Part shown: piece by piece, positions 1-64,000 of the stretch
Numbering within the stretch: position 1 is the first letter of the stretch
How the letters are laid out: the number at the start of each line of letters is the position of its first letter
DNA from: Planctomycetota bacterium
Lineage (GTDB): Bacteria; Planctomycetota; UBA8108; SXIK01
Length of the DNA stretch: 64,000 bases
Assembly: GCA_965223845.1 (NCBI GenBank)
Contig: CBDCXR010000004.1
Location: 1,248,001 to 1,312,000 of the forward strand
Direction of reading: 5' to 3'
Made by a program: the position numbers and the translations under genes
Notes under the pieces: model-generated
Databases searched by the model: none
Told to the model about the DNA's origin: nothing
The model's input: the letters and a program-made list of their open reading frames with translations, nothing else

Positions 1-191
1 GGCCGGACCCGCGTTCCCGCCGCCGTATCCGAATCCGGGTCCGGATCCGTCTGCGGATCGGCTGCCCTGTGGCGCTTCGGCAACGCCCTGACGAACGGCC
101 GGAGACCCCCAGCGACGGAGCGAGAAACGAACCGACGGAAGCGATGGAAAAGCAGCGCGAGAGCGTCCGTAGCGCGCTCGACTGCGGCCAT
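1..191 (-). CDS. Possible 5' end of a gene running off the window (MAAVERATDALALL...DPQTDPDPDSD...)
   Basis: ATG at 191 on the minus strand, frame open to position 1, divergent from the symporter gene. No recognisable family. Confidence 0.2.
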   Translation of the reverse strand, partial: MAAVERATDALALLFHRFRRFVSRSVAGGLRPFVRALPKRHRAADPQTDPDPDSDTAAGTRVR

Positions 192-207
192 CGGTTCCGT
201 CGGTTCG
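128..207. repeat. Long imperfect inverted repeat / hairpin
   Basis: CGAACCGACGGAAGCGATGG (128-147) matches the reverse complement of CCATCGGTTCCGTCGGTTCG (188-207) at 19/20 positions. The intervening loop can also pair (GCAG..CGAG / CTCG..CTGC). Confidence 0.7.
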
Positions 208-290
208 CGTTCTTCTCCTTGATCTCGGCGGAACACTTCGGGTTAGAATCTCCGCGCTCGTAGGGCGGCGTCACGAGAACGGAGGATCGG

Positions 291-1886
291 GTGCCGGGGA
301 ATTTCAGTCCGCTCGACTGGGCGATCGTCGGCGTCTACCTCATCGCCACGCTCGCCGTCGGGATCTTCGCCAATCGCTACATCCGGGGGATGAGCGAGTT
401 CATCGTCGCCGGGCGCTCGCTGAAATCGCGCCTCTCGATCGCGACGATGATCGGATCCGAGCTCGGCCTCGTCACCGTGATGTTCATGGCCGAGAAGGGC
501 TTTACGGGGGGCTTCTCCGCGTTTCATATCGGCGTCGCCGCCGGCGTCGTCGCCGTGCTCGTCGGTTGGAGTGGATTCATCGTCGTGCCGCTGCGCGAGC
601 TCGGTGTCATGACGATCCCCGAGTTCTACGAACGCCGATTCACTCGCGGGACGCGCATCGTCGGCGGAGTTCTCCTCGCAGCGGGCGGCATCCTCAACAT
701 GGGGATGTTCCTCAAGGCGGGCGCGGTGTTCGTTTCCGGGCTTACGGGGCTCGAGAATCCGCTCTACGTGAAGTGGATCATGACGTCACTGATCGTGCTC
801 GTTCTCGTCTACACCGTTCTCGGTGGAATGGTGTCGATCGTGATCACCGATTACATCCAGTTCGTCGTGCTCGCGTTCGGACTCGTCCTCACGTGCGTGT
901 TCGCACTCTCTCACACGGGGTGGGACTCGGTCGTGAGCGCCGTCGAGACCGTTCACGGAAGCGCGGGTTTCGATCCATTCGACGCGGATGTCTACGGCTG
1001 GCAGTACGTCGTGTGGATGGTGTTTCTCGGCCTCGTCTCGTGCGCGGTTTGGCAGACTGCGGTCCTCCGCGCGTGCGCCGCCGAAAGCACGGCGGTCGTC
1101 CGAAAGCTCTACGTTTGGTCGTCCGTCGGCTTTCTCGTCCGGTGTATCGTGCCGCAATTCCTCGGAATCTGCGCGCTCGCGTACTTCTGGTCGGATCCCG
1201 AGTGGAAGGCGATCTTCTTCGATGAGAGCGGCGCCATCGCGGGCGACGAGAAGCTTCGCGCCATGCCGGTCTTTCTCCGACAAGTGCTCCCCGTCGGAAT
1301 GATCGGCCTCGTGGCTGCAGGAATGCTCGCGGCGTTCATGTCGACCCACGACACGTATCTCCTCTGCTGGGCGACCGCGATCACCGAAGACGTGATCCAC
1401 CCGGCGACAGCGGGCGAGCTCTCGGTGCGCGGTCGCCTGCTGCTCACCCGAATTTTCGTCGTCGCGATCGCGGGATTCCTCCTCGTCTGGAGTCTCTGGT
1501 ACGAGCTCAAGAGCGATCTCTGGGACTACATGGCGGTAACGGGGGGAATCTATTTCACCGGCGCGTTCGTCGTCCTCACCGCTGGAATCTACTGGCGACG
1601 CGCGAGCACCGCCGGCGCCTACGGTGCCCTGCTCATCGGTAGCCTGATGGTGTTCGGCCTAAAGGATGTACAGGAGCTGGTCCGCGGATTCGTCCCAGCG
1701 ATGGAAGCGGGGACCCTCGCGGACTGGACCAGCGCTGGAATCCTCAGCGTGGATGCCGAGAGCGGGCTCCACTTCGTCCGGAGCGAGACGATCGGGCTCG
1801 GGACGATCGCGCTGGCCGCGCTCGCGATGATCGTGGGCTCGCTCGTCTTTCCCGGACGCGGCGCGCGCGCGGAGGGGGATCGATGA
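291..1886 (+). CDS. Sodium:solute symporter (SSS) family protein
   Basis: Many TM helices. N-terminal 'LDWAIVGVYL...EFIVAGRSL', 'YTVLGGMVSIVITDYIQF' and 'GMLAAFMST' SSS motifs. GGAGG RBS before GTG. Confidence 0.93.
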   Translation: MPGNFSPLDWAIVGVYLIATLAVGIFANRYIRGMSEFIVAGRSLKSRLSIATMIGSELGLVTVMFMAEKGFTGGFSAFHIGVAAGVVAVLVGWSGFIVVPLRELGVMTIPEFYERRFTRGTRIVGGVLLAAGGILNMGMFLKAGAVFVSGLTGLENPLYVKWIMTSLIVLVLVYTVLGGMVSIVITDYIQFVVLAFGLVLTCVFALSHTGWDSVVSAVETVHGSAGFDPFDADVYGWQYVVWMVFLGLVSCAVWQTAVLRACAAESTAVVRKLYVWSSVGFLVRCIVPQFLGICALAYFWSDPEWKAIFFDESGAIAGDEKLRAMPVFLRQVLPVGMIGLVAAGMLAAFMSTHDTYLLCWATAITEDVIHPATAGELSVRGRLLLTRIFVVAIAGFLLVWSLWYELKSDLWDYMAVTGGIYFTGAFVVLTAGIYWRRASTAGAYGALLIGSLMVFGLKDVQELVRGFVPAMEAGTLADWTSAGILSVDAESGLHFVRSETIGLGTIALAALAMIVGSLVFPGRGARAEGDR

Positions 1887-2032
1887 ACTGGCTCACGGTC
1901 TGGGTGATCGTTCTCGGCGGAGGGATCGCCGTCTTCGCCGGTCTCGCGGTCTACGTCGCGATCGGCGGCGCGAAGGACATTCGCTCGATGCTGAGGACGC
2001 TCGAACGGCGGGCGGAGGAAGATCGGCGCTGA
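1883..2032 (+). CDS. Small single-TM protein (49 aa, MNWLTVWVIVLGGGIAVFAGLAVYVAIGGAKDIRSMLRTLERRAEEDRR), probable symporter accessory subunit
   Basis: Not in the ORF track (<60 aa). ATGA overlap with the SSS stop codon, GGAGGGG RBS, hydrophobic helix followed by a charged tail. Confidence 0.75.
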   Translation: MNWLTVWVIVLGGGIAVFAGLAVYVAIGGAKDIRSMLRTLERRAEEDRR

Positions 2033-2081
2033 ACGAGACCGCGCGGCGGCTGCACGACGCCTCTCGCGCGCGATCGACGCG

Positions 2082-2996
2082 CTAAGCCCACCGCTTCTGC
2101 TGGGCACGTGCGATCAATTCGGAGAAGAGCCTCCGCTGCGCCCGGAGTGCGGCGACACGGTCGGCCGGTTTCCCCCGCGCTTCGAGGAGCACCCAGCCGT
2201 CGTAGTCGACCAGTGTCAACAGCTCGAAAAGCTGCGCGTACGGATAACGCTCGTCGTTCAGTTCGCGGACGTGCGCCGTCCGGCCGAAGCGGCGCGCGAC
2301 GAGGTGAAAGTTCGACCAAAGGCCCGCGCCGCCGAGATCCTGGGCGTTTGAGTTCCAGCAGACGGCGACGCGCGGGTGCGGCGCGAGATCGATGATTCTC
2401 CTGATCGTGGGAAGCTCTGCGCACTGACCGTGCACCTCGAGACGGATCTCTTGTCCCCACTCGTTCGCGTACTCGCCGAGCTCGTAGAGGCTGCTCGCGA
2501 TCTGTGCGATCGTCTGCTCGCGGGGAACGCCGTCGTGGAACCGATCCGGCTTCACTTTGACGCCCGATCCGCCGACGTCGTGGCTGAGTCGAACGAACTC
2601 TTTGGTCGCCTCGATCGCAGCTGCGACTCGCGCGGGATCCGGGTTGTCGTAGCGCTCGTTGCTGCCGATGCCGACGAGCTCGACCGGACTATCGGCGAAG
2701 CGCTTCTTGACGTCGGCACGCTGCGCGGCGCTCAGCGTCGGCTCGACGCCGTGCGCGTGCGTCGTGCGGAGCTCGACGCCGAGGACGCCGGAGCTCGCAC
2801 AGTTCGCGATCAAGTTCGGCAACTGCCAGTCTTGGCCCCACAGATAGGTCACGAGGCCGAAGCGCATCTTCTCGCCGGGCCGGTGAGTCGCTGCGGGCAA
2901 GCTGCGCGCGGCCGAGGGAACGAGGATCGCGCCCGCGGCGCGGCCGAGGCTGCGACGGAGCGCTTCCCTTCGAGTCAGCTTTGCGGTCGAATCCAT
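2082..2996 (-). CDS. Sugar phosphate isomerase/epimerase family (xylose-isomerase-like TIM barrel), Tat-type signal
   Basis: 'LTRREAL' twin-arginine motif; 'GVELRTTHAHGVEP', 'IRLEVHG' and 'GWVLLEA' metal-site motifs. Start refined to MDSTAK. Confidence 0.85.
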   Translation of the reverse strand: MDSTAKLTRREALRRSLGRAAGAILVPSAARSLPAATHRPGEKMRFGLVTYLWGQDWQLPNLIANCASSGVLGVELRTTHAHGVEPTLSAAQRADVKKRFADSPVELVGIGSNERYDNPDPARVAAAIEATKEFVRLSHDVGGSGVKVKPDRFHDGVPREQTIAQIASSLYELGEYANEWGQEIRLEVHGQCAELPTIRRIIDLAPHPRVAVCWNSNAQDLGGAGLWSNFHLVARRFGRTAHVRELNDERYPYAQLFELLTLVDYDGWVLLEARGKPADRVAALRAQRRLFSELIARAQQKRWA

Positions 2997-3112
2997 CGCG
3001 ATGGCCTTTCGATGTCGGTGAGTCGAGTCGAGTGCTTCGATTCTATCCGCTCCTCGGCCCGGCTTGGACCCGTCCTCGTCCCGCGCAGTCCGTTCGAATC
3101 TCGACTCGCGCG

Positions 3113-3940
3113 TCAGTCGAGGAAGAAATCGGCCATGAGATCGTCGCATCCCGGCGTAACGGAGTAGCGGGAAAAGTCGCTCTCACCCGCCTCGCGGAGG
3201 ACGTCCTCATCGACGAAGAAATTCCCTGTCGCCGTGCGCGGGTCGCGGGTGAGGACTTCGTACGCGGCGTCCGCCATGATCTCCGGCGTCCGACATCTCG
3301 CGGCGGCGCTTTCGCCTCCGAGGAGATTGATCACGGCGGCCGTCGCGATCGCGGTCTTCGGCCAGAGACAATTGACACCGATTCCGAGCTCGCGAAATTC
3401 CTCGGCCATTCCGAGCGCGCACAGGCTCATGCCGTACTTGCTGATCGTGTAGGCCACGTGCGGCGCGAACCACTTCGGCGCGAGATGGAGGGGCGGCGAG
3501 ATGTTGAGCACGTGAGGGGACGCGGACGAGCGGAGGTAGGGGAGACAGGCCTGCGTTGTCAAGAACGTCCCGCGGGCGTTCACCTGATGCATCAAGTCGA
3601 AGCGCTTGACGGGCGTCTCCGCCGTACCGGCGAGAAAGATCGCGCTCGCGTTGTTGACGAGGATGTCGATTCCCCCGAACGTTTCGGCGGCCCTCTCCAC
3701 GGCGGCGGTGATTTGCGCGGCGTCGCGGATATCGGTTGCGACCGCGAGAGCTCGTCCCCCGGTCGCTTCGATCTCTTCTGCTGCGGTGTGAATCGTGCCC
3801 GGCAGCTTCGGGTGGGCGCGCTCGGTCTTAGCCGCGACGACGATGTTTGCGCCGTCGACAGCGGCGCGAAGAGCGATCGCCTTCCCGATTCCTCGACTCG
3901 CGCCAGTGATGAAGACGGTCTTTCCACGGAGGTCAGCCAC
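3113..3940 (-). CDS. Short-chain dehydrogenase/reductase (HSDL2-like)
   Basis: TGASRGIG, NNASAI, YTISK catalytic motif, 'HPKLPGTIHTAAEEIE' typical of HSDL2-like SDRs. Confidence 0.92.
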   Translation of the reverse strand: MADLRGKTVFITGASRGIGKAIALRAAVDGANIVVAAKTERAHPKLPGTIHTAAEEIEATGGRALAVATDIRDAAQITAAVERAAETFGGIDILVNNASAIFLAGTAETPVKRFDLMHQVNARGTFLTTQACLPYLRSSASPHVLNISPPLHLAPKWFAPHVAYTISKYGMSLCALGMAEEFRELGIGVNCLWPKTAIATAAVINLLGGESAAARCRTPEIMADAAYEVLTRDPRTATGNFFVDEDVLREAGESDFSRYSVTPGCDDLMADFFLD

Positions 3941-4175
3941 GATGATCCTCGCTACTTGCGGGTAAGTTCGGTCGAATCCGTCGAGCCTGGACGCGCTGTA
4001 CCGGTGATGGCCCGTCTGCTATGATCGGCCGGCTCGTCGACCGACCGGAAAGTCGTGCCGCTCGGCGCCGCGACGATCCTATCACGATCCGCTCCGTCTC
4101 GAAGCGATGGCGCCGAAACGAGTCGATCCTCCGTGACAGAGTCGCGGGACACATCACTCCAGCGAAGGATTCATC

Positions 4176-5126
4176 GTGCGAATCTGCCGAATCGCCGCCG
4201 ACGCCGAGGATGAGCTCGGGTTTTGTTTCGATCACGGTGTCGTTCCGTGGCGGAACGTCTTCGCTCGCGACGATACCCCGCGTGGGCTTGCCGCCTCGCT
4301 GAGATCGGCGAGTGTACTGGATTGCCTCCCGCCGGACGGACAAGCCTTCGCTCGCGCGCGCGAGCTTGCAGATTGGCTCGACGCGCGACCGGAGATTGCC
4401 ACCGCGTTGACGCTGCCGCTTTCAGCCGTGCGGCTTCGCCGTCCGATCGAGCGCCCGCCGAAGCTCTTTCTTCTCGCCGGCAACTACGCCGCGCACGTCG
4501 AGGAGGGGGGCGACCTCGCCGTCGAGCGACGCGAAACTTTTCCCTACGTTTTCATGAAGCCGTCGACGGCGCTCGCCGATCCCGGCGCGGAGTTTCGCTT
4601 GCCCGATTGCTCGCCTCGGCATCTCGACTGGGAGCTCGAGCTCGGCGTGATCATCGGGCGAAGGATTCGCGGGGTCTCCGAGTCGGAAGCGCTCGCCGCG
4701 ATCGCCGGGTACACCGTCGTCAACGATCTCTCCGACCGCCGCTTCCATCCGAACTCGGATCGAGTCGAACGTCCGCGCGACGGATTCTTCGATTGGCTCC
4801 ACGGCAAATGGCACGATGGCTCCTGTCCGATGGGACCTTGCGTCCTCTCGGCTGACGCCGTCGAGGACCCGCAGCAGTTTCCGCTTCGCCTCACGGTGAA
4901 CGGCGACGTGAAGCAGGATGCCTCGACCGCCCAGCAAGTGTTTCCGGTGGCGGCGGTGGTGGCGTTCGTCGCGAGTTTCGTTACGCTGGAGCCCGGCGAC
5001 GTGATCTCGACCGGGACTCCGGCGGGCGTTGGAAACACGTCGGGGACGTTCCTCCGAGCCGGAGACCGCATCGCGGCGACGATCGAAGGGATTGGGACCT
5101 TGGAAACGCGCGTCGTCGATGCTTGA
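4176..5126 (+). CDS. Fumarylacetoacetate hydrolase family protein
   Basis: 'GNYAAH', 'FMKP', 'DWELELGVIIG', 'VVNDLSDR', 'LEPGDVISTGTPAGVG'. Confidence 0.93.
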   Translation: MRICRIAADAEDELGFCFDHGVVPWRNVFARDDTPRGLAASLRSASVLDCLPPDGQAFARARELADWLDARPEIATALTLPLSAVRLRRPIERPPKLFLLAGNYAAHVEEGGDLAVERRETFPYVFMKPSTALADPGAEFRLPDCSPRHLDWELELGVIIGRRIRGVSESEALAAIAGYTVVNDLSDRRFHPNSDRVERPRDGFFDWLHGKWHDGSCPMGPCVLSADAVEDPQQFPLRLTVNGDVKQDASTAQQVFPVAAVVAFVASFVTLEPGDVISTGTPAGVGNTSGTFLRAGDRIAATIEGIGTLETRVVDA

Positions 5127-5230
5127 ACCGCGTCGCCGGAAGCCTTCGCCCGGCCACCGAGTCTCGAGCGGCTCGAGACCGGGTCGACTCAGCAACCGAA
5201 CCCGAAGAGAGTGAGGCCGAACCGCCGATC

Positions 5231-5749
5231 ATGCTCAGCACCAACATGCAGAACGCGCTGAACGCGCAAATGAATGCAGAGTTCTATTCCTCCTATCTTT
5301 ACCTCGCGATGGCGGCGAACTTCGAAGTCGCCGACCTCCCCGGGATGGCGAGCTGGATGACCCTCCAGGCGGACGAGGAAGCGATGCATGCAAAGAAGTT
5401 CTATCGCTATCTTCTCGACCGCGACGGGCGAGTTCACCTCGGGGCGATCGATGCACCGAAGGAGAGCTGGAGCTCTCCCCTCGACGTGTTCGAAAATGCG
5501 CTCGCCCACGAGCGACACGTGAGCCAAAGCATCAACGCGCTCGTGGATCTGGCTCTCAAGGAGCAGGATCACGCGACGAACAACTTCCTTCAGTGGTTCG
5601 TCGCCGAGCAGGTCGAGGAAGAAGCGACGGTTCGCGACGTCTGCAGCCGACTCAAGCTCGTCGGCGACGACGGCCGCGGTCTCTTTCTCATCGATCAGGA
5701 GCTCGCCGGCCGAAAGCCGGCGCCGTCCCCTGCCGATTCCGCGGAGTGA
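5231..5749 (+). CDS. ftnA: Non-heme ferritin
   Basis: 'LNAQMNAEFYSSYLYLAM', 'EEAMHA', 'HERHVSQSIN' and 'FLQWFVAEQVEEE' ferroxidase-centre motifs. Start refined to MLSTNMQ. Confidence 0.92.
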   Translation: MLSTNMQNALNAQMNAEFYSSYLYLAMAANFEVADLPGMASWMTLQADEEAMHAKKFYRYLLDRDGRVHLGAIDAPKESWSSPLDVFENALAHERHVSQSINALVDLALKEQDHATNNFLQWFVAEQVEEEATVRDVCSRLKLVGDDGRGLFLIDQELAGRKPAPSPADSAE

Positions 5750-5799
5750 GCTCGCGCGGTCGAGCGTTCGGCGACCCAGCTACTCGAGGAAGTGCAACT

Positions 5800-7221
5800 G
5801 TGACGAAACCGCGACTACCGACTCTCTTCGCTCTCGCCCTCGTGTTCGCGGCGTCTCTCTCTTCTGCTCACGCGAAGAACGTCGTCCTCGTCGTGACCGA
5901 CGACCAGGGGCAGGACGCGGGATGCTACGGCAATTCGGTGATCAAGACCCCTCACCTCGACGCACTCGCGGCCGATGCGACGCGATTTCGCTACGCGTTC
6001 GCCACCACGGCGAGCTGCAGCGCGAGTCGGTCGGTGATTCTGAGCGGGCTCTTCAATCACCGCACCGCGCAGTTCGGCCACCAGCACAGCTACCATCACT
6101 TTCGCACGTACGAGAATCTCGCTACGCTTCCGGCGCTTCTCGCTCGCGGTGGTTACCGCACGGCACGGATCGGAAAGTTTCACGTCGGACCGGAGGAGGT
6201 GTACCCGTTCGATGTAAAGCTTCCCGGCAACGCGCGGAGTCCGGTCGCGATGGCGAAGGCTTGTCGCGAGTTCGTCTCGGCTCCGTCGGAAAAGCCGTTC
6301 TTTCTCTTCTTCTGCACATCCGATCCCCACCGGGGCGGCGGGCGGGCCAACGAGCTTCCCGAGGCGCCGGACCGATTCGGCAACAAGCGGGCCGGGCAGT
6401 CGTACCCCGGCGTCGAGGAAGTCATCTACTCGCCGAAGGACGTGATCGTCCCCCCGTTCCTCCCGGACACGCCGGCGTGCCGTGCCGAGCTTGCGCAGTA
6501 CTATCAATCGGTCTCGCGCATCGATCAGGGACTCGGAGCCCTCGTGGACATCCTGAAGCGAGCCGGAGTGTGGGATTCGACTCTTTTTCTCTACATCTCC
6601 GACCACGGCATCGCGTTCCCCGGGGCGAAGACGACCGTCTACGAACCCGGTCTTCGCTCGCCGTGCATCGTCCGCAGTCCTCGCGAATCGAAGCGCGGCG
6701 TCGTCTCGAACGCGATGGTGAGCTGGGTCGATCTCGCCCCGACCATACTTGAGTTCGGTGGGATCCCGGGTCCGGCCCGCCCTGCATTTCACGGGCGATC
6801 ATTTCTCGGCGTTCTCGGCGAGGCGAATCCGAGCGGCTGGGATGAGATTTACGCCTCGCACACGTTTCACGAGATCACGATGTACTATCCGATGCGCGTG
6901 GTGCGTGGACGGCGGTACAAGTTGATCTGGAACATCGCCCATCCGCTTCCCTATCCGTTCGCCTCTGATCTCTGGGCGGCTCCGACGTGGCAGGAGCGTT
7001 ACCAGAAGGGGCCGAAGACGCTCTACGGGAAGCGAACGGTGGAGAGTTACATCCACCGGCCGGCATTCGAGCTCTACGACCTCGAGAGCGATCCCGACGA
7101 GGTGAAGAATCTCGCCGGCGACGAGAAGCACGCGAAACGACTGAAAGAGCTCCAAGCGAAGCTCCGCGCGTTTCAAAAGCGCACCGAAGATCCCTGGGCG
7201 CTCAAGTGGCGATACGAGTGA
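5800..7221 (+). CDS. Secreted sulfatase (N-sulfoglucosamine sulfohydrolase-like)
   Basis: Signal peptide; 'NVVLVVTDD', 'SCSASRSVILSG' formylglycine motif, 'GYRTARIGKFH', 'SDHG', 'ELYDLESDPDE'. GTG start after GAGG. Confidence 0.92.
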   Translation: MTKPRLPTLFALALVFAASLSSAHAKNVVLVVTDDQGQDAGCYGNSVIKTPHLDALAADATRFRYAFATTASCSASRSVILSGLFNHRTAQFGHQHSYHHFRTYENLATLPALLARGGYRTARIGKFHVGPEEVYPFDVKLPGNARSPVAMAKACREFVSAPSEKPFFLFFCTSDPHRGGGRANELPEAPDRFGNKRAGQSYPGVEEVIYSPKDVIVPPFLPDTPACRAELAQYYQSVSRIDQGLGALVDILKRAGVWDSTLFLYISDHGIAFPGAKTTVYEPGLRSPCIVRSPRESKRGVVSNAMVSWVDLAPTILEFGGIPGPARPAFHGRSFLGVLGEANPSGWDEIYASHTFHEITMYYPMRVVRGRRYKLIWNIAHPLPYPFASDLWAAPTWQERYQKGPKTLYGKRTVESYIHRPAFELYDLESDPDEVKNLAGDEKHAKRLKELQAKLRAFQKRTEDPWALKWRYE

Positions 7222-7251
7222 GCGGGTCTCACTTCTTCGTTCGAGCGCGCC

Positions 7252-8697
7252 CTAGCGGACGCTAGCCCACGCTCGTCGGATGGCGGCGATTGCCTCGTCG
7301 ACGCGCTCTCTTCCGGTGCGCAGGTGGAGCACGCAGATCCGCACGTAAAAGCGTCCTGCGATCGTCGTTCCCGTGATGTACGCCTTGCGTTCGTTTTGCA
7401 CGTGCTCGAGCACCGCGCGGTTCAAACGGTCGAGCTCGTCCTCGCTCGCGCCGGGCCAAACCTTGCGGAACGCGAACAGAGAGAGCTCGAGAGGGGCAGC
7501 GAACTGGATTCCAGGTTCTGTGGAGATTTCGCGGTACGCGTACTCCGCGAGGCTGTGCTTCTCGCGCAGAGCGTTTCGGAACGCCCGCACTCCGTGCAGC
7601 TTGAGCGGAAGCCAGAGGCGGAGCCCTCGCCACGCACGCGAAAGCTCGAAGGTGACCTCGCAGAAGTCGATGTGGTCGATCTCTTCGACGAAGTCGGGAA
7701 GGTACGGCGCCGAGCTTGCGAACGCGGCTCCAAAGGGAGCGAGATCGCGAACGAGAAGCGCACCCGTCCCGTAGGCGAGGAACATGCCCTTGTGCGGATC
7801 GATGGCGACCGAATCCGCTCGCTCCATGCCTCGGAGGCGATCGCGCAGCTCGGGGACGAGAGCGAACATCCCACCGTACGCGCCGTCTACGTGGAACCAG
7901 AGGCCTTCCGCGGCCGCGACGTCGGCGATCGCATCGAGCGGATCGATCGTTCCGGTGTTGACCGTTCCCGCGCTGCCGCAAACGAAGAACGGCGTGTACC
8001 CGGCGTCTCGATCCGCGCTGATCGCGCGTTCGAGAGCGGCGACATCGAGGCGGAGCTCGGCGTCGACGGGAATCGTGCGCCAGTTCTCTTCGGGGATGCC
8101 GGCGGTTTTTGCCGCCTTCGTCACCGAGTGATGAATTTCGCCCGAAAGGTAGATCGTTCCGCTCGCCGCGACCGTGCCGACCGAGCGTTCGCGTGCCGCG
8201 ACGAGGGCGAGGAGATTCGACATCGAACCGCCGGTAGTGAGAACTCCGAGCGTTCCGGTCGGGAACCCGAGTATCTCGGCGAGCCACCGCACGGTCTCGG
8301 TTTCGAGAGCGACGGCTCCGGGCGCAGCGACCCACACCCCGGCGTAGCGGTTCACGACGGATGCGATGAACTCGGCGAGCGCTGCGGTGTAGAGACCGCC
8401 TCCCGGTATGTAGGCCAGGTAGCCGGGACCTGCGGTGTTGAACGCGCAGGGAACGATTCGCTCGAAGATGAGGTCGAGAAGCGGCGTGATGTCCGTTCCG
8501 TGTTCCGGAGGGGCTTCGTGCACCCAGCTCGCAGCATCGGAACGCTCGTGCGTGTCCCAGGACGGTTGCGACTGAATCGTCGCGAGGAACTCGTGCAGCC
8601 GCTCGCGCGCCGCGTCGAGTAGCGCGTCGCGCTCGTCGGGAGACGGATCGAGAGGAAGACCGCGCACGTCGTTTGGAGTTCGAGAGTCGGCGTTCAT
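7252..8697 (-). CDS. PLP-dependent group II (aromatic-L-amino-acid-type) decarboxylase
   Basis: 'TTGGSMSN', 'HHSVTKA', 'GTVNTGTIDPL', 'HVDGAYGG', 'DPHK' PLP lysine. Confidence 0.92.
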   Translation of the reverse strand: MNADSRTPNDVRGLPLDPSPDERDALLDAARERLHEFLATIQSQPSWDTHERSDAASWVHEAPPEHGTDITPLLDLIFERIVPCAFNTAGPGYLAYIPGGGLYTAALAEFIASVVNRYAGVWVAAPGAVALETETVRWLAEILGFPTGTLGVLTTGGSMSNLLALVAARERSVGTVAASGTIYLSGEIHHSVTKAAKTAGIPEENWRTIPVDAELRLDVAALERAISADRDAGYTPFFVCGSAGTVNTGTIDPLDAIADVAAAEGLWFHVDGAYGGMFALVPELRDRLRGMERADSVAIDPHKGMFLAYGTGALLVRDLAPFGAAFASSAPYLPDFVEEIDHIDFCEVTFELSRAWRGLRLWLPLKLHGVRAFRNALREKHSLAEYAYREISTEPGIQFAAPLELSLFAFRKVWPGASEDELDRLNRAVLEHVQNERKAYITGTTIAGRFYVRICVLHLRTGRERVDEAIAAIRRAWASVR

Positions 8698-11600
8698 TTG
8701 AGCTCCACGAGGAACGCGACAAGGTCGCGAAGCTCGCGCCGCGTCAGGAACTGGACGAGGTCTTCCGGCATCGCCGAAACGGCTTTCGTGCGATCGATCA
8801 CACGCGACTTGAATACGGTTCGCGGGGTTCGTTCGGGAGTCACGATGCGGATCGATTCCGCGTCTTCCGACTGAAGAACTCCGCTGATGTCTTCGCCGGT
8901 GTCGAGGACGAGAGTCACGCTGTCGAATCCCTCGGCGATGGTCGCGTTAGGATCGACGATGGCTTCGAGGAGAAGACGCCGGTCGCGGGTGCGCGCGACG
9001 TTCGTGAGCTCGGGGCCGACCTCGCCGCCGTCGCCTCCGATGCGATGGCAGCGAAGACACGACACCTCGGCTTTCGAGTAAAAGATCTCTCGTCCGCGCT
9101 CAGCGTCTCCGCCGATCAGTGTGTCATCGAACGTCGCGGTTCGACCGGCCGCTGCTTTCCAAGCCTCGTAGGATTCGAGCTCGGTGGCGATCGCAGGGAC
9201 GCTCTGCGCGCGCGCTCGTGCCGTCTCGAGGAGCTCGAGCGCGTACGCGCGAGGCGCCTTTTCCTCGCGAAGCGATCGAACCTCGCTCGCGATCAGCGAA
9301 TCGACCTCGGGCGTCGCGACCGACCCGAGGATCTCGAATGCGGCTTGGCGCACGTGATCGTCACCGTCGAGAAGCGAGCGGCGGCACTCGGCGATCGTCT
9401 CGTCCCGAGTCGCCCCCTTCGCGAACAGGTGAAGTGCCGCCGCGCGCACCGCTCCGTGATCGTCGGTGAGGGCGTCTCCCACGATTTGAGAGCGATCGCG
9501 CGTCGAAACCGAGTCCGCCGCCGCTAGCGCGCGGAGCGCGCTGACGCGCACCTCACCGGGCGCTCCCCTCCGCGCGAGCACCGCGCGTAGGCTCGCGGCG
9601 ATCGCGGGAGAGTCGACGGTGCGTGCCGCCGCGACGGCGTCGGCGAGGACCGCGGACGGCGCGCGGGCGAGGACGGTCGGCAGAATCTCTTCGAGCGCAG
9701 TCGCCGCGGGTGCGCCGTCGCGGGGAGGAATCGGGCGCCAGAGCGAGAGAACTCGGTCTCGACCCGATGGCGCGCGCCAGTCGGCGAGCATGCGCAGCGC
9801 TTCCCGGCGCAGGGTCTCCGCGAGATCGTCGGAATTCGCTGCCCGGGCGATGGCGCGAGCGTTTTCGCGCCCTCCGCGTCGGAAACGTGCATTGAGTACG
9901 CGGTGAGCGACGGACTCGGAAAGACCCGTCGCGGCCGCGCCGGTGAGCGGGACCGCGGCCACGGAGTCGAGCGCAGAAGGAATCGGTACGTCGTGTACGG
10001 CGCGAATCGCCTCCGCCGCGACGTCGCTCTCGCGGTCGCGCACGAAGCGGCGCACCGCAGGCGAGGCGAGTCTTCGAAGCGCGACCACGACCGCGACGCG
10101 CACCGCCTTCGCCGGATGGGAATAGATTGCTTCGAGGGCCTTCGGATTCCGCTCTCCGATACCCGCGAGTGCCATCACACCCGCGTGACGAAGAAATGGG
10201 TCTTCGCCCCGGTTTGCGTCGAGCATCCTCGCGACTCGATCGGCGTCGGAACCGTCTCCGGTCCGGGCTAGTCCTTGAGCCGCGAAGAACTGAACGCGGG
10301 GCAGGGCGTCCTCGAGGCCGCGGCGAAACGCTTCCCGCGCTCCGGGATCCGATCCCCACCGGAGAACCCGCAGAGCCTGCGCGCGAATCTCGCCGTGCGC
10401 GTCGTCCGCGACCCCCGCGACGACCGAGCCCAGCTCGGGATGGCGATCGAGCATTTGACCGATCGCCCAGAGCGCGTGGACGCGCGCGACGAGCGGTTTC
10501 GTGCTCGCGAGGACTCTCTCGAGAATCGGGAGCGCGTCGAGCTCGCGGGACGCGAGTGCGAACTGCGCCGCTTGTCGCACGCGTCGGTCGGAATGCTCGA
10601 GTCGCGTCGCGAGCTCGGTCGACGAAGCGTCGTCCGTGCCTCGCGCGAGGAGTTGGCGGACGCTCTCTGCTTCACGATTCGCTTCGCGCGGCCTCACTCG
10701 GTAGATGCGTCCCTTGCCGGGCTTATCCCAGCCTTCGACCCAGTCGGAGATGTAGAGCGCCCCATCGGGTCCGAAGTCGACGTCCGTCGCGAGCGCGCCC
10801 CAGAGGAACTTGTGGTGGTCGACGAGCTCGAATCCGGCGCCGCGCGGCACGACGGCGAACGAGCGGACGCCGCTCTTCGCGCTGTCGCCGCGAAAGTCGC
10901 ACAGAAAGAAGTGCCCGCGGTAGCGCTCGGAGAGTCCCGTGCCCGGGTAGTAGGTCAGCCCCGCAGGACCGTCCGCGATGTTGAGGATGGGCGGAACAAT
11001 GTGAGCCGGCTGGCCGTCGAAGTGCGGGCGCCAGAGGAGCTCGCTGTTCCACGGTCCGCGACTCACCGGCCACTCGATGTACTGAAAGCTCATCCGCCAC
11101 CCGCTGTCACTCCCCTCGACGAGATAGGTCCACCGTGCGAGGTCACCGCTGTCGGAATTGTTCTCTCCGGTGAAGAGATTGCCGAGGTCGTCGAACGCGA
11201 GCTCCTGCGGATTGCGAAGTCCGGTGGCGAACACCTCGAGTTCGGAGCCATCGGGGTGGCAGCGGAGAACCGCGCCCGTGTGCGGATGCGCGATCACTCG
11301 CTCGCCGGTCTCGACGTGAAGTCCGCGGTCGCCGACGGAGAAGTACAGCTTCCCGTCGGGTCCGAACGTGAGTCCGTGGAGATCGTGACCGAGGAAGGCG
11401 ACGTGAACGCCGTAGCCCGTGTGGAGCTCGCGGCGGGCGTCGGCGACACCGTCGCGGTTCTGATCGCGAAGGTGCCAGAGGCTCGGGATGCATGCGTACC
11501 AGACATCGTCTCCGCGCGCGAGGACACCGGCTCCGATTCCGTCCTCCGCGCGGTGGAAACCGTCCGCGAAGACCGTGGAACGATCGAGGCGGCCGTCGGC

Positions 11601-12068
11601 GTCCGTGTCTTCGAGCAAGCGAAGGCGATCGTGCGCGACGGCCCATGCCGGGAACGCATCTCCGAGATGCTTCCGCATGAACGCGAGACGGTCGGCCACC
11701 GTCGTCGCGGCGAGATCGTCGTCCAGCCATTCCATGTGGCGGCGGTTGTCCGAGACGCCGGCGAAGTGGCGAAACGTTTCCGCCACGTAGAATCGACCGC
11801 GCTCGTCGATCGTGAACGCAACGGGATTCGCGAGATCGGGTTCGGACGCGGCCAGCTCGACGACGAACTCGGGCGCGACGCGGATGCGCCGAACCGCTAG
11901 CTCGCCTTCAGGCGAGCGCGGATAGATCGTCGGAATGAAATCGTCTTCGGCAACTAAGAACGGAGGTCCGCTCGCGGCGACGCTGAGGACGAGAGCAAAC
12001 GCTGACCGTGCCCTGCGGTGCGGCGAGGTCGCACGCGGCGGTCGAAGTATCGGAGCGAGTGCTGGCAT
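8694..12068 (-). CDS. PVC-type heme-binding CxxCH protein (beta-propeller dehydrogenase-like domain + HEAT repeats + cytochrome c)
   Basis: 'ANPVAFTIDERGRFYVAET', 'LTFGPDGKLYFSVGD', 'GLRNPQEL', HEAT-like repeats, C-terminal 'GREIFY..CLRCH...VGPELT...SAMPEDL'. Start uncertain (12068 or 12122). Confidence 0.9.
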   Translation of the reverse strand: MPALAPILRPPRATSPHRRARSAFALVLSVAASGPPFLVAEDDFIPTIYPRSPEGELAVRRIRVAPEFVVELAASEPDLANPVAFTIDERGRFYVAETFRHFAGVSDNRRHMEWLDDDLAATTVADRLAFMRKHLGDAFPAWAVAHDRLRLLEDTDADGRLDRSTVFADGFHRAEDGIGAGVLARGDDVWYACIPSLWHLRDQNRDGVADARRELHTGYGVHVAFLGHDLHGLTFGPDGKLYFSVGDRGLHVETGERVIAHPHTGAVLRCHPDGSELEVFATGLRNPQELAFDDLGNLFTGENNSDSGDLARWTYLVEGSDSGWRMSFQYIEWPVSRGPWNSELLWRPHFDGQPAHIVPPILNIADGPAGLTYYPGTGLSERYRGHFFLCDFRGDSAKSGVRSFAVVPRGAGFELVDHHKFLWGALATDVDFGPDGALYISDWVEGWDKPGKGRIYRVRPREANREAESVRQLLARGTDDASSTELATRLEHSDRRVRQAAQFALASRELDALPILERVLASTKPLVARVHALWAIGQMLDRHPELGSVVAGVADDAHGEIRAQALRVLRWGSDPGAREAFRRGLEDALPRVQFFAAQGLARTGDGSDADRVARMLDANRGEDPFLRHAGVMALAGIGERNPKALEAIYSHPAKAVRVAVVVALRRLASPAVRRFVRDRESDVAAEAIRAVHDVPIPSALDSVAAVPLTGAAATGLSESVAHRVLNARFRRGGRENARAIARAANSDDLAETLRREALRMLADWRAPSGRDRVLSLWRPIPPRDGAPAATALEEILPTVLARAPSAVLADAVAAARTVDSPAIAASLRAVLARRGAPGEVRVSALRALAAADSVSTRDRSQIVGDALTDDHGAVRAAALHLFAKGATRDETIAECRRSLLDGDDHVRQAAFEILGSVATPEVDSLIASEVRSLREEKAPRAYALELLETARARAQSVPAIATELESYEAWKAAAGRTATFDDTLIGGDAERGREIFYSKAEVSCLRCHRIGGDGGEVGPELTNVARTRDRRLLLEAIVDPNATIAEGFDSVTLVLDTGEDISGVLQSEDAESIRIVTPERTPRTVFKSRVIDRTKAVSAMPEDLVQFLTRRELRDLVAFLVELK

Positions 12069-12243
12069 CGCAATCGTCAATTGAAAGTCGGGAGAAAGCT
12101 CGGCGGGGGAGGGGCGAGGCACGCCGAAAGACTACGAAGTGTACTCGGTCGGGACCCGTGCGCTACTTTCTTTCGTTTTCCCTCGAAAAGCTTTCACCGA
12201 GTCGTTTCGAACGGGTTACTCTCGAGAGTGCGAGAGGTACTCG

Positions 12244-12852
12244 ATGACTGATCCTACGGAACGGCCGACCGCGGCGGACGACGAGTGCATCGTTCCGCTC
12301 TTCCCGCTGAAGGGAGTGTTTCTCTTCCCCGGCCTCCTTCAGGCGCTCCACATCTTTGAACCGCGCTATCGCCAGATGGTCGAGGACTTACTCGATCGCT
12401 CCGGCTCGTTCGTCATCGGCACGGTGCTCGACGCGACCGACGAAGAGATGATGGAGAATCCGGCGATCGAGCCGGTCGGTGGGCTGGGTCGCATCGAATT
12501 CTATCGCCGCTACGACGACGGGCGGTTCAATGTGCTCGTTCACGGTCTCGCGCGCGTCGAAGTCGCGGAGCTCGAGAGCGACCGGCTCTACCGGAAAGTG
12601 CGCTACACGAAGCTGCCCGAGGTGGGTTGCTCCGACGAAGAGTCGGCGGAGCTCGTACCACGGCTGCGAAAAGCCGTGACGCGCGTCCTCAAGAAGGCGG
12701 CCGAGCTCCCGGATGATCTGTCGGTCTCGCAGCTCGTCGACCTCCTTCTCTTTCAGCTGACGCTCCCCGACAGTGAGCTCCACCAGCTCTACTCGGAACC
12801 CCTCGTCACCGAGCGCGCCCGTGCGGTTCTCGCTCTGCACGGCTATTCCTGA
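12244..12852 (+). CDS. LON peptidase substrate-binding (N-terminal) domain protein
   Basis: 'VPLFPLKGVFLFPG..LHIFEPRYRQMVED', 'DDGRFNVLVHGLARV'. No AAA or protease domain. Confidence 0.88.
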   Translation: MTDPTERPTAADDECIVPLFPLKGVFLFPGLLQALHIFEPRYRQMVEDLLDRSGSFVIGTVLDATDEEMMENPAIEPVGGLGRIEFYRRYDDGRFNVLVHGLARVEVAELESDRLYRKVRYTKLPEVGCSDEESAELVPRLRKAVTRVLKKAAELPDDLSVSQLVDLLLFQLTLPDSELHQLYSEPLVTERARAVLALHGYS

Positions 12853-13050
12853 TTGGCTCTGCGACCGCCACCCGAGCGAGGGTGTCTGTGTGGAACTCCG
12901 GCGGGACCGGTGAGGGCATACGATTGCGGCAGTGCGGAGCGTTCGTCGGGCCGACGCAAACTCTGCGCTCGCGGAGACGGGGCCGTTTCGGCTACAACGT
13001 TCCGCCGGACGCACTGAATCGTCACGCGGACTTCCGACGAGGGACGCATC

Positions 13051-13353
13051 ATGCGCGATCGAGAGAGTTCAGACAGAGCACGGGGAACGGGCCGGTCGCG
13101 GCGGCTGACCGTCATTCTTGCGTTGCTCTTCGCGTTCGCTGTATTCATGGCGACCGGACCCGGGCTTCTTCTCGTCAACCCCGACGCAGAAGACCCGAAT
13201 GCGAAGCGGATGTGGGCCGGCGTCCCGATCATTTACGCGTGGGGCATCGCGTGGTTCGCCGTCATGATTTCGGTCCTCGCGTCGTTCTATTTCCTGCGCT
13301 GGCGTCACGCGGCAGATGATGCGGACGGGAGAGGACGAGGCATTCCGGAATGA
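13051..13353 (+). CDS. Small two-TM protein, symporter-associated (DUF3311/DUF485-like)
   Basis: Two hydrophobic segments, 'WAGVPIIYAW' motif, ATGA overlap with the downstream SSS gene. Confidence 0.75.
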   Translation: MRDRESSDRARGTGRSRRLTVILALLFAFAVFMATGPGLLLVNPDAEDPNAKRMWAGVPIIYAWGIAWFAVMISVLASFYFLRWRHAADDADGRGRGIPE

Positions 13354-15008
13354 CTCACGTTCTTCTCCAAGCCGCGGGTGACGCCGATGCGCGCGCGGCC
13401 GCGGCGCAGTCGCTGCAAACGGCGGCTCTCGTCGTCCTCGCTCTCTATATCGTTCTCCTCCTCGTGCTCGGAGTCGTGGGGTTTCGAAAAAGTCGTGCGA
13501 GCGAGGAGGACTACTACCTCGCTGGACGCGGTCAAGGCTGGATCGTCACTTCGCTCACGATCATGGCGACGTTCTTCAGCTCCTTCGCTCTCCTCGGCGC
13601 TCCAGGTCTCGTTTACCGCGAGGGCGTCGTGTTTGCGCTCTTTTCGCTGAACGTCCCGCTCGCCGGAGCGATGGTCTATCTCTTCGGTAGTCGTCTCTCG
13701 CGTCTCGGGGCGCGCGGAAGATTCGTGACGCCCGCGGACCTCGTCGCGGATGCCTACGGGAGTCCCGTCGCGCTTCGCCTGCTCGTCGCGGCGGTCTGCG
13801 TGCTCTACGCGATCCCCTACGTCGTCATGCAGATGAATGCCGGTGGGATCGTGTCGGAAGTGCTCTTCCCGGACTCGCCCGCAGCGTTCGACATCGGAGT
13901 GAGCGCGCTCGCCGTCGTGACCGTCGTCTACGTGATGATCGGCGGGATGCGGAGCGTCGCGTGGACCGACGTGATCCAGGGCGCCATGCTCCTCGCCGGA
14001 ATGCTCCTCGCCGGTGCGGCGACGGTCTGGGCGCTCGGCGGCGTCGGTTCGTTCCTCGATCGAGTCGCGGAGCTGCCGCCGCGGTCGCTCTCTGCTCCGG
14101 GGACGACGGGGAGTTGGCCCGTCTCGAAGCTCTTTACGGTCTGCACCGTCGCGGCGTGCGGCTCGATGCTCCAACCCGCGCAGTGGATGCGCTACTACGC
14201 GGCGCGTTCGTCGCGTACGCTCGCGCGGAGCGCGCTGATCTTCGGCACCGTTCTCCCCGCGTGTTTCCTTTTCGGTGTCATGCTCGTCGGGCTCGGAGGA
14301 CAGGCGCTTTATCCGCTCGTCGACGCCACGGGAGCGTACCGCCTCGACGAGGCCGGACGAGTCCTCCCCCATCCCGAGATCGGCGCTGCGGCGCGCGACT
14401 TCGACAACATCCTTGTCGTCGTCCTCACGCGCTATCTCCCCGAGATGATGGGATCGCTCGGCATCGCGCTCGCCGCGATCGTCGTCGTCGCGATCATGGC
14501 GGCCTCGATGAGCACCGCGGACAGCAATCTCCACGCGCTGAGCGCGGTGTTCACGCGCGACGTCTACGATCGGTTCCTTCGGCCTTCGGCAACCGAACGC
14601 GAACGAACGTGGGTCGGGCGCGCTGCGATCGTCGTCGTCACGGCGGGGGCGGTCGGGCTCATCTACGCGAATCGCCTGGTCGAAGGATTCAATCCGCTCG
14701 CACTCATCGCGCAGATGGGACTCCTCGCGATCGCATTCTCGACGCAGCTCCTACCGGTGACGATCGATCTCCTCTTTGTCCGAAAGGGGACGCGAGCCGG
14801 GGCGATCGCCGGGCTCACCGTCGGCATCGCCGTCGTTCTCCTGTTCACCCCGCTCGCTCCGGACGCGGTCGCACCGTGGACGAAAACCATCGGCCGGACG
14901 GTGGACACGGGTGCGTTCGCGCTCGCGTTCAACCTCGGGGTGTTCGCCGCGGTCAGCGCGCTGGGGAGCCGAAGTCGACGACTAGGCAATGATGTCCGGA
15001 ATGCGTAG
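13350..15008 (+). CDS. Sodium:solute symporter family protein (PanF/MctP-like)
   Basis: 'EEDYYLAGRG', 'ATFFSSFALLGAPG', 'GGMRSVAWTDVIQG', 'AASMSTADS'. Confidence 0.93.
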   Translation: MTHVLLQAAGDADARAAAAQSLQTAALVVLALYIVLLLVLGVVGFRKSRASEEDYYLAGRGQGWIVTSLTIMATFFSSFALLGAPGLVYREGVVFALFSLNVPLAGAMVYLFGSRLSRLGARGRFVTPADLVADAYGSPVALRLLVAAVCVLYAIPYVVMQMNAGGIVSEVLFPDSPAAFDIGVSALAVVTVVYVMIGGMRSVAWTDVIQGAMLLAGMLLAGAATVWALGGVGSFLDRVAELPPRSLSAPGTTGSWPVSKLFTVCTVAACGSMLQPAQWMRYYAARSSRTLARSALIFGTVLPACFLFGVMLVGLGGQALYPLVDATGAYRLDEAGRVLPHPEIGAAARDFDNILVVVLTRYLPEMMGSLGIALAAIVVVAIMAASMSTADSNLHALSAVFTRDVYDRFLRPSATERERTWVGRAAIVVVTAGAVGLIYANRLVEGFNPLALIAQMGLLAIAFSTQLLPVTIDLLFVRKGTRAGAIAGLTVGIAVVLLFTPLAPDAVAPWTKTIGRTVDTGAFALAFNLGVFAAVSALGSRSRRLGNDVRNA

Positions 15009-15151
15009 TCGAACGGAGCAGGGGCCCCGGAGCTGACGCGCCGTCACCCTCGCGCGGACGGCCCTAGTCTCTTCGGCCGTCAAGCGATCGACGGAGAGAG
15101 CCTGCTCGGCCCCGATCGAAACTGATTCCTTCGGACGCGCGCCGAGACAAT

Positions 15152-16222
15152 TCACTCGATCCGTCCGCCGCCGAGGCACCACTCGCCGTCGTAAAACACC
15201 GCGAACTGTCCCGGGGCGACGCCGCGATCGCCTTCGCCTAGGAGCCGGACTTGGAGACTTGTCCCGGCGGCACTCGTGCCCGACATCTCCGAGAGCTCGC
15301 AATCGTAGAGCACCTCGGAGTGGCGGAGCTTCGCGCGAAGGCGACGCGTAGCAGGGGGGCCGCTGATCCAGTGAATGTCGGCGACGTTGAACTCGCGGCG
15401 GTTGTACTCGTCGATCGCCTTCGAGTGCGCGACGTAGACCATGTTCTTCGCCGGATCTTTTGCGACGACGTACCAGGGCCCGCCTGAGAGGCCGAGTCCC
15501 TTTCGCTGTCCAATCGTGTGAAACCAGTATCCCTCGTGACGGCCGAGCTCGCGCCCACTCACGTGTTCGACGATCGCACCTTCGCGTTCGCCGAGGTGAT
15601 GCTTCACGAAATCGCCGTAGTGGATCTTGCCGAGAAAGCAGATGCCCTGGCTGTCGGGTCGCGCTCGATTCGGCAGTGCGAAGCGCTCGGCGAGCGCGCG
15701 GACTTCCGCCTTTCTCAGGTGGCCGATCGGGAAGAGCGAGCGCTCGAGTTGAGCGTGACTGAGGTGGGAGAGAAAGTACGTCTGGTCCTTGATGGGGTCG
15801 ACACCGCGGAGGAGTCGGACGATCTCCCCGTCGCGCTCGACCCGGGCGTAGTGGCCCGTCGCAACCCGCTCGAATTCGCTTCCGATCGAGTCTGAGAACG
15901 CGCCGAACTTGATGCGTTGGTTGCAGAAGATATCGGGACTCGGCGTGTGCCCCGCTTCGAGCTCGGCGAGAGCGTACGCGACGACACGATCGTAGTACTC
16001 CCGCTGGAGCGGGACGATCTCGAGCGGCACTCCCGCGCTCTCGGAGACCGCACGCGCGTAGCGAAGATCGTCCTCCCACGGGCAATCGCCGAGGAACGCG
16101 ACGTCCTCCTCGAGCCAGATCTTGAGATAGAACGCCGTTAGCTCGTTCTCGCCCTCGGCCGCGAGAAGGCGGAGAGCGACGGAGCTGTCGACCCCACCGG
16201 ATAGGAGAACTGCGATGCGCAT
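15152..16222 (-). CDS. mnmA: tRNA 2-thiouridine(34) synthase MnmA
   Basis: 'SGGVDS' PP-loop, 'TPSPDIFCNQRIKF', 'ATGHYAR', 'KDQTYFL', 'DSQGICF', 'TIGQRKGL', 'APGQFAVFY'. Confidence 0.97.
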   Translation of the reverse strand: MRIAVLLSGGVDSSVALRLLAAEGENELTAFYLKIWLEEDVAFLGDCPWEDDLRYARAVSESAGVPLEIVPLQREYYDRVVAYALAELEAGHTPSPDIFCNQRIKFGAFSDSIGSEFERVATGHYARVERDGEIVRLLRGVDPIKDQTYFLSHLSHAQLERSLFPIGHLRKAEVRALAERFALPNRARPDSQGICFLGKIHYGDFVKHHLGEREGAIVEHVSGRELGRHEGYWFHTIGQRKGLGLSGGPWYVVAKDPAKNMVYVAHSKAIDEYNRREFNVADIHWISGPPATRRLRAKLRHSEVLYDCELSEMSGTSAAGTSLQVRLLGEGDRGVAPGQFAVFYDGEWCLGGGRIE

Positions 16223-16238
16223 CGCGCGCGTTCCGGGC

Positions 16239-19200
16239 TCAGCGGGCCGTGCGCGCGCCGGCGACTTCGGCCCGGCGCTTCACGTGTAAGAGGACGGGGC
16301 GCGAAGTCTGTGCCCCCGCTTCATTCGTCACTGCGTGACACAGCCGGCTCGTCTCCGGCACCCAGTCGTACGCGGTGAGAAAGATCTCGCGTTCGTTGAC
16401 ATTCGGAGGCATGAGAACGCCGTTGAGGCCGATGTTGTCGACGATCACTCCGTGAGGGAGATTGTCGACTCGAAACGTGATTCGATTCTTGTGACTTCGA
16501 CGCTCGACGCGAAGGAGAGCGCGGATGGTCTCGCCGGGCGCGATCGTGAGCTCGACCGGACGGGGATCGAACGTCTTTCGCGGGCGCCCGCGCGCCGAGA
16601 CGCGGAAGCAGCCGACGTTGTGGGAGGTGGCTCCCGAGTGCTGCTCGAGCGTTAGCTTGAGCGCTCCGTCCGCGGCGAGCTCGAGCGGTTTGGCGAGCTC
16701 GAGCGTCGCGGCGTGCGACGGATCGCCGTCGCTATTCTTCGGAACGATGTAGCCCTTGTCGGTGCGCCGCGCGATCGCCCAGCCGGTCTTCGCGTCGTCA
16801 TCGATGAGCGCCGCGGGTGAAAAACCGGACTGCGTGAAGTCCGCACTCGCCGCCTTGAAGACGAGTCGCTTGATGGACGCCGGATTCGAGCGCGGAGCCG
16901 CCGACGCGCCGATCCGCGTGATGACGAGGTTGCCGTTGTCGGCGCGTCCCGGTCCGTTCGCCGGGAGGCTGGGATCGGAGAGAACCTCGAGACGAAGCGC
17001 GTCGATCTCCTCGAGATCGGCGTCGTACGTGATCGTATAGGTCTCGGTGAGCGGATTGGAGCCGGAAGCGAGCAGAGCGCCGTCCGCGCGCGGCGTGAGC
17101 ACGGTCCCGCTATCCGCGATGAACTGGCGCGGCCGGAGCGCGATCCAGGTCGGCGCGGGATCCGCCTCGACCGAGTCGACGTCCTGAAGATCGACGAGCA
17201 GCGCAGGGGGATCCGCGATCTTGACGGACCCGAGAGTCCCGACCACGCGCGAGACCTCCTCGCCGCCGATCCTTGCGGTCGCGGTGAGACGAAGAACGTC
17301 GTCCCTCGCGTCGACCGCTGTCGCGTCCGGAGTCGCGAAGATCGTCCCTTGTGCGGACATCTGGTCCGCCTGTATTTCGATCGGCGTCGAAACGACCATC
17401 CCGGGAGGAACACCGTCGATTTCGATTCGGATGGGTCCCTCGTACCCGTCTTTTCGATCGACGCTCACCGTGAACCCGCGGCCGCTGCCGCGCGGAACGC
17501 TCGCGTCCCTGCCGCCAATTCGGACGGCGAAGTCAGGGCGAGCAGGACGGACGACGAGCCGATAGGTGTGGCGCGGGCTCTGCTCGCCGGTGACGCTCGT
17601 CACTCGCACGCAGTACTCGCCCGTCGCGGGCGCGGTGAAGTAGAGGCGCGAATCGCTGCCGATCGTGCGCCGGCCGGCGTCATCGTTTTCGTAGTGGATG
17701 AGGAACGTCGGGAGTCCGTTCGGCGAGAGACGAGCGCCGGGCGGATGCGGGTCGACGATGTAGCCGTTCTCTTGGAGCGGATGCGCGGTTGCCGTCGTGC
17801 CGAAATACGCCCGGCGCTTTCCCGCTGACGTATAAAAGATCATGTCAGAATCGGGACCTTGAGGCATGCGGAAGAGACGGCACACATCCCCTTGGAGATA
17901 GAGATACTGGTCGAGCGTCATCTCTTCCCAGTTGTCGAGACGCGCACCGCTCTGATCGGAGTTGATCGGGCGAAAGTTGATGCTGGTGTCGCGAACCGCT
18001 CGGAGGAGCACACGCGGAACCGGTACTCCGGCAGCGTCGAGGATCTCGATCTTCGTATCGAGCGGCGAACGCCTTCGCGCCGCGTCGGTCTCGACGAGAT
18101 AGACCGTTCCCGCCTCCGCGGTGAACCGATGGAGATCGACGTCGATGCCCGTTCCGCTCGCTGCGATGCGTCCCGAGACGACGACCGGCACCGAAACCGC
18201 CCCGGCTTTGCTCGCCTCGTCGTTCGGCTCCGTTTCGACGATCTCGAGTTCGGAGGTCGCCTCGACGCGAATCGCGCCCCGCGAGCGAAATCCGGGCGGA
18301 AGCGAGACATCGATCTCTCCCGCCTGGGCTCGTTCGACCTCGATGGGCTCTGCGTCCCCGATGTTGAATCCGACGAGCTCGACGGTCGACTTCCGTCCGG
18401 CGCTCACGCTCAGCGGGAACGTCCCCGTCACGTACGCAAACGTCCCGACGTCGACGCGGTACTCGAATTCGGGGGTACCGCGGAGCTGAAGGTCGTAGAG
18501 GCGGGCGCGATACACACCGTCCGCCGGAAGCTCGTAGGCCGCAATGGGATCCCGGCCGCGACCGGGGACGTCGTTCACGCGGGCGAGGATGCGGCCGTCG
18601 GCGTCGAGGAGATCGAGAACGAGGTCCGCCTTGGCGCCGATCCCTTCGGAGGCGACGTCGAAGACGACCATCTCGCCCGCCCTGCCGCGAAACGCGTAGG
18701 TGTCGACATCGCCCGCCTCCGAGAGCGAGCCCCAGACGCTGCGGCCGTCGTCGATCGCGAGCACGTCCCCCGCATCGGCGAGCTGATCCTCGTAGACGTG
18801 GGGGAGGTCACCGACGAAGAAGGCCACCTTTTCACTGTCGCCACCGGGTCCGACGAGAGAGAGCTCGTACCGACCCGGTGCGAGGTCGGCGGACGGCCGG
18901 AGGGTGATCTGCTCGCGTTCGCCCTCGGTGATGCTCGCCTCGATCTTGCCCGTGCCGTGAATGCGGACTTCGCGCGCCCCAGCTAGATTCTTGCCGACGA
19001 GCCGGATCGAAGTCTCGCGGCCCCGTTCGACGCCCTGCGGCGACACCCGCACGAGCTCGGGCTTCGCCGGCTTTCCGTCGCCCTTCTTCTTCCCCGGAGC
19101 CTCGTCCGCTCCGTCCTCGAGGAGGGCCAATGCCAAGAAGACTGTGCGAGCGAGGAATGTCGCGGTCGATGGCGACGCCCCACGCGCTACGCGGACTGCA

Positions 19201-20600
19201 GTCCCGAGGGGGAGCGAGTACACCGCGACCGTGCCGTCGATGCGAGCGACGACCGCGCGCATCGAATCGGGGGAAACCGCGACCGCGACCGGCCAATCGG
19301 GCTGAGGCTCGAGGACGAGGCGCGGCGCGACGGTCCCCGCGGACCACACTTTCACGGAGCGATCGTCGGCCGCGGACACGATCGATCTGCCGTCGGGTGA
19401 GTAGCGGAGATCGAGAATCGCTCCTTCGTGCGCGAAGCGAGAATGAAGGAGTCGATTCGTTCCCTCCCTCGCGTCCGGTCCGAGCTCCCACACCCGGATC
19501 CGACGGTCGACGCCGCCCGCGATGAGGCGCGAGCCGTCCGGACTGAACGCGACCGCGTAGAGATCCTTGGTCGATTCGCTGAGCGTCTCGATGCGATCTC
19601 CGCTCTCCGGCCGCCACAACTTGACGGTCCGATCACCGCTCGCGCTCGCGAGGATGTCGCCGCCGAGACGGAACGCGAGATCGAACACCGGTCCTTCGTG
19701 ACCGCGCGGCGATCGCATGCCGACGCCGCTTGTGGTGTCCCAAATGCGAATCGATCCGTCGTAACTCGCGGTCGCGAGCACGCCACGGCCTCCGAGCGCC
19801 ACGGCGGTGATCGCATCACCGTGACCGGCGAATCGCGCGTCACCGCGAAACTCGTGAAGGAGCGCCCCGCTCCTCACATCGAAGAGGCGCGCGATGCCGC
19901 GCCGCCCGGGTTCGCCCCCGCCGGCGGCGAGGGTCGCGCCGTTTGCCGAAAACTCGACGTCCATCACCGCTCCGGGTGGACCGTCGAGGCGCGCGACGAC
20001 TTCTCTCCGCTCCGCACTGTAAAGCTCGACGAAGCCGTAGCGCCCGAGGGCGATGGTCACTCCGTCCGGTGAGTACGCGACGGAGTGGATCGGCCGGCGC
20101 GGCTCGCCGACGACAGGAATGTGCGGCACGTCGAGCGGGCTCCGCCTGCCCGGGGCTCGCGGCCCGGGTGCGCCATCGTCGATCCAGCGGCGGAGCAGAG
20201 CCACCTGCTCGGCTGAGAGGGGCCGACGTCGCCCCGGCGGCATGTACGGCTTCTCGAGGCGCGCGACGACGCGGTAGAGGAGACTCGACTCTCCGCGGCC
20301 CGGGATGATCGAGGGGCCGCTCTCGCCGCCGCGGCGAAGATCTTCGTACGTCTCGAGGCTGAGTCCGCCGTCGCGATCCTCATCGTTGTGACAGCTCGTG
20401 CACGAACGCGCGAGGATGGGGGCGACGGCATCGTCGTACGCGCTCGGCGATGCTTTTACCGAAGAGTCGTCCGTCGGTGCCTGCGCACGGACACGAGTCG
20501 TCGAGCAGAGCGCGACGCCGAGAAACGCCGCAAGGCCGCAGCAGATCGCGATACGGTCGCGCAGGAGTTCGCCGCAGAGTGGACGGAGCGATCGGGTCAT
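16239..20600 (-). CDS. Large exported fusion protein: planctomycete cytochrome c (PSCyt1) + WD40 repeats + PPC/Ig-like domains + inserted beta-sandwich
   Basis: Signal peptide; 'CTSCH...GGLSL...MPP...WIDDGA'; WD repeats ('GHGDAITAVA', 'SASGDRTVKLW'); PPC motifs ('DVDTYAF', 'ETEPND', 'DVDLHRF'). Confidence 0.88.
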   Translation of the reverse strand: MTRSLRPLCGELLRDRIAICCGLAAFLGVALCSTTRVRAQAPTDDSSVKASPSAYDDAVAPILARSCTSCHNDEDRDGGLSLETYEDLRRGGESGPSIIPGRGESSLLYRVVARLEKPYMPPGRRRPLSAEQVALLRRWIDDGAPGPRAPGRRSPLDVPHIPVVGEPRRPIHSVAYSPDGVTIALGRYGFVELYSAERREVVARLDGPPGAVMDVEFSANGATLAAGGGEPGRRGIARLFDVRSGALLHEFRGDARFAGHGDAITAVALGGRGVLATASYDGSIRIWDTTSGVGMRSPRGHEGPVFDLAFRLGGDILASASGDRTVKLWRPESGDRIETLSESTKDLYAVAFSPDGSRLIAGGVDRRIRVWELGPDAREGTNRLLHSRFAHEGAILDLRYSPDGRSIVSAADDRSVKVWSAGTVAPRLVLEPQPDWPVAVAVSPDSMRAVVARIDGTVAVYSLPLGTAVRVARGASPSTATFLARTVFLALALLEDGADEAPGKKKGDGKPAKPELVRVSPQGVERGRETSIRLVGKNLAGAREVRIHGTGKIEASITEGEREQITLRPSADLAPGRYELSLVGPGGDSEKVAFFVGDLPHVYEDQLADAGDVLAIDDGRSVWGSLSEAGDVDTYAFRGRAGEMVVFDVASEGIGAKADLVLDLLDADGRILARVNDVPGRGRDPIAAYELPADGVYRARLYDLQLRGTPEFEYRVDVGTFAYVTGTFPLSVSAGRKSTVELVGFNIGDAEPIEVERAQAGEIDVSLPPGFRSRGAIRVEATSELEIVETEPNDEASKAGAVSVPVVVSGRIAASGTGIDVDLHRFTAEAGTVYLVETDAARRRSPLDTKIEILDAAGVPVPRVLLRAVRDTSINFRPINSDQSGARLDNWEEMTLDQYLYLQGDVCRLFRMPQGPDSDMIFYTSAGKRRAYFGTTATAHPLQENGYIVDPHPPGARLSPNGLPTFLIHYENDDAGRRTIGSDSRLYFTAPATGEYCVRVTSVTGEQSPRHTYRLVVRPARPDFAVRIGGRDASVPRGSGRGFTVSVDRKDGYEGPIRIEIDGVPPGMVVSTPIEIQADQMSAQGTIFATPDATAVDARDDVLRLTATARIGGEEVSRVVGTLGSVKIADPPALLVDLQDVDSVEADPAPTWIALRPRQFIADSGTVLTPRADGALLASGSNPLTETYTITYDADLEEIDALRLEVLSDPSLPANGPGRADNGNLVITRIGASAAPRSNPASIKRLVFKAASADFTQSGFSPAALIDDDAKTGWAIARRTDKGYIVPKNSDGDPSHAATLELAKPLELAADGALKLTLEQHSGATSHNVGCFRVSARGRPRKTFDPRPVELTIAPGETIRALLRVERRSHKNRITFRVDNLPHGVIVDNIGLNGVLMPPNVNEREIFLTAYDWVPETSRLCHAVTNEAGAQTSRPVLLHVKRRAEVAGARTAR

Positions 20601-20642
20601 GGTCGATTCGGTCGACGCTCGCGGGCAGCGTCGGGCTCAAGC

Positions 20643-23129
20643 TTAGTGGTTGAAGATGAACTTCTTGCTGCTGAGGACGCTCCAGTAGAGATCTTCGAGG
20701 AACGCTCGGCGCCCGCTCTCGGGTGTTTCACCGAGCGCGCCGGCGAGCGCGCGCCGCTCCTTTTCGCTCGGAAGGCGGGACAGCGCGCTCAGGTAGAGAT
20801 TCTCGACGGCGCGTTCGTCGCTCCACTTCTCGCCGAGCACCCGGTCGATCTTGTTCGTCTTCGCGCCCAGCTTGTCGTTCAGCGTCGAGCCGTTCGCGAT
20901 GTGAAGGATCTGCGCGACGCTCGACTCGCTCGTCCTCTCACAGGCGCAAGTCTGTTCGCGCTTCGGCCGGCCGAAGGATCGAAGGAAGTACGAGTCGACA
21001 TTCGAGTCCGGCAGCTCGATCGCGCGCCATCCGCTCGGGTAGCCCGGGAATTTCGTCGGCACCCCCGTGACTTGCGAGTAGGCGTCGAGAAGCACTTCGG
21101 CCGAGAGTCGGCGGGCGAAGTAGCGGGCGTAGAACCTGCGGTCACTTCGATTCTCTGGCAGCGCACGGCTGCTCCGCTGGTATGTCTCGGACTGAAGGAT
21201 CGCCCGCATGAGAGCGCGGAGATCGTAGTTCTGCTCCTGGAGGTAGCCGGCGAGCGCGTTCAGGAGCGGTCCGTTCGTCGGCGGATTCGTGACGCGGAGG
21301 TCGTCGACGGGATCGACGAGTCCCACACCGAGGAAGTTCGCCCAGACTCGATTGACGATCGAGCGCGAAAAGTACGGGTTCGACGCGTCTACGAGCCAGT
21401 CGGCGAGGTGTTCTCGGCGATCCGCGCTCGCCGTGAAATCGAGCGCCTCGCCGTCGAGCGGCCGCGGCGGCTGAGGTCGTCCGGTGAGCGGCTGGACGAG
21501 CTCGCCCGCCGACGCACTGAACACGACGCTGCCGCCGCCGCTCGATTTCGAACGGACGCGAGAGAAGAGATTCGCCATCGCGAAGTACTGATCGTTCGTC
21601 CACTTCTCTAGCGGGTGATTGTGGCACTTCGCGCAGCCGATCGAGAGGCCGAGGAAGGTGAGGCTCGTCGCCTCGGCCATCTCCGTCGGGTCCGGGTGGA
21701 GAACGAAAAAATTCGTCGCCCCATTTTCTTTCGTGCTTCCCGTCGCCGTGACGAGTTCGCGCGCGATGCGATTCCAAGGCGTCCCGGCTTCGACATGAGA
21801 ACGAACCCACGAGTAGTACGCCCACATCGCTTCCTTGGGGAGCTTGTTGCTGCTCACGAGAAGGAGATCGGACCACCGGTAAGACCAGTAGTCGACGAAC
21901 TCTTCGCGTCCGAGGAGCTCCTCGATGAGACGATCCCGCTTGTCGGCGCGATCGTCGGCGAGGAACGCGCGCGTTTCTTCGGCGGTGGGAAGAACGCCGA
22001 TGGTGTCTAAAAACGCGCGCCGGAGAAACTCCGCGTCCGATGAGCGAGGCGAGGGCGGCAAGCGGAGCGCGCGCAGCTTCGCGAGGACGTGATCGTCGAC
22101 GAAGTTCCGGCGCGGCGCGCGATCGAATGCGTCGTCGCCGACGCCGGTGTCGTACGGAACGGTGGTCGTCGCGATCGCGATGCGGCTCAGGTACCACGCG
22201 GTGACGGAGCACTCGCCCGGTCCGACCACCGTGAGAAGTCCCTTCTCGTCGACTCGTGCAGTCGTCGTCACGGTGACGTCGTATTTCGCCCATGGTGTCA
22301 CGTCCTCGACGTGGCCATCCGAGAAGTGAGCGAGGACGACCATCTGCTGCTCGTCGCCGGGACGCAGCGTGGCGTTTGCGGGAAGAATCTCGAGGCGAGT
22401 GATGCGAGCATCCGTCGTCTGCGGGGGCGGCGATCCACGGGCGATCCACTCGGCTAGAACGCGATACTCGAGCGAGTCGACATCGAACCGGACTCCGCCC
22501 TTGTGCGGAACCGCACCGGTCGGCTTGAGGAGGAGAAGACTCTCCGCCGGGGCTTCGGGTGCGATGCGCCGGCCGCGAGCTCCGCGCGTGATCTCGCTGA
22601 AGTCGCCGCCCGCGTCGTAGCCACGGAGCGAGAGCTTGAAGCCGTTCTTCCCCGCCGCGGCACCGTGACAGGCGCCGGAGTTGCATCCCGCCTTCGCCAA
22701 GACGGACTGAACGTGGTTGCGAAAGCTCCACTCGACCCGCTCTCGTGCCTGCCGTACGATCACCGTCGCCTCGGCCTCCTCCCGTCCCGCGCGGATCCGC
22801 AATCGTGCGGTGCCGTCCGCGACGGCCACCAGGGAGCCGTTCTCGTACGCCGCGATGCCCGGGGGCTCGAGTTTCACCTCGAATGCGTCAACGTCGAGAG
22901 ATTCGCACGTCCGGCCGTCGCGTCGAGCCTGGACGAGGATCCGCTGCGCGGCCCCTCTTCCCGTCAGCTCGACGATCCTCGGGAATACTGCGAGACCGTC
23001 GCGTGGCGGTCGATCCGCGGGCTCGCCGGCGCTCGCGAGGCTCGCGCTGAAGAAAATCACCGCGAGCGAGTACCCGCCTGTCCTCACGGCTCCAATTCCG
23101 ATCGCGCGCGTCCGCCGTTCCACCCGCAT
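20643..23129 (-). CDS. DUF1549/DUF1553 (PSCyt2/PSD1) protein with Ig-like domains
   Basis: 'GCNSGACHG..GKNGFKLSL', 'FLRRAFLDTIG.LPT', 'CAKCHNHP', 'IVNRVWANFLG.GLV.PVDD', 'CACER', C-terminal 'FIFNH'. GGAGG RBS. Confidence 0.95.
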   Translation of the reverse strand: MRVERRTRAIGIGAVRTGGYSLAVIFFSASLASAGEPADRPPRDGLAVFPRIVELTGRGAAQRILVQARRDGRTCESLDVDAFEVKLEPPGIAAYENGSLVAVADGTARLRIRAGREEAEATVIVRQARERVEWSFRNHVQSVLAKAGCNSGACHGAAAGKNGFKLSLRGYDAGGDFSEITRGARGRRIAPEAPAESLLLLKPTGAVPHKGGVRFDVDSLEYRVLAEWIARGSPPPQTTDARITRLEILPANATLRPGDEQQMVVLAHFSDGHVEDVTPWAKYDVTVTTTARVDEKGLLTVVGPGECSVTAWYLSRIAIATTTVPYDTGVGDDAFDRAPRRNFVDDHVLAKLRALRLPPSPRSSDAEFLRRAFLDTIGVLPTAEETRAFLADDRADKRDRLIEELLGREEFVDYWSYRWSDLLLVSSNKLPKEAMWAYYSWVRSHVEAGTPWNRIARELVTATGSTKENGATNFFVLHPDPTEMAEATSLTFLGLSIGCAKCHNHPLEKWTNDQYFAMANLFSRVRSKSSGGGSVVFSASAGELVQPLTGRPQPPRPLDGEALDFTASADRREHLADWLVDASNPYFSRSIVNRVWANFLGVGLVDPVDDLRVTNPPTNGPLLNALAGYLQEQNYDLRALMRAILQSETYQRSSRALPENRSDRRFYARYFARRLSAEVLLDAYSQVTGVPTKFPGYPSGWRAIELPDSNVDSYFLRSFGRPKREQTCACERTSESSVAQILHIANGSTLNDKLGAKTNKIDRVLGEKWSDERAVENLYLSALSRLPSEKERRALAGALGETPESGRRAFLEDLYWSVLSSKKFIFNH

Positions 23130-23142
23130 TTCACCTCCGGCG

Positions 23143-24513
23143 TCAGAAGAGTTCCTTGATCTCGTGCGTGCCGAAATCGACGAGCGGAAACGGGCGCGAC
23201 TGCGGTCCGGGGAGCTCCGTCTCGAGATCGAGCCCTAGGCTCCGGTAGATCGTCGCGACGACTTCCGCGGGACCCACCGCGCGCTCCGCCGGGTAGGCTC
23301 CGATCTCGTCGCTCCGGCCGACGACGCGCCCGCCCTGAATGCCCCCGCCGGCGAAGTACACCGTCCAGCACTGCGGCCAGTGATCGCGTCCGCCCGCGGG
23401 ATTGATCTTCGGGGTGCGGCCGAACTCCGCGAGGTTACAGACGAGCGTCGAATCGAGGAGGCCGCGGTCATCGAGGTCTTCGAGGAGCGCGGAGTACGCC
23501 TTGTCGTACATCGGAGCGACGATGTCGCGCATGCCGGTGATCGAAGTGAACGGCTTCGAGCCGTGAATGTCCCACGTGATCTCGTCGAAGACGGTGATGA
23601 ACGTATTCACCGTCACGAAACGCACGCCGGCCTCGATGAGCCGCCGCGCGAGGAGGCAGCTCTGACCGAAGCGATTCACGCCGTAGCGCTCGCGGACCTT
23701 TTCGGGCTCCTTACTGAGATCGAAGGCCGCGCGCGCCTCCGGGCTCGTCATCAGACGGAACGCAACCTCGAAGTTGCTGTCCATCAACTCGGCGCTCTCG
23801 CTCTCCTCGAAGTTACCGACGGCGCTGTCGACAACGTCGCGGAGGCGACGGCGGCGGGCGAGGCGCGCTTCGCCGATCTTCTCCGGGGGGAGAAGATCCG
23901 GCACCTTGAAGTCTTTCTTTGACGGGTCCGCGTTCAGAGCGAACGGGTCGTGGGCCTTGCCGAGAAAGCCGGCGTCTTGGCCGTGGGGGAGTCCGCCCCC
24001 GGTGTTGCCCATCGGCTCCGGCAGCACGACGTGCGGCGGAAGATCGCTCCGGCGACCGCGCAGATAGGCGAGGGCGCAACCGGCGTGCGGAGTGTTCACA
24101 CCGCCGGAGAAGAGTCGCCCGGTCTGCATCATTTGGTGCCCCGTATCGTGCACGGCTGCCGCGGTGTGGAAGCAGGACCGGACGAGGGAAAACTTGTCCG
24201 CGTGCTTCGCGTGGAGCGGCAGAATCTCCGAGAGCTGGATGTCCGGGCTCTTCGTCTCGATCGGACGAAACGGACCCCGGATCTCTCGCGGCGCGTCCGG
24301 CTTCGGATCGAAGGTGTCGAGCTGGCTCGGCGCCCCGAGGTTGAAGATCATAATCGCGGAGCGGCGATCGTCCTTCGCGGCTCCACGCGCGTGGAGTGCC
24401 GCCCAGTGGGGAAGCGTGAGACCGATCGCACCGAGCGTTCCGACCTGGAGAAAGTCTCGCCGGGTGACTCCGTCACAGGTGCGAGCTCCGCCGTCACCGG
24501 TGATATCGAGCAT
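23143..24513 (-). CDS. DUF1501 domain protein
   Basis: 'CDGVTRRDFLQVG' Tat motif, 'PSQLDTFDPKP', 'LLARRLIEAGVRFV', 'WDIH', 'EFGRTP', 'GRDHW'. Confidence 0.95.
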   Translation of the reverse strand: MLDITGDGGARTCDGVTRRDFLQVGTLGAIGLTLPHWAALHARGAAKDDRRSAIMIFNLGAPSQLDTFDPKPDAPREIRGPFRPIETKSPDIQLSEILPLHAKHADKFSLVRSCFHTAAAVHDTGHQMMQTGRLFSGGVNTPHAGCALAYLRGRRSDLPPHVVLPEPMGNTGGGLPHGQDAGFLGKAHDPFALNADPSKKDFKVPDLLPPEKIGEARLARRRRLRDVVDSAVGNFEESESAELMDSNFEVAFRLMTSPEARAAFDLSKEPEKVRERYGVNRFGQSCLLARRLIEAGVRFVTVNTFITVFDEITWDIHGSKPFTSITGMRDIVAPMYDKAYSALLEDLDDRGLLDSTLVCNLAEFGRTPKINPAGGRDHWPQCWTVYFAGGGIQGGRVVGRSDEIGAYPAERAVGPAEVVATIYRSLGLDLETELPGPQSRPFPLVDFGTHEIKELF

Positions 24514-24706
24514 GTCCTGTTCTCCCTCTAAGTGACCGCGCACATCTTCCGACGATTGCGGCACTCACGATACCACACCGGAGGCGGAGAGATCAGCTTT
24601 GCCGCACGCCTCACGGCCCCGAAAGACGAGCGAACCTCGGCTCGAGTTCGGCGAAAGACGCCCGGAAAGGGCTCGCGGGGTCGCGCGCGATGCGCCGGCT
24701 GCGCGA

Positions 24707-25915
24707 CTAGCTCACCGCCGCGATCGCGTCGGCGAGCTGATCCACGTTCGCGGGAGTGATTCCCGCCACGTTGATGCGGCCCGATCCGACGATGTAGACG
24801 GCGTGCTCCTCTCGCAGCCTCTCGACTTGCTCCTTCGAGAGGCGGCTGAACGAGAACATTCCGCGCTGACGGCGAAGAAACGAATGATCGCCCGGTACGC
24901 CTCGCTCCTCGAGCTTCGTCGCGAAGAGATCTCGCATCGCGTGAATCCGCCCGCGCATCGAGTCGAGCTCTTCGATCCACCCGCTCCGAAGTTCGGCGTC
25001 GCCGAGTACCGTGCGAACGATCGCGGCACCGTGGGCCGGAGGATTCGAGTAGTTCACCCGGATCGTCGTCTTCATTCGACTGAACACGGCTGCCGCGGCT
25101 TCTTCGCTGCCCGCGACCATCGTGAGTGCCCCGACGCGTTCCGAGTAGAGTCCGAAAGTCTTGGAGAAGCTGCTGCAGATGATCAGCTCCGGACAGCGTG
25201 CGAGAAGGGCGATGAGACCCGCGGCGTCCTCGTCGATCCCGACGCCGAAACCTTGATAGGCGAAATCGACGAGTGGGATGAGCTCGCGCTCGGCGACGAC
25301 GTCGGCGATCGCGTTCCATTCGTCTTCGGTCGGATCCACGCCGGACGGATTGTGACAGCAGCCGTGGAGGAGCACGACATCGCCCGGCGGGGCCGCGCGA
25401 AGTGCCGTGAGCATCCCGTTGAGATCGAGTGCGCTCGCCGTGCGGTCGAAGTACGGGTACGTAGCACTCGCGAGTCCGGCTGCGGCGAACACCTTCGGAT
25501 GGTTCACCCAGGTCGGATCGCTCATCCACACGGTGACGCCCGAACACTGATCGCGCAGGAAATCGGCCACGACGCGGAGCGCGCCCGTTCCACCCGGAGC
25601 GTGCGCGGTGACGGCGCGAGACTCGAGCGCGGCGGAATCCACGGCCGACTCTCCCCCGCTCGGCGAGAAGAGCAGCTCGCGAACGAGGCGGCTGTACTCG
25701 GCATCTCCCGGAATCGGCTTGTAACTCTTCGACGATTCCGTCTCGACGAGTCGGCGCTCGGCCTCCTTCACGACGCGGAGAATCGGCGTCCGTCCGGTTT
25801 CGTCCTTGTAGACGCCGACGCTCAAATTGATCTTGTCGGGCCGCTCGTCCCGCTGGAACGCCTCGGTGATTCCGAGGATCGGGTCGGGCGGAGCGGGTGT
25901 GATCGATTCGAACAT
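24707..25915 (-). CDS. aspC: Aspartate/aromatic amino acid aminotransferase
   Basis: 'APPDPILG', 'NLSVGVYKD', 'PGGTGAL', 'HGCCHNPSG', 'DFAYQGF', 'SFSKTFGLYSERVG', 'GRINVAG'. Could equally be annotated tyrB. Confidence 0.93.
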   Translation of the reverse strand: MFESITPAPPDPILGITEAFQRDERPDKINLSVGVYKDETGRTPILRVVKEAERRLVETESSKSYKPIPGDAEYSRLVRELLFSPSGGESAVDSAALESRAVTAHAPGGTGALRVVADFLRDQCSGVTVWMSDPTWVNHPKVFAAAGLASATYPYFDRTASALDLNGMLTALRAAPPGDVVLLHGCCHNPSGVDPTEDEWNAIADVVAERELIPLVDFAYQGFGVGIDEDAAGLIALLARCPELIICSSFSKTFGLYSERVGALTMVAGSEEAAAAVFSRMKTTIRVNYSNPPAHGAAIVRTVLGDAELRSGWIEELDSMRGRIHAMRDLFATKLEERGVPGDHSFLRRQRGMFSFSRLSKEQVERLREEHAVYIVGSGRINVAGITPANVDQLADAIAAVS

Positions 25916-26218
25916 GACAGTATCCGCGGAAGGGGTCGACGATTGGCGGCAGGGCTCGAACGGTGAGAGACCACGAGTCGCGCGTCGAACCGACGAGTCA
26001 CCGTGGTGTTCATTGCGAACCCGATGGAAGCGCGGCAGAGAACGTTACGGAACGCCAATGCGGAAGGAAAGGAAAAACGCGCACGGCCGACCCCACCGGG
26101 CGTTCGATTCCCGCCGGACCGTGCGTCTCCGAGTGAGCGGGGTTTCTCTTGCGGGGCGATGGGCGAGCGTGCTATTCACGGCGTGTTCGAGTGGACCGAT
26201 TCCGACGAGGGGACACCC

Positions 26219-27304
26219 ATGGCCGACGACGCCCGCGAATTCCTGTTCGACCTTCTCCGCACGCCGAGCCCGTCGGGCTTCGAGAGCGCGGGGCAAAAGA
26301 AGTGGATGGCGCGCGTTCGCGAATGCGCCGACGCGGTCGAGAGCGACAGCTACGGGACGGCCTGGGCGACGATTCGTGGGACGGCCGGTGACGACGCACC
26401 AACGGTGATGCTCGAAGCGCACGCCGACGAAATCGGGTTCATGGTGACGCACGTCAATGATGACGGGTTTCTCTACGTCTCCCGCGTCGGCGGGTCCGAT
26501 CGGGCGATCGCCCGGGGAAAACGGGTGCGGATACTGGGCGCGAACGGTCCCGTGCTCGGCGTAATCGGCAACACCGCGATTCACCTCCGCGAGAAGAAGG
26601 ACGAGAAGATCCCCGAGCTTCATGAGCTTTTCGTCGACATCGGAGCGGCGAGTCGCGACGACGTCGCCGCGCGTGGCGTTCGCGTGGGAAGTCCGATGGT
26701 CTACGCCGACGACGCTGAAGAGCTTCGGCCAGGACGCATCATGGGGCGGGCTCTCGACAACCGCATCGGCGGTTACATCGTCGCCGAAGCCCTCGCGCGG
26801 CTCGCGAAGAAGCGGCCGCTTGCGACGGTATTCGGCGTCAACGCGGTGCAGGAGGAGATCGGCGGCCACGGAGCGAAGATGGTCGCCTATCGTCTTCACC
26901 CTACGGTCGCCATCGTCCTCGACGTCACGCACGCGACCGACTCCCCGGGAATCGATCACGGCAAGCACGGCCAGGTGCGTTTGGGGAGCGGCCCAACGGT
27001 CACCCACGGGAGCTGCAACCATCCCGAGGTGGTCCGGCGCATTCTCGAAGTCGCCGAGAAAGAGAAAATCTCGATCCAGCACGAGGCCGCGTCGGCCTTC
27101 ACGGGAACCGACACTGACGATGTGTTCATCGCGCGGACGGGCGTTCCCAGCGCGCTCGTGTCCTTACCGATGCGCTATATGCACTCGACCGTCGAGACCG
27201 TCGATCTGTCGGACGTCGATCGGTGCGTCGATCTGCTCACGGCGTTCGCGTTGTCCGTTGCCGGGGACGACCGTTTCTGCGTACCGCTCTCGTCGCCCGA
27301 GTAG
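26219..27304 (+). CDS. M42 family metallopeptidase (M20/M42 aminopeptidase)
   Basis: 'TPSPSGFE', 'AHADEIG', 'ALDNRIG', 'VQEEIG', 'LDVTH', 'GTDTD', 'RYMHS'. Confidence 0.92.
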   Translation: MADDAREFLFDLLRTPSPSGFESAGQKKWMARVRECADAVESDSYGTAWATIRGTAGDDAPTVMLEAHADEIGFMVTHVNDDGFLYVSRVGGSDRAIARGKRVRILGANGPVLGVIGNTAIHLREKKDEKIPELHELFVDIGAASRDDVAARGVRVGSPMVYADDAEELRPGRIMGRALDNRIGGYIVAEALARLAKKRPLATVFGVNAVQEEIGGHGAKMVAYRLHPTVAIVLDVTHATDSPGIDHGKHGQVRLGSGPTVTHGSCNHPEVVRRILEVAEKEKISIQHEAASAFTGTDTDDVFIARTGVPSALVSLPMRYMHSTVETVDLSDVDRCVDLLTAFALSVAGDDRFCVPLSSPE

Positions 27305-27335
27305 CGTCGTCGCGGGAGTCGACGACGCTGCGAAT

Positions 27336-28517
27336 TCAGCGTCGCGCTTCGACGAGGACCGAGAGATTCTCGGGCTCGACGGAGATCGCGCAGCGACCTT
27401 CGAGCAGCTCGAGAAGATTCTGGCCGATGAGGCGCCCGCGCCAGCCTTGAAGCACGGGAAGCTCGGAATCGGGGGCGCCCGCCCGCGCACTTTGGACGAG
27501 GCGGTAGAGCTGCGTCCGCGTGGCGATCAGACCGGCGCTGAGACCGAGCGATTGAGCCCGGCTCTTGAGGAGTACCTCGAGCAGGTCGACGATCGGCGTC
27601 AGCGTCGAGTCCTTGGGAGAGGGGTCAGGCGGGGCGGGGTACGTCTCTGGGGGGCGCTTGCGGACATCGCGAAGCAAGCGCAGTACCGAATCGCCGTGGC
27701 GCTTGATCCATCGCGGATGGAGCGCGCGCATCGTCGCGAGGTCCTTCGGGTTCTTAGGGAGTCGTCGCGCGATCTCGAAGAGCGCCTCGTCCGAGATCAC
27801 GCGACCGCGCGGCTGGTCGCGTTCGGCGGCGAGCTCCTCCCGCCAGAGCGCGAGCTCCTGAAGCGCGGCGATTTCGAGTCCCCGTAGGTTCCGTGCGCCG
27901 CGAAACCGAAGGTAGAGCGTCTCGGGGTTTCTACGGTAGAAGTTGATGTCGCCGTAAACTTTGAACTCCTCGTCGAGCCACTCGGAGCGGCCGAGGTCGT
28001 CGAGCTTCTCGCCGAGTGATTCTCTGAGACGTGGCAAGTAACGGACGTCGTCGAGCGCGTACTCGACCTGCTCCTCGGAGAGCGGGCGGCGCGACCAATC
28101 GGTGAACGCCTGCGCCTTCGGCAGTCGAACGCCGAGCGCCGCCTCGACGAGTTTCGTGTATCCGACGCTGTCGCCGTAACCGAGAAACGCCGCCGCGATC
28201 TGGGTGTCGTAGATGCCTGCCGGAGGCGTTCCCGCGCGGTCGAAGAAGATCATCATGTCCTGTTGCCCCGAGTGGAGGATCTTCTCGATGGCGGGATCGA
28301 GGACGATCTCGACGAGCGCGGAGAGATCGTCGATCGCGAGGGGATCCACGGCGACCACCTCGGGGCTCTCCACCGATTCGCCGTACGCGATCTGGACGAG
28401 ACAGAGACGCGGTCGAAACGACCGTTCGCTGATGAACTCGGTGTCGATCGCGAACGACGATTCCGTGCGAAGTCGAGCGACGAGATCGTCGAACGTCTGC
28501 TGGTCGCGGATGAGCAT
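27336..28517 (-). CDS. rnd: Ribonuclease D
   Basis: 'AIDTEF' exonuclease motif, 'LCLVQI', 'YDTQIAA', 'TDWSRRPLS..Q..YA.DDV.YL', HRDC domain, C-terminal 'GWR'. Confidence 0.93.
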   Translation of the reverse strand: MLIRDQQTFDDLVARLRTESSFAIDTEFISERSFRPRLCLVQIAYGESVESPEVVAVDPLAIDDLSALVEIVLDPAIEKILHSGQQDMMIFFDRAGTPPAGIYDTQIAAAFLGYGDSVGYTKLVEAALGVRLPKAQAFTDWSRRPLSEEQVEYALDDVRYLPRLRESLGEKLDDLGRSEWLDEEFKVYGDINFYRRNPETLYLRFRGARNLRGLEIAALQELALWREELAAERDQPRGRVISDEALFEIARRLPKNPKDLATMRALHPRWIKRHGDSVLRLLRDVRKRPPETYPAPPDPSPKDSTLTPIVDLLEVLLKSRAQSLGLSAGLIATRTQLYRLVQSARAGAPDSELPVLQGWRGRLIGQNLLELLEGRCAISVEPENLSVLVEARR

Positions 28518-28820
28518 GGAGAACTCCGGATCGCTCGCGGCGCCGTACCGGACGGGAATCTGAGGGCGTGCGCGCGGTCGAGCGGGCCGTACAGTACCAG
28601 AACCCACGAGGCGACAAAACCCCGTCGCGATCAACGAGCAGCAGGCACGCCGCTCGGGAGCTCGGCCGGTGCGGGCGGGATTCTGGTCGGCGTTCGGGCG
28701 ATCGGGTAAAGATGAGGCTTCTTCGGGGCGGTGGATTCGAGCGGTCTCGACGACGACGTCCGCTCGGATTCACGCGAACGCTCCGTGTCGGACGCACCAG
28801 TCAACGAGGAGTCAGCTTCG

Positions 28821-31800
28821 ATGCATCGCTCTCGATCCGGGACGGACCTCTGCGGGGTCGTCACGACCGCGCTCGTCGCCATCGCCGTCGGAATCGGTTC
28901 CGACTCGTACGTCCAGGCGCGTGACAAGGCGAAGCCGGTGTTCGCATCCAAGGTGATGTCGAGCGGGCTCGTCGAGGTCGACGTTCCACTCGCCGGCGCC
29001 AAGGGACTCTGGCTCGTCGTTTCGGACGGCGGGGACGGCTACGGCTGCGACTGGGCCGACTGGATCGAACCGCGCTTCATCGGTGAGGACGGAGAGGAAA
29101 CCAGGCTCACGGGTCTTCGGTGGAAGAGCGCGCGAGCGGGTTGGGGGCAAGTGCGAAAGAACAAGAACGCGGGCGGCGGAGCGCTCCGCGTCGGCGATCT
29201 GGCGGTCGAGGACGGCATTGGCACGCACGCACCGTCGGTGATTCACTTCGAGATCCCCGCCGGGGCGAAGCGATTTCGCGCGCGCGCCGGGCTCGATCGC
29301 GGCGGGACGGACCAATCTTGCGGTGCGACCGTGCGCTTCCTCGTGTTTACCCAGCCGCCTCCCGAGCGCGTCGGGCGTCGGGCGGGTGCAGCGGGTGCGC
29401 TCGAGCCGGCCGAGGCCGCCGAGACGCTCGAGCCAGCGAATGGTCTTGAAACCGTCCTCTACGCGCACGAACCGATGGTCGTCAACCCGACGAACCTCGA
29501 CATCGACTCTCGGGGACGGGTGTGGGTCACGGAGGGCGTGAACTACCGGCGGTGGCGGAACCTCAAGCCCGAGGGCGATCGCATCGTCATCCTCGACGAC
29601 ACCGATGGCGACGGCCGAGCCGATCACTCGAAGGTGTTCTACCAGGGGCGAGACATCGACTCGGCGCTCGGGATCTGCGTTCTCGGCGAGCGCATCTTCG
29701 TTTCGCGCTCGCCTCACGTCTTCGTGTTCACGGATCACGACGGAGACGATCGACCCGACGAGAAAAAGGTTCTCTTCTCGGGAATCGGTGGCGAGCAGCA
29801 CGACCACGGCGCGCACGCATTCGTATTCGGCCCCGACGGCCGCCTCTACTTCAACTTCGGGAACAGCGGGACTCGCCTTCTCGACGGAGCCGGTGCGACC
29901 GTGGTCGACCGGGCGGGCAATCCCATCCTTGCGAACGGGAAACCTTACCGTCAGGGGATGGTGTTCCGCTGCGCCCTCGACGGCTCGAACGTCGAAACGC
30001 TCGGTCACAACTTCAGGAACAACTACGAAGTGGCCATCGATTCCTTCGGGACTCTGTGGCAGTCCGACAATGACGACGACGGCAACCGCGGGGTCCGCAT
30101 CAACTACGTGATGGAGTACGGCAACTTCGGCTACCGCGAGGAGCGGACTGGAGCCGGCTGGAACGCGAAACGGACGAACATTGAGCCCGACACGCCGAGT
30201 CGACACTGGCACCAAAACGATCCCGGCGTCGTCCCGAATCTGCTGCAGACGGGGAGCGGATCGCCGACCGGCATCTGCGTCTACGAAGGAGATCTCCTCC
30301 CGGCGGTGTATCGAGGTCAGATGATCCACTGCGAGCCGGGGCACAACGTGGTTCGCGCGTATCCCGTCGTTCGTTCGGGCGCCGGCTACGCGGCGAACAT
30401 CGCCGACGTGGTGTCGAGTCGTGACAAATGGTTCCGCCCCGCGGACGTCTGCGTGGCTGCCGACGGTTCGCTGTTCGTCGTCGATTGGTACGACGCCGGG
30501 GTCGGTGGACACAACATGGCCGACAACGAGCCCGGAACGATGCGCGGGCGGATCTACCGCGTCGCGCCGAGCGGACACCGGCGGGTGCGCCCCCCGGTAG
30601 AGCTCGATTCGATCGACGGTGCTCTCGCGGCGCTGTCGTCGCCGAATCACGCGAGGCGGTTTCTCGGCTACCGCTCGCTCTACGAGAAGGGCGAGTCCGC
30701 GAAACCCGCCCTGCGGAGGTTGTGGGGGGGAACGAACCGGCGCCTCCGCGCGCGTGCACTCTACTTGTTGGCTCGACTCGAGGGACCCGGGACGCGGATG
30801 ATCGACGCCGCGCTCGCCTCCGCGGACGCGGATCTTCAAGTCGCCGCGATCCGCGTCGCGCGAGCGATCGGAGCAGAACTGCTCCCGATCCTCGAGCTCG
30901 CGTCGACGAGCTCCTCGGCGGCGCTTCGGCGTGAAGCAGCCATCGCGCTCCGGCACGACAACTCGGCCCGCGCGCCCGAGATTTGGGCCCGACTCGCGGC
31001 TCGTCACGAAGCGGGAGACCGTTGGTCGGTCGAGGCGCTCGGAATCGGCGCCGCGCGGCGGGAGAGCGAGTTTCTCGCCGCGTGGCTCGCAAAGGTCGGC
31101 GACGGCTGGAAGCTGCCGGCGGGGCGCGAGATCGTCTGGCGATCGCGCGCTCCCGAAGCGCTACCGCTTCTCGCCGAACTGATTCTCGATCCGACCGGAT
31201 CGGACGGCGACCGTCTGCGGTTTCTCCGGGCGCTCGATTTCCACGCTTCCGTTCCGGATGAAATCTACGTCGCCCTCCTCGGCTCGTCCGACGATCGCGT
31301 CGTCGAGCTCGCAGCGGCTCGTCTCAAGGGATTCGACCCCGCGAAGAACGACGAGCACGCGAAGCTCGTTCGGACTCTTGCCGAGAAGAGCCAGGGGACG
31401 GCGCGCATCATCGGGCTCGCGCGCAAGTTCGATCTCCGCGACCGGGCGGGCGACGTGGTCGAAGCCTTGGCGCGCTACGGCGCCACCGCCGCCGGGGGAA
31501 GCGGCGCGCGCTGGCTGCTCGAGATCGGGGAAGCGGAGAGATTGAAGACCGCCGCGGGCGAGGGCGACGACGCGGCCGCGATCGGGGTGATTCAGGCTCT
31601 CGGGAGCGCGGCCGACCCTCGGGCCGTCGGCCTCCTCGCGTTTGTCGTTACCGACGAAGAGCGCTCAGCTGCCGTTCTCGGCCAGGCCGCTCGAGCGCTC
31701 GTTCGATCGAAGAACGGCGCGTCGGCCCTCCTTCGCCAGGCGCGCTACGACCGCGTCCCGGAAGCGATCCGGCCGCTCGCCGGTTGGCTGCTCAGCAACG

Positions 31801-32330
31801 TCGTCTGGGATGACATCCGGCAAGCGGCGAGAGAAGTTCTGCCGCCGCCGGCAGCGAGCGGGAAGGACCCGCTCCCGCCGATTGCCGAGCTCGCAAAACG
31901 CTCGGGCGATGCGGCGCGAGGTCGAGCGGTGTTCGTCGAGCACTGTGCGTCTTGCCACCGCGCCGGCGACGCGGGCGTCGACTTCGGACCGGGACTCTCC
32001 GACATCGGGACCAAGCTGGGAAAGGACGCTCTCTACCAGTCGATTCTCGACCCGAACGCCGGTGTCTCGTTCGACTACGAGGGGACACTCGTCGTCCTCG
32101 AGAGCGGCGACGAGGTCGCGGGCATCGTCGTGAGTGAAACGGAGACGGAGCTCGCGCTCAGAATCCAGGGGGGGACGACCTCGACGCTCGCGAAAGAGGA
32201 GCTGATCACCCGTCAGAAACTCACGACTTCGATCATGCCGTCCGGTCTCGAAGCCGCCATGACGGAGGAACAGCTCGTCGACCTCGTCGAGTTCTTGACT
32301 CAGCTACGCGTCGCGAGCTCGAGCCCGTAG
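28821..32330 (+). CDS. PVC-type heme-binding CxxCH protein with N-terminal NPCBM/NEW2 carbohydrate-binding domain
   Basis: NPCBM ('DWADW.EP', 'GWGQV..N', 'GIGTHAPS'); propeller ('DHGAHAFVFGPDGRLYFNFGN', 'NFRNNYE'); HEAT region; 'HCASCH..FGPGLS...SIMPSGL'. GAGGAG RBS. Confidence 0.9.
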   Translation: MHRSRSGTDLCGVVTTALVAIAVGIGSDSYVQARDKAKPVFASKVMSSGLVEVDVPLAGAKGLWLVVSDGGDGYGCDWADWIEPRFIGEDGEETRLTGLRWKSARAGWGQVRKNKNAGGGALRVGDLAVEDGIGTHAPSVIHFEIPAGAKRFRARAGLDRGGTDQSCGATVRFLVFTQPPPERVGRRAGAAGALEPAEAAETLEPANGLETVLYAHEPMVVNPTNLDIDSRGRVWVTEGVNYRRWRNLKPEGDRIVILDDTDGDGRADHSKVFYQGRDIDSALGICVLGERIFVSRSPHVFVFTDHDGDDRPDEKKVLFSGIGGEQHDHGAHAFVFGPDGRLYFNFGNSGTRLLDGAGATVVDRAGNPILANGKPYRQGMVFRCALDGSNVETLGHNFRNNYEVAIDSFGTLWQSDNDDDGNRGVRINYVMEYGNFGYREERTGAGWNAKRTNIEPDTPSRHWHQNDPGVVPNLLQTGSGSPTGICVYEGDLLPAVYRGQMIHCEPGHNVVRAYPVVRSGAGYAANIADVVSSRDKWFRPADVCVAADGSLFVVDWYDAGVGGHNMADNEPGTMRGRIYRVAPSGHRRVRPPVELDSIDGALAALSSPNHARRFLGYRSLYEKGESAKPALRRLWGGTNRRLRARALYLLARLEGPGTRMIDAALASADADLQVAAIRVARAIGAELLPILELASTSSSAALRREAAIALRHDNSARAPEIWARLAARHEAGDRWSVEALGIGAARRESEFLAAWLAKVGDGWKLPAGREIVWRSRAPEALPLLAELILDPTGSDGDRLRFLRALDFHASVPDEIYVALLGSSDDRVVELAAARLKGFDPAKNDEHAKLVRTLAEKSQGTARIIGLARKFDLRDRAGDVVEALARYGATAAGGSGARWLLEIGEAERLKTAAGEGDDAAAIGVIQALGSAADPRAVGLLAFVVTDEERSAAVLGQAARALVRSKNGASALLRQARYDRVPEAIRPLAGWLLSNVVWDDIRQAAREVLPPPAASGKDPLPPIAELAKRSGDAARGRAVFVEHCASCHRAGDAGVDFGPGLSDIGTKLGKDALYQSILDPNAGVSFDYEGTLVVLESGDEVAGIVVSETETELALRIQGGTTSTLAKEELITRQKLTTSIMPSGLEAAMTEEQLVDLVEFLTQLRVASSSP

Positions 32331-32406
32331 AGAGGCACGACCGCAACCGTCCGTCGCCATCGTAGAGTCGGCGCGGCCGACGTCGTCCTCGTTCACGCCG
32401 CTTCGT

Positions 32407-35172
32407 TCACGTTTTTGGCGGCGAAGCGCCGAATTCGCGCACGAGCTTTCCGCTGTCCGTCTCGTAGATCCGGATGGTTCCTTCTTCGCCCGCGGCGAGG
32501 ACATAGCGACCGTCGGCGCTCAGATCGACGGTGTGAACGAAATCCGTGAACGCGGGGTAGGTCCGGACCTGACCGCCGTCGTTCGTCCGGTGGCGCCGCA
32601 CGTTCCGATCGCCGGAGCTCGTCACGATGTCCGTTCCGATTCCGACGAAGCGAACTCCCGTCACTTGCTTCCCGAATCCGCCGATCGTTCTCCGCGCCTC
32701 CCCGGTGGCGAATGTCCACACCTTGACGGCGTTGTCGGCACCCGCGCTCACGACCGTCTCGCCGTCGGCGCTCCAGCTCACGCCGAGGACGTGACCGCTG
32801 TGGCCTTCGAGGCTTCGGAGCGAGGAACCGTCCTCGGCGGAGAAGACGCGCGCAAACTTGTCGGTCCCGGCGGTCGCGATGCGATCCCCGTCAAACGTGA
32901 ACTCGAGATCGACGACGGTGTCGCTGTGCGCGTCGTCGATCGTCCAGCGGAGCGTGCCGGTCTCGAGGTCGAACAGCTGAAGGCGACCGCTCCGCGACGG
33001 CTCGCCGCCGCCTACGGCGAGTAGGCTACCGTCGGGGGAAAACTCGAGTGCAGTGATGCGCGAAACGAACTCGACTCCGTCGTTCTCTTCGAGACGACGC
33101 TCGAGGACGTAGCCGGGGTGGACGGCCGTCGCGCGCGCCGCGCCGGAGGTGTCGAGCGAGTGGACGCGATCCTTCGTTGCCGCGACCGCCGCGACGCCCT
33201 CGCCCGCGATGGTCCACGCTTCCTCGGCGGCGCCGGTTGCGCGGTCGTAGACTGCGCCCCGGCCGTTCGCTCGGCCGACGATGACGCCCGCGCCGTCCGC
33301 AGTGAATGCGAGCGATCGCACGGCGGCAGCGGACATCTGATGCTCCGACGCGCGCTGCTTCTGCGCCTCCTCGGCACTTTTCGCCCGCGCTTGAGCGAGC
33401 TCGAGCTTCTTTCCCGCCTCCGCGCGCGCAGTTCCCGCGCGTCTACGGCGAAGCTCGCCGTCTTCGAGCTCGTTCTCTCCTTTCTTCTTCGCTGCTTCGA
33501 GTCCGCCGAGAGCCTTCTTCGCTTCCTCGGCTTTCTTCTTGTCCTCCGTCTGCGCGGCTTCGGCCTGCTTTTCGGTCAGCTTCTTGGTTGCGTCCTCGAT
33601 CGTCTTCTTTGCCTTCGCGACGGCTTCGTCCGCGCCCTTCACTTCCTTGTCTGCCGCCGCGACCGCCTTTGTCGCGGCGTCGAGGATGTTCTTCGCGAGC
33701 TGACTCGATCGCTCCGCGATTCCCAGGCGATGCTGCGCGGACGGATCCTGAGGGGCGACCGCGAGGATCTTTCCGCTCGCGTCCCAAATCCGAAGCGCTC
33801 CACTGGCGGACCCCGCGGCGAATCGCTCGCCGTCCGGAGCGGCCGCGACGCAGTCCGAAGATTCGCCGAGGTTCACCGTCCGAGTGCTCTTCCCTTCGCT
33901 GAGCTTCCAGTGCTTGGCGTGCCCGTCGGCACCGACCGATACGACGTCCGCGCCCGCCGAAGGATCCGCAGCGATCGCGTTGACGCGTCCCGAATGCGCC
34001 TCGAGCGGCTCGAGCGGTGTCGTCGTTACTGCGTCGCCGTCGCGCGCGATCGACCAGCGGAGGAGCTTTCCGTCCGCCGTACCGACGACGAGAACACTCC
34101 CGTCGTTCGATGGAACACCGCACGTCGCGTTCCCGGTCACAGCGACGGTGGTCGCGGCCGACTCATCACCGAGTGTGAGCACGGTCGCACTCGCTTCCGC
34201 GACGACGAGGACGCGAGAACCGTCGGCGCTCGATCGCAGCGAACGCAGCTCACCCTCGAAGCGTCCGATCGTCTTGGGGTCGCCTTCGCCGTTCCACACG
34301 ACGATGTCACCGGCGGCTGTCGCTGCGACGACACGGTCTGCGCCACCTCCGACGAGTCCACGCAGCCGTCGATCGCCAAAGGGGGTCGCCGCGCTGTCGT
34401 CACGCCGCCAAATCTTGACCGAGCGAAATCCGCTCGTCGCGATGCGACGACCGTCCGGAGAGAACGCGACGTCTTGCACTTGGTCGAGTTGCGTCGCGGG
34501 CGAATCGAAAGCGGGATCGAGGAGCCTCCCGACCGGCGCGCCCGAGCGCGTTGCGAACAGCTCCACCGTGCGTCCGCGCGCCGCCGCCACGAGCGTTGCG
34601 TCCGGAGAGAGGCGAGCCGAGTAGATTGCACGGATGGAGCTCGGCACGTCGAACCACTCGACGCGGGCGCTCCCTTCGTTCACCTCGCCCTTTGCCCCCT
34701 GATCGATCCAGAGCTTGAGGAGCTCGAGCTCCTTTGGCCCGAGCGGCTCCGCTCCCACCTTGTTCTTCCGCGGCGGCATGTACGGCTTGTCGAGCTGCGC
34801 CGCGACGCGGAAGAGAATGCTCTCCTCCGCGTTTCCGGGTGCGACGATCGGATCGTCCTCCTCGCCCCGCTTCTCGATCGAGGCCGGACTCTCGAGAATG
34901 ACGTCGCCGTCGGCTTCGCTCGCGTTGTGACACGCGAGACAGTTCTTCCGAAACACGGGAAGGATGTCGCGAGCGAAGTCGACCGGCTCCGCGCGCGCGG
35001 GAGGCTCGATCGGTGTCTCCTCCGCTGAAGCTCCGCGACCGGCCACGAGCACCATCGTCAGCACGACGATCGCAGCTTCGCCCGTCGCGCGAATCGTATC
35101 CGGGTATTCCTCGCCCCGCCGGCTCGTCATCCGCGCGCGTGTCGATCGATGCATCTCTTCGTTCCGATCCAT
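32407..35172 (-). CDS. Planctomycete cytochrome c + WD40 repeat protein with coiled-coil insert
   Basis: 'VDFARDILPVFRKNCLACH', 'MPP...WIDQGA', two WD40 blocks separated by an A/K/E-rich helix. TGATG overlap with the upstream gene. Confidence 0.9.
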   Translation of the reverse strand: MDRNEEMHRSTRARMTSRRGEEYPDTIRATGEAAIVVLTMVLVAGRGASAEETPIEPPARAEPVDFARDILPVFRKNCLACHNASEADGDVILESPASIEKRGEEDDPIVAPGNAEESILFRVAAQLDKPYMPPRKNKVGAEPLGPKELELLKLWIDQGAKGEVNEGSARVEWFDVPSSIRAIYSARLSPDATLVAAARGRTVELFATRSGAPVGRLLDPAFDSPATQLDQVQDVAFSPDGRRIATSGFRSVKIWRRDDSAATPFGDRRLRGLVGGGADRVVAATAAGDIVVWNGEGDPKTIGRFEGELRSLRSSADGSRVLVVAEASATVLTLGDESAATTVAVTGNATCGVPSNDGSVLVVGTADGKLLRWSIARDGDAVTTTPLEPLEAHSGRVNAIAADPSAGADVVSVGADGHAKHWKLSEGKSTRTVNLGESSDCVAAAPDGERFAAGSASGALRIWDASGKILAVAPQDPSAQHRLGIAERSSQLAKNILDAATKAVAAADKEVKGADEAVAKAKKTIEDATKKLTEKQAEAAQTEDKKKAEEAKKALGGLEAAKKKGENELEDGELRRRRAGTARAEAGKKLELAQARAKSAEEAQKQRASEHQMSAAAVRSLAFTADGAGVIVGRANGRGAVYDRATGAAEEAWTIAGEGVAAVAATKDRVHSLDTSGAARATAVHPGYVLERRLEENDGVEFVSRITALEFSPDGSLLAVGGGEPSRSGRLQLFDLETGTLRWTIDDAHSDTVVDLEFTFDGDRIATAGTDKFARVFSAEDGSSLRSLEGHSGHVLGVSWSADGETVVSAGADNAVKVWTFATGEARRTIGGFGKQVTGVRFVGIGTDIVTSSGDRNVRRHRTNDGGQVRTYPAFTDFVHTVDLSADGRYVLAAGEEGTIRIYETDSGKLVREFGASPPKT

Positions 35173-38078
35173 CAGAATTCCTTCAATCGCGGTACGTAGG
35201 CTTCGACCTCGATGCTCAGTTCGGCGCGTGCGGAGATGTCCTTCCCGCGCCACTTCGTCTTGGCTTCGAGAGCGACCCTGTGCGTACCGACCGTAGCGTC
35301 GGCCGAGGCGGTGATCTCGAGATCAGTGCGAGTCCCCTTGGCGTCGATCGCGGGCGCCGAAACGGCGAGACCGCGTACCTCCTTGGGGAGCGTCACGGCG
35401 ATGCTGACCTCGCCCTCGTGCCCGAAACGGCGCTCGATGGTCGAAGCGACGCGTGTCGATTTCCCTTGCCGGAGCTTGATCGCCGCCGGCGCGGCGATGC
35501 GGAGCGCGGTCGGCGCGACGGTCAAGCGCGTCGGCGTCGAGGCGAGCTCGACACGGATCTTCTTCGGCTTGGCCGCCTCCGCGGCTTTCTTAGCGCTTTC
35601 CTCGAGAGCCTTCTTCGTCGCCTCGGCCGCTTTGACCTTCTCCTCCGCTTCACTCAGCGCCTTTTCGAGCTCGGCCCGCTGCGTCTCGATCTCCGCTGCT
35701 TGTTTCGCCGCGGCGTCGGCTTGGCGCGCCAGCTCGTCCGCCTTCGCTCGGAGATCCTTCGCCTTCGCATCGAGCTCCGCCTTCTGCCGCGCGGTCGACT
35801 CGAGCTCCGTCTTTCGTTGGTCGCGGACGCCGGTGGACTCCGCGGCGGCCTTCACGGCGAGATCCCGGCGACCCGCGGCGGCATCGGCCGCGGCGGGGTT
35901 CCGGCGATACTGCACTTCGGCGCGAGTCTCGAGAAAGAGCGTGAAGGTCCCCATCGGAGCCTTGTCCGTAATCTCGAGCTCGAGCTCGCCTTCGGTCTTG
36001 TCCGGAGCGACGGTGATATTCTTCGCTTTCACGTTCGGCGGCAGGTCGCGGAGGATCACCGCGACGGGGTTCTTGAAGTCGCCGCGCCGTTCGACGTGGA
36101 CCGGAACCTTGACCTTGACCGCCGTCGGCGCGGCGAGCTCCTCGGGCGTGCCGAAGCGCACGAGAAACGGCGCCGGTTCTTCGGTGACGGCGAGCGCTAC
36201 GCCCTCGACTAGTCGCGAGTGCGATTCGACTTGGTCGTTCACCTTCGGCCACACGAGAGTTGCGCTTCGAGCGGATCGCATGCGCTCCTGGCCGTCGATC
36301 ATCGCCCGCCCGACGATCCGCACGGTGCCGGCCCAGGCCGCGGCGTCGGTCGCGGCTTCGAGGACGAGTGTCGCTCGATTCGCTCCGGGGGCGAGCACGG
36401 TTTCGCGGCACGTCACGCCCTCGGGCAGTCCCTCGATTCCGAGCGCGATCGGTCCGGCGTAGCCGTCCAAGCGAAACGCGTGGACGTCGATGCGCTCCGT
36501 GCCGCCGCGCCGGAGGAGCGGCGACCAGATCGCCGGTGGATTCTTGTTCGGATCGGGATCCAGTCCCGGCATGCGCGGGGCCGCGACGAGGCGAAAGTCC
36601 GGCTTCGGGGCGCGGATCGAGAGCCGGTAGACCGAACGTGGGTCGCTGCGCACGGAGCCCGCGAGGTCGCGCACGTGAACTCGATAGAGACCGTCCGCTG
36701 GGACTTGCAAGCGATGGCGCGCGTCGTACGTCCGAGTGACGAACGCGCGGTCCCCGGTCGGCTGACCGAGATCGTCCACGGCGGCGATCTCTGCGGTCGT
36801 TCCCTTCTCGAGATGGGTCACTCGCGTAATCACGAACTGCGGGTCGGTGGGGTGACCGAGGCGATGCGAGATCGTTTCGAACCAGAGGACCTGACCCTTC
36901 TTCGCTTCGAACTCGACCGTATCGACATCGGCGCGCGGAAAGAACTGACCGACGAATTCGCAGGGCACCGGAACGCGCTGTGGCGCGTCCCCGGTCTCCG
37001 GCGCCTCGAGGACGACCTCCGCGTCCGCAGCGCCCATGAAGAACGGCTCCGTGTCGACGCCATCGCGCCGGAGCTGCGCCTCGATGCCGTCGAGACCGGC
37101 GGCGCGGGAATCGGCGCGCGGAGGAACCGAGTCCTGCGGCTCGACGGGCATCGCAACGTCGAGTTGGGCGACCTCGAGGCGAGTTCCGTCGACTCGGATC
37201 GAGTCGGCTGCGGGAACGCCGCCCGGAAGATTCCGGCCGAAGACTTGGACCGTTTGTGTCGTCCCCGGCAGCGCGCACGGCGGAAACACGAAATCTATGT
37301 ACGGGCCGCTCGAAATCGAGAGCCGGTAGAAGTAGTCGGCGCCGCCGCGGTAGAGCACGTCGTACACGAGTAGGAGATAGTCACCGTCGGCGGGCGCCCG
37401 AAAATCGACGAGCGGGTCGCGTCCGCGTTGACGCGGATTGCGCGCGAGCTCGCGTCCGCTCGCGTCGGCGACGACGAGCGTCGCGTCGAGGCGCGAGTCG
37501 ATACGCTGCGCGAAGCACTCGGCGATCAGCCGATCGCCCTCCTTGAGAGGGATCCGGTACCAATCGAGATCGGTCGCGCCATCGATGCGGCCGTTCACTA
37601 CGGAGCCGAGCGCCGCGGGGTCGGCTTCGCTCGGCTTCTGATTCGGCTCCGATTCGAGCAGCTCCGTCTTTCGCCCTACGCGGAAGATGCGCGGATTCGA
37701 AATCCCGTAGAGGCCGACTGCGCGGATCTCTCGCGGCCCCGACGGCGCATCGGAGGCGATCTTCACGCGAAATCGACCGGGTACGAGGCGCGGGGCTTCC
37801 TCGAACGGACCTGGCGGCGACGTGACGGGCTCCGCCGTCACCCCCGTTCCCGAGACGATCAGCTCGCGGGCGTCATCGAGATCACTCCCGGCGAGCTGCA
37901 CTTCGAACGCTGTTCCTACGGCTCCTCCGGGCGGATAGATCCAATGAAGACGGGCCGTGGGGAGTTGACCCGGGACGAGCTCCGCCGCGCCGACGAGAAG
38001 GACGAAGGCGATGGGCCACGAAGCGGGCGACCGCCGGAGGCGGCGCCGCCGTACACGCGCGCGCTGAACGTTCAGCAT
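35172..38078 (-). CDS. PPC-domain (pre-peptidase C-terminal) / Ig-like exported protein with C-terminal coiled coil
   Basis: Signal peptide, 'IYPPGGAVG', 'ESEPNQ', 'DLDWYRI', 'RIDSRLDA', 'DVDTVEF', 'PDFRL', A/K/E-rich coil. GGAG RBS before MLNVQ. Confidence 0.88.
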   Translation of the reverse strand: MLNVQRARVRRRRLRRSPASWPIAFVLLVGAAELVPGQLPTARLHWIYPPGGAVGTAFEVQLAGSDLDDARELIVSGTGVTAEPVTSPPGPFEEAPRLVPGRFRVKIASDAPSGPREIRAVGLYGISNPRIFRVGRKTELLESEPNQKPSEADPAALGSVVNGRIDGATDLDWYRIPLKEGDRLIAECFAQRIDSRLDATLVVADASGRELARNPRQRGRDPLVDFRAPADGDYLLLVYDVLYRGGADYFYRLSISSGPYIDFVFPPCALPGTTQTVQVFGRNLPGGVPAADSIRVDGTRLEVAQLDVAMPVEPQDSVPPRADSRAAGLDGIEAQLRRDGVDTEPFFMGAADAEVVLEAPETGDAPQRVPVPCEFVGQFFPRADVDTVEFEAKKGQVLWFETISHRLGHPTDPQFVITRVTHLEKGTTAEIAAVDDLGQPTGDRAFVTRTYDARHRLQVPADGLYRVHVRDLAGSVRSDPRSVYRLSIRAPKPDFRLVAAPRMPGLDPDPNKNPPAIWSPLLRRGGTERIDVHAFRLDGYAGPIALGIEGLPEGVTCRETVLAPGANRATLVLEAATDAAAWAGTVRIVGRAMIDGQERMRSARSATLVWPKVNDQVESHSRLVEGVALAVTEEPAPFLVRFGTPEELAAPTAVKVKVPVHVERRGDFKNPVAVILRDLPPNVKAKNITVAPDKTEGELELEITDKAPMGTFTLFLETRAEVQYRRNPAAADAAAGRRDLAVKAAAESTGVRDQRKTELESTARQKAELDAKAKDLRAKADELARQADAAAKQAAEIETQRAELEKALSEAEEKVKAAEATKKALEESAKKAAEAAKPKKIRVELASTPTRLTVAPTALRIAAPAAIKLRQGKSTRVASTIERRFGHEGEVSIAVTLPKEVRGLAVSAPAIDAKGTRTDLEITASADATVGTHRVALEAKTKWRGKDISARAELSIEVEAYVPRLKEF

Positions 38079-38240
38079 GGCTTCTCCACACTTGCTGCAA
38101 GGGGGCCTTGAATCCGGTTCAGCACACCACTTTACGGGAACCTCGCTCCGGGGGGAAAGAACGTAGCGGAGCGCTCGGAGTCCCGTCCCGCGGTCCGGAC
38201 GAGCGGAGCGCGAACCGACCCCGGACTTCTCCCGATCCTC

Positions 38241-38329
38241 CGCTCGGCGATTCGTCGCCCGAGCGTGGCGATCGCGGGTCTCCCGAGGCGAAAGCGGGGC
38301 ACCCGACGCGGGGTTCCGCCGCGTCGGGT
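38241..38329. promoter_or_regulatory. Two inverted repeats upstream of a sigma-54-type promoter (possible activator sites or RNA hairpins)
   Basis: CGCTCGGCGA-TTCG-TCGCCCGAGCG (38241-38265) and a perfect 11-bp repeat ACCCGACGCGG-N7-CCGCGTCGGGT (38301-38329). Confidence 0.45.
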
Positions 38330-38389
38330 CGCTCTCTAAGGGACTCGGGCGAAGTCTCTTACGCCCGTTCAAGCGGCGAGCAGCGACGG

Positions 38390-38405
38390 CGGCACGATCG
38401 TTGCC
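38390..38405 (+). promoter_or_regulatory. Putative sigma-54 (RpoN) -24/-12 promoter
   Basis: CGGCACGATCGTTGCC matches the TGGCACG-N4-TTGC consensus except at the first base, with exact GG-N10-GC spacing. It lies ~100 nt upstream of the ATG at 38506. Confidence 0.65.
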
Positions 38406-38505
38406 ACAACCCAGTTCGGCACGCCCCTCCGAGCTCGGTTCTCGCGGGGCGGGAACGGCGCAGTTCCGCGCTGCCGCTCGGCTCACGGGGTGGAGGAGGA
38501 CAGAA

Positions 38506-39483
38506 ATGTACGCATCGATTGCGATCGCTCTCGCGGCGGGACTGGCGGTGGTGTTCGTCGGCCTCGCATGCTGCTACGAACGTGTCGTCCCGCCGCTTCG
38601 CCGCCGACTCGGACGGCGAGCCCTCTGCGCTGCGAACCAAGCGGTGTTCGAGCCGGACGAGCGGCGCTCGCGCTGTACGATTCACAGTTTCCGCGCGTGG
38701 CTTCTTCTCTCGGCGATCACGTTCGGCGTTTTCGGTGTGGCGGACGGCGCGATCATCCGGAACCAGCCCGCCGCGATCGCCGAGGTCGCCGGCTACGGCG
38801 CTCTCGCCCTCGCGACGACGAGCGTCGTGTTCCTCGGAGTGTTCTCGTACTTCTGGCTCTTTCCCGGGCTCCGCGCGTACGTGACGCTCAACCGCTGCGG
38901 CTTTCGCAGTCTCTGGGTGCTGCCGGAGTCAGGGCTCCCGCGTGTTCTCTCTGAGGATCTCCTCGAGGAAGCCGCCCACTCGAAGCGAATGACGGTCGTC
39001 GACGTCCTCGGCTTCGAGCTCTTCGTTCAGGGCGCCGGCGGGAAGACCGGGCTCCTCCGGACGCTGATCGATCGACGCCGCGACATTCCGATCTCCGTTC
39101 TCCTCCTCAATCCGCTCAGTCAGGAGCTCGATCCCGATCGACGGATGATCACCGTCTACCAGAGCATCGTCTCGGAGCTCGGACTCGATCCCGCGACGTA
39201 CACGAAACGGCTCCGAGCGACGCTCTCGACGATCGCTCAGCTCAACGAGGAGCGCCCGGAGAGCGGTCAGATCGACGTGCGCTTCTACGGCGAGAAGCCG
39301 ACGATGCGTGCGGTGATCTTCGACGACGCGATGATGGTCTGCCCGTGGGGGCCGCACATCTTCAATGCGGACATGCCGTGCCTCGAGATCCGCCGGCGGT
39401 CGGACGCGCCGTCGTTCTACGAGACGTTTCGCCGCGATGCTGCGCGTCTGTGGAAGAACGCGGTGAGCCAGGTGATGAGCTGA
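38506..39483 (+). CDS. Hypothetical membrane protein: ~3 TM helices + C-terminal DUF5919-like domain
   Basis: GGAGGAGG RBS and hydrophobic N-terminal half. 'ISVLLLNPLS' and 'IDVRFYGEKPTMRAVIFDD' resemble the DUF5919-like pattern (recognised from memory). Confidence 0.7.
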   Translation: MYASIAIALAAGLAVVFVGLACCYERVVPPLRRRLGRRALCAANQAVFEPDERRSRCTIHSFRAWLLLSAITFGVFGVADGAIIRNQPAAIAEVAGYGALALATTSVVFLGVFSYFWLFPGLRAYVTLNRCGFRSLWVLPESGLPRVLSEDLLEEAAHSKRMTVVDVLGFELFVQGAGGKTGLLRTLIDRRRDIPISVLLLNPLSQELDPDRRMITVYQSIVSELGLDPATYTKRLRATLSTIAQLNEERPESGQIDVRFYGEKPTMRAVIFDDAMMVCPWGPHIFNADMPCLEIRRRSDAPSFYETFRRDAARLWKNAVSQVMS

Positions 39484-39552
39484 TCGAAGTTCGAGGAAGC
39501 GCGCGCTCGAGAGACCGCGGCGGCGGGGAACCTGACGGTCCGCTCGGCTCGG

Positions 39553-40353
39553 CTAACCCCGGACGAGGCTCCCGCCGTCGCAGACGAGTACCTGACCCGT
39601 CACCATCGCCGAGCCGCTGAGCACGGAAACGATGGCGGCAGCGACATCGTCCGGCTCGCAGACTCGGCCGAGCGGAGTCGCGGCCGCAGCACTCTGCATC
39701 GTCTCGGAGTACGACGCACCGAGGCCCCGCTCGAGCCAGCGCCCCGCGATGAAGCCGGGCGCGATGGCGTTCACGCGCACGCGCGGTGCGAGAACGCGAG
39801 CGAGAAAGACCGTGAGGTTGTTGAGCGCGGCCTTCGACGCCGCGTAGGGAATCGAGCTTCCGATCGCGGCGATACCGGCGATGCTCGTCACGTTGACGAT
39901 CGCGCCCGCGCTTCGTTCGAGATGGGGACGAGCCGCGCGAGCGCACTGAAAGGGACCGCGTAGATTGACCGCGAAGATCCGTTCCCAGTCCTCGGTCTCG
40001 ACGCTCTCCAGATCGTCGTGGTCGATGAAGCGCGTCGTGCCCGCGTTATTGACGAGATAGTCGAGACGGCCGAACTCGCCGGCCGTCGTCTCGACGAGAC
40101 GGCGGCAGTCGGCGTCCGACGAAACGTCCGCCTCGAGAGCGAGCGCGGAGACACCGAGATCCCGGAGCTCGCTCACCGTGGCTTCGGCCTCGTCGCGAGA
40201 AACGCGGTAGTTGAGGGCGACGGCGCAACCTCGCGCCGCGAGCCGAAGCGCCGTCGCCCGCCCGACGCCGGTGCCGCCTCCGGTGACGATCGCCGCCGCA
40301 CCGCGGAAACGGGGCTCGCGCGCCTCAGCTTGGGTTCGGTCGTTCGAGCTCAC
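39553..40353 (-). CDS. SDR family oxidoreductase (FabG-like)
   Basis: TGGGTGVG, NNAG, 'YAASK', 'VRVNAIAPG'. Confidence 0.93.
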   Translation of the reverse strand: MSSNDRTQAEAREPRFRGAAAIVTGGGTGVGRATALRLAARGCAVALNYRVSRDEAEATVSELRDLGVSALALEADVSSDADCRRLVETTAGEFGRLDYLVNNAGTTRFIDHDDLESVETEDWERIFAVNLRGPFQCARAARPHLERSAGAIVNVTSIAGIAAIGSSIPYAASKAALNNLTVFLARVLAPRVRVNAIAPGFIAGRWLERGLGASYSETMQSAAAATPLGRVCEPDDVAAAIVSVLSGSAMVTGQVLVCDGGSLVRG

Positions 40354-41495
40354 GGGTGGTCCTCGCTCTGCGGTGGCCTCGGGGAAGAAGACGCGGGTGG
40401 ATCGTGCGGAGTCGCCGCCCGAGGGACGACCTCGAGGCGACCGAGCGTACCGCAGATGACGTCACCGCTCGAGAGGACGAGAAGCGAGTCGATGGCATCT
40501 CCGTTCGTCGAATGAATCTTCGTCGCGCGATGCTCCGTCGTCTCGAGCCGCCAGACGTCACCGGCTCGCGTTCCCGCGAGCACGTACGCCGTTCCGTCCG
40601 GCTTCCCGGGCGCTGCGGCCGCGAGGGCCCACACCGCGGACCCGAGCTTTGCGTAGGTCCGTTCGAGCTTCTCCCCGCGGTAGAGGCGCACGCGACCGTC
40701 GGTCGCCCCGGACGCCCAGAACGGCGTGGCTTGAGCTAGACCGTCCGCGGAGTCTCGATCCTCGGCCGCCGGGCCGAGTTCGACGAGAGTCTCGTTGAAC
40801 ACCGCGAGCGAGTGGACCGCGGCGGTTTGCTCACGAAAACGAATCGACGGTCCGGTCGCGTCCGGCCAGTCTGTCCGCCGGACGATGCCGTTCAAGCTGC
40901 CCGAGTAAATCGTTGATGCCGAGCGGCTGAACGCCAGAGCGCGTACGGCGCGCGTGTGCCGCGCGATCTCCCGAGTCTCCGATAGGTCGTCCGGAGCGAA
41001 GAGAAGTCGGCCGTCCGCACCGGCGACGGCGAGACCGTCGCCGCGAGGAGACAGGGCGACCGCGTAGCAGAGATCGTCGGCGACTCGCCGCGAGTGGACC
41101 ACCGTCCCGTCGCCGCGAAGCGTCGCGACCCAGCCCGATTCACCGGGCGTGCCGCCCGCGACAGCGATCACGATCTCCGCAGCCGCAGAGCCGCGATCGC
41201 TCACCGCCGTCGAACCTGGCCTCGCTGGCTGGCTCGCGGGTCGCGGACGACTGCGGGCATCGAGGGCGAACACGCGGAACTCCGGCTCGCCAATCCGCCG
41301 GTCCGGCGCGTCGAGATCGACCCGCTCGAACACGCCGGCCGCGGAGGACGAGATGATGCGTCCGCCGGCGATCGCGAGACCCGTGACGGGACCGACATGG
41401 CTCTCGGCTTGAGACGCGATCGCGACCGGAGTGGCGAGCACCGCAGCGAGCAACGCGACCGACCCGCGGCGAATCTCTGCCGCCGTCTCTCTCAC
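40350..41495 (-). CDS. Exported WD40-repeat protein (divergent)
   Basis: Signal-like N-terminus, 'AGGTPGESG', 'HTRAVRALAFS', 'ASGATDGRVRLY'. 4-nt overlaps with both neighbours. Confidence 0.8.
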   Translation of the reverse strand: MRETAAEIRRGSVALLAAVLATPVAIASQAESHVGPVTGLAIAGGRIISSSAAGVFERVDLDAPDRRIGEPEFRVFALDARSRPRPASQPARPGSTAVSDRGSAAAEIVIAVAGGTPGESGWVATLRGDGTVVHSRRVADDLCYAVALSPRGDGLAVAGADGRLLFAPDDLSETREIARHTRAVRALAFSRSASTIYSGSLNGIVRRTDWPDATGPSIRFREQTAAVHSLAVFNETLVELGPAAEDRDSADGLAQATPFWASGATDGRVRLYRGEKLERTYAKLGSAVWALAAAAPGKPDGTAYVLAGTRAGDVWRLETTEHRATKIHSTNGDAIDSLLVLSSGDVICGTLGRLEVVPRAATPHDPPASSSPRPPQSEDHP

Positions 41496-42784
41496 GCGAG
41501 CGCCTCGCGCACCACTTCCGCGTCGGAGGCGATGATCGGGATCGGTCGGCCGTCCGGACTCTCGAGAACGGCGTTCTTCCGAACGCCGAGGAGGCTGAGG
41601 ATCGTCGCCGCCAAGTCGGCAGGCGACACCGGCCGCTCGCGCGGTTCTTCACCGCGTTCGTCCGTGCGTCCGATCGCGACTCCGCGCGCAACCCCCGCGC
41701 CGTAGAGGAGCGCCGAGTGCGCACGCGGCCAGTGGTCGCGCCCGCCCGCGGGGTTGACGCGCGGCGTTCGCCCGAATTCGCTCGCGACGAGAACGACGAC
41801 TCGCTCCGACAGCTTCCGCCGATCGAGGTCCTCGACGAGGGCGCTCACCGACTCGTCGAGCGCGTTCACCTTCGGCGGAAATCCGTACGTGAGCGCGTGG
41901 TGGATTCGCTGGTGGTGGTCCCATCCGACGTCGCGAACCACGACGCAGCGAACGTCGTTTTCGACGAGCCGCCGGGCGAGGAGGCAGGACTGTCCGAGGC
42001 GGTGCCGGCCGTAGCGGCGCCGCGTCTCGTCGCTTTCACGGGCGAGGTCGAACACGTCGCGTGCCGCCGGGTCGAGCGTGAGCGACCGTGCCTGCGCGAC
42101 GATCGCATCGCGCCGGAGCTCCGCGCGCGACGCGGCCGGCCGGTCGAGCGCATCCTTCGCGTCGAGGAGTTCGAGGATGCGGCGAAGTCCCGGTCGAGGC
42201 GCGAGGTGCTGGACGGCGGGCGAGCGGCGCGACGGGTCGTTTCCGATTTCGAACGGAGCGTTTGCCGCGGCGAGAAAGCCGGGGCCGGCGCTCGCCGGTG
42301 CATCGGGAACGGCGACGTACGCGGGAAGCCCGGCGAGACCGGGAGTGCGCTGGGCGAGCACGGAACCGATCGACGGGTGTCGGAGAACCGGGGACGGACG
42401 CTGGCCCGTGAGCACGTAGTGGGTGCCGCGGTCGTGGTTTCCCTCTCCACTCGTCAGCGTGCGAATCAGAGCACAACGTCCAACCGTTTCGCGCAGACGA
42501 ACGAGCGGCTCGGTGAAGAACACTCCATCGACGCTCGTTCGCGCGGCGGCTAGGCCGACCCTCGTGTCGAGGGGGGCGTCGAGCTTCGCATCGAAGGTGT
42601 CCAGGTGCGAGAGGCCGCCGTCGAGCCACACGATGATGAGGCTTCGGGGATCGGTCGCCGATGAGCCCGCGTCTCGGCCCGAGAGGAGCGGCGCGAGGAA
42701 GGGCAAGGCCGCCAGCGACTCGAGAAACGAGCGCCGGCCGAAGACGGGAACCGGGGTGGAGAGATCGGTCGTCGGCTCGGTCAC
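41492..42784 (-). CDS. DUF1501 domain protein
   Basis: 'GRRSFL', 'WLDGGLSHLDTFD', 'LLARRLVE', 'WDHH', 'EFGRTPRVN..GGRDHW'. Confidence 0.93.
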   Translation of the reverse strand: MTEPTTDLSTPVPVFGRRSFLESLAALPFLAPLLSGRDAGSSATDPRSLIIVWLDGGLSHLDTFDAKLDAPLDTRVGLAAARTSVDGVFFTEPLVRLRETVGRCALIRTLTSGEGNHDRGTHYVLTGQRPSPVLRHPSIGSVLAQRTPGLAGLPAYVAVPDAPASAGPGFLAAANAPFEIGNDPSRRSPAVQHLAPRPGLRRILELLDAKDALDRPAASRAELRRDAIVAQARSLTLDPAARDVFDLARESDETRRRYGRHRLGQSCLLARRLVENDVRCVVVRDVGWDHHQRIHHALTYGFPPKVNALDESVSALVEDLDRRKLSERVVVLVASEFGRTPRVNPAGGRDHWPRAHSALLYGAGVARGVAIGRTDERGEEPRERPVSPADLAATILSLLGVRKNAVLESPDGRPIPIIASDAEVVREALA

Positions 42785-45060
42785 CGGAGGACTCCGAATT
42801 CACGGCTGAGAACGAGCGCCGCAGCGAGATCCCGCGCGACCGACGTGCGGTCCGCCTCGCTCTCGAGGGCGGGCGCCAAACGGTCGATCTCGGCACGGCG
42901 GGGCGGTCGACTCAAAATGAGCAGGTAGAGAGCCTCGAGGAGCTCCTCGGACGTCTCGGCGAAGAAAACCAGATCCTCGACGAGAGTTTTCCCGGCGGCG
43001 AGCGGTTCGGTGAGGACGCCACTGTTGAGAAGCGCCAGCTGGCGCGCGAGCGGCTCGTCCGGCAGGTCGGAGAGTCCGATCTCGATCCCGAGCGCTTGCT
43101 CGACGGATGCGCGGAACTCGCGGTCGTCGAGAGACCTGGCCTCGCGGCGAACGAGCAGCGACGCCAGGCGATTTGCGTCGACGCTCCGCCGCGTGTCGAT
43201 TTCGGCCCCGCTTTCCGCACCCGGATGAGCTGCGAACGGGGGATCGCTCGAGACGCGGTACATCGCCGACGTGACGAGCCACCGTAAGAACGGTCGCGCG
43301 CGGCCGCCGGCGTCCGAGAACGCGCGCGTGATCGCTGTCAGCATGGAACGGTGGATCGGTGGATTCGTCCCGCGATGGTCGTCGACCGGCTCGACGAGAC
43401 CGCGTCCGATGAACGCCGCGAAAATGCGATTCGCGGTGGCGCGTTCGAAGTGCCCGTGACGCTCGTCGAGGACGAAGTCGGAGACGTGCGGCTCCGGCCG
43501 GGGCTCGGTGGTCGTCGGTCGCGGTTCTCCCTCCAGGTCGAGTCGCCGAGGAACGATCGGGTCGCCGGAGTCGGGATGGTAGAAGACCGCCCGGGACCAC
43601 GACCCGCCACGGCGTCGAATCCCCGCGAACGCGGCCGCGAAGCCGAGGTACTCGTTCTGAGTCCAGCGATCGAGCGGGTGGTTGTGGCAGCGAGCGCAGC
43701 CGAGATTGAGTCCGAGAAAGGTCCGGCCGACGTACTCCGCGCGGTCCCGCGCGTCGCGGAATCTCCGCGCGACGGCCGACTCGAAGCTGCGCGCCGCATC
43801 TCCGGTTCCCGCCATTGCGCCCGCCATCACGGACGAGCGTTCCATTGCGCGTTGATTCGATCCGCGACGCGCGCCGCCGGGGCGGGGCGGTCGGCCGAGG
43901 CCCGCGACCCGCACGGTTTCCGCGCGGAGGACGCTCTCGCCGGTGAGCTCGTCGATGACTCGACGCGCCAGCTCGGCGAGCGGGGCGTCGCGTGCGATCG
44001 CCTCGGCGAGCTGCCGGTGGATGCGCCGGGCGTCGATCCGCCGGGCCGCGTCGCGGCTTCGATCGCTGCGCGTCTCGAGCGGTACTTCCCACCACTCCGC
44101 GAGGCGAAACGCGAACTGACGCGCGAACTCGGGCGTCGCGAGCAACTGCTCCGCGGTCGCAGCGACGCGCGCGTTCGCGGGAAGCTCGGAGTACGCGCGG
44201 AGCTCGGACGGCGACGGCGGGCGCCCGACGAGGTCGAGATAGAGCCGGCGGGCGACCACCATCGGAGCAGCCTCGGGATCCGGGCTGAGCCCGACTTCCT
44301 CGAGCGCGCTCCGCCAGGCGACGTCGAGAGCGTGGGAGCTCGGGGGAGCCGATCGCCGATCGGTGTCGCTCGGCGGGAACGGAACCACGAAGTCGAGCTC
44401 CGCATCGCGCTGGGCGAACCGCGCGAAGATTGACGCCTTCCCGGGATTCTTCGCGGTGATGCGCCCCGATGCATCGACCGAGACGACGCCGGGAGACGAC
44501 GACCGAAAGACGGCGAGCGAGGTCACGTCGCGAGCGAAACGGGATCCGCCCGCGATGAACTCCGCCTCGACGCGGGGCGTGCGTTGGTCGCCCGCGCCGA
44601 GAACGATTGCCGAGGAGTCCACGCCGTCGCGACCGAGCGTTAGACTCAGTCGAACGAGCTCCGTCCGGACACCCGAGCGACGTTTCGCTCCGGCGGCGAT
44701 CCACCGCTCGATCGCCGAGTAGGCCGGGAGGTCCGCCGCGAGGACGCGACCCCCTTCGTGCGGGAGGTCGCGCGACGGTTTCCGGAGCACGAGGCTCCGC
44801 CCCGCGTGAACCCGGTCGATGCGGCGACCGCTCAGATCAGTCGTGATCGCGTGGTAGTCCGCATCGGGATCCGTGCCAAAGAGCGAGAGCTTGAATCCGC
44901 CGCGTCCGGTCGCGCTGCCGTGACAGGACGCCGCCGCACAGCCGCTCCGGTAGAGGTGGGGGAGGACGTCGAACGCAAAGTCGTCCGGCGGCGCTTCTCC
45001 GGCGGAAACGGCTGAGAGAACGAGAACGCTCGCCACGCAGACGAACCGCCGCGGGAGCAT
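42781..45060 (-). CDS. DUF1549/DUF1553 protein (divergent, shortened)
   Basis: 'GCAAASCHGS..GRGGFKLSLFG', 'RRLYLDLVGRPP', 'CARCHNHPLDRW', 'GRGLVEPVDD'. Alternative start at 45153. Confidence 0.88.
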   Translation of the reverse strand: MLPRRFVCVASVLVLSAVSAGEAPPDDFAFDVLPHLYRSGCAAASCHGSATGRGGFKLSLFGTDPDADYHAITTDLSGRRIDRVHAGRSLVLRKPSRDLPHEGGRVLAADLPAYSAIERWIAAGAKRRSGVRTELVRLSLTLGRDGVDSSAIVLGAGDQRTPRVEAEFIAGGSRFARDVTSLAVFRSSSPGVVSVDASGRITAKNPGKASIFARFAQRDAELDFVVPFPPSDTDRRSAPPSSHALDVAWRSALEEVGLSPDPEAAPMVVARRLYLDLVGRPPSPSELRAYSELPANARVAATAEQLLATPEFARQFAFRLAEWWEVPLETRSDRSRDAARRIDARRIHRQLAEAIARDAPLAELARRVIDELTGESVLRAETVRVAGLGRPPRPGGARRGSNQRAMERSSVMAGAMAGTGDAARSFESAVARRFRDARDRAEYVGRTFLGLNLGCARCHNHPLDRWTQNEYLGFAAAFAGIRRRGGSWSRAVFYHPDSGDPIVPRRLDLEGEPRPTTTEPRPEPHVSDFVLDERHGHFERATANRIFAAFIGRGLVEPVDDHRGTNPPIHRSMLTAITRAFSDAGGRARPFLRWLVTSAMYRVSSDPPFAAHPGAESGAEIDTRRSVDANRLASLLVRREARSLDDREFRASVEQALGIEIGLSDLPDEPLARQLALLNSGVLTEPLAAGKTLVEDLVFFAETSEELLEALYLLILSRPPRRAEIDRLAPALESEADRTSVARDLAAALVLSREFGVLR

Positions 45061-45091
45061 CGGCACGCGTCGCGCGGCTGGTGCGCCGGAC

Positions 45092-46291
45092 TCAATCGCG
45101 TTCGTTGGGCGCGGAGGAATCACGCGAGCTTCCGGCTCTCTCGCGGCGGCCATCTCCCGCCCCGCGGACTGGCTTTGGTGCCTCTCCGCCGGCGGTGGGA
45201 GAGTGTTTCTGCACGAACGCGCGGGCCCGCCGCTTCGCCGACGCCGTGCCGTAGTCGAGATGGAGCATCAACCGAAACATCTCTACCGCTTGGCGACGAA
45301 GATCCGCGGATTCTCCGGCGCGCTTCTCCACGTCGGCAAAGACGCGGTCCAGATTGTCTTCCGTCGCGTCCGGTTGAATGCTTCGCCGAAGGAGCAAGAG
45401 AAGAGCCGCATCGCTCGGTCGCTCGCCCTGACGCGGTGCTTCGGCCCCGGGGCGCGGCGGACGTCCGCCGCGCGGGCCCCGCATCTCTCGCCGTCCGCCG
45501 CGGCGCCGCTCCGCGCGGAGGTCACGAAGCTCGGCGCGCAGCCGCCTCAGCTCGAGCACGAGTCGGACGGTCTCGTCCCGGAGCGCTGCGCCGTCCTTCG
45601 GGAGCCTTTCCGCGACGAATTTCGCGAGCGCGTCCTCGTCCTCGGGAATCGGCCCGCAGAGCGCGTAGACCATCTCGCGCAGCTTCGCGACATCGTTCTC
45701 TCCCGTGTCGGTGTAGGCGACCGATCGAACGACCTTGGCGTCCTTGGCGAGGACCAGCGTGAGCGTCGCGCGGCGATGGAGCGCGTAGCTTCCTGGACCT
45801 TCGATCCCGTCCGTGCTCACCGTGATCGGGTACGCGAGACGGAGCGCCCGCGAGACACGGACCACCTGCTCCTCCGCGGAGTTGCGGTCGCCCGCGAGGA
45901 GGATGGGATAGCCGCGGAATCCGACCCACCGGAGCTCGATTGCGAGATCGTCGAACGCGCGAATCATCGGCGCGACGTTCCGCGTGATTTCATGGAGAAA
46001 GAGGAAGGCGCCGGAACCCTCCCCGAGTGCCGCCGCGGCGTCGAACTCCGGCTCCGGATACGGACCGATCGGTGCGGAGACGCGAACCGCCTCGAGTTTC
46101 GATCCGGCCGCCGGACCAGAGACGAGCGTCGGGCCGCGGTCGCTGTCGCGCGTCTCGGACGCCTCTGGATCCCGGGCGTGAGCACGCCCTGAATCGTCTG
46201 CAGCATCGGTTGCGGCGGAGAGAAAACCGCCCGCGAGAACGGCGGCGACGAAGCCGGCGGCGGCAGCGCCGGCACGGAGAGTTTCTGGCAT
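45092..46291 (-). CDS. Exported hypothetical protein with a redoxin-like fold lacking CxxC, plus a C-terminal helical domain
   Basis: Signal peptide; 'SGPAAG..L', 'FLFLHE', 'ITVSTDGIEGPGSYAL', 'TLVLAKD.KV' pattern of thioredoxin-like proteins; coiled segment. GAGG RBS. Confidence 0.6.
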   Translation of the reverse strand: MPETLRAGAAAAGFVAAVLAGGFLSAATDAADDSGRAHARDPEASETRDSDRGPTLVSGPAAGSKLEAVRVSAPIGPYPEPEFDAAAALGEGSGAFLFLHEITRNVAPMIRAFDDLAIELRWVGFRGYPILLAGDRNSAEEQVVRVSRALRLAYPITVSTDGIEGPGSYALHRRATLTLVLAKDAKVVRSVAYTDTGENDVAKLREMVYALCGPIPEDEDALAKFVAERLPKDGAALRDETVRLVLELRRLRAELRDLRAERRRGGRREMRGPRGGRPPRPGAEAPRQGERPSDAALLLLLRRSIQPDATEDNLDRVFADVEKRAGESADLRRQAVEMFRLMLHLDYGTASAKRRARAFVQKHSPTAGGEAPKPVRGAGDGRRERAGSSRDSSAPNERD

Positions 46292-46396
46292 GGGAACCTC
46301 CGGGGATCGGCCAAGCAACGCGGCCGAAGCCTGGTCGGCCCGACTCGCGCGCCGGGGATTGGCTTCGAATCTAGCCTCCGCCGTTCGCCGCCCCGC

Positions 46397-48913
46397 TCAG
46401 TGGTTGAACAGGAATTCCTTGGTATTGATCAGCGCCCAGAGAATGTCCTCGTAGGCCGCGGTCTTGTTCTCGGACGCGGTGATGTGTCCGACGGCGATCT
46501 CGAGTTCCTCGTCGACCGGAGGTCGCGCGTAGACCCAGTGATACAGCTCCCGGATGCGCTCGGCGTCCGATCGCTCTTTCTCCGCGGCGAGTTTGGCGAT
46601 GCGCCCGTCCTTCGCCGTGAGGAGCCCGTGGACTTCCTTCGAGTTGAGAAGGTGGAGGCTCTGAGCGAGGCTCGCGTCCTGCGATCGTTCGCACTCGCAG
46701 GAGCTCTCACCCTTCGGCTTGCCGAAGACCTTGAGAAAGTAGTTTTCGATTCCACTGTCGGGAAGCTGAATGGCGCGCGTGCCCTTCGGGAGGCCACCGA
46801 AGGTCGGCGTGACGCCGGCAACTTGATAGAGCGAATCGTACAGAGTCTCAGCGGTGAGCCGCTTCGGGTAGTACCGCGAGAAGTTCTGCTTGTCGGTGCC
46901 GTTGTGCTCGTTCGGAAGCGCGCTCAGTTGGTAGGCGCGCGAGCGCGTGATCGTGCGCACGAGCTCCTTCAAGTCGTAGCCGCTTGCGATGAACGAGCTC
47001 GCCAACGCGCTCAGAAGCTTCGGATGGGTAGCCGGGTTCGTCGCGCGAAGGTCGTCCTCGGGCTCGACGAGGCCGCGGCCGAAGAAGTGCTTCCAGTACC
47101 GATTGACGAGAGCCTTCGCGAAGAACGGATTGTCGGGCTGCGCCATCCAATCGGCGAGCGCGAGCCGCGGATCGTGGTCGGGCGAGAGATCGAGCGGATC
47201 GCCCCCGAGACCCGTCGGCTTCATCATTGCGCCGCTCCGCGGGTTCTTCGCTCCGGCGCGTCCGCGCTGGTGGAAGATGAACGGCTCCTGCGCGGCCTCG
47301 ATCCCGTTTTCGCCTTGCTTCTTCCCGACGCGCGAGAAGAACGCGAGGAAGCCGTAGTAGTCTCCCTGGCTCCACTTTTCGAACGGGTGATGATGGCAGC
47401 GCGCGCATTGAATGCGCAGTCCGAGGAAGAGCTGCGCCGCGTCTTCGGCCTGCTGCTCGCGGGAGCTCACGGCGCGGTACCACGTGACCGGAGGATGCTG
47501 TGACACATCGCCCGAGGCCGCGACGATCGCCCGCACGAACTCGTCGTAGGGGAGGTTCTGGTGAAGACTCGCGCGGATCCAGTCATGAAACGCGTACGTG
47601 GCGCGGGTGTGCTTCCCGTTCGTCTTGCGGTTGCGGAGGATCGCGGCCCACTTCCCCGCGAAGTGATCGGCGTAGTCATTGCTCGCGAGGAGGTGATCGA
47701 TCCAGCGGGCGCGGCGGTCGGGACGCTGGTCCGCGGCGAACGCACGGGCCTCTTCGGCCGTAGGGAGTCGACCGGCGATGTCGACCGTTGCCCGGCGGAC
47801 GAAAGTCGCATCGTCGGAGGGGCCCGACGGCGGGATCCCGAGCGTCTCCAGCTTCGCGAAGATATGCTCGTCGACGAGGTTCACCGGCTGCGGAAGCTCC
47901 CCGACCTCCGCGCCGAGCGGCACGCTAGCTCGAAAGACTCCGACGTGCCCCTGGAAGCGAATCATCACCGCCGCGTTGCCGGGGAGATCGAGCGTCTTCA
48001 CCCGTCCGGACGGCGACACTTCCGCCATCTCCGCGTTGTTCGACTCGAACTGCGCCATCGGCGTCACATCTTCGATCGATCCGTCGCTGTAGTGCGCGAA
48101 CACGGCGAGCTGCTGATCGCTGTCGCGCAGCATGGTCCGCTCGGACGGGTGCACCTCGATCTTCGTGACGCGCGGATCTTCCGTCGATCCGTAAGGAAGT
48201 CCTTGCCGCATCCACCGGTGAAGCATCCGGTATTCGTAGCTCTCGGAATCGAATCTCGCGCCGCCGCCGTGAGGGACGGCGCCGGTCGCCTTGAGAAGGA
48301 GCAGGCTCTGGTCGGGAGCGGCGGGAAACACGCGACGGCCGCGCGACTCCTTGACGAGGAACTCGTAGTCTTCGTTCGGGTAAAAGCCGAGGAGGGAGAG
48401 GCGAAACCCGTTCTGACCTCCGGACTTTCCGTGGCAGCCGCCCCCGTTGCAGCCGTGCTTGGTGAAGATCGGAACGACTTGCTCCGGGAAGTTCACCGGC
48501 TGCTCGGCACCGACACCGCGGATTTCGAGCGCGGTTTCCGCCTCCACGCGGGAGCCGTCCTTTCGCTCGAGCACTGCCGTCAGCTTGACCGAGCCGTCCA
48601 CCCGCGGAACCACGAGACCGCCGGCGTCGATTTCGACCGCGGTCGGGGGATCGGCGCGGAGCTCGACACGGGACGTCACGTCGAGAGTCTCTCCGCTCGG
48701 AGACGTCCCGGTGACGATGATCTGCCGGCGCGCGTCGGCGCCGCGGAGGAGCGAGTACTGAGACGCCTCGAACCGGAGCGCCTCGAGGCGTCCGAGGAGC
48801 GCGTCTCGCTCGACGTTGGGAGCGGGCTCCCCCAGGGCGGGCGGGAGCGCGAGAATCGCCAGGGTGAACCCCAGGCCGATCCGCCGGGCGATTCGCGAGG
48901 TGCGCGCGAGCAT
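46397..48913 (-). CDS. DUF1549/DUF1553 protein with Ig-like (Big_2) domains
   Basis: 'GCNGGGCHGKSGGQNGFRLSL', 'FVRRATVDIAGRLPT', 'CARCHHHPFEKW', 'VNRYWKHFFGRGLVEPEDD', 'CECER', 'EFLFNH'. AGGAG RBS before MLARTS. Confidence 0.95.
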   Translation of the reverse strand: MLARTSRIARRIGLGFTLAILALPPALGEPAPNVERDALLGRLEALRFEASQYSLLRGADARRQIIVTGTSPSGETLDVTSRVELRADPPTAVEIDAGGLVVPRVDGSVKLTAVLERKDGSRVEAETALEIRGVGAEQPVNFPEQVVPIFTKHGCNGGGCHGKSGGQNGFRLSLLGFYPNEDYEFLVKESRGRRVFPAAPDQSLLLLKATGAVPHGGGARFDSESYEYRMLHRWMRQGLPYGSTEDPRVTKIEVHPSERTMLRDSDQQLAVFAHYSDGSIEDVTPMAQFESNNAEMAEVSPSGRVKTLDLPGNAAVMIRFQGHVGVFRASVPLGAEVGELPQPVNLVDEHIFAKLETLGIPPSGPSDDATFVRRATVDIAGRLPTAEEARAFAADQRPDRRARWIDHLLASNDYADHFAGKWAAILRNRKTNGKHTRATYAFHDWIRASLHQNLPYDEFVRAIVAASGDVSQHPPVTWYRAVSSREQQAEDAAQLFLGLRIQCARCHHHPFEKWSQGDYYGFLAFFSRVGKKQGENGIEAAQEPFIFHQRGRAGAKNPRSGAMMKPTGLGGDPLDLSPDHDPRLALADWMAQPDNPFFAKALVNRYWKHFFGRGLVEPEDDLRATNPATHPKLLSALASSFIASGYDLKELVRTITRSRAYQLSALPNEHNGTDKQNFSRYYPKRLTAETLYDSLYQVAGVTPTFGGLPKGTRAIQLPDSGIENYFLKVFGKPKGESSCECERSQDASLAQSLHLLNSKEVHGLLTAKDGRIAKLAAEKERSDAERIRELYHWVYARPPVDEELEIAVGHITASENKTAAYEDILWALINTKEFLFNH

Positions 48914-49594
48914 GCTTCGGGTTCTCCTTCCTGCGTCCGCGTGGGCTCGGAGCGGCTCGGCGCCGCAAGAGCGGCTCCTAGAGCTCCGATTCACACGCTT
49001 CAACCGGGCGCGTCGGGAGATGACCTCACACTGCGGCCATCATTTCTCTTCCTCTTCTTCCTTTCCGACGGCCCTCTGCGCACCGGGATACACCGCCAGT
49101 AGACGGTCCCCGACCGGCTCTCACGAGGGACGGCGAAACGCGCCCGGGCGACGGCCATGGGACCGTCACGCCAAGAAGGAAGGTATCAGGGGCCGATCGT
49201 CCCGCGCAAGGAGATTGGGCCGGCGTCCGTCCTCGATTCCGGCGCGGAGAATGAGTCGCGAGGCGGTTCCGTCCCGTCGAACGTCCCTGGGGCGACGCGA
49301 TCGGGTCCGTCGCGGATGTCGCGTGGAACGAGCCGTGGGCGATCGGGGAACAACTCGCTAAACGGGCTTTACGTTGGACGCGCGCTCCGCCGCGGCCTCC
49401 CTTCGGCTAAGCTCTCGCGGCCGCGGAGATTAGGTGGCTCGGGGGCGTCCGCGGTGGCCGCGGAACATGGGTTGCTCGCGCGTCTGCGGAAGATCGATGG
49501 CGTGACGGCTCGCGGAGCCGTCCGTCACCGGGATGCCCGGGACCCAACGCGCCCGGCGATCCCGAGACGCAGAGAGTTCTTTGGGGGAAGGGTC

Positions 49595-52159
49595 ATGCGC
49601 AGTCCGATCTCGCGCCGGTTGACGGCGCTTCTCGTGGTCTCGCTCAGCGCGTCGTGGTTCGCCCGGGAGGTCGTGCCGGCGGAGTCCCCGGGACTTCCGC
49701 CGATCGTCTTCGTCCAGCGCGAGCTCGACTTGTCGGGGGCGAAGGTCGAGGACGTCGGCTCGCCGATCCATCGCGCGCGCTCCGGTCGTCTCATGTGGTT
49801 CTCGCCGGCGACGGGGATGCTGCGGCGGTTGGTGAGCAACGAGGGGGGCTCGCCCCGGATCCCCGTCGATGTGACGGATCCGGACGTCTCGTACGACGGG
49901 CAGCGAATCGTGTTCTCGGGGTTCGCTCCGCGCGAGAAGGCTTGGCGCCTATTTGAGATCGGCGTCGACGGGAACGGCCTTCGGCAAATTACGCGAAGTG
50001 ATCGAACGACGCAGACCGAGCGGTACGGCAACGCGAGCGCCGCCCTCAGCCGCTACGACGACCTCGATCCTTGCTACCTACCCGACGGCCGGATCTGTTT
50101 CGTCTCGACGCGGTATCCGGGCGTCGCGGATGACGTCCGCCGCCGGGCGACGAATCTCTACGTGGTCAACGCGGACGGAACCGACCTCCACCGCATCACC
50201 ACCGAACGTTTTGGCGCCGATACGCCGACGGTCGAGCCGTCGACGGGAAAGATCGTCTACTCGCGCTGGTGGCGCTCGATTCCGACCGGCGGCGCGCCGT
50301 CGTCTCCGGGCGAGGAGGCACTGCGCCCACCGCGTCCGCCGACCGTCGTGCCGGACGAAGGGGACGTCGACGCGGCGCTCTCGCCGAGTCCCGGCGGTCA
50401 CTACGGGCGCTCGAGCGATTCGTCTCGTGAGCCGGCGGCGGTTCGCGCCGAGGACCAGCCGATCTTCGGGCTTCCCGACGTCGACTTCGGCGGACTGAAT
50501 AGCTGGTTCCTCGCCGAGATCCGTCCCGATGGCGACGAGCTCGCGATGTACAGCGGCTTTCACCTCGACCGCGAGCTCACGCAGGCTTGGCGGCCGAGCT
50601 TTCGACGGGATGGCACCGCCCTCGCGCTCTTCATTCCCGAGTCGCCGCTCATGGGGCTTCCCGGCACGAAGGGACTGCGCGTTTTCCGGCCTGGACTAGG
50701 AGCACCGCTCGAGCTTGCGGGGCAGCAAACATTTGGCGATCCGACGCTCGATCCCCCCCGAATCCACTACGCGAGCGCGGTCGAGCTTCCGGACGAGCGA
50801 CTTCTCATCTCGGCGACCGTCGGCGCGACGCCTGCGGACACGAATCTCTACGTGCAGGATCCGAACACACTCGATCTCGCCCCCGTCTTCGGGACTTCGC
50901 GCTACAGCGAGCTCGACGCGGTCGTGGTCGAATCCCGACCCGTACCGCCGATCCTTCCCGACCAGCTCCTCGACCGACTCGAGGACGAAGCGCCGCTCAC
51001 GCTCGAGGAGGCGTACGAACGCGGTGGTTCATTCACGTTCGTCGTCGAGAACATCCACGCGAACGCGGCCGTAGACGTCGCGATGCCGAACGCGCCGCCG
51101 GTCGCGAAAGATCTCGAGATCGAGTTTTACATGGCGCCACAGCGAACCGGTCGCGCGCCCGATCTCCCGATCCTCGTCGGCCGCGAGGTGATCCCTCCGA
51201 GCGGGCGTGTCGAGGTGGAGCTGCCCGCCGGCGTTCCGCTCTTCGAAGCCGTCCGCTTCCCGACGGGCGAACTCGCGGTCGGACGCGACGGTCAGGTGTT
51301 CCACGTCGGCGGAATGAACTTCGGGCGTCGCGACACCGTCGCGCGTTGCGTCGGCTGTCACGCGGGCCACTCGCGGATGGCAGTTCCGGATGACTTCGAG
51401 TGGACGAATCTCGCCTCGAGTGCGCATGTCCGTGCGACCTCGAAGCGCGGAGAACTCGGGGGCGATCCCCCTGGCTTCCGCGAGCGGCAGCTCGTGGATC
51501 GATCGACCGCGGCGCACAGAGGCGAATGGATGGCGCGCGCTGGCCGTGATTCGGCCGAGATCTCGCTCCTCTGGCGTACTCCGCTGAACATTCGGGAGGT
51601 CGTTCTGCACGGGGTGAAACCGCACGGTGAATCTTCGCCGCCGCTTCAAATCGCGAACGCGACGCTCCGCCTTCGGCACCACGCCGATGGGACCACCGAG
51701 CTCGAGACCGGGCCGATCGTTCCGTCGGGAACGCGCATCGCCGTGGATCCGACTCTCGTCTACGATCGACTGGAGCTCGAGTTCCACGGGGATCAAATCT
51801 CCGGCAAGCATTTCGGACTGACCGGACCCGCGCTCGCCGAAATCGAGGTGGTCGCGAAACGCGCGTCGGTCATACCGCTCGGGACGTTCATCCGCGGCGA
51901 CGTCGATTGCAACGGCCGGATGAACCTCGGCGACTGCGTCGCGATCATCGATACCCTGTTTCGTGGAAAGAGGTCCTTCTGCTGCGAGGGCGCGGCGGAC
52001 GTCGACGCGGATCGATCGGTCAACATCTCGGATCTCGTCTACTCTCTCTCCTTCCTCTTCTCCGGAGGACCGCCTCCCGCGGCGCCGTTCCCCGCGTGCG
52101 CGCCCGCGGACGGGAGCGAAAGTGATCTTCCGTGCCGGAGTTCGTTCTGCGCGGAGTGA
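49595..52159 (+). CDS. HzsA-related exported protein: TolB/PD40 propeller + hydrazine-synthase-alpha-like middle domain + CxxCH + beta-sandwich + dockerin-like C-terminus
   Basis: Signal peptide; 'DPDVSYDGQRIVFSG', 'DDLDPCYLPDGRICFVSTR', 'NLYVVNADG', 'VELPAGVPLF', 'RCVGCHAGH'; C-terminal 'FIRGDVDCNG...AADVDAD.SVNISD...FLFSGGPPP'. Confidence 0.75.
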   Translation: MRSPISRRLTALLVVSLSASWFAREVVPAESPGLPPIVFVQRELDLSGAKVEDVGSPIHRARSGRLMWFSPATGMLRRLVSNEGGSPRIPVDVTDPDVSYDGQRIVFSGFAPREKAWRLFEIGVDGNGLRQITRSDRTTQTERYGNASAALSRYDDLDPCYLPDGRICFVSTRYPGVADDVRRRATNLYVVNADGTDLHRITTERFGADTPTVEPSTGKIVYSRWWRSIPTGGAPSSPGEEALRPPRPPTVVPDEGDVDAALSPSPGGHYGRSSDSSREPAAVRAEDQPIFGLPDVDFGGLNSWFLAEIRPDGDELAMYSGFHLDRELTQAWRPSFRRDGTALALFIPESPLMGLPGTKGLRVFRPGLGAPLELAGQQTFGDPTLDPPRIHYASAVELPDERLLISATVGATPADTNLYVQDPNTLDLAPVFGTSRYSELDAVVVESRPVPPILPDQLLDRLEDEAPLTLEEAYERGGSFTFVVENIHANAAVDVAMPNAPPVAKDLEIEFYMAPQRTGRAPDLPILVGREVIPPSGRVEVELPAGVPLFEAVRFPTGELAVGRDGQVFHVGGMNFGRRDTVARCVGCHAGHSRMAVPDDFEWTNLASSAHVRATSKRGELGGDPPGFRERQLVDRSTAAHRGEWMARAGRDSAEISLLWRTPLNIREVVLHGVKPHGESSPPLQIANATLRLRHHADGTTELETGPIVPSGTRIAVDPTLVYDRLELEFHGDQISGKHFGLTGPALAEIEVVAKRASVIPLGTFIRGDVDCNGRMNLGDCVAIIDTLFRGKRSFCCEGAADVDADRSVNISDLVYSLSFLFSGGPPPAAPFPACAPADGSESDLPCRSSFCAE

Positions 52160-52200
52160 GTCGCTCGCAGATACGAGGAATCCCACACACTTCTCTCTTG

Positions 52201-52236
52201 AACGCCCCAGGGAGCGACCCTCTCTGGGGCGTTTTC
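52201..52236 (+). terminator. Intrinsic terminator hairpin between convergent genes
   Basis: AACGCCCCAGGGAG-CGACC-CTCTCTGGGGCGTT followed by TT, 40 nt after the stop at 52159. Confidence 0.75.
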
Positions 52237-52280
52237 CGCTTCGGTCACGCGGGGACGGAAGAGAGACGGCGCGCGCCGCG

Positions 52281-53747
52281 CTATGCGAGGAGTGACTCGA
52301 CGAGCCTGCCGCCGACGTCGGTGAGGCGGAAATCTCGACCCTGGAAGCGATACGTGAGCTCAGTGTGGTCGAGTCCGAATAGGTGGAGCAGCGTCGCGTG
52401 GAAATCGTTCACGTGGACGCGGTCTTCGACGGCGTGCCAGCCGACGTCGTCCGTTCGACCGATCACCTGACCTCCCTTCACGCCGCCGCCGGCGAGCCAA
52501 ATGCTGAACGCATATGGGTGGTGGTCGCGTCCCGTGTTCGCCGCACGGCCGCCACGATTCTCTCCGAGGGGCGTCCGTCCGAACTCCGAGCCCCAGACGA
52601 CGAGAGTCTCGTCGAGGAGACCGCGCTGCTTGAGGTCGGCAAGGAGCGCTGCGATCGGCTGATCTGCCATGCCGCAATTGAACGTGAGCTCCTTGTCGAG
52701 GTTGCTGTGGTGATCCCACGAGGCGTGGTAGAGATTCACGTAGCGGACGCCACGTTCGACCAACCGCCGCGCGAGGAGACAGTTCGTCGCGAACGACGCG
52801 TACACGTTCTTTCCTCCCCCGCGTCCGGCCCCCGGGGGATCGCTGCGTCGCGTGCCGTAGAGATCGAGCGTCGCTTCGCTTTCGTCGCTGAGATCGATCA
52901 GCTCCGGTGCTGCTGCCTGCATGCGGAACGCGAGCTCGTAGGACGCGATACGGCTCTGGATCTCCGGGTCGTGCACCGACGAGTAGCGCTGTTCGTTCAG
53001 CGTGCGGAGCGTGTCGAGGCTGCGCCGCTGAAGAGGTGCGCTGAGACCCGGCGGATTCTCCAAGTGGAGGATCGGCTCGCCCTGGTTTCGGAGCAGCACT
53101 CCGGCGTACGTCGACGGCATGAAGCCGCTCGACCAATTCGACGCCCCGCCGCTCGCCCCGCGTCCGGCCGTGAGAACGACGTAACCCGGTAGGTCATCCG
53201 ACGGCGAGCCGAGCCCGTAGCCGAGCCACGAGCCGATGCTCGGGAGGCCGAACCGCGGGACTCCCGTGTTCATCATGAGCTGACCGGGATGGTGGTTGAA
53301 CGCCTCGGTGTGCATGGAGCGGACGAGCGCGATATCGTCGGCGTGGCGTCCGATCGCGGGCAGAAGATCGGAGAGCTCCATGCCGCACTCGCCGCGGCGC
53401 GAGAAGCGGCGCGGCGAGCCGAGGAGCGTTGCCGTCTTCTTCTCGATGAAGGCGAAGCGGACGTCCTTCGTGAGAGATTCCGGGAGCGGCTTTCCGTGGA
53501 GGGCGTTCAGCTTCGGCTTCGGGTCGAAGAGGTCGATCTGACTCGGGGCGCCCGCCATGAAAATAAAGATGCAGCGCTTGGCTCGGGGAGCGAAGTGAGC
53601 CGAACGCGCGGCGAGAGGATTCGAATCCGCGGCGCCGCGGGCTTCGCGCTGGAGAAGCGATGCGAGCGCGAGAGTTCCGATTCCGCTTCCCGCGCCGACG
53701 AGAAAATCGCGGCGGGTGCGCTGGACGAGCTCGGTGATCGGATCCAT
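52281..53747 (-). CDS. DUF1501 domain protein
   Basis: 'TRRDFL', 'FMAGAPSQIDLFDPKP', 'FNHHPGQ', 'LLARRLVERGVRYV', 'WDHH', 'EFGRTP', 'GRDHHP'. Confidence 0.95.
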   Translation of the reverse strand: MDPITELVQRTRRDFLVGAGSGIGTLALASLLQREARGAADSNPLAARSAHFAPRAKRCIFIFMAGAPSQIDLFDPKPKLNALHGKPLPESLTKDVRFAFIEKKTATLLGSPRRFSRRGECGMELSDLLPAIGRHADDIALVRSMHTEAFNHHPGQLMMNTGVPRFGLPSIGSWLGYGLGSPSDDLPGYVVLTAGRGASGGASNWSSGFMPSTYAGVLLRNQGEPILHLENPPGLSAPLQRRSLDTLRTLNEQRYSSVHDPEIQSRIASYELAFRMQAAAPELIDLSDESEATLDLYGTRRSDPPGAGRGGGKNVYASFATNCLLARRLVERGVRYVNLYHASWDHHSNLDKELTFNCGMADQPIAALLADLKQRGLLDETLVVWGSEFGRTPLGENRGGRAANTGRDHHPYAFSIWLAGGGVKGGQVIGRTDDVGWHAVEDRVHVNDFHATLLHLFGLDHTELTYRFQGRDFRLTDVGGRLVESLLA

Positions 53748-53860
53748 GCTGTCCTCGACGAGGGCGGAGACTCGCGCGAGTCGTTCTCTCCGACTCACGC
53801 TTCCATGATACGCACGGGGCGTTCCGCGGTGCCAGCGTGCGCCGCCCGGCCGAACGGGCT

Positions 53861-54607
53861 TCAGCCGGAGTTCGCCGCCGCGACGTACGCCCGGACTCGC
53901 TCGACGTCCGTGAGCTTCATTTCGTATTCGGATGAATCTCCGCCGCCCATCGCGCAGCTCGGGTTGCGAAACTCCATTCGGCTCGGGACGACGCTCCCCG
54001 CCGAAAAATGGGCCTCCGTGGCCCGGGTTTCATCGAGCACTCGGCGGATATTGTGCTCCCGAATCCCGCAGCCGGGCATCACGGCTATGCGGCCCGCGGC
54101 CGTCTCGACGAGGCGGCGGATCAGAGGCGCGCCTTCGGGGGCGGTCGGCTTCTGGCCGGACGTGAGGATCCGATCGATGCCGAGCTCGATCAACGTCTCG
54201 AGAGCCTCGAACGGATCGCGGCTCATGTCGAAAGCTCGGTGAAATGTGACTTCCAAAGGTCGCGCGAGCTCCACCAGGCGGGCGGTACGATCGCGGTCGA
54301 CCGCTCCGTCTCCCGAGAGGAGGCCGAAAACGACACCGCGAGCGCCGAGGTCGTGGGCCGAAGCGACATCGCGCTGCATGACGTCGAACTCGAGATCGGA
54401 GTAGAGAAAATCGCCGCCGCGCGGGCGGACCATCACCATGACGTCGATGCCGCCCGCGTCGAGCGCGGCGGCGATCGTGCCGAGGCTCGGCGTCGTTCCG
54501 CCATCGGCGAGGTTATCGCAGAGCTCGACGCGATCCGCGCCGCCATCGCGAGCCGCGACGACACCCGAGATCGATTCGATGCAAACTTCGAGGACAGGGC
54601 GGGCCAT
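53861..54607 (-). CDS. cutC: Copper homeostasis protein CutC
   Basis: 'LEVCIES', 'GADRVELC', 'GGTTPS', 'MVRPRGGDFLYS', 'TFHRAFD', 'RILTSG'. Confidence 0.95.
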   Translation of the reverse strand: MARPVLEVCIESISGVVAARDGGADRVELCDNLADGGTTPSLGTIAAALDAGGIDVMVMVRPRGGDFLYSDLEFDVMQRDVASAHDLGARGVVFGLLSGDGAVDRDRTARLVELARPLEVTFHRAFDMSRDPFEALETLIELGIDRILTSGQKPTAPEGAPLIRRLVETAAGRIAVMPGCGIREHNIRRVLDETRATEAHFSAGSVVPSRMEFRNPSCAMGGGDSSEYEMKLTDVERVRAYVAAANSG

Positions 54608-54766
54608 CGGCGTGCGTCGGCCTCCAGGAAACGGAACGAAACTCACGCCGGCGGACGGATTCGGCGATGGGTTCACAGCCGAACCGAAACGTGGTTCGAT
54701 GTCGAGCGTCATTCACCGGGCGAGCCGAGGGGAACCCGCAAGCGAATTGGTGGAGGTGGAGACCAT

Positions 54767-55162
54767 ATGGCAACCGTGACGATTTGCGATGAAACGACTA
54801 CCGGCGAGCGAATGAGCGAATTCACTCTCGATCTTCTCGAGGAGACGCTCAGTGTCGAGGAGCTGATCCGGAGCCGGGTTTATCAAGAAGTGAAGGACTA
54901 CAACACGTCCCGCCCCGAGCTTTACCGCGGCCTTGTCGAGCCGCGCGGGGCGGAGCGAGTCCTCGGGGGTGGCGCGCGACTCGACCGCGCGAGAAACCTC
55001 GATTGGCGCGAGCAGTTCGAGGCTGCCGTGAGAGGCTTCGAGCGAGGTCGTATCCTCGTCCTCGTCGACGACCGCCAAGTGGAAGGTCTCGACGACGCGG
55101 TCGTCATCGGGACGGGCACTCGGGTCACGTTTCTCAAGCTGGTACCGCTCGTCGGAGGCTGA
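54767..55162 (+). CDS. Ubiquitin-like (MoaD/ThiS-type beta-grasp) protein with helical insertion and free C-terminal Gly-Gly
   Basis: GGAGGT RBS; 131 aa. N-terminal strand-strand-helix ('TVTICDE..EFTLDL..TLSVEELI'); C-terminal 'ILVLVDDRQVEGLDDAVVI..GTRVTFLKLVPLVGG*'. Confidence 0.8.
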   Translation: MATVTICDETTTGERMSEFTLDLLEETLSVEELIRSRVYQEVKDYNTSRPELYRGLVEPRGAERVLGGGARLDRARNLDWREQFEAAVRGFERGRILVLVDDRQVEGLDDAVVIGTGTRVTFLKLVPLVGG

Positions 55163-55215
55163 GTGCGCTCCCGATTCGGTGCGTTTCTCGGGCGAGGTCG
55201 AGGGAGCGAGCCCCG

Positions 55216-57783
55216 ATGGTGCCTCCGCGAAAGATGATCCGCGGCCGAGAATCGGCGCTCTCCTCGAGCACGAATTCCGCCGCCGACGGGCCGAGCGAGA
55301 ATGCGGCCGTGACCTGGGTCGCGGAACAGCTTCGCGGAGACTGGCTCGAGCGGTCGGCGCCGCGGCGGTTCGGTCGCGCGCTTCGCACGGCGGCGGGCGA
55401 GCGGGTTCAGCCTGCCCGAGCGGTCGTTGCGGCGTTCGCGCGTTGGCGATCGGGACGCCGGGCGAGCGAGGCGGCACAGATCGAGAGGTACTCGATTCAA
55501 TCGCTGCTCCTCGCACTCGCCCGCTCCGGCCGTGAGCTCTCCGACGAGGACGGCGCCGCGGTCGTCGAGGCGTGGCGAATCGCGCGCGGAGATGACCTCT
55601 GGGTCGATGTCGACGACGCGATCCTCGCTTGGATTGAACGAGCGACCGGACGAGAGTCGATCCGCGCGAACTCGCCGCGACTCGCCGGCGCGCTCGAGGA
55701 ACTCGCCGAGCCGCTCGCTGCCACCGAGCGCGATCGGGCCGTTGCGGCCGAGGTCCGCCGACTCCTGGCGACGGGTCTCGAACGAATCCTCTCTCCCGGG
55801 CCGGCCTGGGTCGCGGATGCGGCGACGACGATCGAGCGGGCGCGACCGGAAGTGGGGGCGGCGTGGCTCGCGCTGCTCGAGCACGCGGGCTCGCGCCGAT
55901 CGGCGTCTCCGAGTGCGGCGTGGACGAAAACCGCGAGTGCGATGCTGCGGGAACTTGCTCCACCCGAGTTTGAAGACGGTCTCGCGCGCTGGCTTTCGGC
56001 GTGGGAGCGCGAGAGCGCGCGCGCCGACCCGAACGACGACCGCCACCGCAGAGTGCTCCGCGGGCTCGTCTGGATGGCGAAGAGCCGCGCGAACGCCCGA
56101 TTGTGCCGCGTGCTCGCTCGCTGCGCCGAGACGTCTCGCCGGCGCGACGCGCGCGGCTCGGGTTCGCTCGCCGGCGCGGCGCTCGCGGCCCTCGAAGAGT
56201 GGGCGATGCGACCGGCGGAAGAACCACCGGTACGGGAGGAGCTTGCGAGCAAGTCCGATTCCGAATCCCTCGCGTCCTCGCACGCACCGGACGCGAGCGC
56301 CGCGGCGGTCGTTGAGCTCACCCGTCTCGCCACTCGTGTCTCGCATCGGTCGTTCCGCCGTCGAATCGAACGCGCGCTCAGTACGGCCGCGGAGAGACGC
56401 GGAGTTGCGCGAGCCGAGCTCGAGGAGCTGGCGACACCCGACTTCGGATTAACGGGCGTCGGGACGCTCGCAGTCGAGATCGGCGGCTGCATCGGTCGCT
56501 TGAGCATCGCGCCGACAGCACGGGTCACGGAGGGATGGGAGCGACCGGGTGGCCGCGTCCTCGGCTCGGTCCCGGCCGATGCGCGCAGCGCCGATCCGGA
56601 TGGCGTCGCTCGATTCCGCGAGCGTGCGCGGACTCTTCGCGGCGCCGCGAGCGCCGTGCGCGACCGGCTCGAGTCGCTTCTCGTCTCGGCACGTTCGTGG
56701 GAGCTCGAAGCGTGGCGGCAGCGCTACCTCGTTCAACCGCTCGTCGGCGCGATCGCGCAGAACCTCATCTGGGCGTTTCGCCTTCCCGACGGCGTTCGCC
56801 TCGGCATCCCTCGCGACGGCAAGCTCGTCGACGTCTCCGGCGAGCGGCTCTACGGCTTTCGAGAATCGACCGAGGTGCGGCTGTGGCACCCGATCGGCTG
56901 CGCCGCCGACGCCGTCGGGCGGTGGCGCGATGTCCTGGTCGAGGAGGAGATCACGCAGCCGTTCAAGCAGGCGTTTCGCGAAGTCTACGTGCTCACGGAC
57001 GCCGAGCTCAGGACGAGACTCTATTCGAATCGGTTCGCCGGGCACATCGTGAAGCAGCACCAGTTCGCGCGACTCGCGAAAGCGCGAGGCTGGGAGTATT
57101 CCCTCGCGGGGCGATGGACGTTCGGGAACGGCACCGCGGCAAAGATCCTTCCCGAGTGGGGGATCCGAGCCGAGTTCTGGGTCGATCCGATTCGCGACGA
57201 CGACGCGTACTCCGACCGGGGCGCCGCGCTTTACCTAAGCACGGATCAGGTACGATTCGCGCGCACGGACGCTCCGGACGCCGAGCTCGAGCTTCTCGAC
57301 GTACCGGCGCTCGTCTTCACGGAGGTCATGCGCGATGTCGACCTCTTCGTCGGCGTTGCGAGCATCGGCAGCGACCCGGGCTGGACGGACGGCGCACTGG
57401 CGCACCGGTTCGGCGACTACTGGCGCGGGTTCTCGTTCGGCGCGCTCACCGAAGCCGCGCAATCTCGCCGCGAGCTGCTGGCGCGCCTGCTTCCCCGTCT
57501 CGAGGTGGGTCGCCGAAGCCGCATCGACGGGCGCTTCCTCGTCGTTCGCGGCGACCTGCGCACCTACAAGATTCACCTCGGAAGCGGAAACGTGCTGATG
57601 GAACCGAACGACCAGTATCTCTGCATCGTCGAGGATCGCGGCGCGGGTTCGTCAGTTCCGGCCGCGCGACTTCCATACGAAGGCGATCCGACGCTGAGCC
57701 TGATTCTCAGCAAGGCGATCCTCCTCGCCGACGACCGCTCCATCCGCGACGCCACGATTCGGCAGCAGATCCGCGACTCTTGA
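55216..57783 (+). CDS. DUF4132 domain-containing protein
   Basis: Helical N-terminus; 'ELEELATPDFGL', 'RLESLL...W..RYL..PLV..IA..LIW', 'VRLWHP', 'QPFKQAFREVY.LT', 'SNRFA.H', 'FTEVMRDVDLFVGV', 'YKIHLGSGN'. GGAG RBS before ATG 55216. Confidence 0.88.
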   Translation: MVPPRKMIRGRESALSSSTNSAADGPSENAAVTWVAEQLRGDWLERSAPRRFGRALRTAAGERVQPARAVVAAFARWRSGRRASEAAQIERYSIQSLLLALARSGRELSDEDGAAVVEAWRIARGDDLWVDVDDAILAWIERATGRESIRANSPRLAGALEELAEPLAATERDRAVAAEVRRLLATGLERILSPGPAWVADAATTIERARPEVGAAWLALLEHAGSRRSASPSAAWTKTASAMLRELAPPEFEDGLARWLSAWERESARADPNDDRHRRVLRGLVWMAKSRANARLCRVLARCAETSRRRDARGSGSLAGAALAALEEWAMRPAEEPPVREELASKSDSESLASSHAPDASAAAVVELTRLATRVSHRSFRRRIERALSTAAERRGVARAELEELATPDFGLTGVGTLAVEIGGCIGRLSIAPTARVTEGWERPGGRVLGSVPADARSADPDGVARFRERARTLRGAASAVRDRLESLLVSARSWELEAWRQRYLVQPLVGAIAQNLIWAFRLPDGVRLGIPRDGKLVDVSGERLYGFRESTEVRLWHPIGCAADAVGRWRDVLVEEEITQPFKQAFREVYVLTDAELRTRLYSNRFAGHIVKQHQFARLAKARGWEYSLAGRWTFGNGTAAKILPEWGIRAEFWVDPIRDDDAYSDRGAALYLSTDQVRFARTDAPDAELELLDVPALVFTEVMRDVDLFVGVASIGSDPGWTDGALAHRFGDYWRGFSFGALTEAAQSRRELLARLLPRLEVGRRSRIDGRFLVVRGDLRTYKIHLGSGNVLMEPNDQYLCIVEDRGAGSSVPAARLPYEGDPTLSLILSKAILLADDRSIRDATIRQQIRDS

Positions 57784-57965
57784 GAAGCGCGCGAAACCAT
57801 CGACGAGGCGTCTCCCCGTGTGCGCTCCATCGCTCGGTTCGAGTTGTGCTTCGGTCTCAAGGCGCATAGATTGACAGCGGGTCGACTTTCCTCGTTTCCT
57901 TCTAAAGTCCGTTCGATCGCCGCGCGCTCGTTCTTCGGGCCCGGGGATCCATCTGCGACGATGTC

Positions 57966-59939
57966 ATGAAGAACCCCTGTTTTCGCTTGCGCTCCATCGT
58001 CCTCGCAGCGCTGACGATGTCGGTCGGCTGGGGCATCCGCGGCAACTTCGGGCACGAGTACGGAGCGATGTTCGCCGGCGCGATCGCGACTCTCGCGGTC
58101 GTCCTGGTCGCGGGGCGAGACGATTGGGTTCGTCGTGCACCCTACTTCGCGCTGTTCGGAGCGATCGGCTGGGGATTCGGCGGCTCGATGTCCTACGGGC
58201 AGGTTCTCGGCTATACGCACTCGGGTCACGTCCCGTCGGAAGCGTACGGCTTCGCTTGCCTGTTCGTGATCGGTTTTCTGTGGGCGGGACTCGGAGGGGC
58301 GGCCGCGGCGATCCCGGCCGTGCTCGACTCGCGCCGCCTCGCGCTCTTCTTTCGACCCCTCAGCTTGGTCCTTGCGGTGTGGAGCGTTCTTCACTTCGCT
58401 CTCCCGTGGGTTCACGAGACGATTCAGGCCTACCAGGGCGCGAACCGGCGTCACGAAGGCGCGCTCTACTGGCTCGACAGCGATTGGGTTTCGGTGGCGT
58501 GCATTCTCGCCGCCATACTCGTCTACGATCTCGCGCAGAGACGATTCTCGAAGTCGCCCGAGCTCGTCGTCTACGTTCTCGCGGGAAGCGCCGGGGGGTG
58601 GCTGCTCGCGCTCGGGCTCGAGCTCACGGGGCTCGCGCCGATCCTTGTCGACGCCTTTGTTCGTCACTACGGCGATCTCGCGACCTACAGCCGCGACGAG
58701 CTCGTCAGCAACTGGCCAAACTTCTTCGCGTGGATCCCGGAGCACCTCGGCTGGGCGGCGGGCGGGATCGCCGGCATCGGTGTCTACTTTGCGCGTCACG
58801 GAAAGTTCCGCCACGGAGCGGGACTCCTCCTCCATCTCGCGCTCGGGTGGTTCGTCGGCTTTCTTCTTCTTCCCGTGCTTCTCGACCTCCGCATGACGCC
58901 GCCGCGCGGGGACAATTGGGCCGGCGTCCTCGGGGTCTGGATCGGCGCGATGGTGTTCTGTCTCCGCCGCGGCTATAGCTCGATCGCGTACGCGTCGCTC
59001 GTCGGCGGCACGATCGGCGGGATCGGGTTTGCCGGTGCAGCTTGGGTGCAGATCCTCGGGAAGACGCTCGGGAATCCTGTCCTCGCGGCAGACGCGATCG
59101 CCGCCGGAGGGCCGGAGGGTGAAGCCGCGGCGGCCTGGGTCGCGTCCTGGCGACACTGGCAGAGCGCGAATTGGCACAGCATCCTCGAGCAGGTCTACGG
59201 CGCGGTGAACGGAATCGCCGTCCTCGCCGCGCTAGGAGTTCTCGTTGGGAAAACTCCGCCGCGGACGGAAGTCGGTTCCGCGCCGCGTTGGCCCGCGGTG
59301 CTGTGCGTGTTCTTCGCCGGACCGATGCTCGGTTACGCCAATCTCGAGAAGAACCTCGGCGACTGGACACGCGAGGTCGCCCCCGGGTTCCGACCGATTC
59401 CCCTCAACCTGACGGCGCCGCTCTTCGAGTTCGATCTCAGCGCTCGGGCGTGGTTCGCACTCTTTTGGTGGTCGGCGTCGCTCGTCGCTTTCATCATCCT
59501 TGCCCGGCATCTCCGGCGTCCCCTCCCCGTCTTCGCTGTTCGTCCGGAGGCGCGCGCGCAGCTTCTCTATCTCGCGATCGTCTGGCTCTTCGTTTTGGGG
59601 AACGCTGCGAAGCAGCTTCCGGCGTTTGGAGAGGGACGTCTCGTTACGGAGGGAGTGATCTTCCTGAGTGCCTGCGCCGCGACGCTGCTCCTCGTTTGCG
59701 GGAAGAACTCGAGTGCGCCACCGCCGCGAGCACCGCGCGACGGTGAGCTGCGGGCGCGAGTGCGAGGCTGGGCGGTGATCGCATCGATCGCACTCGTCGC
59801 CGTCACGCTCGGCGCCGCGACGTCCGTGCGCGCGATCTACGGCGACAAGCCGGTCGGATTTCGCGGGCCGGACATTCGCTTCGGTCCCGAGTCGAACGCC
59901 GTACGCCGTCCACTTCTCCGCGGCGTCGACCATCGCTGA
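57966..59939 (+). CDS. Hypothetical polytopic membrane protein
   Basis: Many hydrophobic segments; polar motifs 'GWGIRGNFGHEYGA', 'GGSMSYG', 'PRGDNWAG', 'NWHSILEQ'. Codon usage resembles neighbouring genes. Confidence 0.8.
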   Translation: MKNPCFRLRSIVLAALTMSVGWGIRGNFGHEYGAMFAGAIATLAVVLVAGRDDWVRRAPYFALFGAIGWGFGGSMSYGQVLGYTHSGHVPSEAYGFACLFVIGFLWAGLGGAAAAIPAVLDSRRLALFFRPLSLVLAVWSVLHFALPWVHETIQAYQGANRRHEGALYWLDSDWVSVACILAAILVYDLAQRRFSKSPELVVYVLAGSAGGWLLALGLELTGLAPILVDAFVRHYGDLATYSRDELVSNWPNFFAWIPEHLGWAAGGIAGIGVYFARHGKFRHGAGLLLHLALGWFVGFLLLPVLLDLRMTPPRGDNWAGVLGVWIGAMVFCLRRGYSSIAYASLVGGTIGGIGFAGAAWVQILGKTLGNPVLAADAIAAGGPEGEAAAAWVASWRHWQSANWHSILEQVYGAVNGIAVLAALGVLVGKTPPRTEVGSAPRWPAVLCVFFAGPMLGYANLEKNLGDWTREVAPGFRPIPLNLTAPLFEFDLSARAWFALFWWSASLVAFIILARHLRRPLPVFAVRPEARAQLLYLAIVWLFVLGNAAKQLPAFGEGRLVTEGVIFLSACAATLLLVCGKNSSAPPPRAPRDGELRARVRGWAVIASIALVAVTLGAATSVRAIYGDKPVGFRGPDIRFGPESNAVRRPLLRGVDHR

Positions 59940-60045
59940 GCTCGCCGGTACAGAAGGCCGGCAAAGGGAAAGGGCGACAAAGCTCCTCGCGCGGCGTACA
60001 ACCTATTCCTTCGCTGACCCTTCGATCGATCTGGAGCCTGCCGTC

Positions 60046-60735
60046 ATGTCCTCTCGAACCATCGTGATTACCGGAGCGAGCCGCGGACTCGGACGGGCGA
60101 TGGTGGACGAACTGATCCGTGCCGGCCATCGCGTCCACGGCTGCGCGCGATCACCTCGAGCGATCGAAGAGCTGAACCGTGAGCACGGCGCTCCGCACAC
60201 GTTCGATGTCGTCGATATCGCGCGTGACGACGAGGTCGCCGCCTGGGCGGAGCGGTGCCTCGCGGAGTATACGCCCGACCTCTTGATCAACAACGCCGCG
60301 CTGATCAACGCGAACGCGCCGGCGTGGGAAGTCCCGAGCGAAGAGTTCGACTCGGTGGTCGACGTCAACCTGAAGGGAACGGCGAACCTCGTCCGGAGAT
60401 TCGTTCCCGCGATGGTGGCGGCGAACCGCGGGGTGATCGTCAACTTCAGTTCCGGGTGGGGACGCTCGGTCTCGCCGGAGGTCGCACCGTACTGCCTGAC
60501 GAAGTGGGGAATCGAGGGCTACACGCAGGCCCTCGCACTCGAACTTCCTCGCGGCATGGCAGCGATCCCGCTCAACCCGGGGATCATCGACACCGACATG
60601 CTCCGCAGCTGCTTCGGCGGCTCCGCGAGTGCGTATCCGGACGCGAACGAGTGGGCGGCGGATGCGGTGCCGTTTCTTCTTCGACTCGGTCCGGAGCACA
60701 ACGGTCGATCGCTCACCGTCGGCGACCGAGTGTGA
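60046..60735 (+). CDS. SDR family oxidoreductase (pterin aldehyde reductase-like)
   Basis: TGASRGLG, NNAA, 'SSGWGRS', 'YCLTKWGIEG', 'LNPGIIDTDML'. Confidence 0.9.
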   Translation: MSSRTIVITGASRGLGRAMVDELIRAGHRVHGCARSPRAIEELNREHGAPHTFDVVDIARDDEVAAWAERCLAEYTPDLLINNAALINANAPAWEVPSEEFDSVVDVNLKGTANLVRRFVPAMVAANRGVIVNFSSGWGRSVSPEVAPYCLTKWGIEGYTQALALELPRGMAAIPLNPGIIDTDMLRSCFGGSASAYPDANEWAADAVPFLLRLGPEHNGRSLTVGDRV

Positions 60736-60835
60736 CGCCGATGCCGGGTCCACGGGATCGATCGTCCGCAGTGTGCTCTCGGCGACCGTGCGTTCTCGTG
60801 CCGTCGGCTACGACCCCAGGCAGGATGGAGGGACG

Positions 60836-61498
60836 GTGAACTACCTCGCGCACGGAGTCCACGTACTCGACGAGCCCCTCGTGCTCGCCGGCACGGCGCT
60901 GCCGGGCTGGCTCTCCGCTCTCGGCCGCGAGTTCCGGGTGCGGACGCGCCACGTCGAAGCGGCGGAGCAAATCGTTCACCGGTGGGGGAACGCCTCCGAG
61001 CGCATTCTTCGCGGCGTGCGCCGGCACTTTAGCGACGACGATTGGTTCCATTCGAGCGGCGTGTTCGAGGAGACGATGGACGCCGCCGCGCGGCTGATCC
61101 GGTCGGTATGTCCGGGCCGCCCTCGACTTCGGGCGAGCTTTCTCGGCCACGTCGGAAGCGAGATGCTCCTCGACGCCTCGCTCGTCGAAGAGGAGCCGCA
61201 GCTGCTTACGCGTTACTACGACGCGGTCGAAGAGGCCGATGCCGACGACCTCGAGGACTTTTCCGCACGGCTCGTCGGAGCACCACGCGGCCGACTCACG
61301 GCGCGGGTGCGACACTTTCTCGATCTTCGCTTTCTCGGCGACTATCTCGACGACGGAGTCTTCTTCGTTCGTCTCGGTCAGGTCGCTCAGCGCGTCGGGA
61401 TCGAGGAGATCCCCGGCGAGATCATCGAGATCGTTCCGCGTTGGCGCGAACTCGTTCGATCGCGAGCGAACGAGTTGCTGACGCCGCAGTCGAGCTGA
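60836..61498 (+). CDS. Hypothetical protein, ACP phosphodiesterase (AcpH)-like
   Basis: GTG start with GGAGG RBS giving 'MNYLAH'; 'GVRRHFSDDDWFH' and 'GHVGSEMLLD' metal-binding pattern. Confidence 0.7.
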   Translation: MNYLAHGVHVLDEPLVLAGTALPGWLSALGREFRVRTRHVEAAEQIVHRWGNASERILRGVRRHFSDDDWFHSSGVFEETMDAAARLIRSVCPGRPRLRASFLGHVGSEMLLDASLVEEEPQLLTRYYDAVEEADADDLEDFSARLVGAPRGRLTARVRHFLDLRFLGDYLDDGVFFVRLGQVAQRVGIEEIPGEIIEIVPRWRELVRSRANELLTPQSS

Positions 61499-61562
61499 AG
61501 GGCGCGCCGCTTCGCGTGGCCGGAGGTCCGGCCTCGGTCCTCGGAGAGGCTCTTCGCCAGGA

Positions 61563-63479
61563 TCAAGGCTCCGCGATCGTTCCGATGATCGCGTCGAGTG
61601 TACCGGTCGCGATCGAGTGGTAGCCCGGTCGGGCCTCCGCGTAAACGCGGCGGGCGAACTCTCGTCCTCGCTCGGTCTCTGCGAGTCGTTCGTAGAGCGG
61701 CTGGAGAAACTTGCGCCGTCCGACGCTGCGGAGAAAACGCTCGAGCGTCGGGAGGGCCGGCTCGTACCACGCTGAAATCGCGCGCAGCAGCCAGGCACAC
61801 AGAATCTCCGAGTTTCCCGATGCGGTGAGCCGAAACGCGGCGTCGAGTCTCGCGAGCTCGTCCGCCGGAGTTTCGTCGGGCAGATGCCGGATGAAGTGGA
61901 GCCACTCGTGGGTAGACCAGCCTTCCGTTCCGAGATCGGCGACCGCGGCCGCACCGCTCTGCCAGCGTTCGAGCTCGCGGAGCACGCGCTCGAGCCGCGC
62001 GCTGGTCGGCGCATCGAGATTGGGCGGCAAGCCGGGGCCGTAGACCCAGTCGTCGAGTGCGAGCTTCGACTCGAGCGCTTCGTCGCCGCCGACGAGCTTC
62101 GCGCGCAGATGCGCGAGAAACCCCGCCGAAGTCATCGAGCGAAACGCGAACTCCTCGAAGTAGGCGCGGAGAAACGCGTCCCACCGCTCACGGCCGATGA
62201 GCGCCTCGAGCGTTCGGAGGAAGTAGTAGCCCTTCACGTACGCGATCGCCGTCATGCCGTCGTCGGGGTCGCGTCCCTCGAGAGCGAGATGAAGATGCGT
62301 GTCGGCGTGCTCGCGGCCGATCTCCTCGATCTCCTTGCGGAGGCCGGCGAGCTCGAGGGTGGCGAGCATCTCGGAGTACTCGCGACCGAACACCGCTTCC
62401 ATGATGCGCTGCTCGAAGTAGACCGTGAATCCCTCGTTGAGCCAGAACTCGTTCCAAGTCGCGTTCGTGACGAGGTTTCCGCTCCAGGAGTGGGCGAGCT
62501 CGTGCGCGACGAGCGCGACGAGGGAACGATCGCCCGCGAGAATCGTCGGTGTCGCGAACGTGAGCCGTGGATTCTCCATCCCGCCGAACGGAAAGCTCGG
62601 CGGCAGAACGAGGATGTCGTAGCGGTCCCAGCGGTAGGGTCCGTACAGCCGCTCGGCCTCCGCGATCATCCGTTCGGTGTCCGCGAATTCCCACGCGGCC
62701 TTCTCGACCACGCTCGGTTCGGCGTAGACGCCGGCGCGCTCGCTGATCGAGCGAAACTCGAGGTCGCCGACGGCGAGCGCGAGCAGATACGAGGGAATCG
62801 GCTGCTTCATCTCGAACGCGTAGACGCCGTTCGAGTTTTTCTCGGTTGGATTGCTCGCGCTCATCACGGCGAGCAGCTCGGGAGCGACGCGAACGCGCGC
62901 CGAGTACGTCATGCGGACCGCGGGGGAGTCCTGACACGGAATCCAAGTCCGCGCGAGGATCGCCTGCGACTGCGAAAAGAGAAATGGTGCGCGTTTCCCC
63001 GCCGTTTGCTCCGGGGCGAGCCACTGGAGCGCCCTGGCGTTCGGATCGGTTTCGTAGTGGATGCGTACGGCCTCGGTCGCTGGCGCGAGCTCAACCACGA
63101 GGGCGCGGCCGAGAAGGTCGTCCGCGGGCCCGAATCGCCACTCGGCGTGGCTTCCGGACGGAAGAAGCTCGACCGACTCGATCGTGAGACCGTGAGAATC
63201 GAGATGAAGTTCGTCGCCGCGGTGTCGATCGAGAGCGAGCCGCGCCGAGCCGCGCAGGCGCCGCGCGGAGAAGTCGACGCTGAGATCGAGATCGAGGTGG
63301 CGGACGGCGACTTCGTCCGGTCGCGAGTACGAATGTGGATCGCGCGCTTCGCCTGCATCCGGCGATTCGCTTGGATCGAACAATGCACACCCGGAGAGCG
63401 AGACACCGGCCCCGAGCGCGATCGCCCGAACGAAGTGCGCCGCTCTTCGACGGCCCGGAGAGAGGATCGGTCGCGTCAT
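61563..63479 (-). CDS. M1 family aminopeptidase (leukotriene A4 hydrolase-like), probable lipoprotein
   Basis: 'PFGGMENP', 'HELAHSWSGNLVTN', 'WLNEGFT', 'YVKG', C-terminal 'VGRRKF'; lipobox 'LSGC'. Confidence 0.95.
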   Translation of the reverse strand: MTRPILSPGRRRAAHFVRAIALGAGVSLSGCALFDPSESPDAGEARDPHSYSRPDEVAVRHLDLDLSVDFSARRLRGSARLALDRHRGDELHLDSHGLTIESVELLPSGSHAEWRFGPADDLLGRALVVELAPATEAVRIHYETDPNARALQWLAPEQTAGKRAPFLFSQSQAILARTWIPCQDSPAVRMTYSARVRVAPELLAVMSASNPTEKNSNGVYAFEMKQPIPSYLLALAVGDLEFRSISERAGVYAEPSVVEKAAWEFADTERMIAEAERLYGPYRWDRYDILVLPPSFPFGGMENPRLTFATPTILAGDRSLVALVAHELAHSWSGNLVTNATWNEFWLNEGFTVYFEQRIMEAVFGREYSEMLATLELAGLRKEIEEIGREHADTHLHLALEGRDPDDGMTAIAYVKGYYFLRTLEALIGRERWDAFLRAYFEEFAFRSMTSAGFLAHLRAKLVGGDEALESKLALDDWVYGPGLPPNLDAPTSARLERVLRELERWQSGAAAVADLGTEGWSTHEWLHFIRHLPDETPADELARLDAAFRLTASGNSEILCAWLLRAISAWYEPALPTLERFLRSVGRRKFLQPLYERLAETERGREFARRVYAEARPGYHSIATGTLDAIIGTIAEP

Positions 63480-63488
63480 TCGGCGGAA

Positions 63489-64000
63489 CTAGAAGTGACT
63501 CTTGATGAACCGAATCCCCTCTTCGTAAACTTCGTCGCGCGAGGGGAAGAAATCGCGCCAGACGCGAGTCGCGGCGGCTAGGTCCGGGAGCGCTCGCCCG
63601 AAGGCCTCGATGGTTAGCCAACCGTCGTAGCCGCTCGCCTTGACCGCCGCGAAGGTCTCGGCCCATGGGACGTGTCCCTTCCCCGGTGTTCCGCGGTCGT
63701 TTTCGGAGACGTGGAAGTGGGCGACGACGTCGGCGTGATCCGAGAACGCCGCGACCGGGTCCTTCTCTTCGATGTTGGCGTGAAACGTGTCGTACATCGT
63801 GCGGAACGAGGGGTGATCGACTCTCCGCACGTAGTCGGCCGCGTCGGCTGCCGTCGTGAGGAAGTAGCACTCGAATCGGTTGAGGTACTCGATCGCGAGA
63901 GTGAGTCCTGCGGTCTTCGCCGCGTCCGCCGCTTCGCGGTGGACGTCCGCCGCTCGCTCCTTCTCCTCCTCGGTCGGAGCGTTCCCGCTGAAGATGCCGA
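63489..64000 (-). CDS. Sugar phosphate isomerase/epimerase (D-psicose/D-tagatose 3-epimerase family), 5' end outside the window
   Basis: 'IEYLNRFECYF', 'YDTFHANIEE', 'HVSENDRGTPG', 'LTIEAFG'. Frame open to the window edge. Confidence 0.9.
   Translation of the reverse strand, partial: GIFSGNAPTEEEKERAADVHREAADAAKTAGLTLAIEYLNRFECYFLTTAADAADYVRRVDHPSFRTMYDTFHANIEEKDPVAAFSDHADVVAHFHVSENDRGTPGKGHVPWAETFAAVKASGYDGWLTIEAFGRALPDLAAATRVWRDFFPSRDEVYEEGIRFIKSHF

Follow-up and report, generated by a model that had tools for sequence, protein, structure and literature searches.

Several described systems pair a small β-grasp protein that ends in a free Gly-Gly with a larger protein encoded beside it, as in MoaD-MoaE with MoeB and ThiS-ThiG with ThiF. 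The E1 of these two systems (MoeB and ThiF, respectively) is often encoded elsewhere, and MoaD-MoaE operons are commonly activated in trans. Urm1 with Uba4, the archaeal SAMPs with UbaA, and Thermus TtuB with TtuC are dual sulfur carriers and protein modifiers that possess a free Gly-Gly and use an unlinked ThiF-type E1 without a classical E2 or E3. Conjugation by ubiquitin-like proteins (Ubls) of the Urm1/SAMP/TtuB type is reported to be tied to oxidative stress (PMC9574740). The operons of Bil, Bub and the type II CBASS proteins Cap2/Cap3 encode an E1, an E2 and a deubiquitinase together (PMC11601603).

The locus described here lies in a 64,000-nucleotide window (contig C4:1248001-1312000) and consists of two co-oriented genes, each preceded by a Shine-Dalgarno-like site and separated by 53 nt, an arrangement that agrees in coordinates and ribosome-binding sites with the original prediction. 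The pair is divergent from cutC, as the CutC gene (53861-54712) occupies the opposite strand. The open reading frames and Pfam matches likewise bear out a first gene of 131 codons ending in LVPLVGG-stop and a second gene of the DUF4132 type. The latter distinguishes the pair from MoaD-MoaE, as its partner is an 855-aa DUF4132-DUF7737 protein and not MoaE. The features of the locus are as follows.

54752..54761, + strand: Shine-Dalgarno-like GGAGGTGGAG preceding gene 1, with GGAGG at 54752-54756, as read from the sequence
54767..55162, + strand: Ubl gene; 131-aa β-grasp product ending in FLKLVPLVGG-stop
about residues 49-95 of the Ubl, + strand: conserved insertion of ~45 residues
55163..55215, + strand: 53-nt spacer, with GAGGGAG (55200-55206) just upstream of the gene 2 ATG
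55216..57783, + strand: partner gene; 855-aa DUF4132 and DUF7737 protein
55216..56550, + strand: N-terminal region of variable sequence (residues 1-445), probably made up of helical repeats
56551..57093, + strand: Pfam DUF4132 (PF13569), residues 446-626; E 3.5e-47, 161.1 bits, cut-off 27
residues 581-591, within the DUF4132 domain, + strand: family-wide QPFKQxxRExY motif
57016..57381, + strand: YugN-like/KA1-TBP-like α+β domain, about residues 601-722
57457..57771, + strand: Pfam DUF7737 (PF24879), residues 748-852; E 3.8e-36, 123.6 bits, cut-off 27
57622..57624, + strand: Cys803 codon, in the motif H787-x4-N792-x5-N798-x4-C803

Flanking the pair are the genes for CutC, DUF1501 and an SDR, along with two ORFs that match no Pfam family. 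A promoter scan returned 0 sigma-70-like sites, and a terminator-like site was found neither between nor after the two genes. LexA/RDRM-type control (SOS or RDR) was searched for in 92 upstream regions, where 0 of 6 consensus patterns were detected.

Structure comparison of the 131-aa protein recovered the β-grasp fold that had been anticipated, with MoaD proteins as the top structural matches and SAMP1 and Urm1 also among them. At the sequence level this relationship is not apparent: Pfam, including ThiS (PF02597), gave no match to the Ubl at E≤1, a PDB sequence search with the Ubl alignment (A1) gave no usable match, and hhalign against 17 ThiS/MoaD proteins reached a probability of 6% that covered only the last 8 residues. 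When the ThiS profile was run across the genome, it matched 4 other genes and not the Ubl gene. In contrast to MoaD and ThiS, the Ubl carries the conserved insertion of ~45 residues, which together with helix 1 forms its most strongly conserved part, a pattern of sequence conservation that suggests a large protein interface. The family to which it belongs is extensive (2253 clusters at 50% identity, E≤1e-3), and its VPLVGG end is free in the translated ORF. Terminal Gly-Gly, whose invariance the original prediction had proposed to examine, proved essentially invariant, being present in 118 of 120 relatives in a first count and forming the exact C-terminus, directly followed by the stop, in 139/139 cluster representatives with matches reaching the C-terminus; GA, GS and SG tails are present in divergent family members. 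A scan of the genome contigs with the single protein returned one locus (L001), which the Ubl family HMM did not match. No fusion of the Ubl to its partner was found among longer proteins, and one apparent candidate (P0309) was discarded as a frameshift artefact.

The partner family is larger still, with 5319 relatives at E≤1e-3, and both Pfam domains were present in 120/120 among the matches listed. Column identity to relatives is 12-34% in the N-terminal region vs 50-67% in the C-terminal core, and HEAT_2 and DUF5724 occupy the N-terminal position in giant relatives. Neither partner alignment A2 nor A3 gave a usable PDB sequence match, designed helical repeats being the only weak matches of A2. 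A structure was predicted for the C-terminal 306 residues of the partner only. In this predicted core DUF7737 runs from helices through a five-strand β-meander and a long loop to further helices, an order that is weakly UBC/E2-like in the model; a Foldseek search with the predicted core returned nothing at E≤0.001. Cys803 follows the last strand of the β-meander (model residue 254), and the match of this fold to UBC is weak. The motif residues H787, N792, N798 and C803 are invariant in the 44-sequence alignment A2, and of 48 partner ORFs next to L[VTI]GG-type Ubls, 47 keep Cys803 along with N792 and N798, whereas giants and most solo forms have another residue in place of the Cys. Invariant charged residues are also found in the core (K584, R588, E589, E703, R706, D707, D824 and D840). 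Other annotation sources were uninformative: Pfam at E≤10 returned only DUF4132, DUF7737 and one chance match for 21 core sequences, NCBIfam and PHROGs gave no informative match, and the Protein Atlas yielded DUF4132 clusters alone, with nothing left once they were skipped. The Pfam scan of the partner itself detected no WGR domain.

The association of the two genes is conserved across phyla. A DUF4132-family ORF adjoins the Ubl in 19/20 genome loci and in 60/80 metagenome loci, or 44 of the 50 that extend at least 1000 nt downstream, which supports the linkage foreseen for homologues. The gap between the genes has a median of 13 nt in relatives (≤50 nt in 60/70, with 10 overlaps), both gene orders occur, and no conserved third gene stands beside the pair among the compared loci. 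Of 401 genomes sampled from the phylum, 26 carry the Ubl, 29 carry DUF7737 and 22 carry both; comparison of coordinates shows that in these 22 the two lie only a few kb apart on one contig. The pairing of the Ubl with DUF4132 is far beyond chance. Partners span 800-1900 residues, tandem partner paralogues occur in 6/100 loci, and giant partners that lack the Cys still have a Ubl neighbor. Urm1, the SAMPs and TtuB have no dedicated giant partner gene, whereas the present system is defined by its conserved partner.

Two described loci invite comparison. In Deinococcus radiodurans, DR_A0165, a predicted MoaD/SAMP1-like protein (5MPO, 3PO0, 1VJK, 6JC0), is encoded directly upstream of the DUF4132 protein DR_A0166, and both are stress-induced; these reports treat DR_A0165 as Deinococcus-specific and draw no link from it to its partner (PMC8533742, PMC9650054). 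The resemblance of this locus to the present pair lies in its layout and in the predicted structure. In the D. radiodurans genome, included as a control, DUF4132 and DUF7737 were both matched. The comparison with E. coli YehI/MolR drawn in the original prediction is a loose one. DUF4132 is shared, but by eye the C-terminal tail of YehI is without DUF7737 motifs, its small neighbor YehK does not end in Gly-Gly, unlike the Ubl, and yehLMPQ beside YehI encode MoxR, vWA and SWIM proteins, whereas the present pair has neither MoxR nor vWA as an immediate neighbor.

The pair differs from the Bil, Bub and CBASS operons in having neither an E1 nor a JAB gene linked to it. The expected absence of E1, JAB, MoaE and ThiG genes from the window was confirmed, as the genome encodes three ThiF-family genes (one fused to a rhodanese domain), a single Prok-JAB match (C4:6272881), one MoaE and two ThiG matches, all of them outside it. 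The E2 models UQ_con, Prok-E2_A and Prok-E2_B had no match in the genome, but none either in the control genomes meant to serve as positive control. Across the family, a ThiF-type gene adjoins the Ubl in just 1 of the 101 sequences searched. ThiF-family genes were found elsewhere in 21/21 carrier genomes tested, and activation by an E1 in trans is therefore possible, which leaves the 'minimal two-component' pathway first envisaged a conjecture. In G309, a carrier genome of about 90% completeness, the only ThiF matches are weak and interrupted. An orphan MoeB/ThiF-type gene 210 kb from the pair was considered as a dedicated E1 and rejected, since it is present in 239/401 genomes and does not track with the Ubl. 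MoaD-MoaE and ThiS-ThiG pairs are encoded at other sites in this genome and therefore do not need the Ubl. A suggested role in phage defense found no backing, with 0 PADLOC 2.0 families matching either protein (E≤1) and no match in a phage collection.

Collectively, these data point to the Ubl and its DUF4132 giant as a candidate for an undescribed protein-tagging or sulfur-carrier module. The reading we prefer, tentatively and at somewhat less than an even chance, is that an E1 encoded elsewhere activates the Ubl and that the partner's DUF7737 domain then engages the tail. The two genes would constitute one functional module, with the 855-aa protein as dedicated partner of the Ubl and the flexible, free Gly-Gly as the working end of a stand-alone Ubl. 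Adenylation of the tail would come first, by a housekeeping ThiF/MoeB-type E1 (such as the three in this genome). The conserved C-terminal core, comprising the DUF4132/YugN-like domain and the weakly E2-like DUF7737 domain, would then engage the adenylated tail through the latter, with Cys803 as putative thioester (or persulfide) acceptor. The variable N-terminal helical region would probably serve target selection or signal sensing, and under stress the giant may behave as a combined E2/E3 enzyme, with either itself or a bound target as recipient of the Ubl. In the giant E2/E3 hybrids of eukaryotes, among them UBE2O and BIRC6, a UBC-type domain sits close to the C-terminal end of a huge helical scaffold. 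The partner would match this layout if DUF7737 is E2-like, although there is no sequence relation and the E2 fold is weak in the model.

The same observations can be read without any covalent chemistry, and we regard this as rather unlikely but a serious contender: a stable or stress-induced Ubl would plug its small-residue tail into a DUF7737 pocket, in the manner of UEV/RWD domains, and switch the giant on or off without adenylation or transfer. UEV/RWD binders typically have weak UBC-like folds without catalytic motifs, and the tolerance of GA, GS and SG tails in divergent members, the dispensability of the Cys in giants that retain a Ubl neighbor, the lack of a linked E1, E2 or protease and the large interface suggested by helix 1 and the insertion all fit such a subunit. 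It is harder to reconcile with a Gly-Gly that ends all 139 complete representatives immediately before the stop, with the co-retention of H787, N792, N798 and C803 in the main clade, and with the lack of any Ubl-partner fusion, a step readily open to a subunit that only binds. The giants also figure in a further proposal, which we consider very unlikely, of a widespread, self-contained Ubl system: a stress-induced giant scaffold with a degenerate E2-like DUF7737 domain would charge itself with the GG-Ubl, using no canonical E1 or one borrowed from sulfur carriers, and would reach its targets via fast-evolving N-terminal repeats, the Cys-less giants being UEV-like Ubl receptors.

A sulfur-carrier pair of the MoaD-MoaE type is, in our judgment, unlikely. 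Here the Gly-Gly would be thiocarboxylated by a shared MoeB/MoeZ-like E1, and the partner, as synthase or acceptor with a pocket for the tail, would direct sulfur to a small molecule, an RNA or a protein persulfide. The MoaD-like fold and adjacent larger partner resemble such pairs, but the Ubl matches neither the ThiS family in Pfam nor, beyond the 6% hhalign probability, the 17 ThiS/MoaD proteins, its divergent members end in GA, GS or SG, no recognizable sulfur-handling enzyme fold was seen in the folded C-terminal core, and known sulfur-insertion enzymes do not resemble these partners, which span 800-1900 residues, vary in their helical N-termini and have tandem paralogues (6/100 loci). 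Slimmer still is the prospect of a self-contained two-gene system in which the DUF4132-DUF7737 protein, as a novel E1-independent activating enzyme, carries out both activation and transfer of the Ubl. The absence of a linked E1 in 100/101 sequences, the weak and interrupted ThiF matches of G309 and the dense invariant charged residues of the core (K584 through D840) would accord with it, but no nucleotide-binding fold or motif was recognized in the folded C-terminal 306 residues or by Pfam, and ThiF genes are present in 21/21 carriers.

We know of no function for DUF4132, DUF7737 or DUF5724. Our literature search found no paper describing the pairing of a Ubl with DUF4132; among papers mentioning DUF4132 none was found about a Ubl, DUF7737 and DUF5724 were not found mentioned, and the 2006 and 2007 β-grasp surveys do not mention MolR, YehI or DRA0165/6. 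The Ubl family is nonetheless large and the partner family has thousands of members, both across many phyla. If the tail chemistry is real, bacteria would have a Ubl pathway in which an E2-like giant operates with neither an E1 nor a protease belonging to the pathway. Such a pathway would bridge sulfur carriers and complete ubiquitin-type cascades, and it would open the stress phenotypes described for the Deinococcus locus to molecular analysis.

The original prediction described a Gly-Gly-terminated ubiquitin-like protein (Ubl) encoded in a two-gene unit with a DUF4132 protein (the partner), and the unit is borne out in its coordinates, its 53-nt gap, its RBS motifs, the DUF4132 assignment and the divergent CutC gene, which is the upstream neighbour of the Ubl gene:

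54767-55162, + strand: Ubl gene, 131 aa, preceded by GGAGG; C-terminus ...FLKLVPLVGG-stop
Between the two genes: 53-nt spacer containing GAGGGAG, read from the sequence
55216-57783, + strand: partner gene, 855 aa, with Pfam DUF4132 and DUF7737

Partner residues 446-626 match Pfam DUF4132 (E 3.5e-47) and residues 748-852 match DUF7737 (E 3.8e-36), while the Ubl has no match among Pfam, NCBIfam, PADLOC or PHROG families. The remaining flanking genes encode a DUF1501 protein, an SDR and two ORFs with no Pfam family. Two large ORFs beside the pair that match no Pfam family are at 49157-52156 (1000 aa) and 57966-59936 (657 aa); by eye, the latter resembles a multi-pass membrane protein.

As judged from sequence, the Gly-Gly end of the Ubl is conserved and always free. 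Among the 120 homologues listed, 118 end in GG and 107 in VPLVGG. A profile search covering 1.84 billion cluster representatives matched 2253 at E<=1e-3, of which 243 also pass E<=1e-30; 139 of the best 150 of the 2253 are GG-terminated, and the other 11 are read as fragments or frameshifts because each match ends short of the profile end. No Ubl fusion was found among 2762 longer candidates, a lone 969-aa match being rejected as a DUF4132 gene that, through a frameshift, continues into the Ubl. At the primary-structure level, the family also stands apart from ThiS/MoaD: the Pfam ThiS model does not match the Ubl, a genome-wide ThiS search finds four genes that do not include it, and hhalign against 17 ThiS/MoaD proteins, drawn from this genome and related ones, gives a probability of 6% with an alignment confined to the last 8 residues. 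Between helix 1 and strand 3, the Ubl fold has an insertion of ~45 residues that is strongly conserved.

The pairing of Ubl and DUF4132 genes is real. Across a 401-genome sample of the phylum, the Ubl profile occurs in 26 genomes and DUF7737 in 29; the 22 genomes with both always carry them on the same contig, a few kb apart by comparison of coordinates in the two tables. A DUF4132-family ORF adjoins the Ubl in 19 of 20 fetched neighbourhoods (tblastn and HMM) and lies beside it in 60/80 metagenome loci, or 44/50 of those with at least 1000 nt downstream. Both this linkage and the conserved terminal GG had been named as checks in the original prediction, and both came out in its favour. The Ubl precedes the partner in 70 loci and follows it in 3; the remaining cases are 5 ORF-call overlaps and one locus with the genes on opposite strands. 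Gaps have a median of 13 nt, with overlaps in 10 cases. When the neighbourhood ORFs were clustered all against all, no third gene proved conserved, and the remaining clusters were shadow frames of the two genes. Homologue names span Planctomycetota, Meiothermus, Armatimonadetes, Nitrospirae, Verrucomicrobiae, Pseudomonadales, Kiloniellales and Thermoanaerobaculia; an Actinomycetota record also contains the pair, as does a Bacteroidota plasmid record, annotated as 'hypothetical protein' and 'DUF4132 domain-containing protein'.

Several compared loci depart from this arrangement. In the clade of L077, L084 and L097, the partner is lost and an intact VPLVGG Ubl lies beside a convergent Ste24-like membrane protease gene; L084 retains a 63-residue DUF7737 remnant directly after the Ubl. 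At L072:889-1905, a reverse-transcriptase-like ORF, presumably of group II intron type by its motif, occupies the expected partner position just downstream of the Ubl. A weak Ubl-profile match lacking the GG end (L152:3535-6532, genome G194) has a MoxR-like ATPase gene upstream and an SGNH-hydrolase-like ORF next to it, both named from motifs by eye. Four DUF4132-DUF7737 genes (L140, L144, L146, L147) have no nearby Ubl.

In an alignment of 44 partners, residues 1-450 of the window protein share 12-34% identity with the relatives and residues 551-850 share 50-67%, with invariant residues concentrated between 557 and 851. Those invariant family-wide, giant and solo forms included, are QPFKQxxRExY (581-591), R624, W626, E703, R706, D707, Y784, S790, LP (819-820), D824 and D840; Cys803 is not among them. 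An AF2 model of residues 550-855 (pLDDT 78.5, pTM 0.54) has a second domain coinciding with DUF7737 and comprising helices, a five-strand meander, a long, partly disordered loop and two helices. This domain may be E2-like, which we keep as a moderately supported lead because Foldseek with the core model returned no match at E<=0.001 and E2-type Pfam families gave none in the core.

Within DUF7737, 47/48 partner ORFs next to Ubls of the L[VTI]GG type have Cys at position 803, the lone exception being a degenerate second copy in L105 with Pro for Cys; these ORFs also retain H787, N792 and N798/D798. Where the neighbouring Ubl is divergent, the column holds Y, N, S, A or V. Seven partner ORFs lack a detected Ubl: among the four informative solo genes only L146 has Cys803 (the others I, R, A), and the three cut off by contig ends (L141, L142, L143) carry V, R and P. 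Since a quick tree needs only 3 changes for the non-Cys state, the association is a clade-level correlation rather than many independent events.

Divergent Ubl relatives, ending in GG, GA, GS or SG, precede giant DUF5724+DUF4132+DUF7737 proteins of 1600-1900 residues. In L048, L049, L148 and L149 (genomes G173, G157, G359, G362), HEAT_2 and DUF5724 (~1200 residues) lie ahead of DUF4132 and DUF7737, the Ubl terminates LAGA or LAGG, and the giant lacks Cys803.

The original observation that the window has no E1 or JAB gene also stands, and no E1 or protease is linked to the pair. When 101 sequences were searched with the three ThiF-family proteins of this genome, just one gave a ThiF-type match. 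That match, at metagenome locus L098 (189-1316), is a truncated ThiF/MoeB-like ORF directly after the Ubl, in the DUF4132 gene's place, sharing 47% identity across 131 residues with the rhodanese-MoeB of this genome. In the window's genome, MoaD adjoins MoaE and ThiS adjoins ThiG, both far from the Ubl, and the sole Prok-JAB is likewise distant. The three E1s of the genome are:

E1 no. 1: rhodanese-MoeB, equivalog score met, adjoining a ThiS-like gene
E1 no. 2: adjoining another ThiS-like gene
E1 no. 3: orphan, 210 kb from the pair

The orphan type occurs in 239/401 genomes, and we rejected it as a dedicated Ubl partner because cross-reading of two tables finds it absent at E<=1e-40 from 6/17 strong Ubl carriers. 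In genome G309 (~90% complete) the pair is intact, yet the ThiF matches come down to two weak fragments that contain an internal TGA (C7:34397-34962).

These observations best fit a dedicated module whose partner would use its conserved C-terminal core to engage the free Ubl tail. We tentatively favour a ThiF/MoeB-type E1 that activates the Ubl in trans, with subsequent capture on the putatively E2-like DUF7737 domain. ThiF-family matches occur in 21/21 carrier genomes tested, and an E1 acting in trans is possible. By rough proportional mapping, the E2 catalytic Cys would fall nearer the invariant LP[FY]EGD loop than Cys803. Non-covalent, UEV-like docking of the tail is a less likely rival. 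Somewhat more doubtful is a MoaD-MoaE-like sulfur-carrier pair. E1-independent activation by the giant itself seems very improbable.

A candidate relative is the Deinococcus radiodurans drA0165-drA0166 operon. According to passages of PMC8533742, it is a listed DdrO target whose RDRM lies at -83, is strongly upregulated on DdrO depletion, and its DUF4132-carrying DRA0166 rises after mitomycin C only with IrrE present. Passages of PMC9650054 describe DR_A0165 as a small, Deinococcus-specific protein induced by irradiation and H2O2, whose deletion raises and overexpression lowers H2O2 resistance, and which pulls down thioredoxin DR_A0164. They report a predicted structure resembling 5MPO, 3PO0, 1WGK, 1VJK and 6JC0, likenesses that overlap the best matches of the window Ubl. 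The upstream RDRM is disputed, as PMC9650054, in those passages, reports none. Neither a LexA nor an RDRM consensus was found in 92 upstream regions of the Ubl family.

Our literature searches found nothing on DUF4132 concerning a Ubl, no papers on DUF7737 or DUF5724 and no account of the pair; term checks of two classic beta-grasp surveys were equally negative. We class the pair with bacterial Ubl or sulfur-carrier systems. Two full-length paralogues follow or flank one Ubl in L034, L080, L087, L104, L105 and L108; a single Ubl may therefore serve several partners. Such tandem paralogues behind a single Ubl (6/100 loci), together with the variable partner N-terminus, suggest that the N-terminus sets specificity.
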